64,000 nucleotides of DNA from Balanoglossus misakiensis. Its lineage: Eukaryota; Animalia; Hemichordata. The DNA lies in the NCBI GenBank assembly GCA_040954595.2, contig CM082596.2, positions 3,403,025 to 3,467,024 on the forward strand. Reading direction: 5' to 3'. Numbering within the stretch: position 1 is the stretch's first letter; every line of letters starts with the position of its first letter. The notes below the pieces were generated by a model. That model was not told the origin of the DNA, did no database searches, and worked only from the letters and a program-made list of their open reading frames with translations. The position numbers and the translations under genes are program-made. Positions 1 to 64,000 of the stretch are shown one piece after another.

Positions 1-3000
1 TTTCAAAATTTGGTGATTTTTTGATAAAAATCATGGGTTATAGCTCATGAAAATCGTCCAGAAACCTCAATTTTTCGACTTCGCGAATTTTCAAAATTTG
101 GTGATTTTTTGATAAAAACCATGGGTTATAGCCCATGAAAATCGTCCAGAAACCTCAATTTTTCGACTTCGCGAATTTTTAAAATTTGGTGATTTTTTGA
201 TAATCGTCCAGAAACCTCAATTTTTCGACTTCGCGAATTTTCAAAATCTGGTCATTTTTTGATAAAAACCATGGGTTATAGCCCATGAAAATCGTCCAGA
301 AAACTCAATTTTTCGAATTCGAGAATTTTCAAAATTTGGTGATTTTTTGATAAAAACCATGGGTTATAGCCCATGAAAATCGTCCAGAAACCTCAATTTT
401 TCGACTTCGCGAATTTTTAAAATTTGGTGATTTTTTGATAAAAACCATGGGTTATAGCCCATGAAAATCGTCCAGAAACCTCAATTTTTCGACTTCGCGA
501 ATTTTCAAAATTTGGTGATTTTTTGATAAAAACCATGGGTTATAGCCCATGAAAATCGTCCAGAAACCTCAATTTTTCGACTTCGCGATTTTTAAAATTT
601 GGTGATTTTTTGATAAAAATCATGGGTTATAGCTCATGAAAATCGTCCACAAACCTCAATTTTTCGACTTCGCGAATTTTCAAAATTTGGTGATTTTTTG
701 ATAAAAATCATGGGTTATAGCTCATGAAAATCGTCCAGAAACCTCAATTTTTCGACTTCGGAATTTTCAAAATTTGGTGATTTTTTGATAAAAATCATGG
801 GTTATAGCTCATGAAAATCGTCCAGAAACCTCAATTTTTCGACTTCGGAATTTTCAAAATTTGGTGATTTTTTGATAAAAATCATGGGTTATAGCTCATG
901 AAAATCGTCCAGAAACCTCAATTTTTCGACTTCGCGAATTTTTAAAATTTGGTGATTTTTTGATAAAAATCATGGGTTATAGCTCATGAAAATCGTCCAG
1001 AAACCTCAATTTTTCGACTTCGCGAATTTTCAAAATTTGGTGATTTTTTGATAAAAACCATGGGTTATAGCCCATGAAAATCGTCCAGAAACCTCAATTT
1101 TTCGACTTCGCGAATTTTTAAAATTTGGTGATTTTTTGATAAAAATCATGGGTTATAGCTCATGAAAATCGTCCAGAAACCTCAATTTTTCGACTTCGCG
1201 AATTTTCAAAATTTGGTGATTTTTTGATAAAAACCATGGGTTATAGCCCATGAAAATCGTCCAGAAACCTCAATTTTTCGACTTCGCGAATTTTCAAAAT
1301 TTGGTGATTTTTTGATAAAAATCATGGGTTATAGCTCATGAAAATCGTCCAGAAACCTCAATTTTTCGACTTCGCGAATTTTCAAAATTTGGTGATTTTT
1401 TGATAAAAATCATGGGTTATAGCTCATGAAAATCGTCCAGAAACCTCAATTTTTCGACTTCGCGAATTTTCAAAATTTGGTGATTTTTTGATAAAAATCA
1501 TGGGTTATAGCTCATGAAAATCGTCCAGAAACCTCAATTTTTCGACTTCGCGAATTTTTAAAATTTGGTGATTTTTTGATAAAAATCATGGGTTATAGCT
1601 CATGAAAATCGTCCAGAAACCTCAATTTTTCGACTTCGCGAATTTTCAAAATTTGGTGATTTTTTGATAAAAATCATGGGTTATAGCTCATGAAAATCGT
1701 CCAGAAACCTCAATTTTTCGACTTCGGAATTTTCAAAATTTGGTGATTTTTTGATAAAAATCATGGGTTATAGCTCATGAAAATCGTCCAGAAACCTCAA
1801 TTTTTCGACTTCGCGAATTTTTAAAATTTGGTGATTTTTTGATAAAAATCATGGGTTATAGCTCATGAAAATCGTCCAGAAACCTCAATTTTTCGACTTC
1901 GCGAATTTTTAAAATTTGGTGATTTTTTGATAAAAATCATGGGTTATAGCTCATGAAAATCGTCCAGAAACCTCAATTTTTCGACTTCGCGAATTTTTAA
2001 AATTTGGTGATTTTTTGATAAAAATCATGGGTTATAGCTCATGAAAATCGTCCAGAAACCTCAATTTTTCGACTTCGCGAATTTTCAAAATTTGGTGATT
2101 TTTTGATAAAAATCATGGGTTATAGCTCATGAAAATCGTCCAGAAACCTCAATTTTTCGACTTCGTGAATTTTTAAAATTTGGTGATTTTTTGATAAAAA
2201 TCATGGGTTATAGCTCATGAAAATCGTCCAGAAACCTCAATTTTTCGACTTCGCGAATTTTCAAAATTTGGTGATTTTTTGATAAAAATCATGGGTTATA
2301 GCTCATGAAAATCGTCCAGAAACCTCAATTTTTCTACTTCGCGAATTTTTAAAATTTGGTGATTTTTTGATAAAAATCATGGGTTATAGCTCATGAAAAT
2401 CGTCCAGAAACCTCAATTTTTCGACTTCGCGAATTTTCAAAATTTGGTGATTTTTTGATAAAAATCATGGGTTATAGCTCATGAAAATCGTCCAGAAACC
2501 TCAATTTTTCGACTTCGGAATTTTCAAAATTTGGTGATTTTTTGATAAAAATCATGGGTTATAGCTCATGAAAATCGTCCAGAAACCTCAATTTTTCGAC
2601 TTCGCGAATTTTCAAAATTTGGTGATTTTTTGATAAAAATCATGGGTTATAGCTCATGAAAATCGTCCAGAAACCTCAATTTTTCGACTTCGGAATTTTC
2701 AAAATTTGGTGATTTTTTGATAAAAATCATGGGTTATAGCTCATGAAAATCGTCCAGAAACCTCAATTTTTCGACTTCGCGAATTTTCAAAATTTGGTGA
2801 TTTTTTGATAAAAATCATGGGTTATAGCTCATGAAAATCGTCCAGAAACCTCAATTTTTCGACTTCGGAATTTTCAAAATTTGGTGATTTTTTGATAAAA
2901 ATAATGGGTTATAGCTCATGAAAATCGTCCAGAAACCTCAATTTTTCGACTTCGCGAATTTTCAAAATTTGGTGATTTTTTGATAAAAACCATGGGTTAT

Positions 3001-6000
3001 AGCCCATGAAAATCGTCCAGAAACCTCAATTTTTCGACTTCGCGAATTTTTAAAATTTGGTGATTTTTTGATAAAAATCATGGGTTATAGCTCATGAAAA
3101 TCGTCCAGAAACCTCAATTTTTCGAATTCGAGAATTTTCAAAATCTGGTCATTTTTTGATAAAAACCATGGGTTATAGCCCATGAAAATCGTCCAGAAAA
3201 CTCAATTTTTCGAATTCGAGAATTTTCAAAATTTGGTGATTTTTTGATAAAAACCATGGGTTATAGCCCATGAAAATCGTCCAGAAACCTCAATTTTTCG
3301 ACTTCGCGAATTTTTAAAATTTGTTGATTTTTTGATAAAAACCATGGGTTATAGCCCATGAAAATCGTCCAGAAACCTCAATTTTTCGACTTCGCGAATT
3401 TTCAAAATTTGGTGATTTTTTGATAAAAACCATGGGTTATAGCCCATGAAAATCGTCCAGAAACCTCAATTTTTCGACTTCGCGATTTTTAAAATTTGGT
3501 GATTTTTTGATAAAAATCATGGGTTATAGCTCATGAAAATCGTCCAGAAACCTCAATTTTTCGACTTCGCGAATTTTCAAAATTTGGTGATTTTTTGATA
3601 AAAATCATGGGTTATAGCTCATGAAAATCGTCCAGAAACCTCAATTTTTTGACTTCGGAATTTTCAAAATTTGGTGATTTTTTGATAAAAATCATGGGTT
3701 ATAGCTCATGAAAATCGTCCAGAAACCTCAATTTTTCGACTTCGCGAATTTTCAAAATTTTGTGATTTTTTGATAAAAATCATGGGTTATAGCTCATGAA
3801 AATCGTCCAGAAACCTCAATTTTTCGACTTCGGAATTTTCAAAATTTGGTGATTTTTTGATAAAAATCATGGGTTATAGCTCATGAAAATCGTCCAGAAA
3901 CCTCAATTTTTCGACTTCGCGAATTTTCAAAATTTGGTGATTTTTTGATAAAAACCATGGGTTATAGCCCATGAAAATCGTCCAGAAAACTCAATTTTTC
4001 GAATTCGAGAATTTTCAAAATTTGTTGATTTTTTGATAAAAACCATGGGTTATAGCCCATGAAAATCGTCCAGAAACCTCAATTTTTCGACTTCGCGAAT
4101 TTTTAAAATTTGTTGATTTTTTGATAAAAACCATGGGTTATAGCCCATGAAAATCGTCCAGAAACCTCAATTTTTCGACTTCGCGAATTTTTAAAATTTG
4201 TTGATTTTTTGATAAAAACCATGGGTTATAGCCCATGAAAATCGTCCAGAAACCTCAATTTTTCGACTTCGCGAATTTTCAAAATTTGGTGATTTTTTGA
4301 TAAAAACCATGGGTTATAGCCCATGAAAATCGTCCAGAAACCTCAATTTTTCGACTTCGCGAATTTTCAAAATTTGGTGATTTTTTGATAAAAACCATGG
4401 GTTATAGCCCATGAAAATCGTCCAGAAACCTCAATTTTTCGACTTCGCGAATTTTTAAAATTTGGTGATTTTTTGATAAAAATCATGGGTTATAGCTCAT
4501 GAAAATCGTCCAGAAACCTCAATTTTTCGACTTCGCGAATTTTCAAAATTTGGTGATTTTTTGATAAAAATCATGGGTTATAGCTCATGAAAATCGTCCA
4601 GAAACCTCAATTTTTCGACTTCGGAATTTTCAAAATTTGGTGATTTTTTGATAAAAATCATGGGTTATAGCTCATGAAAATCGTCCAGAAACCTCAATTT
4701 TTCGACTTCGCGAATTTTCAAAATTTGGTGATTTTTTGATAAAAATCATGGGTTATAGCTCATGAAAATCGTCCAGAAACCTCAATTTTTCGACTTCGGA
4801 ATTTTCAAAATTTGGTGATTTTTTGATAAAAATCATGGGTTATAGCTCATGAAAATCGTCCAGAAACCTCAATTTTTCGACTTCGCGAATTTTCAAAATT
4901 TGGTGATTTTTTGATAAAAATCATGGGTTATAGCTCATGAAAATCGTCCAGAAACCTCAATTTTTCGACTTCGCGAATTTTCAAAATTTGGTGATTTTTT
5001 GATAAAAATCATGGGTTATAGCTCATGAAAATCGTCCAGAAACCTCAATTTTTCGACTTCGGAATTTTCAAAATTTGGTGATTTTTTGATAAAAATCATG
5101 GGTTATAGCTCATGAAAATCGTCCAGAAACCTCAATTTTTCGACTTCGCGAATTTTCAAAATTTGGTGATTTTTTGATAAAAATCATGGGTTATAGCTCA
5201 TGAAAATCGTCCAGAAACCTCAATTTTTCGACCTCGCGAATTTTTGAAATTTGGTGATTTTTTGATAAAAATCATGGGTTATAGCTCATGAAAATCGTCC
5301 AGAAACCTCAATTTTTCGACTTCGCGAATTTTCAAAATTTGGTGATTTTTTGATAAAAATCATGGGTTATAGCTCATGAAAATCGTCCAGAAACCTCAAT
5401 TTTTCGACTTCGGAATTTTCAAAATTTGGTGATTTTTTGATAAAAATCATGGGTTATAGCTCATGAAAATCGTCCAGAAACATCAATTTTTCGACTTCGC
5501 GAATTTTCAAAATTTGGTGATTTTTTGATAAAAATCATGGGTTATAGCTCATGAAAATCGTCCAGAAACCTCAATTTTTCGACTTCGCGAATTTTCAAAA
5601 TTTGGTGATTTTTTGATAAAAATCATGGGTTATAGCTCATGAAAATCGTCCAGAAACCTCAATTTTTCGACTTCGCGAATTTTTAAAATTTGGTGATTTT
5701 TTGATAAAAATCATGGGTTATAGCTCATGAAAATCGTCCAGAAACCTCAATTTTTCGACTTCGCGAATTTTCAAAATCTGGTCATTTTTTGATAAAAACC
5801 ATGGGTTATAGCCCATGAAAATCGTCCAGAAACCTCAATTTTTCTACTTCGCGAATTCTTAAAATTTGGTGATTTTTTGATAAAAATCATGGGTTATAGC
5901 TCATGAAAATCGTCCAGAAACCTCAATTTTTCGACTTCGCGAATTTTCAAAATCTGGTCATTTTTTGATAAAAACCATGGGTTATAGCCCATGAAAATCG

Positions 6001-7694
6001 TCCAGAAAACTCAATTTTTCGAATTCGAGAATTTTCAAAATTTGGTGATTTTTTGATAAAAACCATGGGTTATAGCCCATGAAAATCGTCCAGAAACCTC
6101 AATTTTTCGACTTCGCGAATTTTTAAAATTTGGTGATTTTTTGATAAAAACCATGGGTTATAGCCCATGAAAATCGTCCAGAAACCTCAATTTTTCGACT
6201 TCGGAATTTTCAAAATTTGGTGATTTTTTGATAAAAATCATGGGTTATAGCTCATGAAAATCGTCCAGAAACCTCAATTTTTCGACTTCGCGAATTTTCA
6301 AAATTTGGTGATTTTTTGATAAAAATCATGGGTTATAGCTCATGAAAATCGTCCAGAAACCTCAATTTTTCTACTTCGCGAATTTTTAAAATTTGGTGAT
6401 TTTTTGATAAAAATCATGGGTTATAGCTCATGAAAATCGTCCAGAAACCTCAATTTTTCGACTTCGCGAATTTTCAAAATTTGGTGATTTTTTGATAAAA
6501 ATCATGGGTTATAGCTCATGAAAATCGTCCAGAAACCTCAATTTTTCGACTTCGCGAATTTTTAAAATTTGGTGATTTTTTGATAAAAATCATGGGTTAT
6601 AGCTCATGAAAATCGTCCAGAAACCTCAATTTTTCGACTTCGCGAATTTTCAAAATTTGGTGGTTTTGGGATAAAAACCATGGGTTATAGCTCATGAAAA
6701 TCGTCCAGAAACCTCAATTTTTCTACTTCGCGAATTTTTAAAATTTGGTGATTTTTTGATAAAAATCATGGGTTATAGCTCATGAAAATCGTCCAGAAAC
6801 CTCAATTTTTCGACTTCGCGAATTTTTAAAATTTGGTGATTTTTTGATAAAAATCATGGGTTATAGCTCATGAAAATCGTCCAGAAACCTCAATTTTTCG
6901 ACTTCGCGAATTTTCAAAATTTGGTGGTTTTGGGATAAAAACCATGGGTTATAGCTCATGAAAATCGTCCAGAAACCTCAATTTTTCTACTTCGCGAATT
7001 TTTAAAATTTGGTGATTTTTTGATAAAAATCATGGGTTATAGCTCATGAAAATCGTCCAGAAACCTCAATTTTTCGACTTCGCGAATTTTTAAAATTTGG
7101 TGATTTTTTGATAAAAATCATGGGTTATAGCTCATGAAAATCGTCCAGAAACCTCAATTTTTCGACTTCGCGAATTTTCAAAATTTGGTGGTTTTGGGAT
7201 AAAAACCATGGGTTATAGCTCATGAAAATCGTCCAGAAACCTCAATTTTTCTACTTCGCGAATTTTTAAAATTTGGTGATTTTTTGATAAAAACCATGGG
7301 TTATAGCTCATGAAAATCGTCCAAAAACCTCAATTTTTCGACTTCGCGAATTTTCAAAATTTGGTGGTTTTGGGATAAAAACCATGGGTTATAGCTCATG
7401 AAAATCGTCCAGAAACCTCAATTTTTCGACTTCGCGAATTTTCAAAATTTGGTGGTTTTGGGATAAAAACCATGGGTTATAGCTCATGAAAATCGTCCAG
7501 AAACCTCAATCTTTCGACTTCGCCAATTTTCAAATTTAGTGATTTTTCTGATAAAAACCATGGGTTATAGCTCATGAAAATCGTCCAGAAACCTCAATCT
7601 TTCGACTTCGCCAATTTTCAAAATTTTGTGATTTTTTGATAAAAACCATGGGTTATAGCTCATGAAAATCGTCCAGAAACCTCAATTTTTCGAC
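1..7694. repeat. Tandem satellite array, 88-bp monomer (86-bp variant), roughly 87 copies, runs off the left edge of the window
   Basis: Monomer TTTCAAAATTTGGTGATTTTTTGATAAAAATCATGGGTTATAGCTCATGAAAATCGTCCAGAAACCTCAATTTTTCGACTTCGCGAAT repeats head-to-tail (period 88 measured 4->92). Copies are near-identical, with recurrent diagnostic variants, and degrade over the last ~200 bp. Confidence 0.98.
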
Positions 7695-7791
7695 AAAATC
7701 ACCAAAGTTCGTCGAGAATTGCCAACTTAGAACTTGTACATATACATTACACCCTATGTGAAAGGTGTAAAAAAAAAGATGAGAAGACAGA

Positions 7792-7852
7792 GGCTGGTTT
7801 TGAACCCCAGTCCTCCAATCATTAGTCAAAAACCTTAGCCACTGACCCAGGG
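7792..7852 (-). mobile_element. Degenerate tRNA-derived (SINE-head-like) sequence
   Basis: Minus strand reads CCCTGGGTCAGTGGCTAAGGTTTTTGACTAATGATTGGAGGACTGGGGTTCAAAACCAGCC. It has an A-box-like TGGGTCAGTGG and a B-box GGTTCAAAACC at tRNA-like spacing, but the stems do not pair well enough for a functional tRNA. Confidence 0.45.
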
Positions 7853-7926
7853 TGATTGACAACATGTAAGACCCCAAAAGTATTATATGATGATCAAACT
7901 CGTGAAATTTAAAAAAAAATAAAATT

Positions 7927-7981
7927 GGCTCGGTCTCATTATAGTCAGTACTGTTAAAACTAACTATAATGAGACCCAGCC
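7927..7981. repeat. Inverted repeat / hairpin with a perfect 14-bp stem core
   Basis: GGCTC-GGTCTCATTATAGT ... ACTATAATGAGACC-CAGCC; GGTCTCATTATAGT is the exact reverse complement of ACTATAATGAGACC. Confidence 0.85.
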
Positions 7982-8902
7982 TAATGAAATCTTGAATGTT
8001 TTATGGAGAAAAGGGGACATATATCACATTGCAGTTACCCCTTTGTTACATAGCCTATTTGTTGATTGATCCCCCGAGACGGTAGCAGAGCTGTTCTGTA
8101 TGGGACAATTTTGGATCAGATTCACTCCATCTCTGACGTTTTTGTGTGTAATGTGAGATGACCTTGCAAATAAAATTTAACACAATCTTGTCAGATATTT
8201 TCCAAATTAACCATACTTTAATTCAAAGATCCATAACACCAACAACAGATATTATATGTATCCATGGGGTTATTGGGCATTTGGCCATGTCATAGGATGC
8301 AGAATAGAAATTGAAACACACGACAAAAATACGGCACTATCGTCAAAACTCAATTAAGTGATACAGCAACATGTATTCCTGTGACAATATTGAAAGTGGG
8401 CATTACAGACGGGGATAGAAATCTCTTTTCTGATATTACTTTCAGATAGTCACTTTCCACAGCCAAAGTCAGAGACAATGTCTATGTCTTACTCAATACA
8501 CATGTCAAAGATGTGAGTCAGAGTTTGATAGCTACAATACCTTCAAGTACACTTTGTGTTTTCTGTTGACATCTTCCAAAAGTACATTTCAAACAATTTC
8601 TTCCAAAAGCAGTTTTTTCTGAGCAACTCAAACAATTTTGTTTTTCAAAGCAACAATTTGAAAATTCAACCATAATAGACTGGTCTACCAAATAAATCAT
8701 ATTGCTTAAATGTTCACATAACTACATTGTACATGTACATGAGCATTATTTTAAAAAAAGATCGCAAATAATGAAAAAACTCCTTAAATATACATCAAAT
8801 GGTTTCATGGTTAAATTAATGCTAGCATATTTTAGGCTACTCTCTTTCAAATGAAAATTCAACTTAACTGGTCAGTTTCATTGGCTTGGAATAGACATTT
8901 TC

Positions 8903-10724
8903 CTATAATTCATCATGATCTGCATAATGAACAGTAATTTTCCACCAATCTCTGAGTTGCTGCACGCGACTCCAGTCTACCAAATACCACCACGAGCTGA
9001 TGTGGTCCTTTCTGATATTCTGGTATTTCAAATAATAAGCGTGCTCCCAGACATCAATAACTAGGATTGGATAAAGGCCCTCGGTTAACGGTGAATCCTG
9101 ATTGGCTGATGTGGTGATTACCAATTCCTCTCTGTCTGTGTGCAGTTTGAGACACAACCATACATATCCTGGAAGAGGAGACACAGGCAAGGGTGAATAA
9201 GAATGTTTGTGAGAGAGGGGGGAAGGGGAGAGAGAGAGAGAAAAAGGGAGAGGGACAGACAGATATAAAATTCAGTACGGTATAAGTACCCGGGTTCATT
9301 AAATGAATTAGGATTGTACAAAGGTACTGATGTTAAAGAGACAATGCATGCTTGTTGACAAGTTATGATCTTTCAAGATCGGTATTGAAAAAGGAAATTG
9401 CAAATACTACCATCATACATGTACATACCGGATCCAAACAAGACATTGGCTTGAGTTGAGAACGCCTCTTTGAATTTGGAAAAACTTCCAAAATCTCTCT
9501 GGATGAGTGAAAGCAGGCTACCTTCCGGGGTCCTGGTCTCACTTTGATGATTAGGAGACATTACAGACCAATACAAATTATGGTTGACATAACTGTGGAG
9601 AAAAGAAGAGAAGGTTGACTGGCACATGTATACAAAGTCCAAAAGTACCACAAAACTGATTGAACACTCCACGCTTGCCTGACTCTTTCTGACCACAAAA
9701 CTTTGCTTTCAATTTTGCGCAATTTGTTCAAATAAAAGAGAATCATGAATTACAAAAGCAAAATGTTCAGGGAAAATGTGTTGCCAAACATGACTTTAAT
9801 TATGTAGCTAATTTATACTTACCCACCAGCAAAGTTTCTCAGATAACTCCTGTGTATTTCTGATACTTTATTTAACTTTTGCAAAACAACGTAGATTGGT
9901 TCTGAAGCCAAGGCTTCCTGCCCCTGTGACTGTGTTTTAAATGAAAATATGCCTTTTATCTTTGTGGAAAAATTCTCATAATGCAACTTGCTATGGTAAG
10001 CTATTGGTACACACGTCAGAATAATATAGTAGGGACAGAGACCCATTGGCAACAATTAAAGAAATATACAGTCATCTATAGCCATGGTTACCATGGTATA
10101 CTGAAATTTTGCCTTTCATTTGGAAGATAGCAAAAATAGTCCCCACCATAAGATCATTAGAAAATTTAGACAATATGGTTATATCCATCAAAGAGTTGAT
10201 GCTAACGATGAATTGACATTGCATGGCTACATGGGTCGCCCGAAATCCGCAAGTGAAAATAAGAGATATCAAAACTGAAACCATGGATGATGGAGGTTCC
10301 ACAGAACTGAAACTGAAAGTTTATCATTCCTATATTTAGATCAAAGTTAGGCCAACGTGTAGGTTTCAGCCACAGAAAATGAACATCGTTTTAAAAGGAA
10401 TTTTGGCCTGCTTTACAATCTGCTCAAAGTTGACTAACTTGGAGTGGTCCGATTTATCTATATTCTAACCTTGGTCCGCCAGTTTTGCAAAGCTGCATTC
10501 ATCTTTTGCGCGTAGCCAGCATGATGTCCCAAGTGATGGATGCGAACGGTGGCTTCGTCAATGTGCGGCTCAAGATCGGAGTAGCCATACGGCAGTGTCG
10601 GTAGCTGGTAGATGTCTGCGTGATTTGCGATCACCTCGTATGGTAGTGGCGCATCGGCGATGCCCTGTGAAGGAAAAACAACGAACGCAGTAACCACTGC
10701 AACGAGAACCCGGAAGACATTCAT
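8903..10724 (-). CDS. Fe/Mn superoxide dismutase (Mn-type signature) with signal peptide and C-terminal HDEL; 4 exons, ~263 aa
   Basis: Exons 10724-10470, 9929(or 9923)-9823, 9592-9429 and 9168-8903, all GT-AG and phase-consistent (792 nt). Motifs: LPTLPYGYSDLEPHID, RIHHLGHHAGY, NFAGGYVNHNLYW, FGSF..FK..F, FGSGYVWL, NQD, DVWEHAYYLKYQN. All four metal ligands (H,H,D,H) are present. N-terminus MNVFRVLVAVVTAFVVFPSQG; C-terminus ...YADHDEL*. Confidence 0.95.
9212..9255. repeat. GA-rich microsatellite / polypurine tract in SOD intron 3
   Basis: AGAGAGGGGGGAAGGGGAGAGAGAGAGAGAAAAAGGGAGAGGG; this is a polypyrimidine tract on the coding strand, upstream of the exon-4 acceptor. Confidence 0.7.
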
Positions 10725-11499
10725 GTTGATCACTGGATGAAGATCAGGTGACTACGTACCCCGATCAGGTGACTACAACATGACCCTTATAAATGGGGTC
10801 AAAACCAGCCAATGGGGGATGACATAAAAGTTTCATTTCAAAAAGCGCCTAATATTAATTAAGACACTTTTATTTAAAAAAAAACACAGTATAAATACAT
10901 TGTGATAGAAACGAGCAGCCAACCATTGTTTGAACAAAATGACATAACAAATACAATGATAATATGTGTAATTTAATGATTCATAAAAAGGGGAAATAAT
11001 GGGCCAAATGTCAATTTGAGAATTATAAAATAGCCTACCAGTGTGCATCTGAATTGTATCTGGTTGTCGCTCCTTTTTTGCCACCATCAAGCTGCAGAGG
11101 GTTCAGTGTGACCTGAATTTATGAAAAGTTAGTCGGTTGACCTTGACACGTACCCTGCCTGAATAGGTTGTCACAGTGCAGTTGTCCCAGTTATGTACAT
11201 GTATTGAGGGATATTTCCATTCTGCAAAGAATAAAACCTATTAGCAAAATATCCAATTGTATAACCGATTGCATTCGGCTGTGATATATGTCAAGAGTTT
11301 TTAAGTGAGTTTTCAGTTTCTATTCTCAAACATGATCCATGTATGTTTGGCATGACCTAGTCAAAGATGAGAGTGACCCCACCTGAATGAGACACTGGAA
11401 GAACCCTATGCAACACAACAATGAAACTGGGTTAAAGTATAATTGATCCGCGGCATACAGCTGGTACGTGCACATCATAGTATAAGTGTCACGACTAGC
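10725..11499. promoter_or_regulatory. Divergent (head-to-head) intergenic/promoter region between the SOD and ACSM genes
   Basis: 775 bp separate the two ATGs. The region contains a duplicated GATCAGGTGACTAC (10742-10755, 10763-10776), TGACCC-N-GGGTCA flanking TATAAAT (10781-10801), and CCAAT at 10809. Confidence 0.6.
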
Positions 11500-14400
11500 A
11501 TGGCGTGCCGTATTTTGGGGAGAAAACTTCATCATTGCAACAATTGGAGTCTGGGCGTCAGGGCTGTGGCTGCCTTTAACAAAAATATCCGAAATGTCAC
11601 AAGTTTGGGAGGAACCAGCAAAGCAAAATGTCATGTCATGTCGTCACATTTCTGGACGCAATATCTGAGGTCCCACTGCACTGCAGTATCAGCAACCGGA
11701 TACACTGATTTCCAAAAGGAAAAGGAAAACTTCAAATGGGAAGTGCCGGAATACTTCAATTTTGCAACCGATGTAGTTGACAGGTGGGCCGAGAAAGAAC
11801 AGGTTGGTACAAATCTGGTAACAATGACCCCATTTCAATATCTGATGTGTGTAAAGAAAACAAGGATAAGGTCACGAATGTCACCTCTTAAGGTGAAGGT
11901 CCCAGATTAACCCACCAGTCAAGTTATGGCATTTACTTTAACTTCACCAACAGACCGGGGAACGTGATGCCACTGTACCTGCTCTGCACTGGGCAAACGA
12001 TGCTGGCGATGAAATTAAATGGACTTTCCAAGACATCAGCACCAAGTCTAAAAGGTAAAGTTCTGCCATGTTTATGACAAATTAGTGGTTATAATTCAAA
12101 GTATTTTAATCATGATCACAAAATAACTGTCCTTTCCAACTTTAGCCATTTAACATCAAAGTAAAAATACTTCAAATTACCAGAATTGTAACTTTGTTCC
12201 TTAAAACAATAACAATTGGATGATCTTTTAGCAGTTTTCTGCTTATTTTGTCTTTCATAGGACAGCAAATCTACTGACACATGATTGTGGTTTGAAAAAA
12301 GGTGACAAAGTTATCGTCATCTTAGAGCGTGTTCCTGAATGGTGGCTTGTGTACATTGCCTGTGTCAGAATTGGTAAGTATGATTTCAATGCTTGTTAAA
12401 TTTCTTAGGACAACTTATTTTGTGATCATTGAACCAACCACAATAACCAATATCAACTGATTAACCGCGACAGATATGAACATCTCAACTCCTTGCGTGA
12501 CAGATTCACCAGTCAATGACAGAGAAATGACAAAGATCTTTCTCTTTGAACTCTTTGAACAGGTGCCATTATTTGTCCTGGTTCTCCCCAATTGAGGACT
12601 GCTGACATTGAATATAGATTAACTATTTCCAAGGCAACTACAATCATAACTGATAGCGAGCATGCAGAGATGGTGGACCAGGTACATGTACTTCCCTGGT
12701 TTCCTTCAAGAGGGTTTTCTACGTACATGTCATTATGGTTTAAGGATTACTAGTAATACCCAACAGATATTTAGCTCAAGAGATTGATTTGATTCTAGCA
12801 TTAAGATCATTGGCCACCGTATAAACTTATTTTACAGTTTGAGTTGGCCAGCTATGGGCACTGATTTCAGAAGAGCAATCAAATATAATTGCTAACTTAA
12901 TGATCATCTCTACATTGATGTGTGGGGGTGTCTGTGTGCATAAACACCATGTACTTACATATGTATATTTTTTAGGTTATAGAAGGCTGTCCTGATGTGA
13001 AATGCAAACTTTTAATACCTAAAAACAAAGAAGAATCAAGGTATGAATTTACAAATGTAAGCGATCTTTACCGCATGAAGTTTTCAAAATGTTACAATAT
13101 GTACTCAGAGGTAATTGTAATAAGGAGAAATTCCATGACAATCGTCAACAGATGACAAATTTCCGACTTTGCGATCTTCTGTGATTGATCAAGGACGTGC
13201 TTCTAAGGGCCAAAAGATGTCCGCAAAAAGCACCGCCAGCAAGGCGTGGTTATTGGTTATTGTTCAAAGTGCATTTGGTAAGTGCAGATTTTATAGTTCC
13301 GGCAGCAACATCTTCTCACATCGCATACTTTAATTATTACTTATTTGTATTGTTCAGGTCAGGCTGGCTCCATTTCCGTGAACTTTTTGACAAAGCAGAC
13401 CATAATTTTGAGGCAAGTCAACTCACTTCTTGTGAAACAGAAATGGAAACCGAAAGATGTACTGGTTGCTATAGTGATGAACGTGTTCAAGTGCTGGAGT
13501 GTTAGCAGAGATTCCTGAAGACTTAATTAATCTTGCTGTCTTGTAGTAAGAGGTCATTATTTTTTTTAAATCTCCTTTATCCAGGCTGTTCAAACGAAAA
13601 GTGATGATTCCATGGTTGTATTCTTCACCAGTGGAACTACTGGTAAACCTAAGATGACTGAACACACTCAAGCCAGCTATGGCATAGGACACACACTCAC
13701 AGGAAAGTAAGATCCTGTCCGACTCAATTGTTTTCATTTGTACAACATATTTTTTTTTCTTCAAGTTTTCGCGTGCAATTGGTTTAAAACTTTCACCTTT
13801 TTATAATTCAAAGTGTTAAGATCACAGCAAGCAAATGTTGACATTTTATCATATCTGAATCAAGATGTTGAATTTTTGTTTCTGTGTCAGGTACTTTATG
13901 GATTTGACAAGTCGTGATGTCTTCTACACATTGGCAGACACTGGCTGGGCAAAAGCTGCCTACAGCTTCATCTATGCGCCTTGGATTTGGGGTGCATGTG
14001 TGTTTGCTCACCACTGCCCCATGTTCGGCCCTGTTCATACATTGGAGGTAAATTCGTACATATTTCAATAAATGTTCTTCAGGTGCAATGAGAGCACATC
14101 TGGGAACAACTGTAGTTTCCAAACACGGAAATCATTTTTTTTTACCAAAATATTTTCCCGCAAGATTTTATAATACAGTCACAAATAGTATCAAAAATGT
14201 TGCAGTTAACCCTCGTCAACTCATGGCCAATTTAACATAATGAACATCTAACACTAATACTGGTCAGTTTCAATTGTGCTCATTTTGTGGGTATTATATT
14301 CAGGTTTTGCAGAAATATCCAGTCTCTGTGTTCTGTGCCCCGCCAACAGCTGTCCGTATGATGGTTCAAGAAGATCCTGCACATTTCAAGTTTCCGCATC

Positions 14401-16173
14401 TTCGCCGGACAGTTTGTGGAGGTGAACCAGTGGTGAGAGAGAACATCAAATAAAATGTATTGGAGTGGCTTTCAGAAATAGAAAATAAAATGTCGGTCTT
14501 CACCAGGTGACATTTGAATATGACAATCCCAATGCTGACATACATGTTGAAGCATTCTATCAATGAACTGTATTCCGTTTGTTCGATTTCAGAATCCAGA
14601 AGTTGTCCATGCTTGGAAAAAATTAACCGGTATGTCCATCTATGAAGGATACGGCCAATCAGAAACTGTGAGTTGATTTGTGATCATTTATAACATTTTC
14701 CCAACGCTCAGAATTACTCTCCTCTACTGATGTGCACTGACCTAGAAGTAGTTGTCACCCATGTTATAACTACATGTACAGCATTGATAGTTGCAGTGGT
14801 CTTGATGACGGCGATGTTGGCCATGACGATGACGATGACTATTGATGATTCTTTACTGACAATTTTGCAGGTTCTACTGTGTGGAACTTTTCCTGGGGTG
14901 AAGCAACGACTGGGATCCATGGGAGTTGCCTGCCCGGGAATGGATGTTCGAATTGTTGACGACGACGGAAACGAGCTGCCTCTCAATGAGGAAGGTCACA
15001 TCGCTGTGAAAGTCAAACCAGAGAGGCCACCGTGCCTATTTTCACAGTATCTGGTGAGTCTTCATTACATGTATGTGATCATCCACTTATGTGCCTGAAC
15101 TCTATCACAGTATCTGTGTACCCGTTTCACAAATTTCTACATTTCCGTTTCCGTTACCCAGGACGATGAAGAACGCACAGCTGCCGCTTTTGTTGGTGAC
15201 TATTACCTCACAGGTGACAAGGGTTACAAAGACGAACACGACTACTTCTGGTTTGTGGCCAGAAAAGATGATGTCATCATATCGGCAGGGTAACATTTTA
15301 CTTTGTGTTGATCACATGACACTGTCACTTTATATACAGATAATTTTGGTGTAGAGAGCAAATTTATAGATGATGAAATATTTTTTGACAAGGATTTTAT
15401 CCAGGAGGACCTGACCCTCTGATAAGCTTCTGGTAGATTTGAGAAATTATGTTAACTTACTGATTTAAATACACTGGCTGTATTTTTAATCATTGATATT
15501 TGCAGACATCGCATTGGTCCATTCGAGGTGGAGAGCGCCCTATTGGAGCACCCGGCGGTAGCTGAGTCGGCAGTCGTCAGTAGTCCTGATGAAATTAGAG
15601 GCGAGGTAAGAACAATTAAAACTCTTTTGTTTAAGCCTTTTTGTTTAATAGTAATACCTGGATGTTTAGTTTCATCTTGTGTCAGGAGGTTGGTAAGATT
15701 TTAACTTTTCTCACTTTTTGGTTGTCATGGTTACTCACACAGATTGTGAAGGCTTTCGTAGTCCGATCCTTACAACACAGAGACCGCGATGAAGTTGAAT
15801 TGATCAAAGAATTACAAGATCATGTGAAGAAGGTAACAGCGCCATACAAATACCCCAGACAGGTCAGTTTAGTCACACTTCAATATTCCTTTTATCTTAC
15901 GTGTTTGCTTTCTATAAAGGTTGAGACTGTGCTGAAGCATGTCAGGTTAATAATAACTGGAACAGATTTAAAGTGAATTTTATACCCAAATCACCAGTAT
16001 TGCATCATTAGGACTATATTAAGTTTCCTTTTAATAATCACAAATGCTACTAAGATTTTCTGTTTATTTTTTTCGTTTGACAGATCGAATTTTTAGATGA
16101 ATTACCCAAGACTGTTAGTGGCAAGACCTTGCGATATGTGCTCCGCAACAACGAATGGAACAAGACGTACTAA
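11500..16173 (+). CDS. ACSM: Acyl-CoA synthetase, medium-chain family (ACSM-like), mitochondrial; 15 exons, ~619 aa
   Basis: Exons 11500-11802, 11954-12054, 12261-12373, 12563-12681, 12976-13040, 13358-13412, 13585-13706, 13891-14047, 14304-14432, 14593-14667, 14871-15053, 15162-15289, 15506-15605, 15743-15862, 16084-16173 (1860 nt, open frame). Motifs: [28 protein letters not shown] (P-loop), [52 protein letters not shown]. The Arg-rich, acid-free N-terminus resembles a mitochondrial presequence. Confidence 0.95.
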
Positions 16174-16355
16174 TAACAAATAACCAGTGAAAATTAGACA
16201 CCAAACTCCACTGTGTAAAAGAGTGGAATACTGTTTTCTTTTCTTTTCCAAGACTTTGTGTTCATGTTCACATAGACCATGCAGCCAAACCATTTACTGT
16301 CATTCTCAGACACTCATAAACACAGAACAAAGCAGCTGTTTTTTTTAATACTCTA

Positions 16356-16361
16356 TTTATT
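16356..16361 (-). terminator. Candidate polyadenylation signal of the kinase gene (kinase-3 isoforms)
   Basis: AATAAA on the minus strand ~700 nt downstream of the stop at 17055. Confidence 0.5.
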
Positions 16362-17054
16362 TTACCTAGACCCTATGTAGAACATATAACATTCTAACAC
16401 TAAGTTCTACCACAGAAATACCAGGATACAATTGAGAACACTAGCTGTGGCGGCGGCAACTTCAGCTGTGAGCCAATACACTGTATCTTGGTATTTCTGT
16501 TTCTACGGTGATGAATTATCTACGGAATCTCACTTTACACCAAAACAAATATCATATTGAATATGGAACTGCAAAAGTGGGTTTGAAGTTTATAAAATTG
16601 TGACAAAATCGAGGCCACTACATGTAATAATTCAATGTAAAAGATAATTGGATTTCACTGACTAATCTGAATGTATTAACAATATAGTTGAGTAGTTTTA
16701 CTTGAAATTAAATAGTGGAAACTGTACTTGGAACTCAAAGCAAATAAATGTCAAAAGTTTGGATTTTTGTCGAAATTCGTGTCCTGTCGTAAATCCTGCA
16801 CTGATCGGGCACAATAGCCTGAACCAAAAAATAGTCAACTCACAATGATCGGAGTTATGTTGAGGTCGTTAAATTGACCAGTTTGAGTCCTGAACTGTGG
16901 CTTACTTGTCAGCTTTAAAAGTCATTTTTGTCAATAAATAGAAATCCATCAGATTTGCGACATCGTTCACATATACATCTTCATATGTACATAGTAATGA
17001 AGTGATGGCTTAACTGGAAGGGTCGTTCGTCTCCTGGGGGCGCTGTCCTGTCCA

Positions 17055-20000
17055 TTATGCCGTTGGTTCGGGTTTTATCTCGCTCTTCTCCGACGTGTCG
17101 TCATCGGTGGTGAACGAGAAGGACTGCTGAACCAGACAGTAGCGTCTGATCGTCATGGTTTCAGTGGTTGCCATGAGACGGCACTGGTGTTTGTAGTCGT
17201 CCATGTAATCCCTCAGTCGTCTGCTATCAAGCACAATATCCTGGCGTCGGCTTTTGGCGTCGTCCATGTTACTCAACCAGGGGTGGTGCAGGCATTCAAG
17301 CACAGTTGGTCTGTCCCTGAGAATAAAAAGGCAAAACGTAGAGTGCAAATGTATGAAAAAAATTCTAAAGAAATCTATAGAATTCTATGGCCTATAAAAT
17401 TTCCATTGAAATTTATAGAATTTCTATGGACATCTCTAGAAGTTTTCTGTAGTTTTGGCCATTTTTTATTGAATTCTATGAAACTTTCATCTGGCACATA
17501 TACTTACTTGCCGTGTCTTTGTAATGTAAGTTTTAAGAAGTCTCTGGCTTGATCGCTGACTTGGTGGTGGAGTTTGGACAGGTCACACGACGTGGTCAAA
17601 ATGTTGGCCATAGTCTCTGATTTGTCCTTGCAAAGAAATGGCGACACACCACTCAACCTTAAGAAAAGAAAAAATGAAAGTGAGAGTATGTTTTCCATAT
17701 ACCTTTAAACTTGAGTGTGAGATATAAAATTACAGAAATTAAAGACAAACGTGAAATATATTCAAATAACTCACATGATGAATGTTAGGATACCAATAGA
17801 CCAGATATCGGTGGCAGTGTTCACCAGCTGTCCTTCAACTGCCTCTGGAGCTGAAACGATGTAAAATAACTTAAATGCTTATAATGCTCAATAGGATAAC
17901 AAATGCAGACTTTTTGGCCACAACAGATAAATTTAGTCTCCCATCTTACCGGACGATGTTCAATTTATCTCGAGATGTTCTTTGTAATATGAAAAGTGAC
18001 ACTTTTCTGTTTGTGTCTACAGTATCCCAATAAAGAATGTACACCAGGGGATTGGTACATAATAACACATCCAGAGGAGCAAAAAGTCATATCATAATCA
18101 ACACATTAGATTCTCAAGAAACTACTCACCCATAAACTCTGCCATCATCTCGACATCAAGTTTGATCCCCTTCGGATCGGCAAGTTTCCTCGCAGAGCCA
18201 AAATCAATAAGTCTGACATCATTCCTCCTCCTGCTCTCCAGCAAGACGTTGTCCGGTTTGATATCCAGGTGGACGATATTCTGCGAATGCACGTAGTCAA
18301 CCGCATCTAGGAGCTGCTGCAGGAACTCCACCACCTCGTCCTCGGAGTACGAGCCCTTGCTGGCCAGGTAGCGCGTCACCGGTCCGCCGTAGTACCGCTC
18401 CGTGATCAAGATGAGGTATCGGGGCGTCAGGAAGGCGTCGTGCAGCATGCCGATGCGTGGGTGGCGCAGGTCCTTCAGGAGTTCGAATTCCTTGAGGACG
18501 TGACTTTCGGTGTCCAGCTTGATTCTCAGCATTTTGGCGGCGTATTCAATGTTGGTGCTGTGCTCTACGCACTTCTTGACCACAGCAAATCGACCCCTGT
18601 AGGCGAAAACAGTAACATACTTATTTAATTTAAAGTCTATGACAACCTTAGGAAACAAATTTTGTAAAAAAAATTACGGCATCTGCTGAAATGAAATGAG
18701 GGAAAAAATCTAACTGAAAATGAAAGCACTAGTTCCATCACTCAAAGTGTAATGCATAATTGGAAAGTTAGTTTCTTTCAATCAGATCTCTACCAAGTTT
18801 TCAGGAGAGCACACTTACATGCAACTAATCAAAAACCCAACTCCTTACCTTCCAATCTCATCTTCAAAGTTATAATTCTTCTGAGGTATTGACGTCTTCA
18901 GAGTGATCACAACTTCTTCATCGGCATCAACAGACTCAAATGATCTTTCTGTTGAGGACTGGCGTTTCATCCCAGCAAAACTAACCGATCTCAAAACCTG
19001 TAATCGGTCCGATCTTTCGATTTGAAGTTGGGGAGAACCTGTGAAAAAAACATGTCAGTTTGTACATAACAAAATTTTCAAGCAATAGTTTTGTTTTCAT
19101 CAATAACTCGTGGAGTGTTCAGTTTTCTGTAAAATTACTACTTCTGCAGTTCAGTCAATCTTGTAAAATTTGAACGTTACAGTCACAGATATTTGTGAGC
19201 TGACTACAGGTTCGACAGACAAAAATAATTAAAACTTCTGGTCCCTATTTCTTTCTCTCAATGGCTGATACATTCGTAGAAATCAGTGTTGAAGTTGAGG
19301 TAGAATCTGACCACATTACTGCTTTGACAATTCCTAATCCACTCAGTGCTGATGAAGGCGAGATTTCTGTAATTGAGAAAATTTGACACGCTACATACCT
19401 GCTGGCATGGTCTTCACCTGTGCAGATGATCGACTGTACGGACTGGATCCAATCTTATTGCGGCACGCGATTCGGAATCTATATGGTGTGTCTGGTTCCA
19501 GATTCTTGACATGGAGACATGCTTCTTGAATTTCATCAGATACCAATACCCAGTGTTTTTCACCTGAAATGATTTTTGGGATATTCAATGCAGCATTTTT
19601 ATCAAACAACAGTTTCACGATCTGGTAATAACTTGTTGTACTGCATGGAATTATCCTGTGATACATTCTGACTTGTTCCATCAGTCAATAAAATACAGTA
19701 CTGCTAGAAAGCAACCAGTTGAAAAAGCAACATATCACACTGGGAAAGATCTTACCTGCTTTTCTGTATTGTAGTTTGTAGGCTTTGAGAGGACAGTTGC
19801 CTGTGTAGTGTGGCGCTTTCCATGTGACAAATGCTTCCGTAGCTGATATCAGTGGCACTCGAGGTCGTGAAGGCTTGTCAGGTAGATCTGGAAAAAGAAG
19901 GGTGGAGCTGTTGGAAATATATATTTTGGATATGCCACATTCCTACTATTGTAGATGAATATTTTGATGGGGACAGTCTTAACTTGTTCTGAATTTTCCA

Positions 20001-20403
20001 CTTTTCCACCAGACAAACATTCAATTTGGTCAAAATTGGTCTTCATCAAAATCATGGTAAAATATGATATTGGATTAATTACACACTGGGGTACACCTGC
20101 ATACATATGCTTTCTCACCTGCAATGGCCACCTTTGCTGTCGAGTGTACGTTACCAAGTCTGTTAGCTGCCATACACCGGTAAACGCCGACGTCATCTTC
20201 ATCGGATTTCTCAATCCGTAGAAAACTCTTTCCTTGTTCGTCTGTCCACATCTTCACCTGCTCGCTGTGGAAGAGTTGGTGGTCTTCCTTGAACCACGTG
20301 ATGGTGGGCGTGGGTTTCCCAATGACCCAACACGACATCTCCACGGGCTGGCCTTCGACCATCGGCGTGTCTTTCAACAGGATACGGAACACGGGTGCGA
20401 ATT
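17055..20403 (-). CDS. SPEG/obscurin/UNC-89-like C-terminal module: Ig - Fn3 - kinase 3 (SK2-type)
   Basis: Exons 20403-20119 (Ig), 19887-19756 and 19563-19399 (Fn3), 19038-18849, 18596-18130, 17850-17775, 17657-17508, 17316-17055 (stop). Kinase motifs: EIGRGRFAVV, YAAK, HLDIKPDN, DFGSA, EFMAPE, DIWSIG, LSGVSPF, RPTVLECLHHPWL. GRF and HLDIKPDN are typical of the second kinase of SPEG/obscurin. Confidence 0.93.
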
Positions 20404-20671
20404 CTGCACATGGGAAGACAATAAAGATGAGTTTAAATACGCACAAAAAAGTTTTCCTGGCATGATGAAACAATGAGAAAAAAACGTGGACATGTTAGAA
20501 AAGGATAATGTCTGCGATGTTTTCAGAATCTGAAATCCACTTCCAAGAATGCTGGTGTACTACCAGCCCCTTTTTAATTAGTCTTGTATTTTTAACTAGG
20601 CAGAGTTGTTATTCAAGTTTTAAGTCTTCAACATTTGGGTTCCAGATTGGTTAAAAGGTTAAATGACTTAC

Positions 20672-20690
20672 CGTACATCCATTCCTTCAT
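20672..20690 (-). CDS. Candidate alternative first coding exon (MKEWMY) for a short Ig-Fn3-kinase-3 isoform
   Basis: cgcATG AAG GAA TGG ATG TAC G|GTAAGT. This is a perfect phase-1 donor matching the phase-1 acceptor at 20403, and gives a 581-aa ORF. Confidence 0.55.
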
Positions 20691-21360
20691 GCGGTAATGA
20701 CAGTGTTTTAGTGGGAGGAGAGTCTTGGTTAGTGGTGGGAACAATCGGCATGCTTCCAGGGTTGAACCACTCGGGTATTGAGAAATGCAAACCACTCCAA
20801 GCACAGTGCGCTCAGTATGTATAGGCTATAGTTGCCATCCCTTCTACCGTACATCTTTCGGAAATTTTGCAACTTGCCACATAAAATTGCTCCACATCAC
20901 AATGATTTCAGAAATAAATCCTCATTGAAATTAATAATTCACAGGGATTTAAGAACAAACATACAATGATGCAGTTAGTTATGAGTATATAATGTCATTA
21001 TTTTCAATGGATAAAAAAGTGACAGTACAGTTGAGAATCTTATGAAAAATAATGTTGCATAGAGTGAAGTATATTTGCATTCCATTGGAAGTATTACACC
21101 CTTATCAAAGTCAAAGGTACCTGCATGACTGGAAAAATATTTACACAATTTAGCAGAATGTACCGATTATTTACAATTAATAAGGGTATGTGACATAAAA
21201 ATATGTTAAATTTCACTGTTGTAGCTTAAAGATGCATCCCATTGAAGTGTATACATTTTCAGTGTAAAAAGTAGTAAATATCAGAGTATGAAAAATTTGT
21301 TTGCAGACTAAGGAAAATTTTGTGTCTAAAAATCTCCTTTATCCAATATGGAAAATAGGA

Positions 21361-22986
21361 TTATAAATTGACAAAAATGTCTAAAATAACAGCAATTATA
21401 ATGCCGCATATGGCACTCAGTATGATTCTAAAAGTTGGACTGAATCTTAGCCGGACTGTCATAGGAATTTTCAGTTCTTCATAGCTGACTGTTTGGTTCA
21501 GCATGATTTCAAGGTCTTTCTCCATTTCCTCAATGGAACGTTTTTCGTCCACAGTGCCGGCCGACGAGGCGCGTTTCAACGCACCAAAGAATCCATAATC
21601 AGTGTTTGCTTTGGGCAGATCTTTCTTCAAGTGAAGTTTCATCATAGTCTCCGCGAGGGACAGCATTTTGGGTTTTGCGTTCGTCCCGTTCTCTGCAGAA
21701 TCTTTGTTTTCGTTTTCGAGATTGAAGGAGACACCAAGACGTCTCTGCCTCGGAAGGTTTTGTTTCAAAATGGACGCCTGTCCTGATTTATTTGCGGGAT
21801 TCTCGGCTTCCTTCTCTTCCAGATGTGTATCCTCCGTCACTGTTTCTAGATCACTCAGACTTCTCTGAAGTCTGGAATCATTCCCTTTCCCACTTTTCAC
21901 TCCTGATTTCTTATCCGGAATGTTATTATTACTGAGTGACACCGAATCACCCATACTGTTCAAACGTTTGACACAATTTTCTGATTTGGTGTGATCGGCT
22001 CGCGAGGATTCTTTAACTGACAACCCAGCCTGTCTGACTCGAAGCTCTTTCTTTTCTGCAGGTTCAGCTAAGTACACCTTCTTACTAATCTTTTTAAAAG
22101 CCTGTCTGAAAGCGTTATCCTCTTTGGGGGAAAACTGCATGGCTTTCTCATATTCCTGCTCTACGGCCGTCGGTGGGACTGCCTCACATTCGACCTCCGA
22201 GTTGGTTTCGGTGTAACACCCGACACAAGTTGTGATCTCATCACTTTCGTCTCTGTTTTGTGAGGCTGCTGTCGTTTCATACACAACAGAGCTTATCGTA
22301 CTCGTGGAGGTAATTCTAACAGTGGCTGTGTCTCCAGTTTCAGACTTTGTCGTCATAGTAACCATTTGCCTATCATCATCAATGGTTTCTATCTCGACAT
22401 CACAGTCACTTTCGCTTGCATCATACTCTGTCTCCCTATCTAACTCTGAACACTTTTTAGATCGACAAACCGCTAATCTTTTCACAGCTCTTCTATTGTA
22501 AGTTGGCATCCTGGGTTTTCCAGGTTTACAGCCTGCAGCTGACTTTATGGCAGACTTTTCTGAGTGTGAATCTAATTCATCCAACACCTGCTCTATGTTT
22601 ACTGGACTACAGCTACACCATGCATAGTTAGCCGTGGCATGCTCTACATTCGGGTACAAATCCTTCCTCAACAGTTCCTTGATAATTCCTGGCGGTGCAA
22701 GCATAGGCATATTAAGTCTGTGAATACCTTCCACGTCTCGTGCCGTCTTCTCCTCTTCCGGTTTCTTCTTCCGGCTCAACGGAAGCTGCGGAATCTTGAT
22801 GGAGATCTCGCCCTCCTCTGCCTGGATGTCCTCCGAGCTTCCCGACTTGGTCGCCGGGCTGCGCTCCGTGTCCGACGTCCCGGAAGCGGTGCCGGGGGTC
22901 TGCCTTCCCAGGTCGGAAAGCGAGTCGGAGCTGATTGTGGAGAGACGGCGGATCCTCATGGCGGATTTGACAGCTGTCAGTGCTTT
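21361..22986 (-). CDS. Post-kinase-2 exon with internal donor (22728); read-through yields a ~455-aa unique tail ending in a transmembrane helix
   Basis: 541-codon open frame from the acceptor at 22986 (KALTAVKSAMRIRRLS...). The internal donor GAAG|GTATTC at 22728/22727 is phase 1 and fits exon 20403. The ORF otherwise continues to ...RFSPTFRIILSAICGIIIAVILDIFVNL*. Confidence 0.8.
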   Translation of the reverse strand, partial: KALTAVKSAMRIRRLSTISSDSLSDLGRQTPGTASGTSDTERSPATKSGSSEDIQAEEGEISIKIPQLPLSRKKKPEEEKTARDVEGIHRLNMPMLAPPGIIKELLRKDLYPNVEHATANYAWCSCSPVNIEQVLDELDSHSEKSAIKSAAGCKPGKPRMPTYNRRAVKRLAVCRSKKCSELDRETEYDASESDCDVEIETIDDDRQMVTMTTKSETGDTATVRITSTSTISSVVYETTAASQNRDESDEITTCVGCYTETNSEVECEAVPPTAVEQEYEKAMQFSPKEDNAFRQAFKKISKKVYLAEPAEKKELRVRQAGLSVKESSRADHTKSENCVKRLNSMGDSVSLSNNNIPDKKSGVKSGKGNDSRLQRSLSDLETVTEDTHLEEKEAENPANKSGQASILKQNLPRQRRLGVSFNLENENKDSAENGTNAKPKMLSLAETMMKLHLKKDLPKANTDYGFFGALKRASSAGTVDEKRSIEEMEKDLEIMLNQTVSYEELKIPMTVRLRFSPTFRIILSAICGIIIAVILDIFVNL

Positions 22987-23253
22987 CTGTGAAAGTAAAA
23001 AAAGGAACAAGTACTTAGTGTTTGTAGACTCTCAGAAGTCAAATGAAGACATGCAGATAACAGCCTATAGGCCTTGTAAACACCTGTCTACATGTATGTG
23101 TAGACAGGGAAATGATATGGCAAAGAATGGCCTTTTAAAATACAGATAACATACAATAAATTCGTGCACTTTTATAGAGATCTCTTCTGTGAATGACCCC
23201 GGAAATATCTATCAGAAACATGATGAGATTACTAAATGTAGATATGAACCCAC

Positions 23254-26200
23254 CTGCCACTTCCTCCTGGCATTGAATGACTTCAGTTTCTCTGTACTCA
23301 GTTTTGCTCCCTCACCACGGTTGTCAGCAAGCTGAAGTTAAAACAAGAGAAGACTTAGTCAATTAACCCTTTCATCACCATTGGACGGTCCAAATCCACT
23401 GTTTTCTATGATATTGATCTCTACAGATCCAATATCACATTTTCTCTTCTTTGAAAACCAAATAAATGATACCTGTCTATTCAAAAATAGGGAAGTTAAA
23501 TTGCATGCAGCTCACACACGGAAACCCTCATCTGTGCATACCTTGCATATCTAACAAACCGATATTTCTCTAGATACTGGTATGACGCTAGAACTCTGTT
23601 ATTTAAAAATCATGCATGATTAATTGGTGTTATTTTCCTACAGAAATGTCAAATTAGGGAAGTTGTGTTTCAATTAGTTCCTCTCTTAGATGGAGTCACT
23701 GGAGAAGATAACCTCAGCCATGCAATGATCATAAACATGAGGCTTTTGCAGAACTGTATCTCTATGTAAATACTCACCTCTAGCCATGGATGGTCTAAGC
23801 ATTCTTGGGTTGTCATACGATTGCTGTACAGGAAATGAAAGAAATCACTGTTATACCAAACGCAATAACAGAAATTTTTTAAACCTACATATAAATAAAT
23901 CTAACACGTCACAATGTTTGTATCAGTGTCAGCTTTGCATATTTTCTCCAATGATTCAAAGGATATGTTTTCATAAATTGGTTTATAAATGTGATTATAG
24001 GCAAAGCATCAATCACCATGTTTTCTGCTAAACGTTGCAGAAGTAGACATTTCTGAGTGACCTGATAAGTGGTTTGACCTTTTTTTAGTTTCACACACTC
24101 TACGTGGCAAGAGGTAGTAATTTAAATGAAGTACCGGTATATCCAACAAAAACCCTGACAGATCTATTTAAATTGGGCAGCCTCCATCTACTCAATTAAA
24201 CAACTGGCATTTAGTTAATTGGTTGATCAGACAGTATGGCTCTGGTGAATTTCACAGAATTGGCCAAGTTTTGCAACTGAAACATTCAGTTTGGGCAGCC
24301 TGGACACATACATACATTCCAGGACTTAATTTTCCGGAAGCATATTGAACCCTACTTTTCCCCAATAACAAGGATGCACTTACTTCGGATTCAGGAGTAA
24401 TAATCTTGAAATAAAATCTTTGGCTTCTTCTGTGACGGTGTTGAAGACTGTATCTTCGAAATTCCAATGTCCGTTCTTCACACGTGTCAGAGTCTGTTTG
24501 TCATCTTCACCCATGAACGGAGAGATGCCACTTAACCTGGATGAGAGATAAAAAAGAATTTAAACCACCTGTTAATCAGAGGTTTTTGGTTAAAATCACT
24601 CACAACCAGTGAATACAAAATGTGGTTTGAACTTACATGACATATGCAATGACTCCCAAACTCCACAGATCAGAAGCCGTGGATATTGGTTTCTTCTCGA
24701 CAACTTCAGGAGCCACAAACTCGGGTGTGCCAAACTTGATGAAGTTATCTTTGTCGGGTTGCAGTTTTCTCGCAAGACCAAAGTCTATTAACTTGATGTT
24801 GTCGTCATTTGGTTTGACCAGGAGGATGTTTTCCGGCTGTAAATGTGAACACAGATAGAATGCATGACAATATGGACAAGCTGCTTGTGAGAAATTAAAT
24901 TAAATTGAGAAAACTAATGTTGATCCCTCAGTCGCCTCTTTTATGTTCTTGTGGTGATCTACTGTCATACAGACAGTAGTGTATGTGTAACAGGAGAACA
25001 CAGTAGAGTGTGGAAATGAGTTATGCCTGCCAGTTGTACAATTCTTGTCGCCAGATCCGAAATACGAGGACACAACAATACAGACGATGTCAACTGCACA
25101 GACAGACTCGGCTGACTTCAGTTGGTCTGCTGTATTGTTGTGTGACCTGTGGGCAGAACATAATTAACCACCGACTAGATTTCAGCCGGTGTGTTTGTAT
25201 GCATGTCAGTGAAGCAGAAAATCTTATTTTGCAGTTCTGCAAAGGCTTCAATAGACTGTAAAAGACTTGAAAATAAAGAACAGTGCATTCACACTTGAAA
25301 TTTGCAAGAGACAAGACGCAGATTGCAATCTCAACAAATAACCTTAATTTGTGTTTGACTGAAGCCCATCCATATTAGGACTGGATAAAATAAATATCTC
25401 TTTGAGTTCACCTTGAACATAGAAATGTCTGCAGTGACATTGTCATAGTCCTAACTTATGGACCAGGGCCTTGATCTGATCGCTTATCAATCTATAATCG
25501 TTCACTGTTTGATCATTCAATATCATCACCTGATTTATGATCTAAATCATGTGCATTTTGAACTTATCAACAATTTATTTTATTCAACACAATGGGACAA
25601 ACTGACTTGCAAGAAACAAACATTGGTTAAACCGCAGTCGTGAATTCACAGTGGGTTTAATCGGCAAAGGTTGGAATCATAAAAGCTCTGACAATTAATT
25701 GTTTGTTGCTGTACACCGCCTCTACTTGTGTATAACTGCCCAACAACAGACTGACCTTATTTGCTTGGCTACTGAATACAGAGTGCATGTATTGTTGATT
25801 GGTGCTTGTAGGGGAACAGGCGAAATGAACAAAACCATGTACATGTCGTGTGAATTATTTGAACATGGTGTGTTGATGGTCTTTTTGATCTATTTGCTTA
25901 AGACACACACCAGCTGCATTATATTATAAGTGACCACTTTATTTGTGGCAACAATTCGACCTTAAAATTCTCATTGCATGGCCCAGGGACTAACCCATGG
26001 GTTATGTTCTAAGCTAACAATACAACCATCTCAGTCAAGTGTCTGGTAACCTATCTTGTAAAGGAAACCATGTAATTATTTGCCAAGGCTATTTTGAAGA
26101 CTTGACCATATATCTTTATAGCTGTACACACAACCATTATTCTTGTACAAAACAGTCCCCACGGGCTAGTAATAAACAAAGGGGAAAACTCGGTGTTTTT

Positions 26201-29200
26201 CAAACCTCTAATGGTATGGAAACTCCTTGCAGTTTGAAGGACAATCGATACAAAACAATGTATAGGAACCGATTGTTCTGGGATGAAAGACCAAGTTTCC
26301 CTTAACTTTTACAACCTCTTAATCTGTCAGACATGTGCTTTCTTTTCAAAGTAATACCAGACTTTGGAGGGCATTTTCTCGGATTTAACGATTATCAGCA
26401 CAAATCCCAATCTAATAGATTCATTGATTCTCCATTGCTACACAAAGTCATTTCTTAAGAAGGCTTTGACTACACTGTTGAGGCAGAAGTATTAGCCCAG
26501 AGTACCTAGAGTATGTTCCTGTGGAAAAGAATTAAAAGTCCCCCATCGGCAAAATTTAACAAAACATACGTAAACCTATCGATATACAGGTAATTCTGAT
26601 GTCACCTAACTACTCAGGCAGCAGCTAGCCTATATAAATTAGCACATATAAACTGGTCCGGCAGTTTTGCACGTTGCAGAACATTTTTGCAGAACAGCGA
26701 TAAAACTTGCATTTCAGAATACCACAGCTGTCAAGAAGTATTGACTGTGCTGTAATTGGTACTTTGACACACAAGACACCATTATACTGACTTATTGATT
26801 TCTAAGTAAACCAGCACACTTACGACTATCTTACTTTACTTACCTTCAGATCTAGATGTACTATACGCCTCTCATGCATATGCTGCAGGCCTTCCAGAAC
26901 CTGCCGCAGAAAATAAACAGCTTCGCTCTCGGTCAGACAGTCCTCGGTCACAATCTTGTCGAACAGCTCCCCGCCGGTGACACTGTGTTAGGGTTTTAGA
27001 GTTAAGGTAGAAACAGCATGTGTGTACGCACATGGCATTATCATGCAAATGATTTGGTTCAGGAGTGTGCATGATTGACAGATGTGGAGGAGTTGGAAAA
27101 CAAATTCCGATCCTCGCGGGAGAAATGCATGAAATCACGAACGACCTCACTCGCAACTTTCACCCCACCTTTGTGCCCTCAAAGTACTTTTTTGAATATG
27201 GGGGATTACGGTTACCTGCCTTGAAGACCTGGGATAATATTTGCTCAGTTTATAATGATCAAGGGGTGCCTTGAAAGAGAATCAGACGTGTGTGGAGGAA
27301 TTTCCTGCAGACTGTTTGCAACTGCTAAACGTGTAATTGGTTTTTAAGTATAGTATAGTATAGTTGACAAGCGCACCTACACACATTGTCTCGCATCAAT
27401 TTGTAATACAGCAATTAGATTAATATGTAATTACCTGAAATTTATGTGTTAGTCCCCCACCCACCATTTTGCACCGTTCTTCCTAACTGCACTATTATAT
27501 GTGATTTGCAAATTAGATATGTAAACTCTTGCCATATAATTTCATAATTAGGATAAATGTCAGTTTGAAAGTAGATTCATATCTATTAATAGATCTATTG
27601 AAAACACAGAGTGCATGAGAGCAAATATTGAAACCATTAAAATCACAGGTCTAAATCTCATTATGAGTATAGGGGTTACTTTTTTAAATGGAAAAGTTGA
27701 ATAATTCAATTATAAACCACTCTCATTTAGTAAATTCATAAACAATCTGGTATTAAATGTAAACTAGAAACATATAGGAAAACTTTTCTGAATATGGCCA
27801 CACCTTATGTTTTAATCAGCAGAGGCCTTCGGGATCAAGCTAACAATCACACATAATGTCTGCCATAAATGTGTATGATAATAACTTAATTATGTTATAC
27901 ATATTAAAATGTCACTTGAGCAATTTATGATTGGGGTAGAATTAGCCAATATATTCCAGATGTCAACTTTAAAGAGATTGGACTTGAAATGAGCAGTCTA
28001 CTTGGAAGTGAAGTAAAATTAACCTGTCAATCACAACACGTGATGATACAGTTATGATTATATCTATCACACTTCAGTAAACTTGAAACAGCACTGAGAT
28101 ATTTGATCATACTCTGAACTTTTTAGTGTAATACTATCAAGATTTGATCCCATACACGTACTATTGATGGTTAAGTATTTCAGTTTAAGGTCTGTATTGT
28201 CTCATGGTAGAAAACACTGCTGTATAGTTACCTGTCCAACAGACACTTGAAGTCTGATCCCTGCACAGGTAATAGAGGTCTAAGGGTGAACAGATGCACT
28301 CCAGATTGGTTGACCTATCCTTGCAATTCACCTACAAACTGGGCCTTTCAAGCTTTAACCATCTATGCCAGCCACCCAACATACACCATTCCCAATGTGA
28401 TGTTCAAGTTAAAGGTGCCCCCCTGGAGATCAAGACAGTTATTTTCCTGTACAAAGTTCACCCCAAACTCAAGTGTGTGCAAACACAGCAACAGAACTAT
28501 GTCCACCATTTCAATTCAAGTGTCTCACACATGTGTGACAATGTCTCGATATTGATACCAAGGGGCTGGCCGTCCATTCATAACGCAAGTTGGTTAATTA
28601 GCATATCCAAATTAATCAGTTCTGTGTTAGCATTCCAGTGTCTGAAAACACTCAAGTGGGCTGCAAACACACAAGGTGTACTTATCTGATAAACTGTGGT
28701 CCATTTAATATTCAATGGTGTTTGCTCTGCGATCGCAATCATTAAATAATAATTTCAACATGTTGACATCCATCTTATTTGATTACAAGACTAGATTACG
28801 GAATCTGATTTGGTGATACTTGGGGGCAGGTAGATTTCTGTGAAGGTGATTGGACTGGCCCTAAGATATGTAATGCTGATGTTACATTACAGCATATGCA
28901 ACAAAATCGATTGAGAATTCTCCAGTTGTTAAAAATCAGTTGACACAAGGTCTTGAAGTCAGGCTATAGATATTCGCTTTGGCTGGAATTTTACGGTTCA
29001 ATGCAACATATTTTTCATTGAACACTTACATCACCCCGGTGCAATAGAATGGTCCTTTTGTTCCTAATGGTAAGAAAGGGCCATACCACCAAATTAGTGA
29101 GGGAGGATTGATTTATGACACTATCAATGTAAATGTAATAATACAGGGTAAAGTACGGTTCTCCAGACAAGTGGAATGGTGTTCATTTTGTTCTGGTGTA

Positions 29201-30171
29201 ATGTGCACCTCTACTTTACGCAAGTTAGAATTGGCCAAAGACCAGGTGTGGCTAGAATGATAAAGGCAAAATCATGACCCCTGATTGGTCAACGGCCATT
29301 AGAACAGTGACTAATAATAATATGCAAACAAAAGGATACAGTTCCATGACCATGATAAGTTCTCTCTTGGTTTCAAAAGCGTCCAACAGTTTAATGAGTC
29401 TCAGATGATCCAACTGGGCCATGATTTGCATTTCTTGTTTGGCTTCCCGTCTGGCTTGCGGTTTGGCGTGGATGAATTTGGCTGCGGCATCTTGTCCATC
29501 CTTTCTGGTGATGACACGCTTGACCACACCAAAGGCACCCCTGGAAACATAGTGTTACGAAAACAGTAATGAATTATGTCGAGAACACTTTGGTCTGAAT
29601 TACCTGTGAAAGAGAGCTGAGTGCCACTTTCTTTAAGAGGCTGTTTGTGTGACCTTTTCATGACCTTACATACTTGCGTCAAAAGTCAACCAGACGACAC
29701 TAATGAGTTCTTATATAACGCAAGTAATTGTGCTCTAGGCGTTTTACAACCGTCCTATTTAAATTGTGTTTATACTTATTAGTTCAGAATCTAAGTTCTC
29801 CATTTTTCTTGGCTATAAAAGCAAGAAAACTTGATAGTGAAGATACAACATACCAAAGAAAATGTCATGTAAGGTCATGTAAGGTCATCAAAGAGCCTAT
29901 TGTGGAAGACATGCAATGCTGGTGAGAATTTGGACATAAATATAACCTCACCACAAACTCAACCTTTTTATCTAAATAGTTCTTGGAACCTGAGGACAAT
30001 TGCACAGTGTCACAATATCTGTTTTCTTACGAATTGATCCACAAAATAACAATGAAGTTTCTTATTCTCCTCACCTTCCAAGCTCTTCCCTGATTTCATA
30101 ATGGTCTTCCATTTTCTCCTTTCTCTTGAACTTGATTTTCCTGGTTTTGACATCTTCCTCAGAACTGGGAT
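23254..30171 (-). CDS. Kinase 2 (SPEG/obscurin SK1 position, MLCK/DAPK-family) with autoinhibitory/CaM-binding tail
   Basis: Exons 30171-30075, 29540-29340, 26982-26844, 24836-24637, 24536-24384, 23823-23778, 23331-23254. Motifs: ELGRGAFGVV, AAKFI, MELVTGGELF, HLDLKPEN, DFGLA, FGTPEFVAPE, DLWSLG, LSGISPF, RMTTQECLDHPWL, KLSTEKLKSFNARRKWQ. Confidence 0.93.
23363..23498 (+). mobile_element. Dispersed MITE-like repeat, copy 1
   Basis: TTAACCCTTTCATCACCATTGGACGGTCCAAATCCACTGTTTTCTA aligns with 44237 TTGAACCTTTCACCACCATGGGTTGGTCCAAATCAATTGTTTTCTA. It ends ...GGGAAGTTAA, weakly complementary to its start. Confidence 0.5.
25370..25379. promoter_or_regulatory. CArG box (SRF site) CCATATTAGG in a kinase-2 intron
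   Basis: Exact CC(A/T)6GG match in an intron of a muscle gene; function not shown. Confidence 0.3.
26983..29339 (-). other. U12-type (minor spliceosome) GT-AG intron in kinase 2
   Basis: Donor GAACT|GTATCCTTTT. Branch site TACCTTAAC (27009-27001) lies ~20 nt before the acceptor CAG|TGTCACC, with no polypyrimidine tract. Splicing restores MELVTGGELF. Confidence 0.9.
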
Positions 30172-30272
30172 CTAAAAGAACACATGGTTCAATAAATCAT
30201 GCAGATTTCATTTATGTTTTATCAGAAATCGTGACATTACTTGCAGGCCAAAATACATTTTGAGTGACTTAC

Positions 30273-33200
30273 CCTCCACCATGATGATACACGAAGAACA
30301 ACACTCCCCAGCGATGTTCTTCGCTTTAATCATGTACTCTCCTGTGTCGTCCACTGTCATCTCCACAAACGCCAACCCGCAGACATCTTCTCCTTCAAAT
30401 ACAACTTGCACATTGGCAGTCTCTTCCACAAACATGTCATCTTTGTACCAGAAGATGTCGGGCTCCGGGATTCCACCGACCCTACACTCAATTCTGAATG
30501 GCTGCCCGGCTTTCACGGTTTGGTCTTCCAGATCTGTCAGGAACTTAGAAGGTTCTGTGAAGACAAAACGCATTTTATTAAACGTGCCTGAGAGTATAAG
30601 GCTGAATAATGTAAAGCTGGTTGTTATGACAACATATTTGTGATCGATGGCTGTGATGTATACAAGACCTTACCTGCTAAGTCCAGAAAGACAGCGATTC
30701 TCGAACTTCCCACTTCATTGGTTGCCACGCACTCATATTCACCAATGTCTTCCGCCGTCACTTCCTCAATCTGTAGACTACACACGCCGTTGGAAGTAAC
30801 GGAATGCTGATATCGTCCATCGTTGGGAATGATTTGACCGTCATGGATCCAGCTGACTTCCGGGATGGGTTCCACACTGACACTGCAGTGCAGGATTGCT
30901 GTCTCATCCGATTGGACGTAAACTTCTTCCGGTGTGCCAATAAAACATGGCAGTCCCTCTATTGAAGGTGCTGCACAGAGGAGGAAGTGTGAAAACAAGT
31001 TTAGAAACTCACTTTCTACTTTGCTCAGTTTATCATGACTGAACATATTCTCTCTTCAGAAACATCAGTTATCATTTTACCACCCTGGTATGTTTGCATA
31101 ATCCCACCATTCAAAAGATTGATGTTTAGTGTGTTCGTTACTGGTAATATTTGACTTTGTTGGTTAAAAGTAAAAGGTGAGATTACCTCGTCTCTGTTTG
31201 TGTAAAAGATCTTTTCTTGTTGATTCATCTGGAATAGAAATCACAGGAAAATGATAAGAAATAAATTTAAAGTTCACAAAGTAAGTGAAATTATAAAATA
31301 AAATGCTAATTATGTTAAACAAACCTAATGCTTGTGTGACGACCACTTCTGATACATGGCTGGGCTCACTAACACCAAATGCATTCTCTGCCCTGACTTG
31401 GAATTCATATTCTGTGCTGGGAAGCAGACTCTCCACCAGCAAGCCTGTGTCTGGGATGCCAGCGCCAACACAGAACCATTCATCGGCTGGTAGTTCCCGG
31501 AGTTCAACTATGTAAGTGACTGGACTGGCTGCTGCTTCTTGCAGACACGCTGCCCAGGAGAGGATGATGGTTGTCGGGGTGACGTCGGAGATTTCCGGTG
31601 GTCTCTCAGGTGGGGATGGAATGCCTGGAAGAAGTTGATATGAAATTATGGACTACTGCACTTTTAAGGGGATGCAGATGGTTGCTTTTCCCAGCCTACA
31701 CTCTACCAATCAGTGGAGGGTTAGGATAAATATCATGTGGGTAAAAGTCTAGGGGCTAACTGTCATGACACTCTGTAAAGTAGTTCACTTACATGAAATA
31801 TGTAAGTCTAAAATCCTCTTTGAAAACTGGTACAATGGACTTACAAAAAGTGACTATATTCCATACCTGTTGGTGATATATCTTGACCTTCTTCTCCTTT
31901 TTCTCTTGAATCTAAAAGAAGTAATTAACAGCAGCCATTTATATTCTGTGTTGCTCACACTTTCTATAAACGAGATATCTTTCAAGATTTCTGCATGCAA
32001 TATATTAACTTTAATTGATCTTGTAATTTTATCATGTACAGAACCGCTCACCTGCTGGCAGTACTGTCAGGATAGCTGTGCTTGTGGTTTTCCCTGTTGA
32101 GCTCTCGGCTATACATTTGTATTCCCCTACATCAGAACTACTAACAGAGTCAAACACAATGCTACAGCTGCCATCGGGTAAATATTGCAACTTGCGACTC
32201 TCGTCACTTTCAAGTTCACGGCCACTGCACTGCCAGCTGACGCTCGGTTCCGGCAGACCAGTGACTTTGCATTCCAAGGTGACACGGCTCCCCTCGAAGA
32301 CTGTGATGTCCTGAAGTTCATGGATGAAAGACGGTGGGAAACCCTTGGAGCGCGACTTGCGAGAGGAGTATGACTTTGAACTCTGCTCATCGACGAAGAG
32401 CTCCGCGCTCCACGAAGTTTCGCCGGCCGAGTTCACAGCTTTGCAGGTGTACTCCCCTTCATCCTCAGGGAAGGCTTCTACAATATGCAGCGTGTACTTC
32501 AGTCCATCTTGGATGAATTTAAAATCAGACGTCTCCTTGATCGCTTTTCTCTGATAGTACCACGTGACTTCAGGCGTCGGCGTCCCAACGATCGTGCATT
32601 CAAACTTGACATCATTTCCCTCAACCACATCACAGTCGGTAAAGGATTGCAGGAATTTGGGTGGCGACGGTTCGTAGGTGGGCGGTCTGGACTCCTCGAT
32701 GATAGTGACTCTAGCACTACAGGAATGTGTTTCGCCGTGCATGTTGGTCAGTTTACACACATACACTCCGCTGTCCTCCGGAAGCGCCTTGACCCGCGTA
32801 AATGTCGCTCGCTCGCCGTCGAACATCATACGGATGCCCATCGCCGGCTGGATCACCCTGCCATTAAGCAACCACATCACGTCTGGCTCAGGGTAACCAC
32901 TGACAGTGCATTCTAGTGAGATTTCACTTCCTTCAACCAGTGTCAAGTCTTGCAGTGTAGACATGAAACTAGGCGGGCTTGGCTCAGGTGGTACTTCAAC
33001 TTTTTCTACAGAAGATAAAAAATGTTGTTTCCCAACCATTAATGTAACACCTACACATAGCAGATAGAATATTATCATTTATTCAGAATAGTCAATTTAA
33101 AAGTTCAATATAAACTCAAACATTAACAGAATGTTCATATAGGCAAACTTACCACAAATATATCAATGGAGTCAACTTTTCAATTCCAAAGCAGCATTAA

Positions 33201-36200
33201 AAGATATTTTCAAATTTCATGATTAAAATACATGTATAAAACAGAATTCAACTTTTGACTAAGAGTCAGTTTAAAATTCCAATTTCGAAATAGAATATCA
33301 GAGCAAGAATGGACCCAAGCAACACAAAAGCAGGGACTCAAAGAGGAATAAAAACACAGAGGGCGCTTGTAACAGTCTCTGAGCACAGTGCATGGTCACG
33401 TACAACACCATAAGTTTTAAATAACTTCGATTTTTCTACTGTATGTCTCACACTGAAGTTGGTATCAACAATATTTTGCTGCAAACAACACTTATAGCTG
33501 ACTAGTAGGGTTCAAAAGCTGTGATCACTTCAAATTGCAGGTCACACAAAGCAATTTTTGGGACTATTTCGGATCAACAAGTCAAAATTCCACGAGCAAC
33601 ATGTGGTTAACTTTTTCAAGGATTAAAGTGTGTCATCGATTTGTCACGAACAAAATCAAATTCTTCAATGACTGTCAAGTTCACATATCAATGTCAAGGA
33701 CTTGTTGTCACATTGCGAACTCTGTACCATGTTTTCCAGTTTCATTGTAACTTCACTGGACCGTACATAGTCAAAGAAATACTCCTACCTTTGACTTCAA
33801 GAGTCGCAGAACACGTCACCTTGCCGACAAAGTTGGCAGCACTACATGAATATTCTCCGTTGTCGTGTAAAGTTGTCTGTGGTATAACCATGGCACATAC
33901 ACCGTTATCATCTGTGAAGAACCTGTGGTGTCCGCCATAGATGGACAGTGCATGACCATCTTTATACCTGAAGGAAATAAAATAATAATATACATGTACT
34001 TCTATGAATCCTTAACTTGCATCTCTTCATTTGTCACCTGTAAACTATGATAAAAATGTAAACAATAAAATTTGCTTATTTTTCAGTTTTTCATCCATCT
34101 TAACTACCAGCTTTGACCAAAAGTGACAGTTTTGTCAAATGAATTATTCTACATATTCTAAGGATTTTCAGTTGCGTCAGTCAGTCTGCCAAGAGATGCG
34201 ATTACTCAAAGTCTTTGACACAAAACATTCCAAAACCCCAGAGATCACTTGGAAAAAGGAAATTCTAGTCTTTGAAGAGACGATCTTTCTGAGCACAGTT
34301 GGTAAAATCTGTAAGCTTCCCGTGGCAACCTCTAATGGATGATCATAACAGTTTTGTTTCCAATTAGCCGAGAAAAAAAAGGCCCTCAAGTCTTTCTTGA
34401 TTGGCTTTCTGTCACAGTTGAGGGCAGGGGTGAAAAGATGGGTCACAGAGTCGGGCCTGGGGTTCCGTGGCAACATCTGTCAGCAATGATGGAACTGAAG
34501 AGGCAGGACATTTTATATTGAAATGAAATTGAGAGAGCCCTAGTTATCAGGCAGGGCTTGTGATGCCATGGCGAGTTTGTAGAATGTGAGAATCTGTTGA
34601 CAAGGAGATGAAATACGAGGAGACGACATTTTGTACTTGGATGGTGGTCAGCTTTGTACATTGTCATGGAGCCACCCAGAGAATAAGAGCAAAAGAAAAA
34701 AAAAGAAGTAAGGCCAGTGAGTCTGCAGCTGTTTAATACTGACACATTCTTGAGAGGGAGAAACAGTATTTTCAATGTCATATGGGGGTCTCTTTAAGCC
34801 AGTCAGAACATCTTTTATATCTGGCATGGGCAATAAGCAAATCAGAGAGTATGTACTTACCACGTGATATCTGGCATGGGGTTTCCAGTTACTTTGCAGT
34901 CGAATCTCACCAGATCACCTTCAACAACTTCGGCAGACTTCATTTTCTTTGTAAATTCAGGAGCCACGTCCTCTGTATCTGTCGCATCAGAATCATCATC
35001 TACTTGTACTCTCAGTGTCTCTGTCTCAGATTCTGTCGATTCACCTGTTGTCAACAGTTCAACTGGCGTCCTGTACTCCTCGTCTGTCATGGCTGAAAGA
35101 GTTTCCCCAAAAAACATTTCACTCTGTTACTGATGATAATATAACTGTGAAAACAATTCAAGTCATTTGTAAATATATCATTAATGAAAAACAAATATTG
35201 CATTCTGCATCTGGTCAGTTTTCTTCAGAATGAGATTCAGAAACTTTATCACACACAAGTTTCAGAATTTTCAAATTGAAAGTTTTCTGAGGTGACACAT
35301 ACAATCATGGCACATGGGCAGGGCTGTTGAAACCATTTACTATCACAACAGTTTTCACAGATAAAGCTGACAAGTATGAATTTATTGGTTGTAAAGTCTG
35401 GTATTCCAGGTCAAAGAGGGAGGGCGACATCACTGATGGATGTAACAGACAGACTGACACAGATTGAGCGCGTACACCCACCCAAGCTCTCCACAGATAA
35501 CAGAGTGAAATTTATTACAAACACGGCTGGCAATGATCTCTCCCTTTATCTTGAGTTAGATAGTGGTAATAAATGGAAGGGGTTGTGTGAGTCAGATTGC
35601 TATCAGAAGTTACTGCGGTAACAGTAGCTATGGCAACTTTGGAGTTTGCAATAATGAAAAGGCTCTGTTAAACCACAGACCCTTGTAGGTCTATAAGCTT
35701 ACATAGATATGAACAGATTTAATTTATAGTATAAATTATTTTGGGTTAATCTTCTACATCATTCTTAACTGTTAAGAGTTTCTGTAGATTGAACATCTTC
35801 ATGCATAAGTGTATACTTAATTTTGGGGAAATGCATTTCATATTTTGTGAAATTTAACTGATAAAAGTGAATGTAAAACTGATCGCTGCCATTACATTGC
35901 CTAGCAACAGCTTGAAGGTCAGAGTTTAGACTACAAGAATGTCATGGTACAACTCCGTGTAGTCATTTAGGCAGGTCACACTGACATGATATTTAATCAT
36001 GCATGGAGGCATCAGTCTGCATTAATCATTCAGCTTGTCATGTTCGTCTCACTAGTATGTTGTCATCTTCTCAAATTATCACAGGTGTCATATTGTACTG
36101 ACGCAAATTAAAAGTGCTTACGTCTTTTTGGATTGTGTTTTGTACAAAGCTTCGAGCAAAGTCCTCGGCTGTGCAATATAAAGTTACCTCTATCTTCATC

Positions 36201-39200
36201 GTTAGTCAAGTAGGGTCGCCATTTAAATTTTTTGTGGAATTTTTAACAGTACACAAAGTGTCCGTTGAATGCCTTAAACGAAATAATACTTTTGGCAAAA
36301 CATTTGATGATGTGTTAGGACAGAATCTATAGCATCTCTGAGTCTTTTTTTCTCATCAAAACAAAGAAATCTGTGTGTTTACCCTTTGCCCTAGTATTGA
36401 ATGTACCACTGACATTGCTATGTTCTGCTCAATTAAACCTGGCTCGTACTTCACCAGAACATAAAAGATGTTATCTGTGGAAATCCCTGGGGACAGTAAT
36501 GTTATGGTTAATTACATGTTCAGGTCCAGTTACCAGGCATGAAGATGCTATCTGATAAACTTGGAAGTTTATTTACATCAGGGTTGTATTTTGAGGATCC
36601 ACCCCAAACACACCAAAGTGGGACTTAACCAGAAGTGCACCTGGAGTATATTTGGGGTGGGTCCAATTTATGAAAGGGATGTGACCACAGATGTAATTCA
36701 ACCATTTGAGATTTACCTTCCTCCACATGTAACTCTGCACTGCAGTTCAAGTATCCAGCTGCATTGACTGCCTTGGCCGTGTACAAACCAGCATCTTCTG
36801 GATACACGGCTGACATGTGAAGAATGAACCTGCAGACAAATCAGAATGACCAAGTCAAGATTGGAAAGCTACATATCATCATTAGGAAAATGTTCACATT
36901 AAGTTACTGTACATCGCAACCTTAAATTGTTACTGAGACAGTAAAAGCTGGTATGACCCTTGCATTCTACATGTATATACCAACACCTTTACTACTGACA
37001 CATTCAGCTAAACAAATACATCAGTGATGAAGAACACGACTGTTTCTGTAAATTCTGTAAAATCCATGTGTTTGCATCATGTCATGATTGAGTTCTAAGA
37101 AATCTATCTGTTTACAAAATGTTAGAGTTGAACAACAGTTTCACTTAATCCTTAGATCTCACAAATCTATTTGTTTATATAAATCTTAGGAATTCATCGA
37201 TTCTCATAAATTGTTCACAAACTTTGGAATTTCACTGAAATTAAAATAAATAAACTAAAGTTTGATCGACCGAGTTATAGCAACTCTAGTTGTGCAACTT
37301 GGTTACTCTGGCCCACATCAAATTGAAATATTTGAACATTACATTGAATTAAAGCAAAGCGTGGGCTGCGTACATCAAAGTGACCACAGACAGAGTTCAT
37401 GACTTCTGATTGCCCCAAAAATGCGAGAAATTCCTGTAACAGTTTGAAATGTGTGATTAAATTCACTTGGAACATCAATACTACATACAAGGGCACCTTA
37501 GGAAACAAGCACATCCTGTTTTGTTTTTTCTACGACCAAACACTGCAGTATTTCTCTCGTAATGAGTTATCTCAACAAATCAACTTGCTTGTTTTGAATG
37601 GCTGATACCACCTCTATTTCGAAGATGTATTATCATGTTTCTGTCTGTTGTTTCAAGCATATCACCAATTTGAAATACAGCAGAGCCAAAGGGAATGTAT
37701 GGTATTTGTAACTACCTGATCTATAGCATGTACTCTCAGTGTGATGGAGATCGAGACAACTTGGGGTTTGAATAACATGTGGGACAATTTGACTGATGAA
37801 TCAAAGCAAAAACCCACGGCAAGAACAAACCTTCTCTCACGAAAACCAAACGAGATTTATAATTTCTACATCTAGAATGCGATACAGTTCATACTTATCA
37901 GCAGAACTGACTATAAATTGTTGCGGGATGTCATCAAATTAAACATCAAGGTCTTACATTCTATCACGTCAGTCTTTAAACTCTACTGATAAAATCATAC
38001 ACTGGTATTAACTTGATAATCACTGTCAATGGCGTACTTTGCACAGTCCACTTAGCACACAATGAGAAAAGCAGACAATTAAACAGGGTCGGTGTTCTCT
38101 ACAGAAGACAAATTAAATGATATAGATGAACTTTAATGGATAACATATGTTTAATTTTTGCAATAGTGACATGTTTTTTATGATTATTTTTCTCCCTTTC
38201 TTTATGACAATTACCCTACAGACAGTACGTGCTACTGGTTATCTAACACTAACACCGTACAGCTCATCTGAACAAGGTGAATGTACTTTGACTGAGGGTG
38301 TGTACATGTTTGCTGATGTTCAGACTGATCCTCATGAGATTTATGCCAGTGTTTTTGCCATACCCGGTAAGTCTGGAATAACATCACTGGTATCAAAATC
38401 ACCGTAACCTCAAAGATGGACAGAGAAGAGGATTATGCACATCAGAAGGGGTGTGTGCTTGTTGTTATTGGCCAGTGACTTGTTTAAGTTTAATGGAATA
38501 TTTTCTCTCTGAATCATGGGACCCTTTTAAGGTTTATAAAAAGCACAACCTTACACAAACATATATTTACACGGTCAACAGGAAAAAGTCCCTGATAAAG
38601 GTATTAACAGACAAACTAAAATCCCATTTTTAGCAGACAAGGAATGTAGAGTGTATTCTGTTGTACTTTATGTGCTGTGTTGTGGGTGTGTTCCTCTCAA
38701 AATGTTAGTACATGTATGTCAAGAATGCCAGATAATCAATAATTTTGTCCAGACTCCCAACGACGTTGCGTCGCCCACTTTCATCCCTCTAAGCATGTTC
38801 CTGTTTGTACCTCTAACATGACCTATTCTGCAGTGACATCCATAAGACACTGCAGATGTCTGCATATATCACTTTCTTGTTGAGTAGCTCTGTCTACCAG
38901 TCTGACCTTGGACGTGGAATCTTAGCCATGTAGAACATGATGTACATGGAAACTATCCTTGAATGCAGAGATGGAGAAAAACTCGATCTGGATGAGCAGA
39001 TCTGATTTACAGGTTGCCTGACACTGTTCTGACTGCATGGACTCTGCAGTCATTATGTACTTCAAAATATCACCCTCATGATGCTTGTACTTCAGTGGGG
39101 AAATGATATTCGACAAAATGATACAAGTCATTGTCAATGACACAGTCCCCATGGATCAACCGATGATGAAACACAGAAGAAAATCATTGCAGAATGAATC

Positions 39201-39681
39201 ACCCGATAGAATGTGAAGAGGTCTCGTGATAACAGGCCAAATATCAGTTTGAGGAGAAATGTTGACAGTGCACAGTAGTTGAAAATGAAGAATGTTTCAG
39301 TGGGTGTTTCTCGTGGAAATGAAACCAAAGTTAATCTACTTCAGTTATTTGACAAATGTCTGCTGATAAATCTTCAACTCCTGTACCTTTATCACAAGTT
39401 CTCACACTACTGTTTGCAGTACAAAACATGTATGAAAACCCCCCAGATCCTAACACCATATCCTCACCTGTTTCCATCTTGAATAAACTTGAAATCATCG
39501 CCTTCTCGGATTGGGAAATTATTCCTCAACCAGATGACGGTCGGTTTAGGGTTTCCTGAGATGACACACTCAAACCTCACTGGTTGCCCCTCCACCACGT
39601 CCTGCGACTCGATCCTCTTCAGGAATTTCGGGGCATCTTCCGTTTCTGGTGCAGTGAAATAACTGTCACTGTCACTGGGCT
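30273..39681 (-). CDS. Ig(I-set)x5 - Fn3 - Ig x2 region of the SPEG/obscurin/UNC-89-like muscle protein
   Basis: Exons 39681-39468, 36829-36717, 35092-34861, 33967-33789, 33005-32052 (3 Ig), 31911-31867 (micro), 31624-31325 (Fn3), 31228-31187 (micro), 30970-30674, 30554-30273. Repeated P.F...L.D..V.EG....C.V.G.P.P.V.W and D.G.Y.C.A.N..G motifs; all phases join. Confidence 0.93.
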
Positions 39682-42600
39682 CTGAAAAGATTGACAAGAA
39701 AACATATTCTTGAAGTACCGGTACAGTAATATGAAAGTCAAGACCCATTGATCTGTGCATGTGGCATTTACAGTTGAAGTTAGAGAATGTTTACACAGCA
39801 TTTTAATAAATAAAAGAAGAAAGTGATCAAGAAACGAGTGATCATGGAATGTTGGCATCTCTCAATAACCAACAGAATGCTGCATCTTCATGGCAAGAAT
39901 AATATTGAAGTCGTTGAATAATTCAAGATGATATCAAGGCCTTTTGAAGGGACAACTAGAATGCAGTAAAGTTTAATCAAAACGATAGAATTTTAATAAA
40001 ATTGGCTCGGAACAGCTGCCTCGACCGTGTACGGTCTGTAAACCTGTTATCTTTATGAAATTAGACAGGTCGACTTTATAAGACAAAATAATCACATTTT
40101 ATTCTCTTGGGAACCTATTTTGTTGTAGACTATCAAAACTCTTGTAATGATGGAATTACGTCAAAATGGTAACTATAGAAAACAGACAAATCAAAAGCGA
40201 CAGAACAACAGGACAGGAATCTCCACTCAGTTAAATGCTTTTAATCTCCCTTCCACATTGGAATTTAACAACTGTTCCTTTTCACAAACATCTGGCTATG
40301 ACACATTCTTTCTACGGTAGCAAAAGTTTTACTGAGCCACTGAAGATAAAATGCCACAAACAAGTTAGAAAGCTGAGGGGATGCTTTAAATTAACGGTGT
40401 GAACATAACCCAGTTGGCACTACATTCACAGCTGCAAATGTGTGGCAAGTAGACTAGTTGTGTGATCCATCCAGAGATTATTCCACCTTCAAATGTCCAC
40501 TGCCTGTTTGGTTTATATTTCAGTGGTTTTTATCGGACGTTTTTTGGCAAGTGCAGTGTCCTGTGCATTTTGGACCCTTCCCATGATTCACCTCATATAC
40601 CGACCCTCTGTTACAGATCTTATCATGTTTGGTTTTTGATTTGTGGAGTTTTACACAATCAAATTTCCCCCCCCCCCAGACATTTCAGATTCCTCTTGTA
40701 CAGTATGAACAAAGTTTTTAAGGACCTAATCGAATTAAAAACTATACTGCATACTCCTACCAGTTGTACATAATCAAGTGTACCAGTACTAATCATCACA
40801 TTCGCTCACCATCTTCAGCAAAATAATATCCAATGTCAGTTTATCAACAAGGTCGTTCTAACTCCTGACCATCTCTTCCTGAAAGGGGAAGGTGATATGC
40901 TCAGAGTCTGGTACGTTTCACCTTTGCTACCATCCAGAACCTCTTAACCAATAATGCCACAATTTATAACCAGCAGTGCAGACTATGGCAAAAAATAATA
41001 TTTAACGATATAGTTTACTACCGTTTCAGCAATGAATGTTGGAGAGCCAACTAAAGCATTCTATCCTCTTTTATAGGAGAATGGGAGAGTTGTCAAATTG
41101 TTTCCCTCAATTAAAGTTTACCCCTGTGCTCCCTTAATCCAGATCACTTCAATCTATTCTATGCAATGATACTCATGTGAATATAAAATTCTTTGACACG
41201 AATGACTTTCATCTCAAATGGCATCTACTTTTTCGCAAAATTCTGTTCTCTATTCTAACTTATTCTATACATTTTTTGGTAGCTCAGACTTAAAAATCCA
41301 CGAGTGCTCCTCAAGAAATCCTCTTCACAATATTTACAATCCACTGAAGATAAACTATATCCCGCTGAAGTTCATTGCTCTCTGAACAACTCTCAGCAGA
41401 GGAATGTTAATTCCCAAATGTTGAGAATACTTTGCCATCTCTCTACATCCAATCCTACCACAGTGTAAACATGTTTATTTTTATAAACATCTGTTTTCTT
41501 TTTCCAGTCGACTCGCACTCCTGCTGTGCCCCCTTCGAGGTGTTTCCGGAATCGAATTAATTTTCCTTGTTTGTCAATATTATTCAGATGAATTCAAGAT
41601 GATCACCTTCCATTCAAATATAGGGAAATCCAAACACTCCTATACTCAATAAACAGAACTTGTTGCTCTTTAGAAATGTCCCACTATAAAACGGTCTTAA
41701 TTTGTGGCCTGTGGATTTCCAAGTCTAATGGCTTTGCGGGTGGGAAAGTTGTCTGTAAACAATGATTTCCAGCGGAACCCTTTAGTAGATATGGTAATTG
41801 TGATGGCAGATTGAAAACATGTAGAGAGACAGAAGATTGTAATCATGTAACCAACATGAACACTTTAGATGAAAGACTGGTTCTTACAGTGGTAATAATA
41901 TTGCTATTAAATATAAACATTCAATTGGATTGCCATTTTGGCATTTGATATAGCCCTGTTTAGCATATCTGTCATGTCTGATCCTAAAAAAGGCTTTTAT
42001 TTTATGATAAATTTTAAGTGTTTTATATATAGTAACTAAATGAATAAAATTATACCCTGTAACAATGTTGAAGAGTCTACCAACAGAAAATCTAATTTGC
42101 TGAACAGATACTGTACTGGCTTGATCAATAGTCCAGATGTTTGTAGGATACAATGACTACAAATTCTTTCAGGAAATATACAGTTCTGTGTAACATCGCT
42201 GAAATGTGAAGGACTTTTCAGGATGGGAGACACCTGGACCCTAACTGGATGTATCTATGACATCCTCACCTGACCCATGATGAAGGATGCACCAAGGTTA
42301 ACTTTCATCAGTTACCACAGTGACATACTCCCAAACCCTGTCTCTCACAGATACCAGCTTAACCCTTCCATCCCTCTGTGGACATTCAACGTTTACAGAA
42401 AACAGTACAGATGGACTAAACCATGATAGCGAACAGTTTAAACTCAAATCGTTTCCTCCGTCAGCCTGTGCATGCTGCCTAACATCAACAAACAGATGTA
42501 TCAATTTTCATTACAACAATTAGACGTAATAGTCAGAGAATTCAAAAAGCAATTAAAAATCACCCCATCCGGTTTCCTCCAAGTTATATCACTTAATAGC

Positions 42601-44236
42601 TCAACGTTTTTTGTTCATATCATATTACCTAAACAGCATCCGAGAAGACTTTTTTGCTAATTTCTCCTTTTGATTACATTGGTGTGACTTTGATTTAAAA
42701 GAGTGTCTGCTTCACAGAATTATACACCTTTCTTCAATGTGATATCATTGGCATGTATTTGATGGAATGATACTAACTTCTTCTATTATTCAAAGATCAT
42801 CTGAATAACATTATGCAGAAGTTTTCAACTTCTTACATAGAAGTAGAATACAGGAAGACGCATTTTGTTCGAAGATGACCACAAAGTGCCAGTTTTGTTT
42901 TACTTTTCAGATCTCTGACACACCAGGCCACTTACTAGTTTCAAAATAATGCCTAGTACAGCTATGAACAGCTGTCTGTAAAATATCATCTCCAATGACA
43001 AGACGTGACAACCTAAACCAAATATTTTTTCTTGGTTGGGTAATACGTCATTATCAACATGAAGAAATTAGATTTTTTTGTCTTGGAATGAAAATTTAAA
43101 AGTGAACGAAAAAGTGAAGTGTGGGTGTTACGGTACCTATGATCGGCTCCAAACGCCGGCAATGTAGCATGGCTAAGGATTGCATTGGTACAGATGTCAT
43201 ATACAGATGTCACTGAAACACGTCTGGAGATTCCTCTATCAGCGACTGTTCTGCCGAGTACACAGACAAACCACCCTGCATTCATATCTGTCACTGTTTC
43301 TGATTGGCTGACTCGGGTGGGTTGCCATGGTTCAAGCATGGCTACCTCCATGGTTCAAATCAAGCCACTCGGACTGAGGATGTCAGGGATCAGACTATCG
43401 TGATTCCATCATGGCCCACAGCCATCGCTTTTAAATTGATCCAATTAAGCAGTCGTTCTTATCAAGTGATAGCATCCACTAGTCATACAGCATTAACTGG
43501 CCGCCTCTGTTTGACTCTATCCGTAAAACGATATCCCGAAGTTTAAAAACTTTGAGAATCATGTTGCCCCCCAGCACTGTATCGTTAACAAAAACATTTG
43601 CCCCAATTCAATAACTATCCTAAATGTCGTATTTGTGTTATTAATGTCAAAAAGCTCTCATAAAATATTTCAAATTTTATCAAAGTTATTCTGTATTTCC
43701 ACGGACTATTTTGATACTTGAGTGACATATTTGTGTAGCGCTCATACTTGCACAGGGCAAAAAGCCACTATTTACACACTAAATTTAGTGGCTTTATGTT
43801 TATATATATAGATGGGATTATTGCAAATCTACTGTGCAGTCTTGCCCTGGGGTGGGTCAACAGAACCTAGGGTTTATGGCTTGCTGCAACAAGTATGACA
43901 TTTCTTGTCAAGAGAAAAAAAAAAGTGTGCAGACATCTTTGCTTTCACGCTAAATCAAAGTTGAAAATCGTAAAACTTTAAAAAGAAACTAGGAGCTGAA
44001 CTGGAGTAAACCTCAAATGATTTTTTCTGTGACCTCAACTGATTGCGAAATGATTGCTGGCATTCCGCGCAAAGTGGCAGGGAGGCGGCTGAGACCATAA
44101 TTCAAGCTCACTTGTCAGTCTCAATTGGTCTTTGTTTTTGTACGATGAACTTCACATTGAGAATTTCGTCCTCTGCTGCTGCAGCTGTGGGCAGCATGTC
44201 AAAGCCACAGATGACATCCAAAAACAGAACGTGTTG

Positions 44237-44330
44237 TTGAACCTTTCACCACCATGGGTTGGTCCAAATCAATTGTTTTCTAAAGGCAAAATTGGACCTC
44301 TACAGCGGGAAATGGAGGTGAAGGTACATT
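44237..44330 (+). mobile_element. Dispersed MITE-like repeat, copy 2
   Basis: The first ~46 nt are similar to 23363-23408 (see copy 1). Confidence 0.45.
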
Positions 44331-44961
44331 GTATGTACTGTAGACATCACATACCCTTTGTATGGCAAAAGTAAATCACTTATTTTTTAACAGTTTTGCA
44401 GTGAAAGATAACCTGCATGAACAGAATGTCGATCGCTCATAAAGGTTTATTTTTTGAAGTTTGTCTTCAAGAATTCAGAGGCTGACTCAGCAAAAAACTT
44501 TGGAATATTTGAAGGGAAGGTCGTTTGAATGCTTGTACTGCTTAGGGAGCCAGATTAAGATTTTATTTGTATACTTTTGAGTTTAGTGTGGTTAGAAATT
44601 CTGAAATATTTCTGTATATGGAAGTGAAATTGTAATCACATGACAAAACTGTCACAATGATTTGTGCCAAAAATCTTGAAATTTATCAGATGCTAACAAG
44701 CAACCAACACAGATCAGTGAGAATTAAAGGGATACACCTTCTGTGATTGGGTCAGCACAGATCTTGTATGTACGATACATTCGTTTTCTGATTAACTTAA
44801 CAAGACATATGCATGGAGTCAATGATTTATGCTACTGAAATGTCCAGTGAGAGAAAGAAGAGCACACATTTATCTGAACTTTGCACTGTGCAATTTTACA
44901 GAGAGCAGTTTCAAAACATGCTGGAACAGTCAGTGTTTAGGAACCAACAAGGACTGGTCAC

Positions 44962-44971
44962 CCTTTATAGG
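44962..44971. promoter_or_regulatory. CArG box CCTTTATAGG just downstream (in transcription direction) of the bridging exon
   Basis: Exact CC(A/T)6GG match; function not shown. Confidence 0.3.
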
Positions 44972-45316
44972 TGAAACGTGATCAAATAAACAGACTGAAA
45001 AAAAACCATGATGGCTCTACCCTACATGGCCATGGGTTGGGTTTTTACAGCAAATGCACTGATTGAAACTATTCAATACACAGTCAGGCTTTCAGTGTTT
45101 ATAGCCAGATACTGATGGATTCAAAGCATTCCTGGTTTGACATGGTTTGAATTATTCAAAACTTGTGGGAGAAATGTTCCATTCGTCTCATATGGTGCAT
45201 TATACAAGGCAGTAAAACACTGATATTTTAGCAACTGCAAAGATAGAAGTCTATTTTCCAGACTTATACTCTTTTCACAGTGTACTGGTAGTTGCTGTGA
45301 AAGAAGCATGACTTAC

Positions 45317-45509
45317 CACTGAAGCGGCGATGAGGTAGATAACTTGAACTGAGCTCGCTCTCTGATTCTCTGTGTGTACTTTGACTGTCACCATTATCTG
45401 TGTCTGTGTCGGTCACCAGCGCTGGCGGGAAACTTGGTAGAATGGATGGATAGGGTACTGGTGCTATTTTCCCCGTGCGTAGGAACTGCCTTGTTCTGTG
45501 GATTGCTTT
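45317..45509 (-). CDS. Bridging exon linking the MLCK kinase to the SPEG/obscurin-like Ig region
   Basis: TCTTACAG|AAA GCA ATC CAC ... TTC AGT G|GTAAGT, 193 nt, open (KAIHRTRQFLRTGKIAPVPYPSILPSFPPALVTDTDTDNGDSQSTHRESESELSSSYLPHRRFS). Phase 0 in matches ARRKWQ|; phase 1 out matches exon 39681. Confidence 0.72.
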
Positions 45510-48500
45510 CTGTAAGACCCAAAGGAAATAAATAATTCATCAATGAATCTGTGCTGGAAAACATAAAGATCTGCAAAATATGAAAGTGTTGCTGTGGTTT
45601 GTTCGAAGATCCTCGTGTCAATGTGGAAACACCTCTTCCCTACAGAAACTAGAAATGTACTGGTGTTAATACTCAGGAAAACAGTCAAGTTCATGATCTG
45701 GTTTGAACTGTTGTAATATAATATGAACTGTGGTATATCTTATCTGAAGTTACAAACTTACGATGGCCAATTTCAAAATATTTGGGTTGCCAATGTCCTA
45801 TATGTCAAGAGTGTTCTACTAGTATGTTTAGAAAAGATTCTGATGAACATGTTCTTCAAAGAAAATCTTCCTTGTCAGATATGTCATATATCATGAACCA
45901 TGACGGTCAACAGAGCTCAAGTACTCTCAGCTATGTCACAACTTTATCAACTGTTGTGCCAATTACTGAATGATCCCACATATATCATCTTAATGCTCTG
46001 AGTCCACATCAAACCAATGCGGTTTAATTTACTGTGACCACGTTCTGCGTGGAAAGCTGCCCTCATTTGACATTATGTGGGTTATTTTTGTTTCACATGG
46101 GTCATGGTATACGCTGCTTACAGATTGAACCATATTCTAACACATCTTCATTACTTTCACCTTGTACTAATACTTGTGATTTAGAGATAAAACCCAGTTT
46201 GGAACTTCTGAATCTGTTCTATTATAATGTCATGTTGAAGTGCTACATCACATTTTTTGGAAAAACTACATTTTAAAACGTGTTAGATAAACGCAGAGCA
46301 TGGAAAACACAGCTAACCTACAAGGTGTGCTCTGATTGGCTAGCTGGGGGCTAACTAATTAACATATTTTGAACTTTAGCCCAATCACAGCTCGCTTGCC
46401 AGTGACACACCCATAGACACTTTATCAGGCAAATAAATAGACTTTGGACGTTGTTTTAACGTTTCTGGAGTGTGTATTAAAATATTTACATGTTTATTGC
46501 ATGATGTGATGTGAATTTATTGTATTTTGTCTGTTATGTGTGCGCTTCTCACATTCTTTATTTTCTTTATGTTTTTCATTGATTCAGTATTTTTACAGTT
46601 GAGAAAGCCGCCATACTTTTGTGCATATCTGGTGAAACTACAGCTTGTGAACCTGTGATAAAAGGAAGCAAGGAGAGTTAATGTCAGGAGAGTTAATGTC
46701 AACATACACAGATTCCCTGAAAAGAACAACTTTAACCACCTATACCATGTCACAGCACACAATGGGAGTTTTCGGCCCCAAATGAATTTTCAACCGTAAA
46801 AACGGTGGGGAAATTCCTGGCTTGTTTATGTCTCAAACATACCATTGTAGTAATTATTATAAACAATCAAGAATGTTTATGACTAGTAGTATACAACTGT
46901 ATGGTCATACATGCACATATTACATGTACTATCACATGACAGGAAATATACCTTGTTTATGTAACCTGTATCTACATGTAGTTGACTGGACAATAGGGGA
47001 GACGTACTTTCAAAGTTAGCTGTAAAACTTTATACTAAGTATTAACCTTGTTTTGTACTTTCACAGGCTAGTCTACTTGCAGCAGGGGTGCAAGCTGTAC
47101 TGTGGGTAAACTGTGATGGGCTAGTCTATTATGGTGGGGGAGGGGTGAAGGTGATTTGCATTCTATAGAAACCAAGTAGCAGAGAAAGTGTGAGCTTACA
47201 CTAGTTGATAATATCAAATCAATGAATTCTGAGTATACACTGTCAGTTCATACCGGTATGAGGCCTTGTTAATTGAGAAAACATAACCTTGGTCTAACTG
47301 TACAGCAATAACTGACTCTGGGACAACATATATTTTGAATGTATAGAGCACATGTTCATATTTGGATTCATTGCACTTTCTGGTCATTTAAGATAACATG
47401 TTTCCAATTTCATATAAAATTAATTGGATCCTAGCGGTGTACTAATCACAGACAACTCGTCCTACGGTCTATGTTTCAATCAACTATACAGCTGATAAAA
47501 GTTCATATGTACTTTGCCTCTGCATAAAGTTTATCTTTCTCATTAACCTTCTCCCTAAAATTAGTAATGAAACTAACAGAACGTCATGATCTCATGTTTA
47601 TGCTAACTTTGGGAGGCATGATATAACTTGTACAATTTGATAGTGGACTATGAAAAACTATGAGATGTTCTATTCATGGAAGTTTGCTTCAAGAAATTGA
47701 ACAAATCAATGATGTCGGCAAAGAAAATTCTGAGTTGATTATATTCTACACTCAAGAGATTTTCATTGAAGTAGAGATGAAATTTCCATCCATCAAACAG
47801 AGAGGTTCTGAATTACACATCTGGAGATTGAGGGCTCTGGTGCTAAATGATGATGAATCCTCAGTTGGTGTGATACGGAAACTGTTCTCTAATTCAAACC
47901 ATGCCTGCTATGTTCACCATGATATTTTTGAAAAGTTTAAACTATACTTTGACTTCTGGCCTCACAGCTATACTAAGAACACATGTGGTTGGCTGGGGTC
48001 GCCCGAGGTCAGCCGACAAATGTGATGCTGGCCAGACACGTTCTCTGTTATTGTCAGAATAATTGATACTCATGGCTGGCAGAGGGTTGGTCACACGCCT
48101 TGCATAGAGATTAGGTGTAGGTTAGTTACACCCCTGCATAAATACAGGTCTTGCTAACGTCCTGCATAAAATTAGCAAGGCTGTTGGGCTGACTCACGCA
48201 AAGTTGTACGTGATTGGTTTACGTCATTACAGTTCATTGCTGGACCATCTGTACAGCAAATCAAATACTCTGTTTGTCAAAAGTACTGGAGGGGGGGGGG
48301 TTAACATCAATTGAACTAACTTGCTAGATTTGAGGTTCATCATTTTTTTGTAAAACCGTAATGTGCAGTGCCACCTTTAATAGCTATTCTGAGGGAATTT
48401 TCCATATACTTTCCATAAAAGTTTTAGGTCAAAAATGTTGTTTGCTAAGAGTGGTTGTGCTGTGATTTTCCTTCATGTTTTATATGATCATGACACATTC

Positions 48501-50367
48501 TGATAGGATAAATCAATTTTCATTTGGCTAACAAATTTCCCAAGAACCCCCTCCCCCTCCATGAGGTACCCTGCACTGTTAGGGACAGACTGTGTGTGGT
48601 AATCTTCAGAGTTCTCACATGACAGTTTATTTTCGACTGGTGGAAGCACAACAGTTTAGAGGGTGGGTGTGTCGGCAATATATGAGGCGACATCTAACTT
48701 TTATAATTCCTGCATTATCGTTTTATCTGATCACGAATGAACTTTGACATACTCTCAAGATGAACATCACCACGTAAGATCTCGCTAGGATGAAGAATCA
48801 ATACAGGGCAAAATTGCACTAGACACTTCGGGTTATTTATAAGCATATTGCTGTTGGTGATAATTCTGTTTTCTATATTTGGTAACTTATGATTGCTCGT
48901 TGATTGGTTTCACCATCCGATATGGTGCTGGGGTAAGGTACTCGTGGTTGGGTACTGGAACGTTGATAAGAATCCATCTAGTGAACTGCACCGACTTTTC
49001 ATGAACTTATCGAAGTACGGCACGGCGACTACCGACTTCTAGGCCATTTACCTCACTGACTGCAGACCGTGGCACATGTACGCGCCGCGGGCAGGCGGTT
49101 AAATTTAGCATGAAATCGAGAGCCCTTTCTTGCACTACATCAACAAGGCTATAGGTGCTATGGACAATCCGATCTCGCTGTGAACACACAGAATTCCATT
49201 TCGCTGGTTGATAATTAGAAATATGGGGGCCCTGCACAAGGTTGCCAGCTCACGGTCAAATCGGCCGGAATATTTGGCATCTATTGGGAAAAGCTGTTAC
49301 GTGTCGATATCAATTCTTACTATAAGAAAAATAAATCCTCATATTGAAAACTTTTATATTTAGGTTACTTTTGATGATCTCAACGTACTCGTGTTGTACT
49401 TTTGTCCGTTCTTATAAGGTGAATTTAACATATTCTATGCGAGGAATTTCTGCTGGCTGCAGACTCGTGTAATCAAATCTCCCTATATCTTGGGGGCCTT
49501 CTGAATTCAGGCTGCACATTCCTGGTCACCAGTTGCAGCCGTCAAGCACCGATTTCAATTTGACAGTGGGGATCGTTAATCAAAGGGGCCATCGGTCGCG
49601 GTCGGCTGGTAAATGCCGTGATTGACAGCTCAGCTGCCGTGGACCGCTTAACATCTATCAGACATTGAGATTTTTTTTCAGGAGCCGAGGTAAAACCTGT
49701 TCATCCAGGTTTCTGACAAGGTAGAAATTGATATGTGTTTGTGTATTATGAGTGCATTCACATATGTTCATCTAACACACTTTTTTCTTTCCAAATCTTG
49801 CCACAATAAGACAGGGCACCGACTTTCTCTACTGCATCCAGTCTCTGGGACTTTGCCAGGTTGTAAAATAGGACACATCTGCCCCATCAATCTCAGACAG
49901 GATTGCATATCCAAATGTAAGTCATTTCCTGGGGCCTGGGGAAAACTATGAATTGCATAAAATCCACATGAAAACAAAATCACTCAATGTTTTGCTAGAG
50001 ATTTGTATATTTATGTATGAATCATTCAGAAGGGCAATTCAAATGGAAAATGATTTAATTTCAACATGACTAAAGGTATTCTATTCCACATCATAAGCAA
50101 TGATTAATATGATGCTAAATTTGTGCACAAATATTCTGTGAACAGTACTTTACATATAGATGGCAAAAAACATGAACATTTTGAAGATGTTTTGGTTTGA
50201 GGAATGAAACAGTGTCATCATTTCAGATTTGTTTTGGCAGTGAGATGCTGCCCTATGCTCGGGTTAATAAAGACAACTCTCATTTCTACCAACTATCACC
50301 CACAACAACCACTCTATGTATGTATGTCTGGACACATATTCACAATGTAAAAATCAAGACTGTGGTT

Positions 50368-50373
50368 TTTATT
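50368..50373 (-). terminator. Candidate polyadenylation signal of the short MLCK isoform
   Basis: AATAAA on the minus strand ~920 nt downstream of the stop at 51292, after a U-rich UTR-like stretch. Confidence 0.45.
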
Positions 50374-51291
50374 ACATCACTTTAACGGGATTATCATTAA
50401 ACAAAATTTAAATAAAACTGACAAGAGACAAAATAAAAAATTTGTGAGATATTTTTTTTGGCCATATTTTTTTTTTTCAATTGCTGTGCTGTGCATTGCA
50501 GAGTTCATTCCGTTTATAAGAAACTCAGCATTAGAAGTGACATCAATATTTTCAATATGTACTACACAGTTCTAGAAGCAACTACTCTAATCAACGCAGC
50601 CCCACAATGTACAGCCATGAGTCTGGTCTCTCTATATTTTTTTTTTTGAAAGAGGAAATAAACAGTTTCATATCTATACATTGCAGTAATAGCACACAAA
50701 CTGTATGGTCTCTATGTGTGTATTAAAAAGTAAGCTCATTTTTACTAATTTCATAGGTGTATCAGATCTGAGTGATTATTTTATATTTTTTTGTCTTTTT
50801 TATAGCAATTCACAATACATACAGGCACACATAAAAACTCTTTTTAATTTAAAACTCAGCAATAATGCAAGTCAAAATAGTTGTCTCTAAAATTCTACAC
50901 ACTCACATCAAAATTTGGGAGGGGGAGGGGGGAGGGAAGTCCAACACAAAGAAAAAAAACATGGTCTGAAATGTGAGGCTACCCATTGAGTTAAAGTTGA
51001 AAACCTTCCCCCGTTTTTTTGTTGTTGAGGAATTCACCGTCTGTGGGGCGTGGTTGTCAGGCGCCCGTGGCCGAACCTCGGAGATTACACACTATGAATG
51101 CCTGGGCCCGAAAAACTCCCAGCACGTGTATGTACACTGTGACAGTAGGTGGTGATATTTGTGGTTTTTTTGGTGACACCTCCACGGACAGGAGAAAAAA
51201 AAGTAGCAGCCGAATCTCAATCGCAGAGGGTAAAGAGAGAGAGAGAGAAAATAGTGTATACAGCACGCGGAAAGATCGACTGAAAAACCGA

Positions 51292-54200
51292 TCACAGTGA
51301 CAATTTCCCCATACGCGTTAGTGCTCTCACAGCATTGAAAGCTTTCTGTGAAGTGAAAGGCAAAAGATAGAGTTAGTATTGTGAACATACATAGAAAACA
51401 GAAAAACCTGGAACTGAAAGAAAGCAATATATTGTCAGTTATAGTGATGATAACAATCAATGTACCCTCTCTGAGACAAATTCCGTTTTAACATGACACA
51501 CACCCCTTTGCACTGTATCTGCACATATAAGGGCAGATTGGCATGAGACGATACATACGTACATATAATAATTAGTACACTGTGCAAGGAGGTTATTGTG
51601 TTAGCACTATGTATGACGTAGTCATTCCTCAGATCGGGTTGGAGGAAAATTCTTGCAAGGAGAGATAAATTCCAAGTCGGAACACAAGCTGTGATGTGTC
51701 AGCTAGTCTATGAAGGGCATAGCAAATGGCATATTGGATGGTTAACAACTGAGGGGTCGTTGGGGATTCAACTTACCATGGCAACAAATCTGTGCAGTGT
51801 ACATCCGAGTGTTACGTGCTTTGGTGGAGATGCATGGTAAGCTTAGCAAGTCAGGGTATTTTTTAGTTGTCAGTTATTAGGCAAAGAAAAAACATTAGTA
51901 CATAAGTAGTTATTAAAAAAGGTGGATTTCTCTGGTTAACATGGTAACGGTAGTTTAGGTCTGAACAGGTCACTCTCATGACGTTACATCCTGGTGTATC
52001 AAAGTGGCCACTATAGACAAGTGTCCTCTATCTAGAGGTGGGTATTATACAGGATTGACTGTACATGTATGTGCTTTGGGTTGTCGGTGGACCACAGTGT
52101 TATGATGGGTTGTGCATTTTCCAGTGTTAGTACATTAAAATGCGGGACGGATATTCAGGATGTAAAATCACAAAAATAACAGAAAATGGTTATTTGTACT
52201 GACCTGCCACTTTCGTCTTGCCAAGAACCGTCTGATCCTGGCCTTGGAGATTTTGTGCGAGCTAGCAACATCTTTCTGCAATGGCGAAATAGAACGAGAT
52301 CATGTTAGACACAGAACAGGTGATGACGTCTGTTTTTACACAGTAGTGTTCATACTGGCTGCATCAGAATTATTTAGAAACAGCAATGTAAGGCAGGTTC
52401 GACTGAAAATGTTGACCAAGCCACTGTAGAAATGGAGGAATTTTCTTACCTTTAACCAATCAGCTTCTAGGGCGTCTGCTGCTGATAATCTCTCCCTGTA
52501 CAGCAAAAGAACAACAACCGAGAACGGTCAATCATTTCATTCTACAAGACAGCAACCTTATCTATGTCAGTGGAGCGGTCCCAGTGAACAAAAAACTTCC
52601 AATAAATCATCACAGAGAAGGGAAAAAATCACAAAGCACTCACCTAGGGTTGAGAACAAGAAGATTTTCAATAAATTCCTTAGATGCATCAGAGATCTCG
52701 TCAAAGGACTCATCCTCAAAGTCCCATTCGGCCGATGTGACGTTAGACATGGTCTCTCCATCATTGTCTCCCATGAATGGCGAGAGACCACTGAGCAGGA
52801 CGTAGCAGATGACACCTACGCTCCACATGTCTGTAGCCTTTGTAATCTTGTCGTAATTTATAACTTCGGGTGCTGTAAACTCTGGTGTACCGAACATTAC
52901 TTTAAGGGTTTCTTTCGGGTTGTATTTTCGAGCCAGGCCAAAGTCAATAATTTTGATCTTATTACTCTTAGGCCTTACACAGAGAATATTTTCAGGCTGT
53001 GAAAATAAGAGAGAAGAAAAGTGGTTTGTTAGTTCTTTATTCCATTGAATATATATAGCTACTTTTGAGCAGCAGCAAGGGCTGCAATGGCTTGTTGCAG
53101 AGATCTGTTGATAAACAGACGTCATCTGATTTGCCCGACTTTTGTATTATGCTGGCCTAGGAAATTACTGGGGAAATAGCTAGCATATCAGCATTCTATG
53201 TGTCATAGTTTCAATCCCCACAGGACATGAAGTACATATCAATTCTAAACATCCATCAAGATGCTATGAGCAACATCGTCTGCCTCTAGAAATGTTTGGA
53301 GCATTTCTTGTATTCTTTGCATCACTCAATTAATGGCCTGTGTCTGTACATCTTTGACCTTGGCTCTAAACTTTTGTCATTGAATGACCTTAAGTCATTC
53401 ACCTCGCTGTGGTGTCAACCGAAAAAATTTAATGTGAAGCGATCAGAAGAATCTGGGCCAATCAAAGGGTTTACTTGATAAAAGAATGTTATCAATTCAC
53501 TGCTGGGGCAATGTACTCACACATAACCAATTCAAAATTAATGGGAACTAGCCCTATAGCTAAACTAATTACAGACTACTGCATTTGTGGTTGCGTTGGC
53601 AGTACTTGTTTATAAGAAACTGTATATCCTAGGGATGTAAATTAAGGATATACAAAAGTTGCCCGCAGCAAATATCATTGGCATGGCAGAGATGTCACGT
53701 GCCATCATAGCAGGGGGTTCGCTTAGTTTACATATGTTTACATGTTTTCAAAAAACATCAAGGTTTCAGAGGTTTGTAGTTGCATGGTTGTTACATTCTG
53801 GGTTTGTTTTATCAACAAGGAATATATTTGCATTATTCTGCAAGTAGGAAATGAAAATACAGAATAACAGAATGTCTGAAACTAGATATGATGGATGGAG
53901 ATGAGCTGAACCTATTTTCCTTGTACTCTGGTCCAATCTCAGCAGTGAAATGCCAAGGACTAAACCAAAGTACAGTGATGATGAGGGGAGGGAGGGGTTG
54001 GCCTTACCTTCATATCCAGATGAATGATGTTTTTCTTATGCATGAATACTACGCCGTCACATATCTGCCTCATGAAGAACACAACTTCTTTCTCTGTCAG
54101 TTGGAAATCTTCTGCAACAACACGTTCAAACAACTCTCCACCAGATACACTGTAAGTGGAAAAACATTCAGATTTAATGATGAGACAATGACAGTCAATG

Positions 54201-57200
54201 AAGATGCAGGCTGAGTTAATGAAAATGCAACTTGAATCAGTGAAAATAAATAGTTCTATGATCTACGATAACTTCTTTCAAATGTTCCTGTGTCTGACAG
54301 GTCAACAATTTCCATGCATGACTGGAAACCAAGAGTGACGTTTCCACGGAAACACACCATGGCCAGTGTCAGTGGTATACTCACAATTCCAAAATTAGTA
54401 CATAGTTATCTCCTGATGCGAAGGCGTCGTACAGCTGCAATAGTTTTGGGTGTTGTAAAATTTGCATGATGGAAACCTCATTGTCTACTTCCTCTCTGTC
54501 AGTTTGCGATGTCACTTTGATGAATTTGGCTGCGAGAATTCTTTTCGTCTTCTTTTCTACACATTTATTAACTGTTCCGAATTTTCCCCTGAAAAAGGAA
54601 AGAAGACCATGAAAAGATTTCCGTTAATAACAATCGCATACATGTGAATGCTATTGTATGGTGCCCTTCCTGGAGAATGTATGGTCAACTTAGAAGACAG
54701 CATATGAAGTATTGACATATTAATGACAATATCTATAAAATTATGGATGTCGCTCACATTTTTTGTCGTTCACAAGAAAAAAATCTGACAAGAATAAATT
54801 TCGAAATGTCATTTTCTTCAATAGCTACAATTATTTTTGTTCGCTATAAGAATTCCAAAGAGACAAGCACTGTAATTTCATTTGTTCATCATTTTCTTCA
54901 GAAATCATAGCTGGAACTGCAAGAGTCTGTTTAACTCATCCTTGCATGGGGTCAGTCGGCCAATAAAAACGAGCGAGTGTTGAAAGTCAAAAAAGGTATC
55001 AAGCGAGGCATGAAATTTCCGCGAGGTTATGAATGGAATGGACGGTGTGGTCACGTCACGCAGAAGAATGCAGTTTCTATTCCTGACCAAGAAATTGCTT
55101 ATTATTAAACCAAGTATGGGGAAACAACTGCTTATTTATGGTGGAAACTAATCCCTTGGCCTGTTAGTGTCTTTCCATATGAACAGCGCAAACTCTTTGG
55201 AGTTATTTTTCTGCTTCTGTCTTTATTTTTCTCTGTCTGTGTTCTGGGGTGAGTGATGAAACTATGTCTGTTTTTTGCACAGGCTTGGCGTTATTAAGCC
55301 GCAGTCCAAGTATGTGTGATACTTTCAGGTCATTCCAAATGTCAACATGTCAAGTCAGAAAATGGTCTTTCGTATCAGTTGACTGGGGAGGAAAGGCATT
55401 AGCTGGAGTAGATGGATTTTTTTGCTTCCACATATCTCTATATTTGCTAGAGTTCTTCTCTCAGTTTTATGGCATGAAAATTTGAGAATAATCACGGATG
55501 AAGCCAAAAACAGCTGAGAGCAGATAACAAGGCAATCTTTTTTTAAACTTTGAAGTCAAATGCTTCCAATTTTTCAAACATCTGATGCTGTCTATCCTGT
55601 CGTGTTAAATGTTGCCCCATTTTGGTCAAAGGTTAAAGTTGAAACCTCCTGGATGAAATAAACTATGGCAGAACGAGGAGTACTGCTGATAATCAGTCTT
55701 TTTCCTGACATTTTTATGGCCACAGAGATATGCTACAAGTTCTGCTCTGTGATGAAAAAGTAGTGGCCTGACAGAAAACAATTTAAGTACATTCACATCA
55801 TGTAAAAACATTTGACTTTTACTCTACTGTACTGAACAAAAAATATTTTCATATTGCTTCATCCAGCTGCCAAACTGACTAGGGCAATAATCAACCAGCG
55901 GGAGAATTCATAAAGTTGGTATTCACTTCTAACAATTGGAGACATTCCAAAGGTACTAAAGTTTGGTTTTATGGCCTCGAGCAGATTTTAGACTGCTTCC
56001 AGCCGCCCTGCCTCGAAGCAGCAGAATCCAGTTCACAATGCAGTGGTGTGATTTTTCCCTTGTGCATTCCGGTGACCGGACACACAGAAGCTGATCACTT
56101 ACCTTCCAAGTTCTTCCTTGATTTGATAGAAGTCTCGAACATTTGTGTCCTTAACTTTTACATCTCTCGGTTCAAAAGCTTGTTCATCTGTAAAAATACA
56201 AACAGAAATACATTTTTTATCATTTATTTAAGTTCCATGGTTTCAAGAAAGAGATGAGCATATAAACTTTTTAACAATCAATGTCTTTAAATGTTTCACC
56301 TTACTGCTCTAAACTTAAAAAAAATTTGATTTCTGTTGAAAAAGATTAACTACAATGAATTTGTAAATGAATCACAGTGCCTCAACTTTATGCCAGAGCA
56401 ACTCCTCAATTTATTTTTGAATTCACAATCATCCAGTTTGATGTGGCCTCTAGTCACAGAATTTTAACCTTCCGACAGTCCATCATGGCGTGAGCAACAT
56501 GTTGTTTTTAAAACTGGTGCGTTCTAATTATTTTTCTGAACCTTTGAGGACAAAACAGTTTAAAATGCGGACACAGACATTGACAGTAAGTGGGGGAATG
56601 ACGTCAATGGCGGTAACCATATATGGCCATCGACTGTAAACTCGTACAAGGGGGTAGAGAGAGCTTCTCTGCCCAGTTGATAATTTACGCGCACGCACAC
56701 AAATCATTTAACACCCAGGGAGTTAAGTGCACAGTGAACTTGGTGGACGGAAGCATGGGGAGCGAGAGTATCGCGACATGTCGCGACACATTTCAGGCAA
56801 CGGTGGGTGTTTTCCCCGAAAGCTGGGCAGTGTCTGCCAGCCGGAAAGTCAAACTCGGCTACTGGAATTACTGATAGGGCAGTGAAGGAATGTCCCGCAG
56901 TTTGCCGTGACAGCCTCAGTAATGGAAGTTGAAGATGTCAACAGAGGGAGGGACAGTCGGGGGAGTTTTTTTCAAATCACTACTCGACTCATCCGCGCAG
57001 GGCCTCTGGTCATCTTCAGGCACAGCGCAATCACCAAGACCAAGTACAAATCAGACATCTCTCCCTTGGTGTTTCCCTTATTAAAATATGCCTGTTGGCT
57101 CAATTCACCAACTCACTCACCCCCAAAAATTAACATTAAATATCTTACCTGGTTCATCTTCTTCATCAACTTCTTCCTCTGTGTCAAAAATAAAAATACA

Positions 57201-58256
57201 CAGCCTCGGGGTTAGAAATCTGTTTCTCATCAATTACAGCTGCAAGTGCGTGAAATAAGTTAATTGCCTTAACTGATTGAATACAAACATTTCCGAACAG
57301 TCAAATAAGATACGGTGCATTTCTTATATAAGTGCATAATGAAAGAAATCATAGTTGCCAGTAATGATCATGGCAACATCCTGGATAAAAAAAGTTGTTT
57401 AAGTGTTTCGGATTTTACTAAAATATAAAACCAAAAGTATATTACACACTTACGTGGATTGTCTGTTGGTTGAATTTCATCTGACACAAGGCTCGGTTTA
57501 CTCTTCCCGACCGCGTTGACGCAGCACACTCGGAAAAAGTACTTTTCCGTCATCTTCAGACCGTTGACTTGATAAGATGTGCTGAAGACGTCTTCTGTCA
57601 TCACCTTCCAGGTTCTGTCACCTTTCTTCTGCATTTCCACCACATAGCCTGTGACTATGCTGCCACCATCATATGTTGTACCCGGCCACACCACTGTGAC
57701 AGAATCTTTGGTGACTTTATCAGCAAAGGGTCTATCTGCTGGCGGATCTGGGGGCTCTGAAACATTTCAAAAGAATGTTTTAATACATACTTCCAAATAT
57801 GAACAAAATATAACTACAGTTTTGCGGTTATAGAGTTGGAGAAATTATGAGATAATCTTTGGAAGCGATTCTTGAGTATAAACGCATGACAGACTGTTTA
57901 AATGTTTCTCGGTAATTTACATTCACGGCCTTCGGAGATGACAGAACACCCAGTACAAGACCCATAAAACTGCCTAGAACTGGCTCAGGTTTATTTCATC
58001 AGATGACAAGCCTTTTGAGTTAGCGATGAAGACTTGGTAAATATCAGTAAAAAATGTTCAAAAAAATAACAATTTCCAAGGGACGGGGAAAGACGGCCAT
58101 GGCTGATGATCCGTGTAACAGCTGTGGGTGGGTGGAATAGTGGACAAGATGTACGATGGTTTGTCTGTAGTTTACAAGACCGAAAAAAAAAAATTGACAA
58201 GACAACGCCCTGAAATTGAAGTTCAAAGAAAAAGACGACTCACCCTTTGTTGCCAT
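51292..58256 (-). CDS. MYLK: Myosin light chain kinase, smooth-muscle-like (Fn3 - kinase 1 - CaM-binding tail); ~433 aa from the in-window ATG, further 5' exons may lie outside the window
   Basis: Exons 58256-58244 (MATK), 57756-57454 (Fn3: PPDPPADRP...YDGGS), 57178-57149, 56187-56103, 54588-54385, 54149-54008, 52996-52644, 52495-52450, 52275-52204, 51345-51292 (1302 nt). Motifs: ELGRGKFG, VSGGELFERVV.EDFQLTE, HLDMKPENILCV, LKVMFGTPEF.APEVINY, GLSPFMGDNDGET..NVTSAEWDF, RRKWQKAFNAVRALTRM. These closely parallel vertebrate MYLK. Confidence 0.92.
52001..52063 (-). mobile_element. Solo terminal inverted repeat fragment of a Tc1/mariner-pogo-like MITE
   Basis: Minus strand TACAGTCAATCCTGTATAATACCCACCTCTAGATAGAGGACACTTGTCTATAGTGGCCACTTT has a TA-CAGT terminus and internally repeated subterminal motifs. 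No partner TIR was found. Confidence 0.45.
56595..56626. promoter_or_regulatory. Compact MCAT + CRE + CArG cluster in a CpG-enriched MYLK intron
   Basis: GGAATG (56595), TGACGTCA (56599) and CCATATATGG (56617) fall within 32 bp; a second GGAATG is at 56887. Confidence 0.55.
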
Positions 58257-59500
58257 GATGATGCTTCTCTTCTTTCTGTCGAGTTAGAAAAAAGAAAGAG
58301 AGAAAAAAAATTGGTGACTTTGTCCCAATTTTTCGAGGAGCCACAATAATGGTAGTGCTGACTCAACTGGGGCCCTGCCTGATCTGTAATGGGTAGAATT
58401 CCCCTACTGCACTGTTGGACGGATGAAATTTCCAACCTACATGGCTCGGATTTCTGAACCCCAGATGCAAAAAATGTCAGCAATTTTCCATCATGGCTTC
58501 GGAATAAAATATGAACCACATATGGCTGCTGTCAGTTTTTTTTCTATAAACAAGTCTGGCATTGGCAGGGACTGTGAACACAAAGTGTTCAGGCTGGGTT
58601 TTAGAATGACTTTGAGAGAGAAAAAGCGTTTCACTCAGGGCAGAGAGATAAGAAGATTATGATTGTCAAGGTTTGTCAAGTTTGATGCATTCCTTTACTT
58701 GAGCATAAAAGAAGTTGCAAAGACCGCGATTGGTTTGAGTATCGTCGACATTGTCTGTTAGAAAAAAAATTCTGTAGTAAAACTAATGAACTGAAAACAA
58801 TGAAGAGAAAATTTTCTTCGGTTTATCAAGCTAGCCTTGAGGGGAGAAAAGTACAAGACGATCTGTACGACATTAAGAAAGTGAACATTTCCCAATCAGA
58901 ACATACCACATTCCTTTCTTAGTCAATTTAAACAACCCTTCGCGAAAAGCGACCAATAAATACAAAAAAACAGAGGGAAGAAACTTAAAGATGGGTTTAC
59001 AGGGAAGAAAAAGTGAGAGATCAGTGAAGGGAAAATGGTGTAAGAACTTACATGTCTTCAGGTAGCAGTAGAATGCCCCCTATCAGTTAACATATAACAC
59101 ATTCAATATAGCTGGGGATAAATTTCTCTGGACAGCAATGCCCCATGGGTAGGAAAAGCTGTCAGCTCATTTTAATATTACAATATCAGCCTTGTGGAGA
59201 GCAAGAAGAGATGCCGAATTAGCATCTGCATTGAAATTGAACCCTCACCTGTGTAAATCAAGGGCTGTACTCTTTTTTTCTCCTGGTGCACCTGCAAATT
59301 AAGGAAGAAAGACCATGTTCAGGAAACGAGAGAAAGAGAGAACTTCACTTTGGAATAGTTAGAATATGTTAATGTGGCTGATCATGTGACCTGCATGCCA
59401 TCTGAACCCAGAGTGGCATCACAACACAATAAACATAAATGATGATAGCCGGCAGTGAAGTATTATGGGATGGGATGCTGGAATCTGTGCGCTGACACCA

Positions 59501-59510
59501 CCATATTTGG
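59501..59510. promoter_or_regulatory. CArG box CCATATTTGG ~1.25 kb upstream of the MATK exon
   Basis: Exact CC(A/T)6GG match upstream of a candidate first exon of a muscle kinase. Confidence 0.35.
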
Positions 59511-62500
59511 CACTGTGTGTATTGAAATGAAAAGCACTTTCACCGACCATATGCTCTGTCATTGACCACATTTACTGCACTGACTTCAATACTGTGGCCG
59601 TCCTGTCACCCCATTCACAAAAACTAATTCTTTCCTGTTTTACCCAGGAGTAATAAGTCACTATTTCCTTACATCCTTTTCATTCTCAAACACTGCATTG
59701 ATATTTTCGAATAGTTTGAGAATTTACTGACGTCCGCCTTGTTTGCGGTCTATATGATGGGCCCATCCCTTGATGACATGCCTGAAATGATGTCCCCTGA
59801 AACTGACAAGGTTACACAGATGCAAGGCGCAGTGTGTTTATATATAGCACTCTTGAAATCCTAGACAAGCACCACAGATTGTGGTGTTTTCTACTGGCCG
59901 AAAATTCACCGAGGACCTGGCCATGACTAAAATAATCCTTTCTAGGGGGTTAGATTTGGTCATGTCCACACTTATACACTTGAAGTCAAGTTTCTAATGC
60001 GGACCCCGCCTTTATCTGTACAAAATATTAAAACTTCAAGATGTACACCATGGCATCAAAAACTCTGGAATTCAACAATCTTCAAATGAAAATCTTTCAG
60101 TTGAATTTAACAGTAGAGAAAAATTCTTCAACACAACTCATTTTCTTGCTCCGTCAGAAGGAGAATAGTATCAACATTCCTCAAATTCTGTAAAGATATT
60201 TAATTGACTTGTATAACAAACGACCAGCAATGTAAACATCAGGAGAGTGGGGTACACAAGGCAGAGGTTGTCTGGATCGCCTCCTAAACCACGTAAACAG
60301 TAAATGAATTTTAATGTTTGTGGCGAGGACAAAATTTAATAGGGGCACAGATCTTTGAACTGCGTTAAATAAAAAGCCATGTATTTAATTTCTGAAAAAT
60401 ATAAGGGATACCCATTAAATTTTTACACTCGTGATGTAATCGTTTTGTTCTAGTACAGAGTGTATGGTACATATCATTGATTTTGTAGAAGCTGTCTTTT
60501 CTGATTGTCTTGATAAGAAGAGATACTTGTGTGTGGGGCGTCAAAGCAGCAAACGGGCTCCCACCATGTCTGGAATGCATCAAGGATTCTGACAAAGTTC
60601 CCTTGATTTCAATTTTCTGACTTTAATGAGTTGCCTTGTGATTGCACTCCCCGCCTGTAATGATACGCTTTGAGGTCAAAGAGACACACGCACCATGCAC
60701 TGCAAGGTTACCACGCCAACTGAAGACTGGTTCGAGATTCCGTCACCATGGTGATGGGGAAGGTCATAGGTTATTGCGGCAAATGCTTCTAAAGATGAGC
60801 CATGAATACTGCCACCATATGACATGATCGAAGAAATTTGCTGAGTTTCTGATAGCATTCACAGTATTTCTTTATCGCTGAGTGTGAGTACACCATTATA
60901 AGCTAAAAGGTACAGATACTGGGAACCGTGTTTGGTTAAATTTAATTAAATTGATGTCAGGTACTACATCTATGAATCTACAAAAGTTAGCATCATTTTG
61001 ACTACCCAATATTTCTTTCTAACAGGTGTACAGTCACCTAATATGTAAATTTGATGCCATGTACGGTATACTTCACTAGCAAGTTGGTGACATTGGGCAG
61101 GAAATTTATTTTATGTTCTTAAAATTTAATGGTCTACTTCTGGTATGATTTCAGATACCATAGCCTACCTCAAGGCTGAAAAGATTAATTTCAAAAGTGT
61201 TCCTTCTCATTCACTGAAACAAGTGCATGTTTCATCCTTGACATGGAACTTTGCGATATCTCATTTCCTATAGAGGATTTTATTACATTTTAATGTTTCC
61301 TAAGAGTTATTGATGATGTTTATTAAATATGATCTATATGGATATTAAAACATGGAGGTCACAATTGCAATTCACGTTGTTACATCATGTTACCCAAGGG
61401 AGGGTGGTATCCCTCATCTACTGGCTTTTTCTATGCTGGGGGCGCTAATTTTTCAGAATTTGTTATGTTGATCTATTGTCACACACATAATTGTCAGTTG
61501 TCATTTTATTGTTATTTCATGGTTGTATGACTATGACGTTCTCCTAAAGGAACATGTAAGAATCCATGAACTGGTTTATCAAATTTATTTTCTTGGATAT
61601 CATAGAGAGTATAGACCAATTAATCAACACCAAGTTTATAGCAGAGTATTCTTTTGAAGGGACCCGATGGCATACCCAGGGTGTGTTCAACATGTGTGGA
61701 GTCGCACGTGCCGGGGCTAAAAAAGAAACAACTTTTAGTATACGAGGGGTCAAACCTTGCTGGAGTAAATTATTCATGACAGAGGGCTGATTTTATTTCA
61801 TCTGAAATGGCATGTCTCCCTGAATGGCGACACCGCTATGTTACCCATGTTTGCATTCTGACACGTAGATTTGAATGTGTGGGGGCTGGATGGTCACAGC
61901 TAGGGCTGACCTGTTCGAAGAGGCTGCATATCAACTTTGTAAACCTCTGCGAAAAAATACAGCAATATAATACTGACATGTTTCGTGATTAATTAATAGA
62001 GTTGTCTGAGATAGACGAGTCTGCTTTTCGAGTTTGATAGATTTGTTGATGAAAGTGATACATGTACATAACTGAACTCAATGCCTATTTGTGGATAATT
62101 GAGAGGCTTTTCTCTTGCTTCATCAACAACCTGATAAATTCTTTAAACTAAGCTAGGTGTAAAAAGATGAACACTTTTTGAAATCCTCACACTTGTGAGA
62201 AAAGGGAGCCACTTTGTTCAGAATAAGACTAGAGACATTTCAAGCATTTATGTCCACAAGAACCAGTGTTTTCATCTGGCAGTCATGTGACAGACATGCG
62301 GACAACACATGACAACTTCTCAAGGAGAAGAGCTATTGATCCCTTCTCTATATTACTATGGACTTGATATTGGACAGTACACATTCTTAATCTTCCAAAT
62401 CATCAGGTTGAATAAAAAGTTGGATATTTTCATTGCCAAAAATAGACTAAGTTTCATTGTAATGTATTATGGTTTCCCTTGGGAGCTGATAAATATGTTT

Positions 62501-63550
62501 GAGATGACCCAGATATTGATACAAAGTACATGTGTTAAATAGATATGATGCACATTACTTTGAAGGATGAGCAGCGTAAATATTTGATACTGGGCTAAAT
62601 TCAACCACATTTACATCCTAACAAGATATTAACACTGATTATAGTCAACATTTTTCATCACTGGCGTTTTGGGTATTAGCAATTTGTCTGAAAACTTTGT
62701 CTCATGAATTATTTGAATATTTACACAACAAGGGGAGATTGTTGATGGAGAACCCTACATAATTATGAAAACATCACCGATATTAAGAAGGAATTATGAA
62801 AATACAGATATAAAAGATGTAAACCAGGGTACTGAAAACAAGTTTCAGCTTGTGGTAAGGGTAGTGTGGGGGAGGGGGGGGGGGCTGTCATACTTAAGAC
62901 AACTGGCCCAGCATTGTTGCATCTGAGCAGTGGGTTCGAATTATTTCAAAAGACACACGAAAGAATGTTAACGCTGTAATGAATTGGAATCTGAAATATA
63001 ATCTGGACAACATTTTCATTCAGATCTATTTTACCTTGAACACGCACAAAATTATTTTACAAAAGAAAGGACATTGTTTTGTGAATGAATGCAGTCTTGG
63101 AAGTCAGTGCAGTATACAGGCATATGGCATTCAATGGTCGGTGATTGCGCAGAAAAATCACTGTGGTATTTTCTGGAACATTCTACGAAGTGTGGGATGA
63201 TCGCATAGCCAAAGGTCAGCAGTATTGTCTTACAGACTGATACTAAAAACAGTTGGTAGCTATCATCCCTCTTGGGACGCATCCAACAGGGGATTTAGGG
63301 TTCGACTTCACCCGGATGTTTGGCCTTAATTCCCCCTATCCCCAGATATGGAAGCTTCCTCACAGTACCGTATACTACACAAGGAAGATTCCATTCTGCA
63401 AGCATGTGGGGAAGTCAAGCAACAAAGAGAAAGGCAGCGGAGGTGTTTCACAGGAAATTAGATTTAATATTGTCCTTTTTTTGCTCAGAGAAACCAAAGC
63501 ACATGAGAGTATCACAAAATGAAAATTGAAACTACAAGTATGGTAGTCTA

Positions 63551-63570
63551 AGAAGAAGAAGAAGAAGAAG
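63551..63570. repeat. (AGA)n microsatellite
   Basis: AGAAGAAGAAGAAGAAGAAG. Confidence 0.7.
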
Positions 63571-64000
63571 GATAGAGCATAGTCTAGACTACACAGTTAG
63601 GCTGGGTTGGTACTTCACTGCTAGCTATCAAAAAAGCAGACACTCTAAGTCGTTAGCCATGCAGAAAGATCGCACTTGATTTATCAGAAATAAAATATCA
63701 AAATGAACAAGATTTCCATGTCTCCTGATCACAATTTCTGAAAATCATATGATGAAGTCTTGACAGAAAGAAGACTTGTTGACAGAAGAAATGACCTTTT
63801 GAACTTAAGCTTGTTTTTCTGAACGTTATTTCAGAGATGATTTCAGATTGTCTTGATGTCAGCCACCTTAACAGATTTCCACGAAGGAGGGGGGTTCGAA
63901 TGAGTGGAGAGTTCACTGCTGGGTAAAGTGATGTGACCGAATAAAAATAAAAATCTCCACAATGTCCGATATATAGTGATATCACAGTCACTACTAATAA

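What the first reader, a model, noticed from the sequence alone, without database searches (positions are those of the whole stretch)
8903..10724. Predicted ER-lumenal Mn-type superoxide dismutase (signal peptide + HDEL) in an animal
Seen: the spliced ORF begins with a hydrophobic signal-peptide-like segment (MNVFRVLVAVVTAFVVFPSQG) rather than an Arg-rich mitochondrial presequence. It keeps all Fe/Mn-SOD metal ligands and ends exactly in HDEL-stop. Established: animal Fe/Mn SODs are mitochondrial (SOD2) or, in crustaceans, cytosolic; secretory-pathway SODs in animals are Cu/Zn (SOD3); signal peptide plus H/KDEL is the standard ER-retention design. Inference: this is an ER-resident MnSOD class, possibly detoxifying superoxide or supplying H2O2 for oxidative folding. 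I am not aware of a characterised animal example.
Basis: partly seen in the sequence, partly recalled or inferred. Interest (0 to 1): 0.88.

Follow-up and report, generated by a model that had tools for sequence, protein, structure and literature searches.

The report
ER superoxide dismutase SOD2X, likely iron-capable
This four-exon animal gene encodes a superoxide-removing enzyme with a secretion leader and an HDEL tail, so it likely works inside the endoplasmic reticulum; it belongs to the already named but barely studied SOD2X family, and its active site suggests it may use iron as well as, or instead of, manganese.

Summary
Observation confirmed. Four GT-AG exons on the minus strand (10724-8903) give an intact 263-aa Fe/Mn-SOD with a hydrophobic leader, all four metal ligands and a terminal HDEL. 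The class is not new. It is SOD2X, named in 2022 as a predicted ER-localised animal MnSOD (PMC9524095), and the window protein groups with published SOD2X sequences (SH-aLRT 99). That lead came from an earlier scan note on a chytrid gene, so the scan has met this kind of enzyme on other DNA.

What this work adds:
(1) A KDEL-type tail ends 62 of 81 family hits and 0 of 239 other hits.
(2) Members occur in two hemichordates and a lungfish, although a 2024 survey lists SOD2X as lost in hemichordates and vertebrates.
(3) It resembles bacterial dimeric SodFM1 more than mitochondrial SOD2.
(4) 'Mn-type' is doubtful. The metal-tuning position D-2 is Val or Thr in 73 of 81, residues tied to Fe or dual activity, and the one assayed member I found is inactivated by peroxide.

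ER residence and metal use remain predictions; no RNA evidence was obtainable.

The parts
10470..10724 (-). Exon 1: start codon, leader, N-terminal extension, first metal ligand H63 (10538-10536), Y71
   Evidence: Sod_Fe_N, 56 bits
10656..10724 (-). Predicted signal peptide, residues 1 to about 23. Cleavage after A23 (or G21) is inferred from the -3/-1 rule and by homology with the Paelopatides mature construct
   Evidence: hydropathy; orthologue N-termini; primer of the signal-less construct in PMC6410416
9823..9929 (-). Exon 2 (alternative in-frame acceptor at 9923)
   Evidence: the 9929 form aligns without a gap to P. flava and G. talaboti at this junction
9429..9592 (-). Exon 3: second ligand H125 (9582-9580) and start of the C-terminal domain
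8903..9168 (-). Exon 4: Y177 (Trp in most other Fe/Mn-SODs), Q199, D214, H218, family-specific C-terminal extension, stop
   Evidence: (Sod_Fe_C, 81 bits)
9056..9061 (-). Metal-tuning pair V212 (D-2) and I213 (D-1)
   Evidence: meaning from PMC10172142 and PMC13008324
8903..8917 (-). HDEL plus TAG stop: ER retrieval signal
   Evidence: sequence; conserved in the family
10787..10813 (-). TATAA (10791) and reversed CCAAT box (10813), about 65-90 nt before the ATG; possible core promoter, weak
   Evidence: motif scan; no statistics, not tested

Best explanation
This gene is a member of the animal SOD2X family and encodes a Fe/Mn superoxide dismutase that is predicted to enter the ER by its signal peptide and to be held there by HDEL retrieval, where it would turn luminal superoxide into H2O2 and O2, likely working with either iron or manganese. 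Shown by sequence: the leader, the ligands, the HDEL tail, SOD2X membership, and likeness to bacterial dimeric SodFM1. [quoted passage not shown] Superoxide is charged and crosses membranes poorly (own knowledge), so a luminal source would need a luminal enzyme; the H2O2 made would pass to ER peroxidases (Prdx4, GPx7/8). My odds: ER or early-secretory residence about 0.85; substantial activity with Fe about 0.65; main role as local superoxide removal rather than oxidant supply about 0.7.
For: Gene model. The family runs from sponges to lungfish. Tail: 62 of 81 family hits end [KHR][DE]E[LF] and 71 of 81 end xxE[LF] or x[DE]DL, against 0 of 239 other hits; 55 of 81 have both the hydrophobic leader and the strict tail. 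The tail varies among H/K/R-D/E-E-L/F, as a retrieval signal would, and sits free after the last helix in the model of the P. flava orthologue (pLDDT 91.9 overall). HDEL binds the KDEL receptor 10-fold more strongly than KDEL (PMC8248988, abstract start in search listing). The window protein falls in a 21-row clade, SH-aLRT 99, with the Capitella, Oscarella and Sycon sequences. Those three are among 18 consecutive labels of Fig. S2 of PMC9524095, matching its 18-member SOD2X clade, and are predicted ER by DeepLoc there. PDB searches with the P. flava orthologue: best hits are Firmicute SodA-type dimers at 184 bits, against at most 148 for chains labelled mitochondrial SOD [Mn]; Foldseek ranks B. 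subtilis SodA first. Metal: D-2 is V in 66 and T in 7 of 81 family hits, but G in 169 of 239 controls. V/T at D-2 marks higher Fe preference, and G-L to V-I swaps made Mn enzymes cambialistic. The Paelopatides member (D-2 = T) is an active dimer that keeps 7.73% activity after 10 mM H2O2; peroxide sensitivity marks Fe-loaded enzyme.
Against: I found no experimental localisation of any SOD2X. DeepLoc called only 10 of 18 published members ER, 5 extracellular and 3 lysosomal. 11 of 37 named members lack the strict tail. One of these is a truncated model; others are Lingula isoforms, Solemya, two sponge paralogues without a leader, Mytilus forms with four residues after HDEL, and near-variants ending HGEL and REDL. 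13 of 81 fail the leader cut-off, many of them because the N-terminus is missing. The water-binding Gln199 and the Gly-Gly before H125 are Mn-type features (recalled rule). PMC10172142 warns that metal preference cannot be read from sequence alone. The Paelopatides enzyme was made in ordinary E. coli; 'ICP' does not occur in its main text, so I saw no metal analysis, and co-purified host FeSOD cannot be excluded. Family members were picked by me by score rank, not by an independent rule.
Confidence: 0.72

Rival explanations
1. ER-resident as above, but a strictly Mn-dependent enzyme, as the first reader and the databases label it.
For: Gln199 is kept in 76 of 81. SodFM1 enzymes are mostly Mn-preferring. 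NCBI names many members 'superoxide dismutase [Mn]-like'.
Against: D-2 is Gly in only 2 of 81 and Ala in 4. The assayed member is peroxide-sensitive, whereas Mn-active SodFMs resist peroxide.
Confidence: 0.25
2. A mainly secreted or lysosomal SOD, with HDEL only slowing export or being overridden under stress.
For: DeepLoc gives extracellular or lysosomal calls for several published SOD2X. Mytilus forms carry residues after HDEL, and the Ephydatia member lacks a tail.
Against: The tail is kept at the extreme C-terminus from sponges to lungfish. The window protein has no N-glycosylation sequon and only one Cys, unlike a typical secreted protein (weak).
Confidence: 0.12
3. The enzyme mainly supplies H2O2 to drive disulfide formation in the ER, rather than protecting against superoxide.
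For: ER peroxidases use H2O2, and classical antioxidant enzymes are scarce in the mammalian ER (passages of PMC12781119).
Against: Ero1 and Nox4 already make H2O2 directly. An Fe-loaded SOD would be inactivated by abundant peroxide. Many lineages have lost the gene.
Confidence: 0.15
4. A mitochondrial SOD2 paralogue, a bacterial contaminant, or a gene-model artefact.
For: Nearest non-animal hits are bacterial. No transcript was available.
Against: Three GT-AG introns. Colinear with a named Ptychodera protein at 71% identity. Lies among animal genes. The leader is apolar, not Arg-rich. The published tree separates SOD2X from SOD2.
Confidence: 0.03

Closest known systems
Metazoan SOD2X / Sod2X (Hewitt and Degnan 2022, PMC9524095; also PMC11721785, 2024)
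   Same: Same clade, same Pfam pair, signal peptide, predicted ER location.
   Different: The 2024 paper lists it as lost in hemichordates and vertebrates, yet P. flava, G. talaboti and Protopterus annectens have it. HDEL, KDEL and 'retention' do not occur in either main text, and 'cambialistic' does not occur in the 2022 one. Both call it MnSOD.
Ps-Mn-SOD of the sea cucumber Paelopatides sp. (PMC6410416)
   Same: Family member, 46% identical to the window protein. Signal peptide noted; active dimer; ends HEEL.
   Different: D-2/D-1 is Thr-Leu, not Val-Ile. The paper's main text has no 'endoplasmic' or 'retention'.
Bacterial dimeric SodFM1 (B. subtilis SodA 2RCV; B. anthracis SodA2 1XRE; SodA GL-to-VI mutant 9TWA)
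   Same: Best sequence and fold matches of the P. flava orthologue. Fe-active SodA2 and the VI mutants share the V-I pair.
   Different: No ER leader and no HDEL extension. Trp where this family has Tyr177 (76 of 81 family hits have Tyr).
Mitochondrial SOD2 (SodFM5, tetramer)
   Same: Same fold and metal ligands.
   Different: Lower score (148 bits at best, against 184). Mitochondrial presequence, tetramer, separate clade.
Extracellular Cu/Zn SOD3
   Same: Enters the secretory pathway by a signal peptide.
   Different: Unrelated fold and metals; secreted rather than retained.

Membership tests
SOD2X | Sod_Fe_N plus Sod_Fe_C domains | tested here: met
SOD2X | Falls in the animal clade that holds the published SOD2X sequences | tested here: met
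   quick LG+C20 tree, SH-aLRT 99, no bootstrap; the careful run did not finish; support 80. Capitella 229194, Oscarella m.309974 and Sycon scpid75220 matched by identifier to the paper's supplement. Clade colours of Fig. S2 were not visible; membership was read from label order and the count of 18.
SOD2X | Signal peptide instead of a mitochondrial transit peptide | tested here: met
   hydropathy and charge only; no SignalP or TargetP here
SOD2X | ER localisation in cells | not testable with these tools
   HDEL present; published support is DeepLoc prediction
Fe/Mn-SOD (SodFM) | His-His-Asp-His ligands and D-x-W-E-H-x-Y motif | tested here: met
   H63, H125, D214, H218
SodFM1 (dimeric, bacterial SodA-like) | Closer in sequence and fold to SodA-type dimers than to SOD2 | tested here: met
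   both with the P. flava orthologue as query
SodFM1 (dimeric, bacterial SodA-like) | Homodimer | not tested
   reported for the Paelopatides member
Mn-specific SOD | Gly or Ala at D-2 | tested here: not met
   V212; V or T in 73 of 81 family hits
Mn-specific SOD | C-terminal water-binding Gln | tested here: met
   Q199
Mn-specific SOD | Activity with Mn only; peroxide resistance | not testable with these tools
   the one assayed relative is peroxide-sensitive
Mitochondrial SOD2 | Arg-rich amphipathic presequence | tested here: not met
   1 R/K in 25 residues; 12-residue apolar core
Mitochondrial SOD2 | Placement in the SOD2 clade | tested here: inconclusive
   no animal SOD2 was among my stored proteins, so my trees lack it; PDB scores and the published tree both place it outside

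The most novel reading that the evidence does not exclude
Animals from sponges to lungfish keep a genuine iron-using (Fe-preferring or cambialistic) superoxide dismutase of bacterial SodFM1 type inside the ER lumen, mislabelled as MnSOD. It would be the resident superoxide defence of the secretory pathway, apparently lost in most vertebrates, and it would imply a route that loads Fe into an ER-lumenal enzyme. Leader-plus-xxEL/xxDL SODs in Naegleria, Balamuthia, a euglenid and two rhizarians suggest ER SODs may be old or repeatedly evolved in eukaryotes.
Probability: 0.5. Interest if true: 0.72.

Novelty: new member of a known kind. Interest (0 to 1): 0.42.

Why it matters
A recent review says the mammalian ER has almost no classical antioxidant enzymes (PMC12781119, passage). 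SOD2X would be a resident ER superoxide dismutase present across many invertebrate phyla, yet I found no experimental localisation of it. The conserved HDEL tail gives a simple test (delete four residues). The Val/Thr at D-2 gives a second: whether animals have an Fe-active SOD, which they are usually said to lack (own knowledge). The hemichordate and lungfish copies correct published loss maps; how far the gene survives in vertebrates remains open.

Tried and rejected
No whole genome is held for this window, so copy number and a co-occurring SOD2 could not be checked. No second SOD copy lies in the window (tblastn). The look-up of sequencing runs: no RNA holder listed, so no reads were laid.

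Paper searches that found no description of the class: (terms around MnSOD, HDEL/KDEL, ER retention, Anemonia, FeSOD). The name SOD2X came only from an earlier scan note; a search for it gave 5 papers, 4 listed. A sequence look-up in earlier findings gave nothing.

A search with the lungfish protein listed no other named vertebrate member among its best 120. That search is word-limited and is weak evidence of absence.

One origin for animal SOD2X and the protist leader-plus-xxEL SODs is not supported. 11 of 12 such rows fell with algal MnSODs in a separate, weakly supported group (87); one unnamed protein (P0241) fell inside the animal clade. No AU test was run. The careful tree did not finish, and I did not resume it.

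ER-stress promoter motifs (CCACG, TGACGT, ACGTG) were not found in the 276 nt upstream. Complex prediction was not used: a homodimer would pass by likeness to solved structures. The folded model is of the P. flava orthologue, not of the window protein itself.

Full report
Observation. The gene lies on the minus strand in four exons: 10724-10470, 9929-9823, 9592-9429 and 9168-8903. All three introns are GT-AG and the frame is open. Exon 2 has two in-frame acceptors. The upstream one (9929) gives 263 aa and removes a 2-residue gap against both hemichordate orthologues, so I prefer it. The N-terminus has one Arg and then 12 apolar residues, and an in-frame stop upstream rules out a longer first-exon reading. 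The protein ends HDEL-stop. The ligands H63, H125, D214 and H218 and the outer-sphere Y71, Q199, W216, E217 and Y221 are present, and Pfam finds both SOD domains. No genome is held and no RNA run was listed, so splicing rests on splice sites and homology. The nearest proteins are from the acorn worms Ptychodera flava (187 of 263 identical) and Glandiceps talaboti, so the host is probably a hemichordate. Neighbouring ORFs are ordinary animal genes.

Family. Three homologue searches and one search of cluster representatives gave a set of close relatives. I took 81 by score rank above the prokaryote-like hits, and 37 of these carry a species name. They come from sponges, cnidarians, annelids, molluscs, a brachiopod, a nemertean, chelicerates, myriapods, echinoderms, hemichordates, amphioxus and the lungfish Protopterus annectens. 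62 of 81 end in [KHR][DE]E[LF], and 71 of 81 in a looser xxE[LF] or x[DE]DL. None of 239 other hits, mostly prokaryotic, does so. 68 of 81 have a hydrophobic stretch in the first 45 residues, and 55 of 81 have both features. Misses include models that lack the N-terminus, one truncated model, two homoscleromorph sponge paralogues with neither leader nor tail, Lingula isoforms, and Mytilus forms with four residues after HDEL. An AlphaFold2 model of the P. flava orthologue (54-sequence alignment, mean pLDDT 91.9) shows the SOD fold with an added last helix and a free tail.

What is known. My own keyword searches missed the class. An earlier scan note on a chytrid gene named SOD2X, which I then checked. 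[quoted passage not shown] It comprises 18 sequences, of which DeepLoc-2.0 ER, 5 extracellular and 3 lysosomal. Their sequence file holds Capitella 229194, Oscarella m.309974 and Sycon scpid75220, the same identifiers as my P0135, P0184 and P0375/P0235. These stand among 18 consecutive labels in their Fig. S2 (colours not visible) and are called ER. In my tree the window protein is sister to P. flava and lies with these three in a clade of SH-aLRT 99 (quick search, 55 rows chosen from the stored hits; 80 in the 107-row tree). So this is a SOD2X. A 2024 survey (PMC11721785, passages and supplement look-ups) keeps the name, notes the signal peptide, and lists losses in hemichordates and vertebrates. 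It sampled P. flava from an older protein set. The named P. flava, G. talaboti and lungfish proteins contradict those two losses. Neither main text contains HDEL, KDEL or 'retention'; I searched only selected terms in their supplements, and figures are not held.

Origin. With the P. flava protein, the best PDB sequence matches are Firmicute SodA-type dimers (184 bits), and chains labelled mitochondrial SOD [Mn] score at most 148. Foldseek agrees. In the scheme of PMC10172142 (passages) this is the dimeric SodFM1 type, while mitochondrial SOD2 is the tetrameric SodFM5. SOD2X is therefore probably not a retargeted SOD2. My trees lacked an animal SOD2 and could not resolve a donor.

Metal. But the residue two before the Asp ligand (D-2), which tunes metal preference, is Val, followed by Ile. 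In the family D-2 is V 66, T 7, A 4, C 2 and G 2 of 81, against G 169, T 26 and V 18 of 239 in the controls. Thr or Val there usually marks higher Fe preference. Swapping the pair to V-I moved four Mn-preferring SodFM1 enzymes to cambialism ratios of 0.74-1.49, and Fe-active B. anthracis SodA2 has V-I naturally (PMC13008324, passages and Table 1). The sea cucumber member Ps-Mn-SOD is my P0138, matched by species, length and primers (I read parts 1-2 of 4 of PMC6410416 plus a term search). It is an active dimer that keeps 7.73% activity after 10 mM H2O2 and 90% after azide. Mn-preferring SodFMs resist peroxide and Fe-loaded ones do not. Together these favour a cambialistic or Fe-leaning enzyme, at about 0.65. 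Caveats: I saw no metal analysis in that paper, the host E. coli had its own SODs, and sequence alone does not fix preference. The family also replaces a second-shell Trp with Tyr177 in 76 of 81; its effect is unknown.

Mechanism. Shown: leader, ligands, tail, family. Inferred: co-translational import, cleavage near A23, dimer formation, metal loading in the lumen, retrieval by the KDEL receptor (HDEL is its high-affinity ligand; abstract start of PMC8248988), and dismutation of luminal superoxide, with the H2O2 passed to ER peroxidases. A review notes minimal SOD1, catalase and glutathione reductase in the mammalian ER (PMC12781119, passages); SOD2X would fill that gap in the animals that keep it. 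The source of luminal superoxide is not established.

Beyond animals. SODs with a leader and an xxEL/xxDL end also came up in Naegleria lovaniensis, Balamuthia, Ploeotia, Lapot and Nonionella. They keep the Trp and did not group with SOD2X (weak support), so one ancient origin is neither shown nor excluded.

Verdict. A real, intact gene and a new member of a known but barely studied kind. The ER reading was published as a prediction in 2022. The conserved retrieval tail, the hemichordate and lungfish copies, the SodFM1 affinity and the likely Fe capability are the additions. Interest 0.42.

Noticed in passing
window 11443-15976 (+): An acyl-CoA synthetase-like (AMP-binding) gene appears to start head-to-head with the SOD, under about 1 kb away. 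Pfam AMP-binding hits at 14694-15095 and 15635-15973 are below the curated cut-offs.
   Followed up: no
window about 18100-57800 (-): Many Ig I-set, Fn3 and protein-kinase exons (kinase at 18125-18673, 29255-29554 and 52643-54262), and a 556-aa ORF with no Pfam hit at 21361-23031. Looks like one or two giant muscle kinase genes of the obscurin/twitchin kind (names recalled).
   Followed up: no
window about 7390-7700: Tandem repeat with an 88-bp period, seen as repeated ORF translations at 7467, 7555 and 7643.
   Followed up: no
proteins P0132, P0172, P0487-P0491 (Mytilus): Six of seven Mytilus SOD2X models carry four extra residues after HDEL, while the M. trossulus model ends at HDEL: a possible masked retrieval signal and switch to secretion.
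   Followed up: no
proteins P0178, P0180 (Corticium, Oscarella): Homoscleromorph sponges have a second SOD2X-clade protein without leader or tail, with Ala at D-2 and the usual Trp. It branches first in the clade and may resemble the pre-ER ancestor.
   Followed up: partly
proteins P0142, P0143 (Branchiostoma): Amphioxus models are about 340 aa, with a Cys-rich insert of about 80 residues after the leader; real fusion or gene-model error not checked.
   Followed up: no
protein P0156 (Protopterus annectens): The only named vertebrate SOD2X found, with leader, V-I pair and HDEL intact.
   Followed up: partly
proteins P0373, P0338, P0341, P0318, P0263, P0241: Protist Fe/Mn-SODs with a leader and KDEL-like ends (Naegleria, Balamuthia, Ploeotia, Lapot, Nonionella). 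Unnamed P0241 falls inside the animal clade.
   Followed up: partly

Follow-up and report, generated by a model that had tools for sequence, protein, structure and literature searches.

The stretch of Balanoglossus misakiensis DNA analyzed here (64,000 nucleotides, referred to below as the window) carries on its minus strand one large obscurin/SPEG-like gene with three kinase domains. By tblastn and manual fitting of splice sites, the gene could be modeled as 36 exons with consistent phases, encoding a protein of 2332 amino acids that begins with MATKEPP and that, over the part starting at exon 56187, shares 90% identity with an obscurin-like protein of Ptychodera flava. Its domains run in the order Fn3, kinase 1, an Ig array, Fn3, two Ig, kinase 2, a linker of 114 amino acids, Ig, Fn3, and kinase 3. 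The features considered most closely here surround the end of kinase 2 (Table 1).

Table 1. Features of the kinase 2 region and of its two proposed endings, in window positions
Feature	Position	Strand	Basis or remark
Likely internal first coding exon of the kinase-2 module	43138..43170	-	8 of 11 residues agree with the N-terminus of P. flava X3
Kinase 2 exons and start of the RRKWQ regulatory segment	23254..30171	-	tblastn, exon model, motifs, tree
Exon common to both isoforms	22728..22986	-	opens with KALTAVKSAMRIRRLS, then an acidic/Ser linker
Weak phase-1 5' splice site AAG/gtattc, choice point between splicing and read-through	22722..22730	-	score 2.69
Extension by read-through (tail of 455 aa, mostly of low complexity, and stop)	21361..22727	-	open frame, codon score, Patiria homologue
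Conserved block 1	22108..22407	-	31% over 100 aa versus Patiria; E 1e-7 pairwise, 2e-6 for the whole window
Conserved block 2, short predicted helix	21634..21675	-	KPKMLSLAETMMKL; Patiria EPKLLSITELMLKI
Basic juxtamembrane segment RLRFSPTFR (Patiria LLRYSQTVR)	21427..21453	-	Patiria alignment
C-terminal hydrophobic helix, predicted tail anchor	21364..21426	-	Kyte-Doolittle, fold model
Ig-Fn3-kinase 3 exons	17055..20403	-	used when donor 22727 joins acceptor 20403; missing from the tail isoform

Kinase 2 is of the MLCK/twitchin/DAPK type and, with its Gly loop, AAK lysine, HLDLKPEN, DFG, and APE motifs intact, looks catalytically intact. It is followed by an RRKWQKAL-type segment, which resembles the calmodulin-binding region of MLCK; the second half of this calmodulin-binding-like segment is the KALTAVKSAMRIRRLS that opens the next exon. 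A kinase-2 isoform is probably calmodulin regulated. Among the best 60 of 141 solved relatives of the orthologue from the sea star Patiria miniata, twitchin, MYLK4, and DAPK1 were closest (E 1e-83 to 1e-75), with obscurin (1e-59) ranking behind them and titin also among the best; none of these 60 was DMPK. A 21-row tree placed kinase 2 with the Patiria kinase and the first kinase of Acanthaster, at a support of 93/93 that did not reach the level starred by the tool. In the same tree, kinase 3 fell with beetle obscurin PK2 and the second of the Acanthaster kinases (98/95, with a flag for long branches). Kinase 3 itself has a divergent activation segment, EMMAEFMAPE instead of GTPEF-APE, at 18140-18300 (minus strand), and has HLDIKPDN, in which Arg replaces Lys in the other three hemichordates.

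In its spliced form, the gene has the kinase-linker-Ig-Fn3-kinase arrangement of obscurin, SPEG, and UNC-89, for which a tandem-kinase layout is reported (PMC7957886; bioRxiv 10.1101/2020.04.03.023374), and the grouping of kinase 3 with insect obscurin PK2 (98/95) is a further likeness. The differences are several. The interkinase linker has 114 amino acids here versus the 647-742 low-complexity residues reported for UNC-89, obscurin, and SPEG (bioRxiv 10.1101/2020.04.03.023374). The SH3-DH-PH RhoGEF triplet of obscurin proper is not seen in the window exon model and does not appear among the best 25 of 30 Pfam rows of one hemichordate homologue. An MLCK module lies upstream in the window locus, and whereas invertebrate PK1 domains are reported to be pseudokinases (PMC7957886), kinase 2 looks intact. 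On these sequence features the gene is called obscurin/SPEG-like, rather than obscurin, because it is without the long interkinase region and the RhoGEF.

The open frame beyond donor 22727

The donor at 22727 is real: in the Ptychodera, Glandiceps, and Saccoglossus models, the same exon is joined to the Ig exon at 20403. Its score, however, is the second lowest among the gene's 32 U2-type donors, as expected of a site that is sometimes skipped. Past its GT (the exon starting at 22986), there is no in-frame stop until the TAA at 21363-21361, giving a tail of 455 residues, split codon included, whose C-terminal end is RLRFSPTFRIILSAICGIIIAVILDIFVNL. In-frame read-through at the gene's other 32 donors would add only 1-53 codons, and across the 32 other introns (31,422 nt) no frame stays free of stops for more than 137 codons. 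Not one of 2000 dinucleotide shuffles reached 454 codons, the maximum being 300, and a chance origin of the 455-codon open frame is excluded. The first-pass annotation, which was made from the sequence and had described a frame open for 1.37 kb past the donor, beyond chance expectation, was right in this. Its description of the DNA as AT rich holds only in part: GC content is below that of the exons (44% versus 49%), but it is not that of the introns (37%), and falls to about 33% only in the last ~125 nt.

The tail also has coding character. A three-periodic codon model was trained on the gene's own exons, with exons scored leave-one-out. By this model the tail scored +0.17 bits/codon in frame, whereas its two alternative frames scored -0.47 and -0.42; for comparison, 24 exons of at least 120 nt scored 0.03-0.83, and 148 intronic open stretches averaged -0.26, with a maximum of 0.31. 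Directly past the stop, the score is -0.7 or lower. Of 15 scoring windows lying wholly within the tail, four are negative, including the last one, which contains the helix: the last 30 codons have an intron-like score (-0.27), where the GC content falls. The helix codons nevertheless have T at 67% of second positions versus 19% of first positions. By a charge-hydropathy proxy, disorder is borderline (-0.011 for the window tail and +0.031 for the Patiria tail). A single-sequence fold of the last 110 residues had a mean pLDDT of 53.8, with low confidence except at the terminal helix, and it is this model together with composition that suggests a disordered tail.

We considered whether the frame could be an unexpressed relic, or a retained intron prone to decay, with a hydrophobic end that arises from T-rich noncoding DNA and leads to BAG6-type disposal. 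Hydrophobic C-termini are reported to be frequent in noncoding read-through (bioRxiv 10.1101/2022.07.20.500724), the tail is unannotated in hemichordates, and the helix region has the lowered GC content noted above. A canonical poly(A) signal is also absent: no AATAAA lies between the tail stop and 20404, where we found variants at 21343, 21172, 21075, and 21003 and an ATTAAA at 20578. Set against this are the three-base periodicity over 455 open codons, the concentration of T at the second codon position of the helix, the finding that none of 370 intronic ends is equally hydrophobic, and the retention in a sea star of the motifs, the juxtamembrane residues, and the terminal helix (see below). 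A relic or retained intron therefore seems to us distinctly improbable.

The shortness of the spliced linker relative to the family range (bioRxiv 10.1101/2020.04.03.023374) suggests another use for the frame, as a long interkinase spacer of the UNC-89/obscurin/SPEG kind, with an internal donor joining it to the Ig exon. There is a phase-1 GT with a score of 8.2 at 22187. We rejected this site, as splicing there creates a stop at the junction, and it would cut conserved block 1 as well. The ordinary exons (6,956 nt) contain three unused GT sites that are just as strong; apart from 22187, a single phase-1 site in the tail exceeds 3.5, and this one, at 21893, scores just 3.8; and conservation runs on to the stop. 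Such a spacer is barely credible.

An origin from a transposable element or an unrelated nested gene, which the first-pass annotation had named as grounds for refuting its reading, was looked for without finding a sign of it. Pfam gave no tail domain near the cutoff (best E 0.14) and no transposable-element domains, the only repeats around the frame are chance repeats of 12-19 nt rather than terminal repeats, and there is no second copy of the frame within the window; this origin was rejected. With the tail alone as the query, no homologue was found among proteins of similar length (250-797 aa) or among 1.84 billion representatives, and both searches missed the Patiria tail too. The ESM Atlas held no match to the window tail or to the Patiria C-terminus, and of the 597 and 159 pattern matches obtained in two metagenome scans, none was confirmed. 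The shared exon plus the tail, used together as the query, returned three acorn-worm proteins (P. flava obscurin-like X2, Glandiceps talaboti obscurin-like, and Saccoglossus kowalevskii SPEG-like), each covering only the first 16% of the query.

A related tail in a sea star

Only a query made from the kinase end and linker region of P. flava X3 brought up the Patiria homologue. It returned 12 proteins, including Acanthaster planci XP_022101989 and Patiria miniata XP_038047068. From the KWQKALT segment on, these two sea star proteins show a close alignment over 140 residues, after which they diverge. Past the divergence point, Acanthaster continues with Ig-Fn3-kinase and has 586 residues left, versus 579 in hemichordates, whereas Patiria has T-G-M-G and then a 560-aa tail with a hydrophobic end. 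The glycine at this point would be the product of an unspliced phase-1 G/GT. Both Patiria models of the cluster (XP_038047067.1 and XP_038047068.1) have the same ending, whereas the Acanthaster model is spliced there. The Patiria records are RefSeq predictions named "myosin light chain kinase, smooth muscle-like," with the anchor unmentioned in the names.

The two tails are collinear in two blocks, with 31/100 identical residues (E 1e-7) and 29/125 (E 0.004). The tail-to-tail score of 128 was reached in none of 1000 global and none of 1000 local shuffles, whose maxima were 86 and 88, respectively. The C-terminal block without the helix scored 52 versus a maximum of 51 in 2000 shuffles, this block having been picked after the alignment was viewed. 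Against all six frames of the window, the Patiria tail matched only the frame beyond donor 22727. The core of block 1 is GCYTE-x6-EAVPP, at about 22224-22171. The Patiria models share with the window an orthologous kinase, the switch point, collinear tail motifs, and a terminal hydrophobic helix. They differ in the length of the tail (560 aa versus 455), in having only about 22-31% identity confined to the two blocks, and in being without the Ig-Fn3-kinase module in both models. Among 38 proteins compared, only the three translations from the window and the two Patiria models had a hydrophobic C-terminus.

Conservation of the tail had been proposed as a check on the first-pass annotation, and the Patiria tail, homologous and likewise ending in a hydrophobic helix after the orthologous kinase, speaks for the tail-anchored isoform. 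The homology across phyla rests on predicted sequence from one species and two models. Among the ambulacrarian records retrieved, the tail was found in one of five other species; in the other four, only the spliced form was seen (three isoforms in Ptychodera and one each in Glandiceps, Saccoglossus, and Acanthaster). The best reading of these comparisons, we suggest, is that the tail is an ancient alternative 3' end of the gene, and it seems very likely that the tail isoform is real and conserved.

That leaves the possibility that the tail is made as its own tail-anchored protein, instead of or besides the kinase fusion, from a separate start at 22710 or 22704; in-frame ATGs lie 17 and 23 nt beyond the donor. 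We regard this as improbable, given that the kinase exon runs into the frame without interruption or change of phase and that tail and kinase are fused in both Patiria models. The searches described above also found no stand-alone homologue (250-797 aa; 1.84 billion representatives), with the Patiria tail missed in them as well. As a fusion with the kinase, the tail isoform would have 2212 aa from the first start. It may instead begin at the likely internal first exon, for an estimated length of roughly 1750 aa; the match of this exon to P. flava X3 (E 0.11) is weak alone but lies inside the expected intron.

The C-terminal helix and its predicted membrane

The best Kyte-Doolittle 19-mer mean at the C-terminus is 2.96. 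Because noncoding read-through easily yields hydrophobic ends, intronic controls and simulations were run. None of 370 intronic stop-proximal stretches matched this value (best 2.52), and simulations reached the hydropathy of the helix in 7 of 4000 cases when the last 75 nt set the composition and in 1 of 4000 when the next 300 nt did. Elsewhere in the 2097-aa model from exon 2, the next-best 19-mer is 1.61, within a kinase domain. The terminal helix was predicted at pLDDT 83-87 in the single-sequence fold. Its strongly hydrophobic core is only 15 residues long and is followed by DIFVNL, Asp coming first. The helix has a small-xxx-G-xxx-small pattern, and its Patiria counterpart is GxxxGxxxG. 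About 45 residues before the helix, at 21576-21562 (minus strand), there is a KRASS, by consensus presumably a PKA-type site; Patiria has RAVSF in a similar region, not exactly paired with it in the alignment.

The helix is followed by 0-6 residues in the window protein and by 0-4 in Patiria, so that the lumenal segment would be short or absent. No N-terminal signal peptide was indicated by a hydropathy proxy in the first 40 aa of six homologues (best 12-residue values 0.07-0.84). By prediction, the protein has the features of a tail-anchored protein: a single helix at the extreme C-terminus, no signal peptide, and a short or absent lumenal segment. A KASH anchor consists of a lumenal peptide of ~30 aa that ends in PPPX. 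The protein stops with DIFVNL right after the helix, and a KASH (nesprin-type) anchor was ruled out, there being no PPPX and no lumenal segment. The first-pass annotation had reported the absence of a PPPX ending, as well as a basic segment followed by a C-terminal hydrophobic helix, and both descriptions stand.

We favor, at a little better than an even chance, a reading in which read-through of donor 22727 produces an ER/SR-tethered, calcium-regulated isoform of kinase 2. Where the weak donor is skipped, a long flexible tail would come after kinase 2 and end in a C-terminal helix predicted to anchor the protein in a membrane, with tail and helix taking the place of the Ig-Fn3-kinase 3 module. 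The read-through RNA would be polyadenylated inside the 2.3-kb intron, since otherwise its stop would lie upstream of seven further junctions, inviting decay. Given that there is no signal peptide (no hydrophobic N-terminus), the helix would be inserted post-translationally, leaving the whole protein on the cytosolic side. If the isoform is real and conserved, there would be little doubt that it inserts into a membrane, and once inserted, it would likely be found at the ER or SR. The ER route would be favored by the hydrophobic helix and the short, non-basic end; in mammalian cells, high helix hydrophobicity combined with low tail charge is reported to favor the ER (PMC5450235). The SR part of the reading is suggested by known roles of the family. 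We imagine that the Ig/Fn3 array would sit on the contractile or cytoskeletal lattice, the Ca2+/calmodulin-regulated kinase meanwhile being kept close to the calcium-handling proteins of the ER/SR. To speak of a sarcomeric kinase, as the first-pass annotation did, is an assumption; adult echinoderm and acorn-worm muscle is largely unstriated.

The same isoform could instead go to another membrane (the mitochondrial outer membrane, the Golgi or plasma membrane after ER entry, or the nuclear envelope) or act mainly outside muscle. The anchors of DMPK are reported to differ in destination, ER or mitochondria, among isoforms and species (PMC2778554); in mammals, the classes of hydrophobicity overlap one another (PMC5450235); and the Patiria helix is less hydrophobic (2.37), with one Arg near its end. 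The window helix, in contrast, is very hydrophobic and has no basic residue at the end, a combination reported to favor the ER (PMC5450235), and the nuclear envelope is disfavored by the missing PPPX and lumenal segment of a KASH anchor. Overall, a destination other than the ER or SR, or a role mainly outside muscle, seems rather unlikely.

Alternative C-termini that determine membrane attachment are known from other proteins. DMPK is an AGC-group kinase, whereas the window kinase is MLCK/twitchin/DAPK-like; the window anchor also differs in coming after a spacer of ~540 aa and in replacing a second kinase. SLMAP is not a kinase. In likeness to the window gene, DMPK is a muscle-enriched Ser/Thr kinase whose isoforms A-D have alternative C-termini, some tail-anchored and others cytosolic, with the anchors directed to the ER or mitochondria by isoform and species (PMC2778554). 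In SLMAP, alternatively spliced C-terminal anchors (TA1/TA2) are reported to determine the membrane (PMC2712456). By analogy, the window isoform would work like the tail-anchored forms of DMPK without being a DMPK. The surprise is limited to that extent, as DMPK already provides an example of a tail-anchored kinase isoform that arises through alternative 3' processing.

Obscurin-family kinases act on SR structure and calcium handling, but they are reported to reach the SR via partner proteins. Obscurin-A binds sAnk1.5, and SPEG is at the junctional SR (PMC7023976); reported SPEG substrates are JPH2, RyR2, and SERCA2a (PMC8199188); and loss of large UNC-89 isoforms leaves RyR and SERCA disorganized (PMC3388081). 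No transmembrane isoform of the family came up in this literature, and to have one would set the window gene apart. A literature search, covering titles and the starts of abstracts with incomplete coverage, found no description of a transmembrane obscurin, SPEG, or MLCK isoform or of the ambulacrarian gene. If the favored reading is true, the family would include a member that has retained its own anchor in two phyla; this member would have a direct route to the SR, would be missing from hemichordate annotations, and would provide a simple construct for examining the effect of SR tethering on kinase substrates.

One can envision, as a tentative idea that we hold slightly more doubtful than probable, that one weak splice site has, since the echinoderm-hemichordate ancestor, switched the gene between two products, a soluble protein with tandem kinases and an integral ER/SR protein with a single kinase, with GCYTE-x6-EAVPP and PK(M/L)LS docking calcium-handling partners. 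If so, this protein would link myofilament and SR in one chain, where vertebrates use obscurin-A with small ankyrin-1 or SPEG with junctophilin, and the two sequences would be undescribed docking motifs.

Other ends, introns, and neighbors

The locus appears to be modular elsewhere as well, with a candidate MLCK terminal exon at 51345 and the likely internal first exon at 43170. After kinase 1, a candidate alternative terminal exon at 51345-51292 (minus strand) encodes KAFNAVRALTRMGKLSL followed by a stop, with an AATAAA at 50373; its use would give a stand-alone Fn3-MLCK protein of 433 aa. Among the models retrieved, the three-kinase form occurs only in P. flava X1/X2, and the locus may be an MLCK gene spliced on to an obscurin/SPEG-like gene. 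Farther downstream, an ATG-initiated MKEWMY at 20690-20672 (minus strand) is followed by a strong donor at 20671 (score 7.8), which is in the right phase for the Ig exon at 20403; between 21120 and this donor, no acceptor exceeds a score of 5. Possibly, 20690-20672 is an internal first exon for a protein with only Ig-Fn3-kinase 3.

Two neighboring genes were read by eye. The multi-exon gene at 10730-8903 (minus strand), with a hydrophobic N-terminus, resembles an Fe/Mn superoxide dismutase, and the convergent multi-exon gene at about 11200-16130 (plus strand) resembles an acyl-CoA synthetase (ACSM/ACSS-like). The latter ends about 900 nt past the kinase 3 stop.

Finally, the kinase 2 intron at 29339-26983 (minus strand) has a GTATCCTT donor and a CCTTAAC branch-like motif about 17-23 nt before its AG, which we take to be the U12-type consensus. 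The intron at the matching position of kinase 1 (54384) has an ordinary GTGAGT donor. This pairing of a U12-type intron in kinase 2 with a GTGAGT intron in kinase 1 suggests a minor-to-major intron conversion between the paralogous kinase domains.
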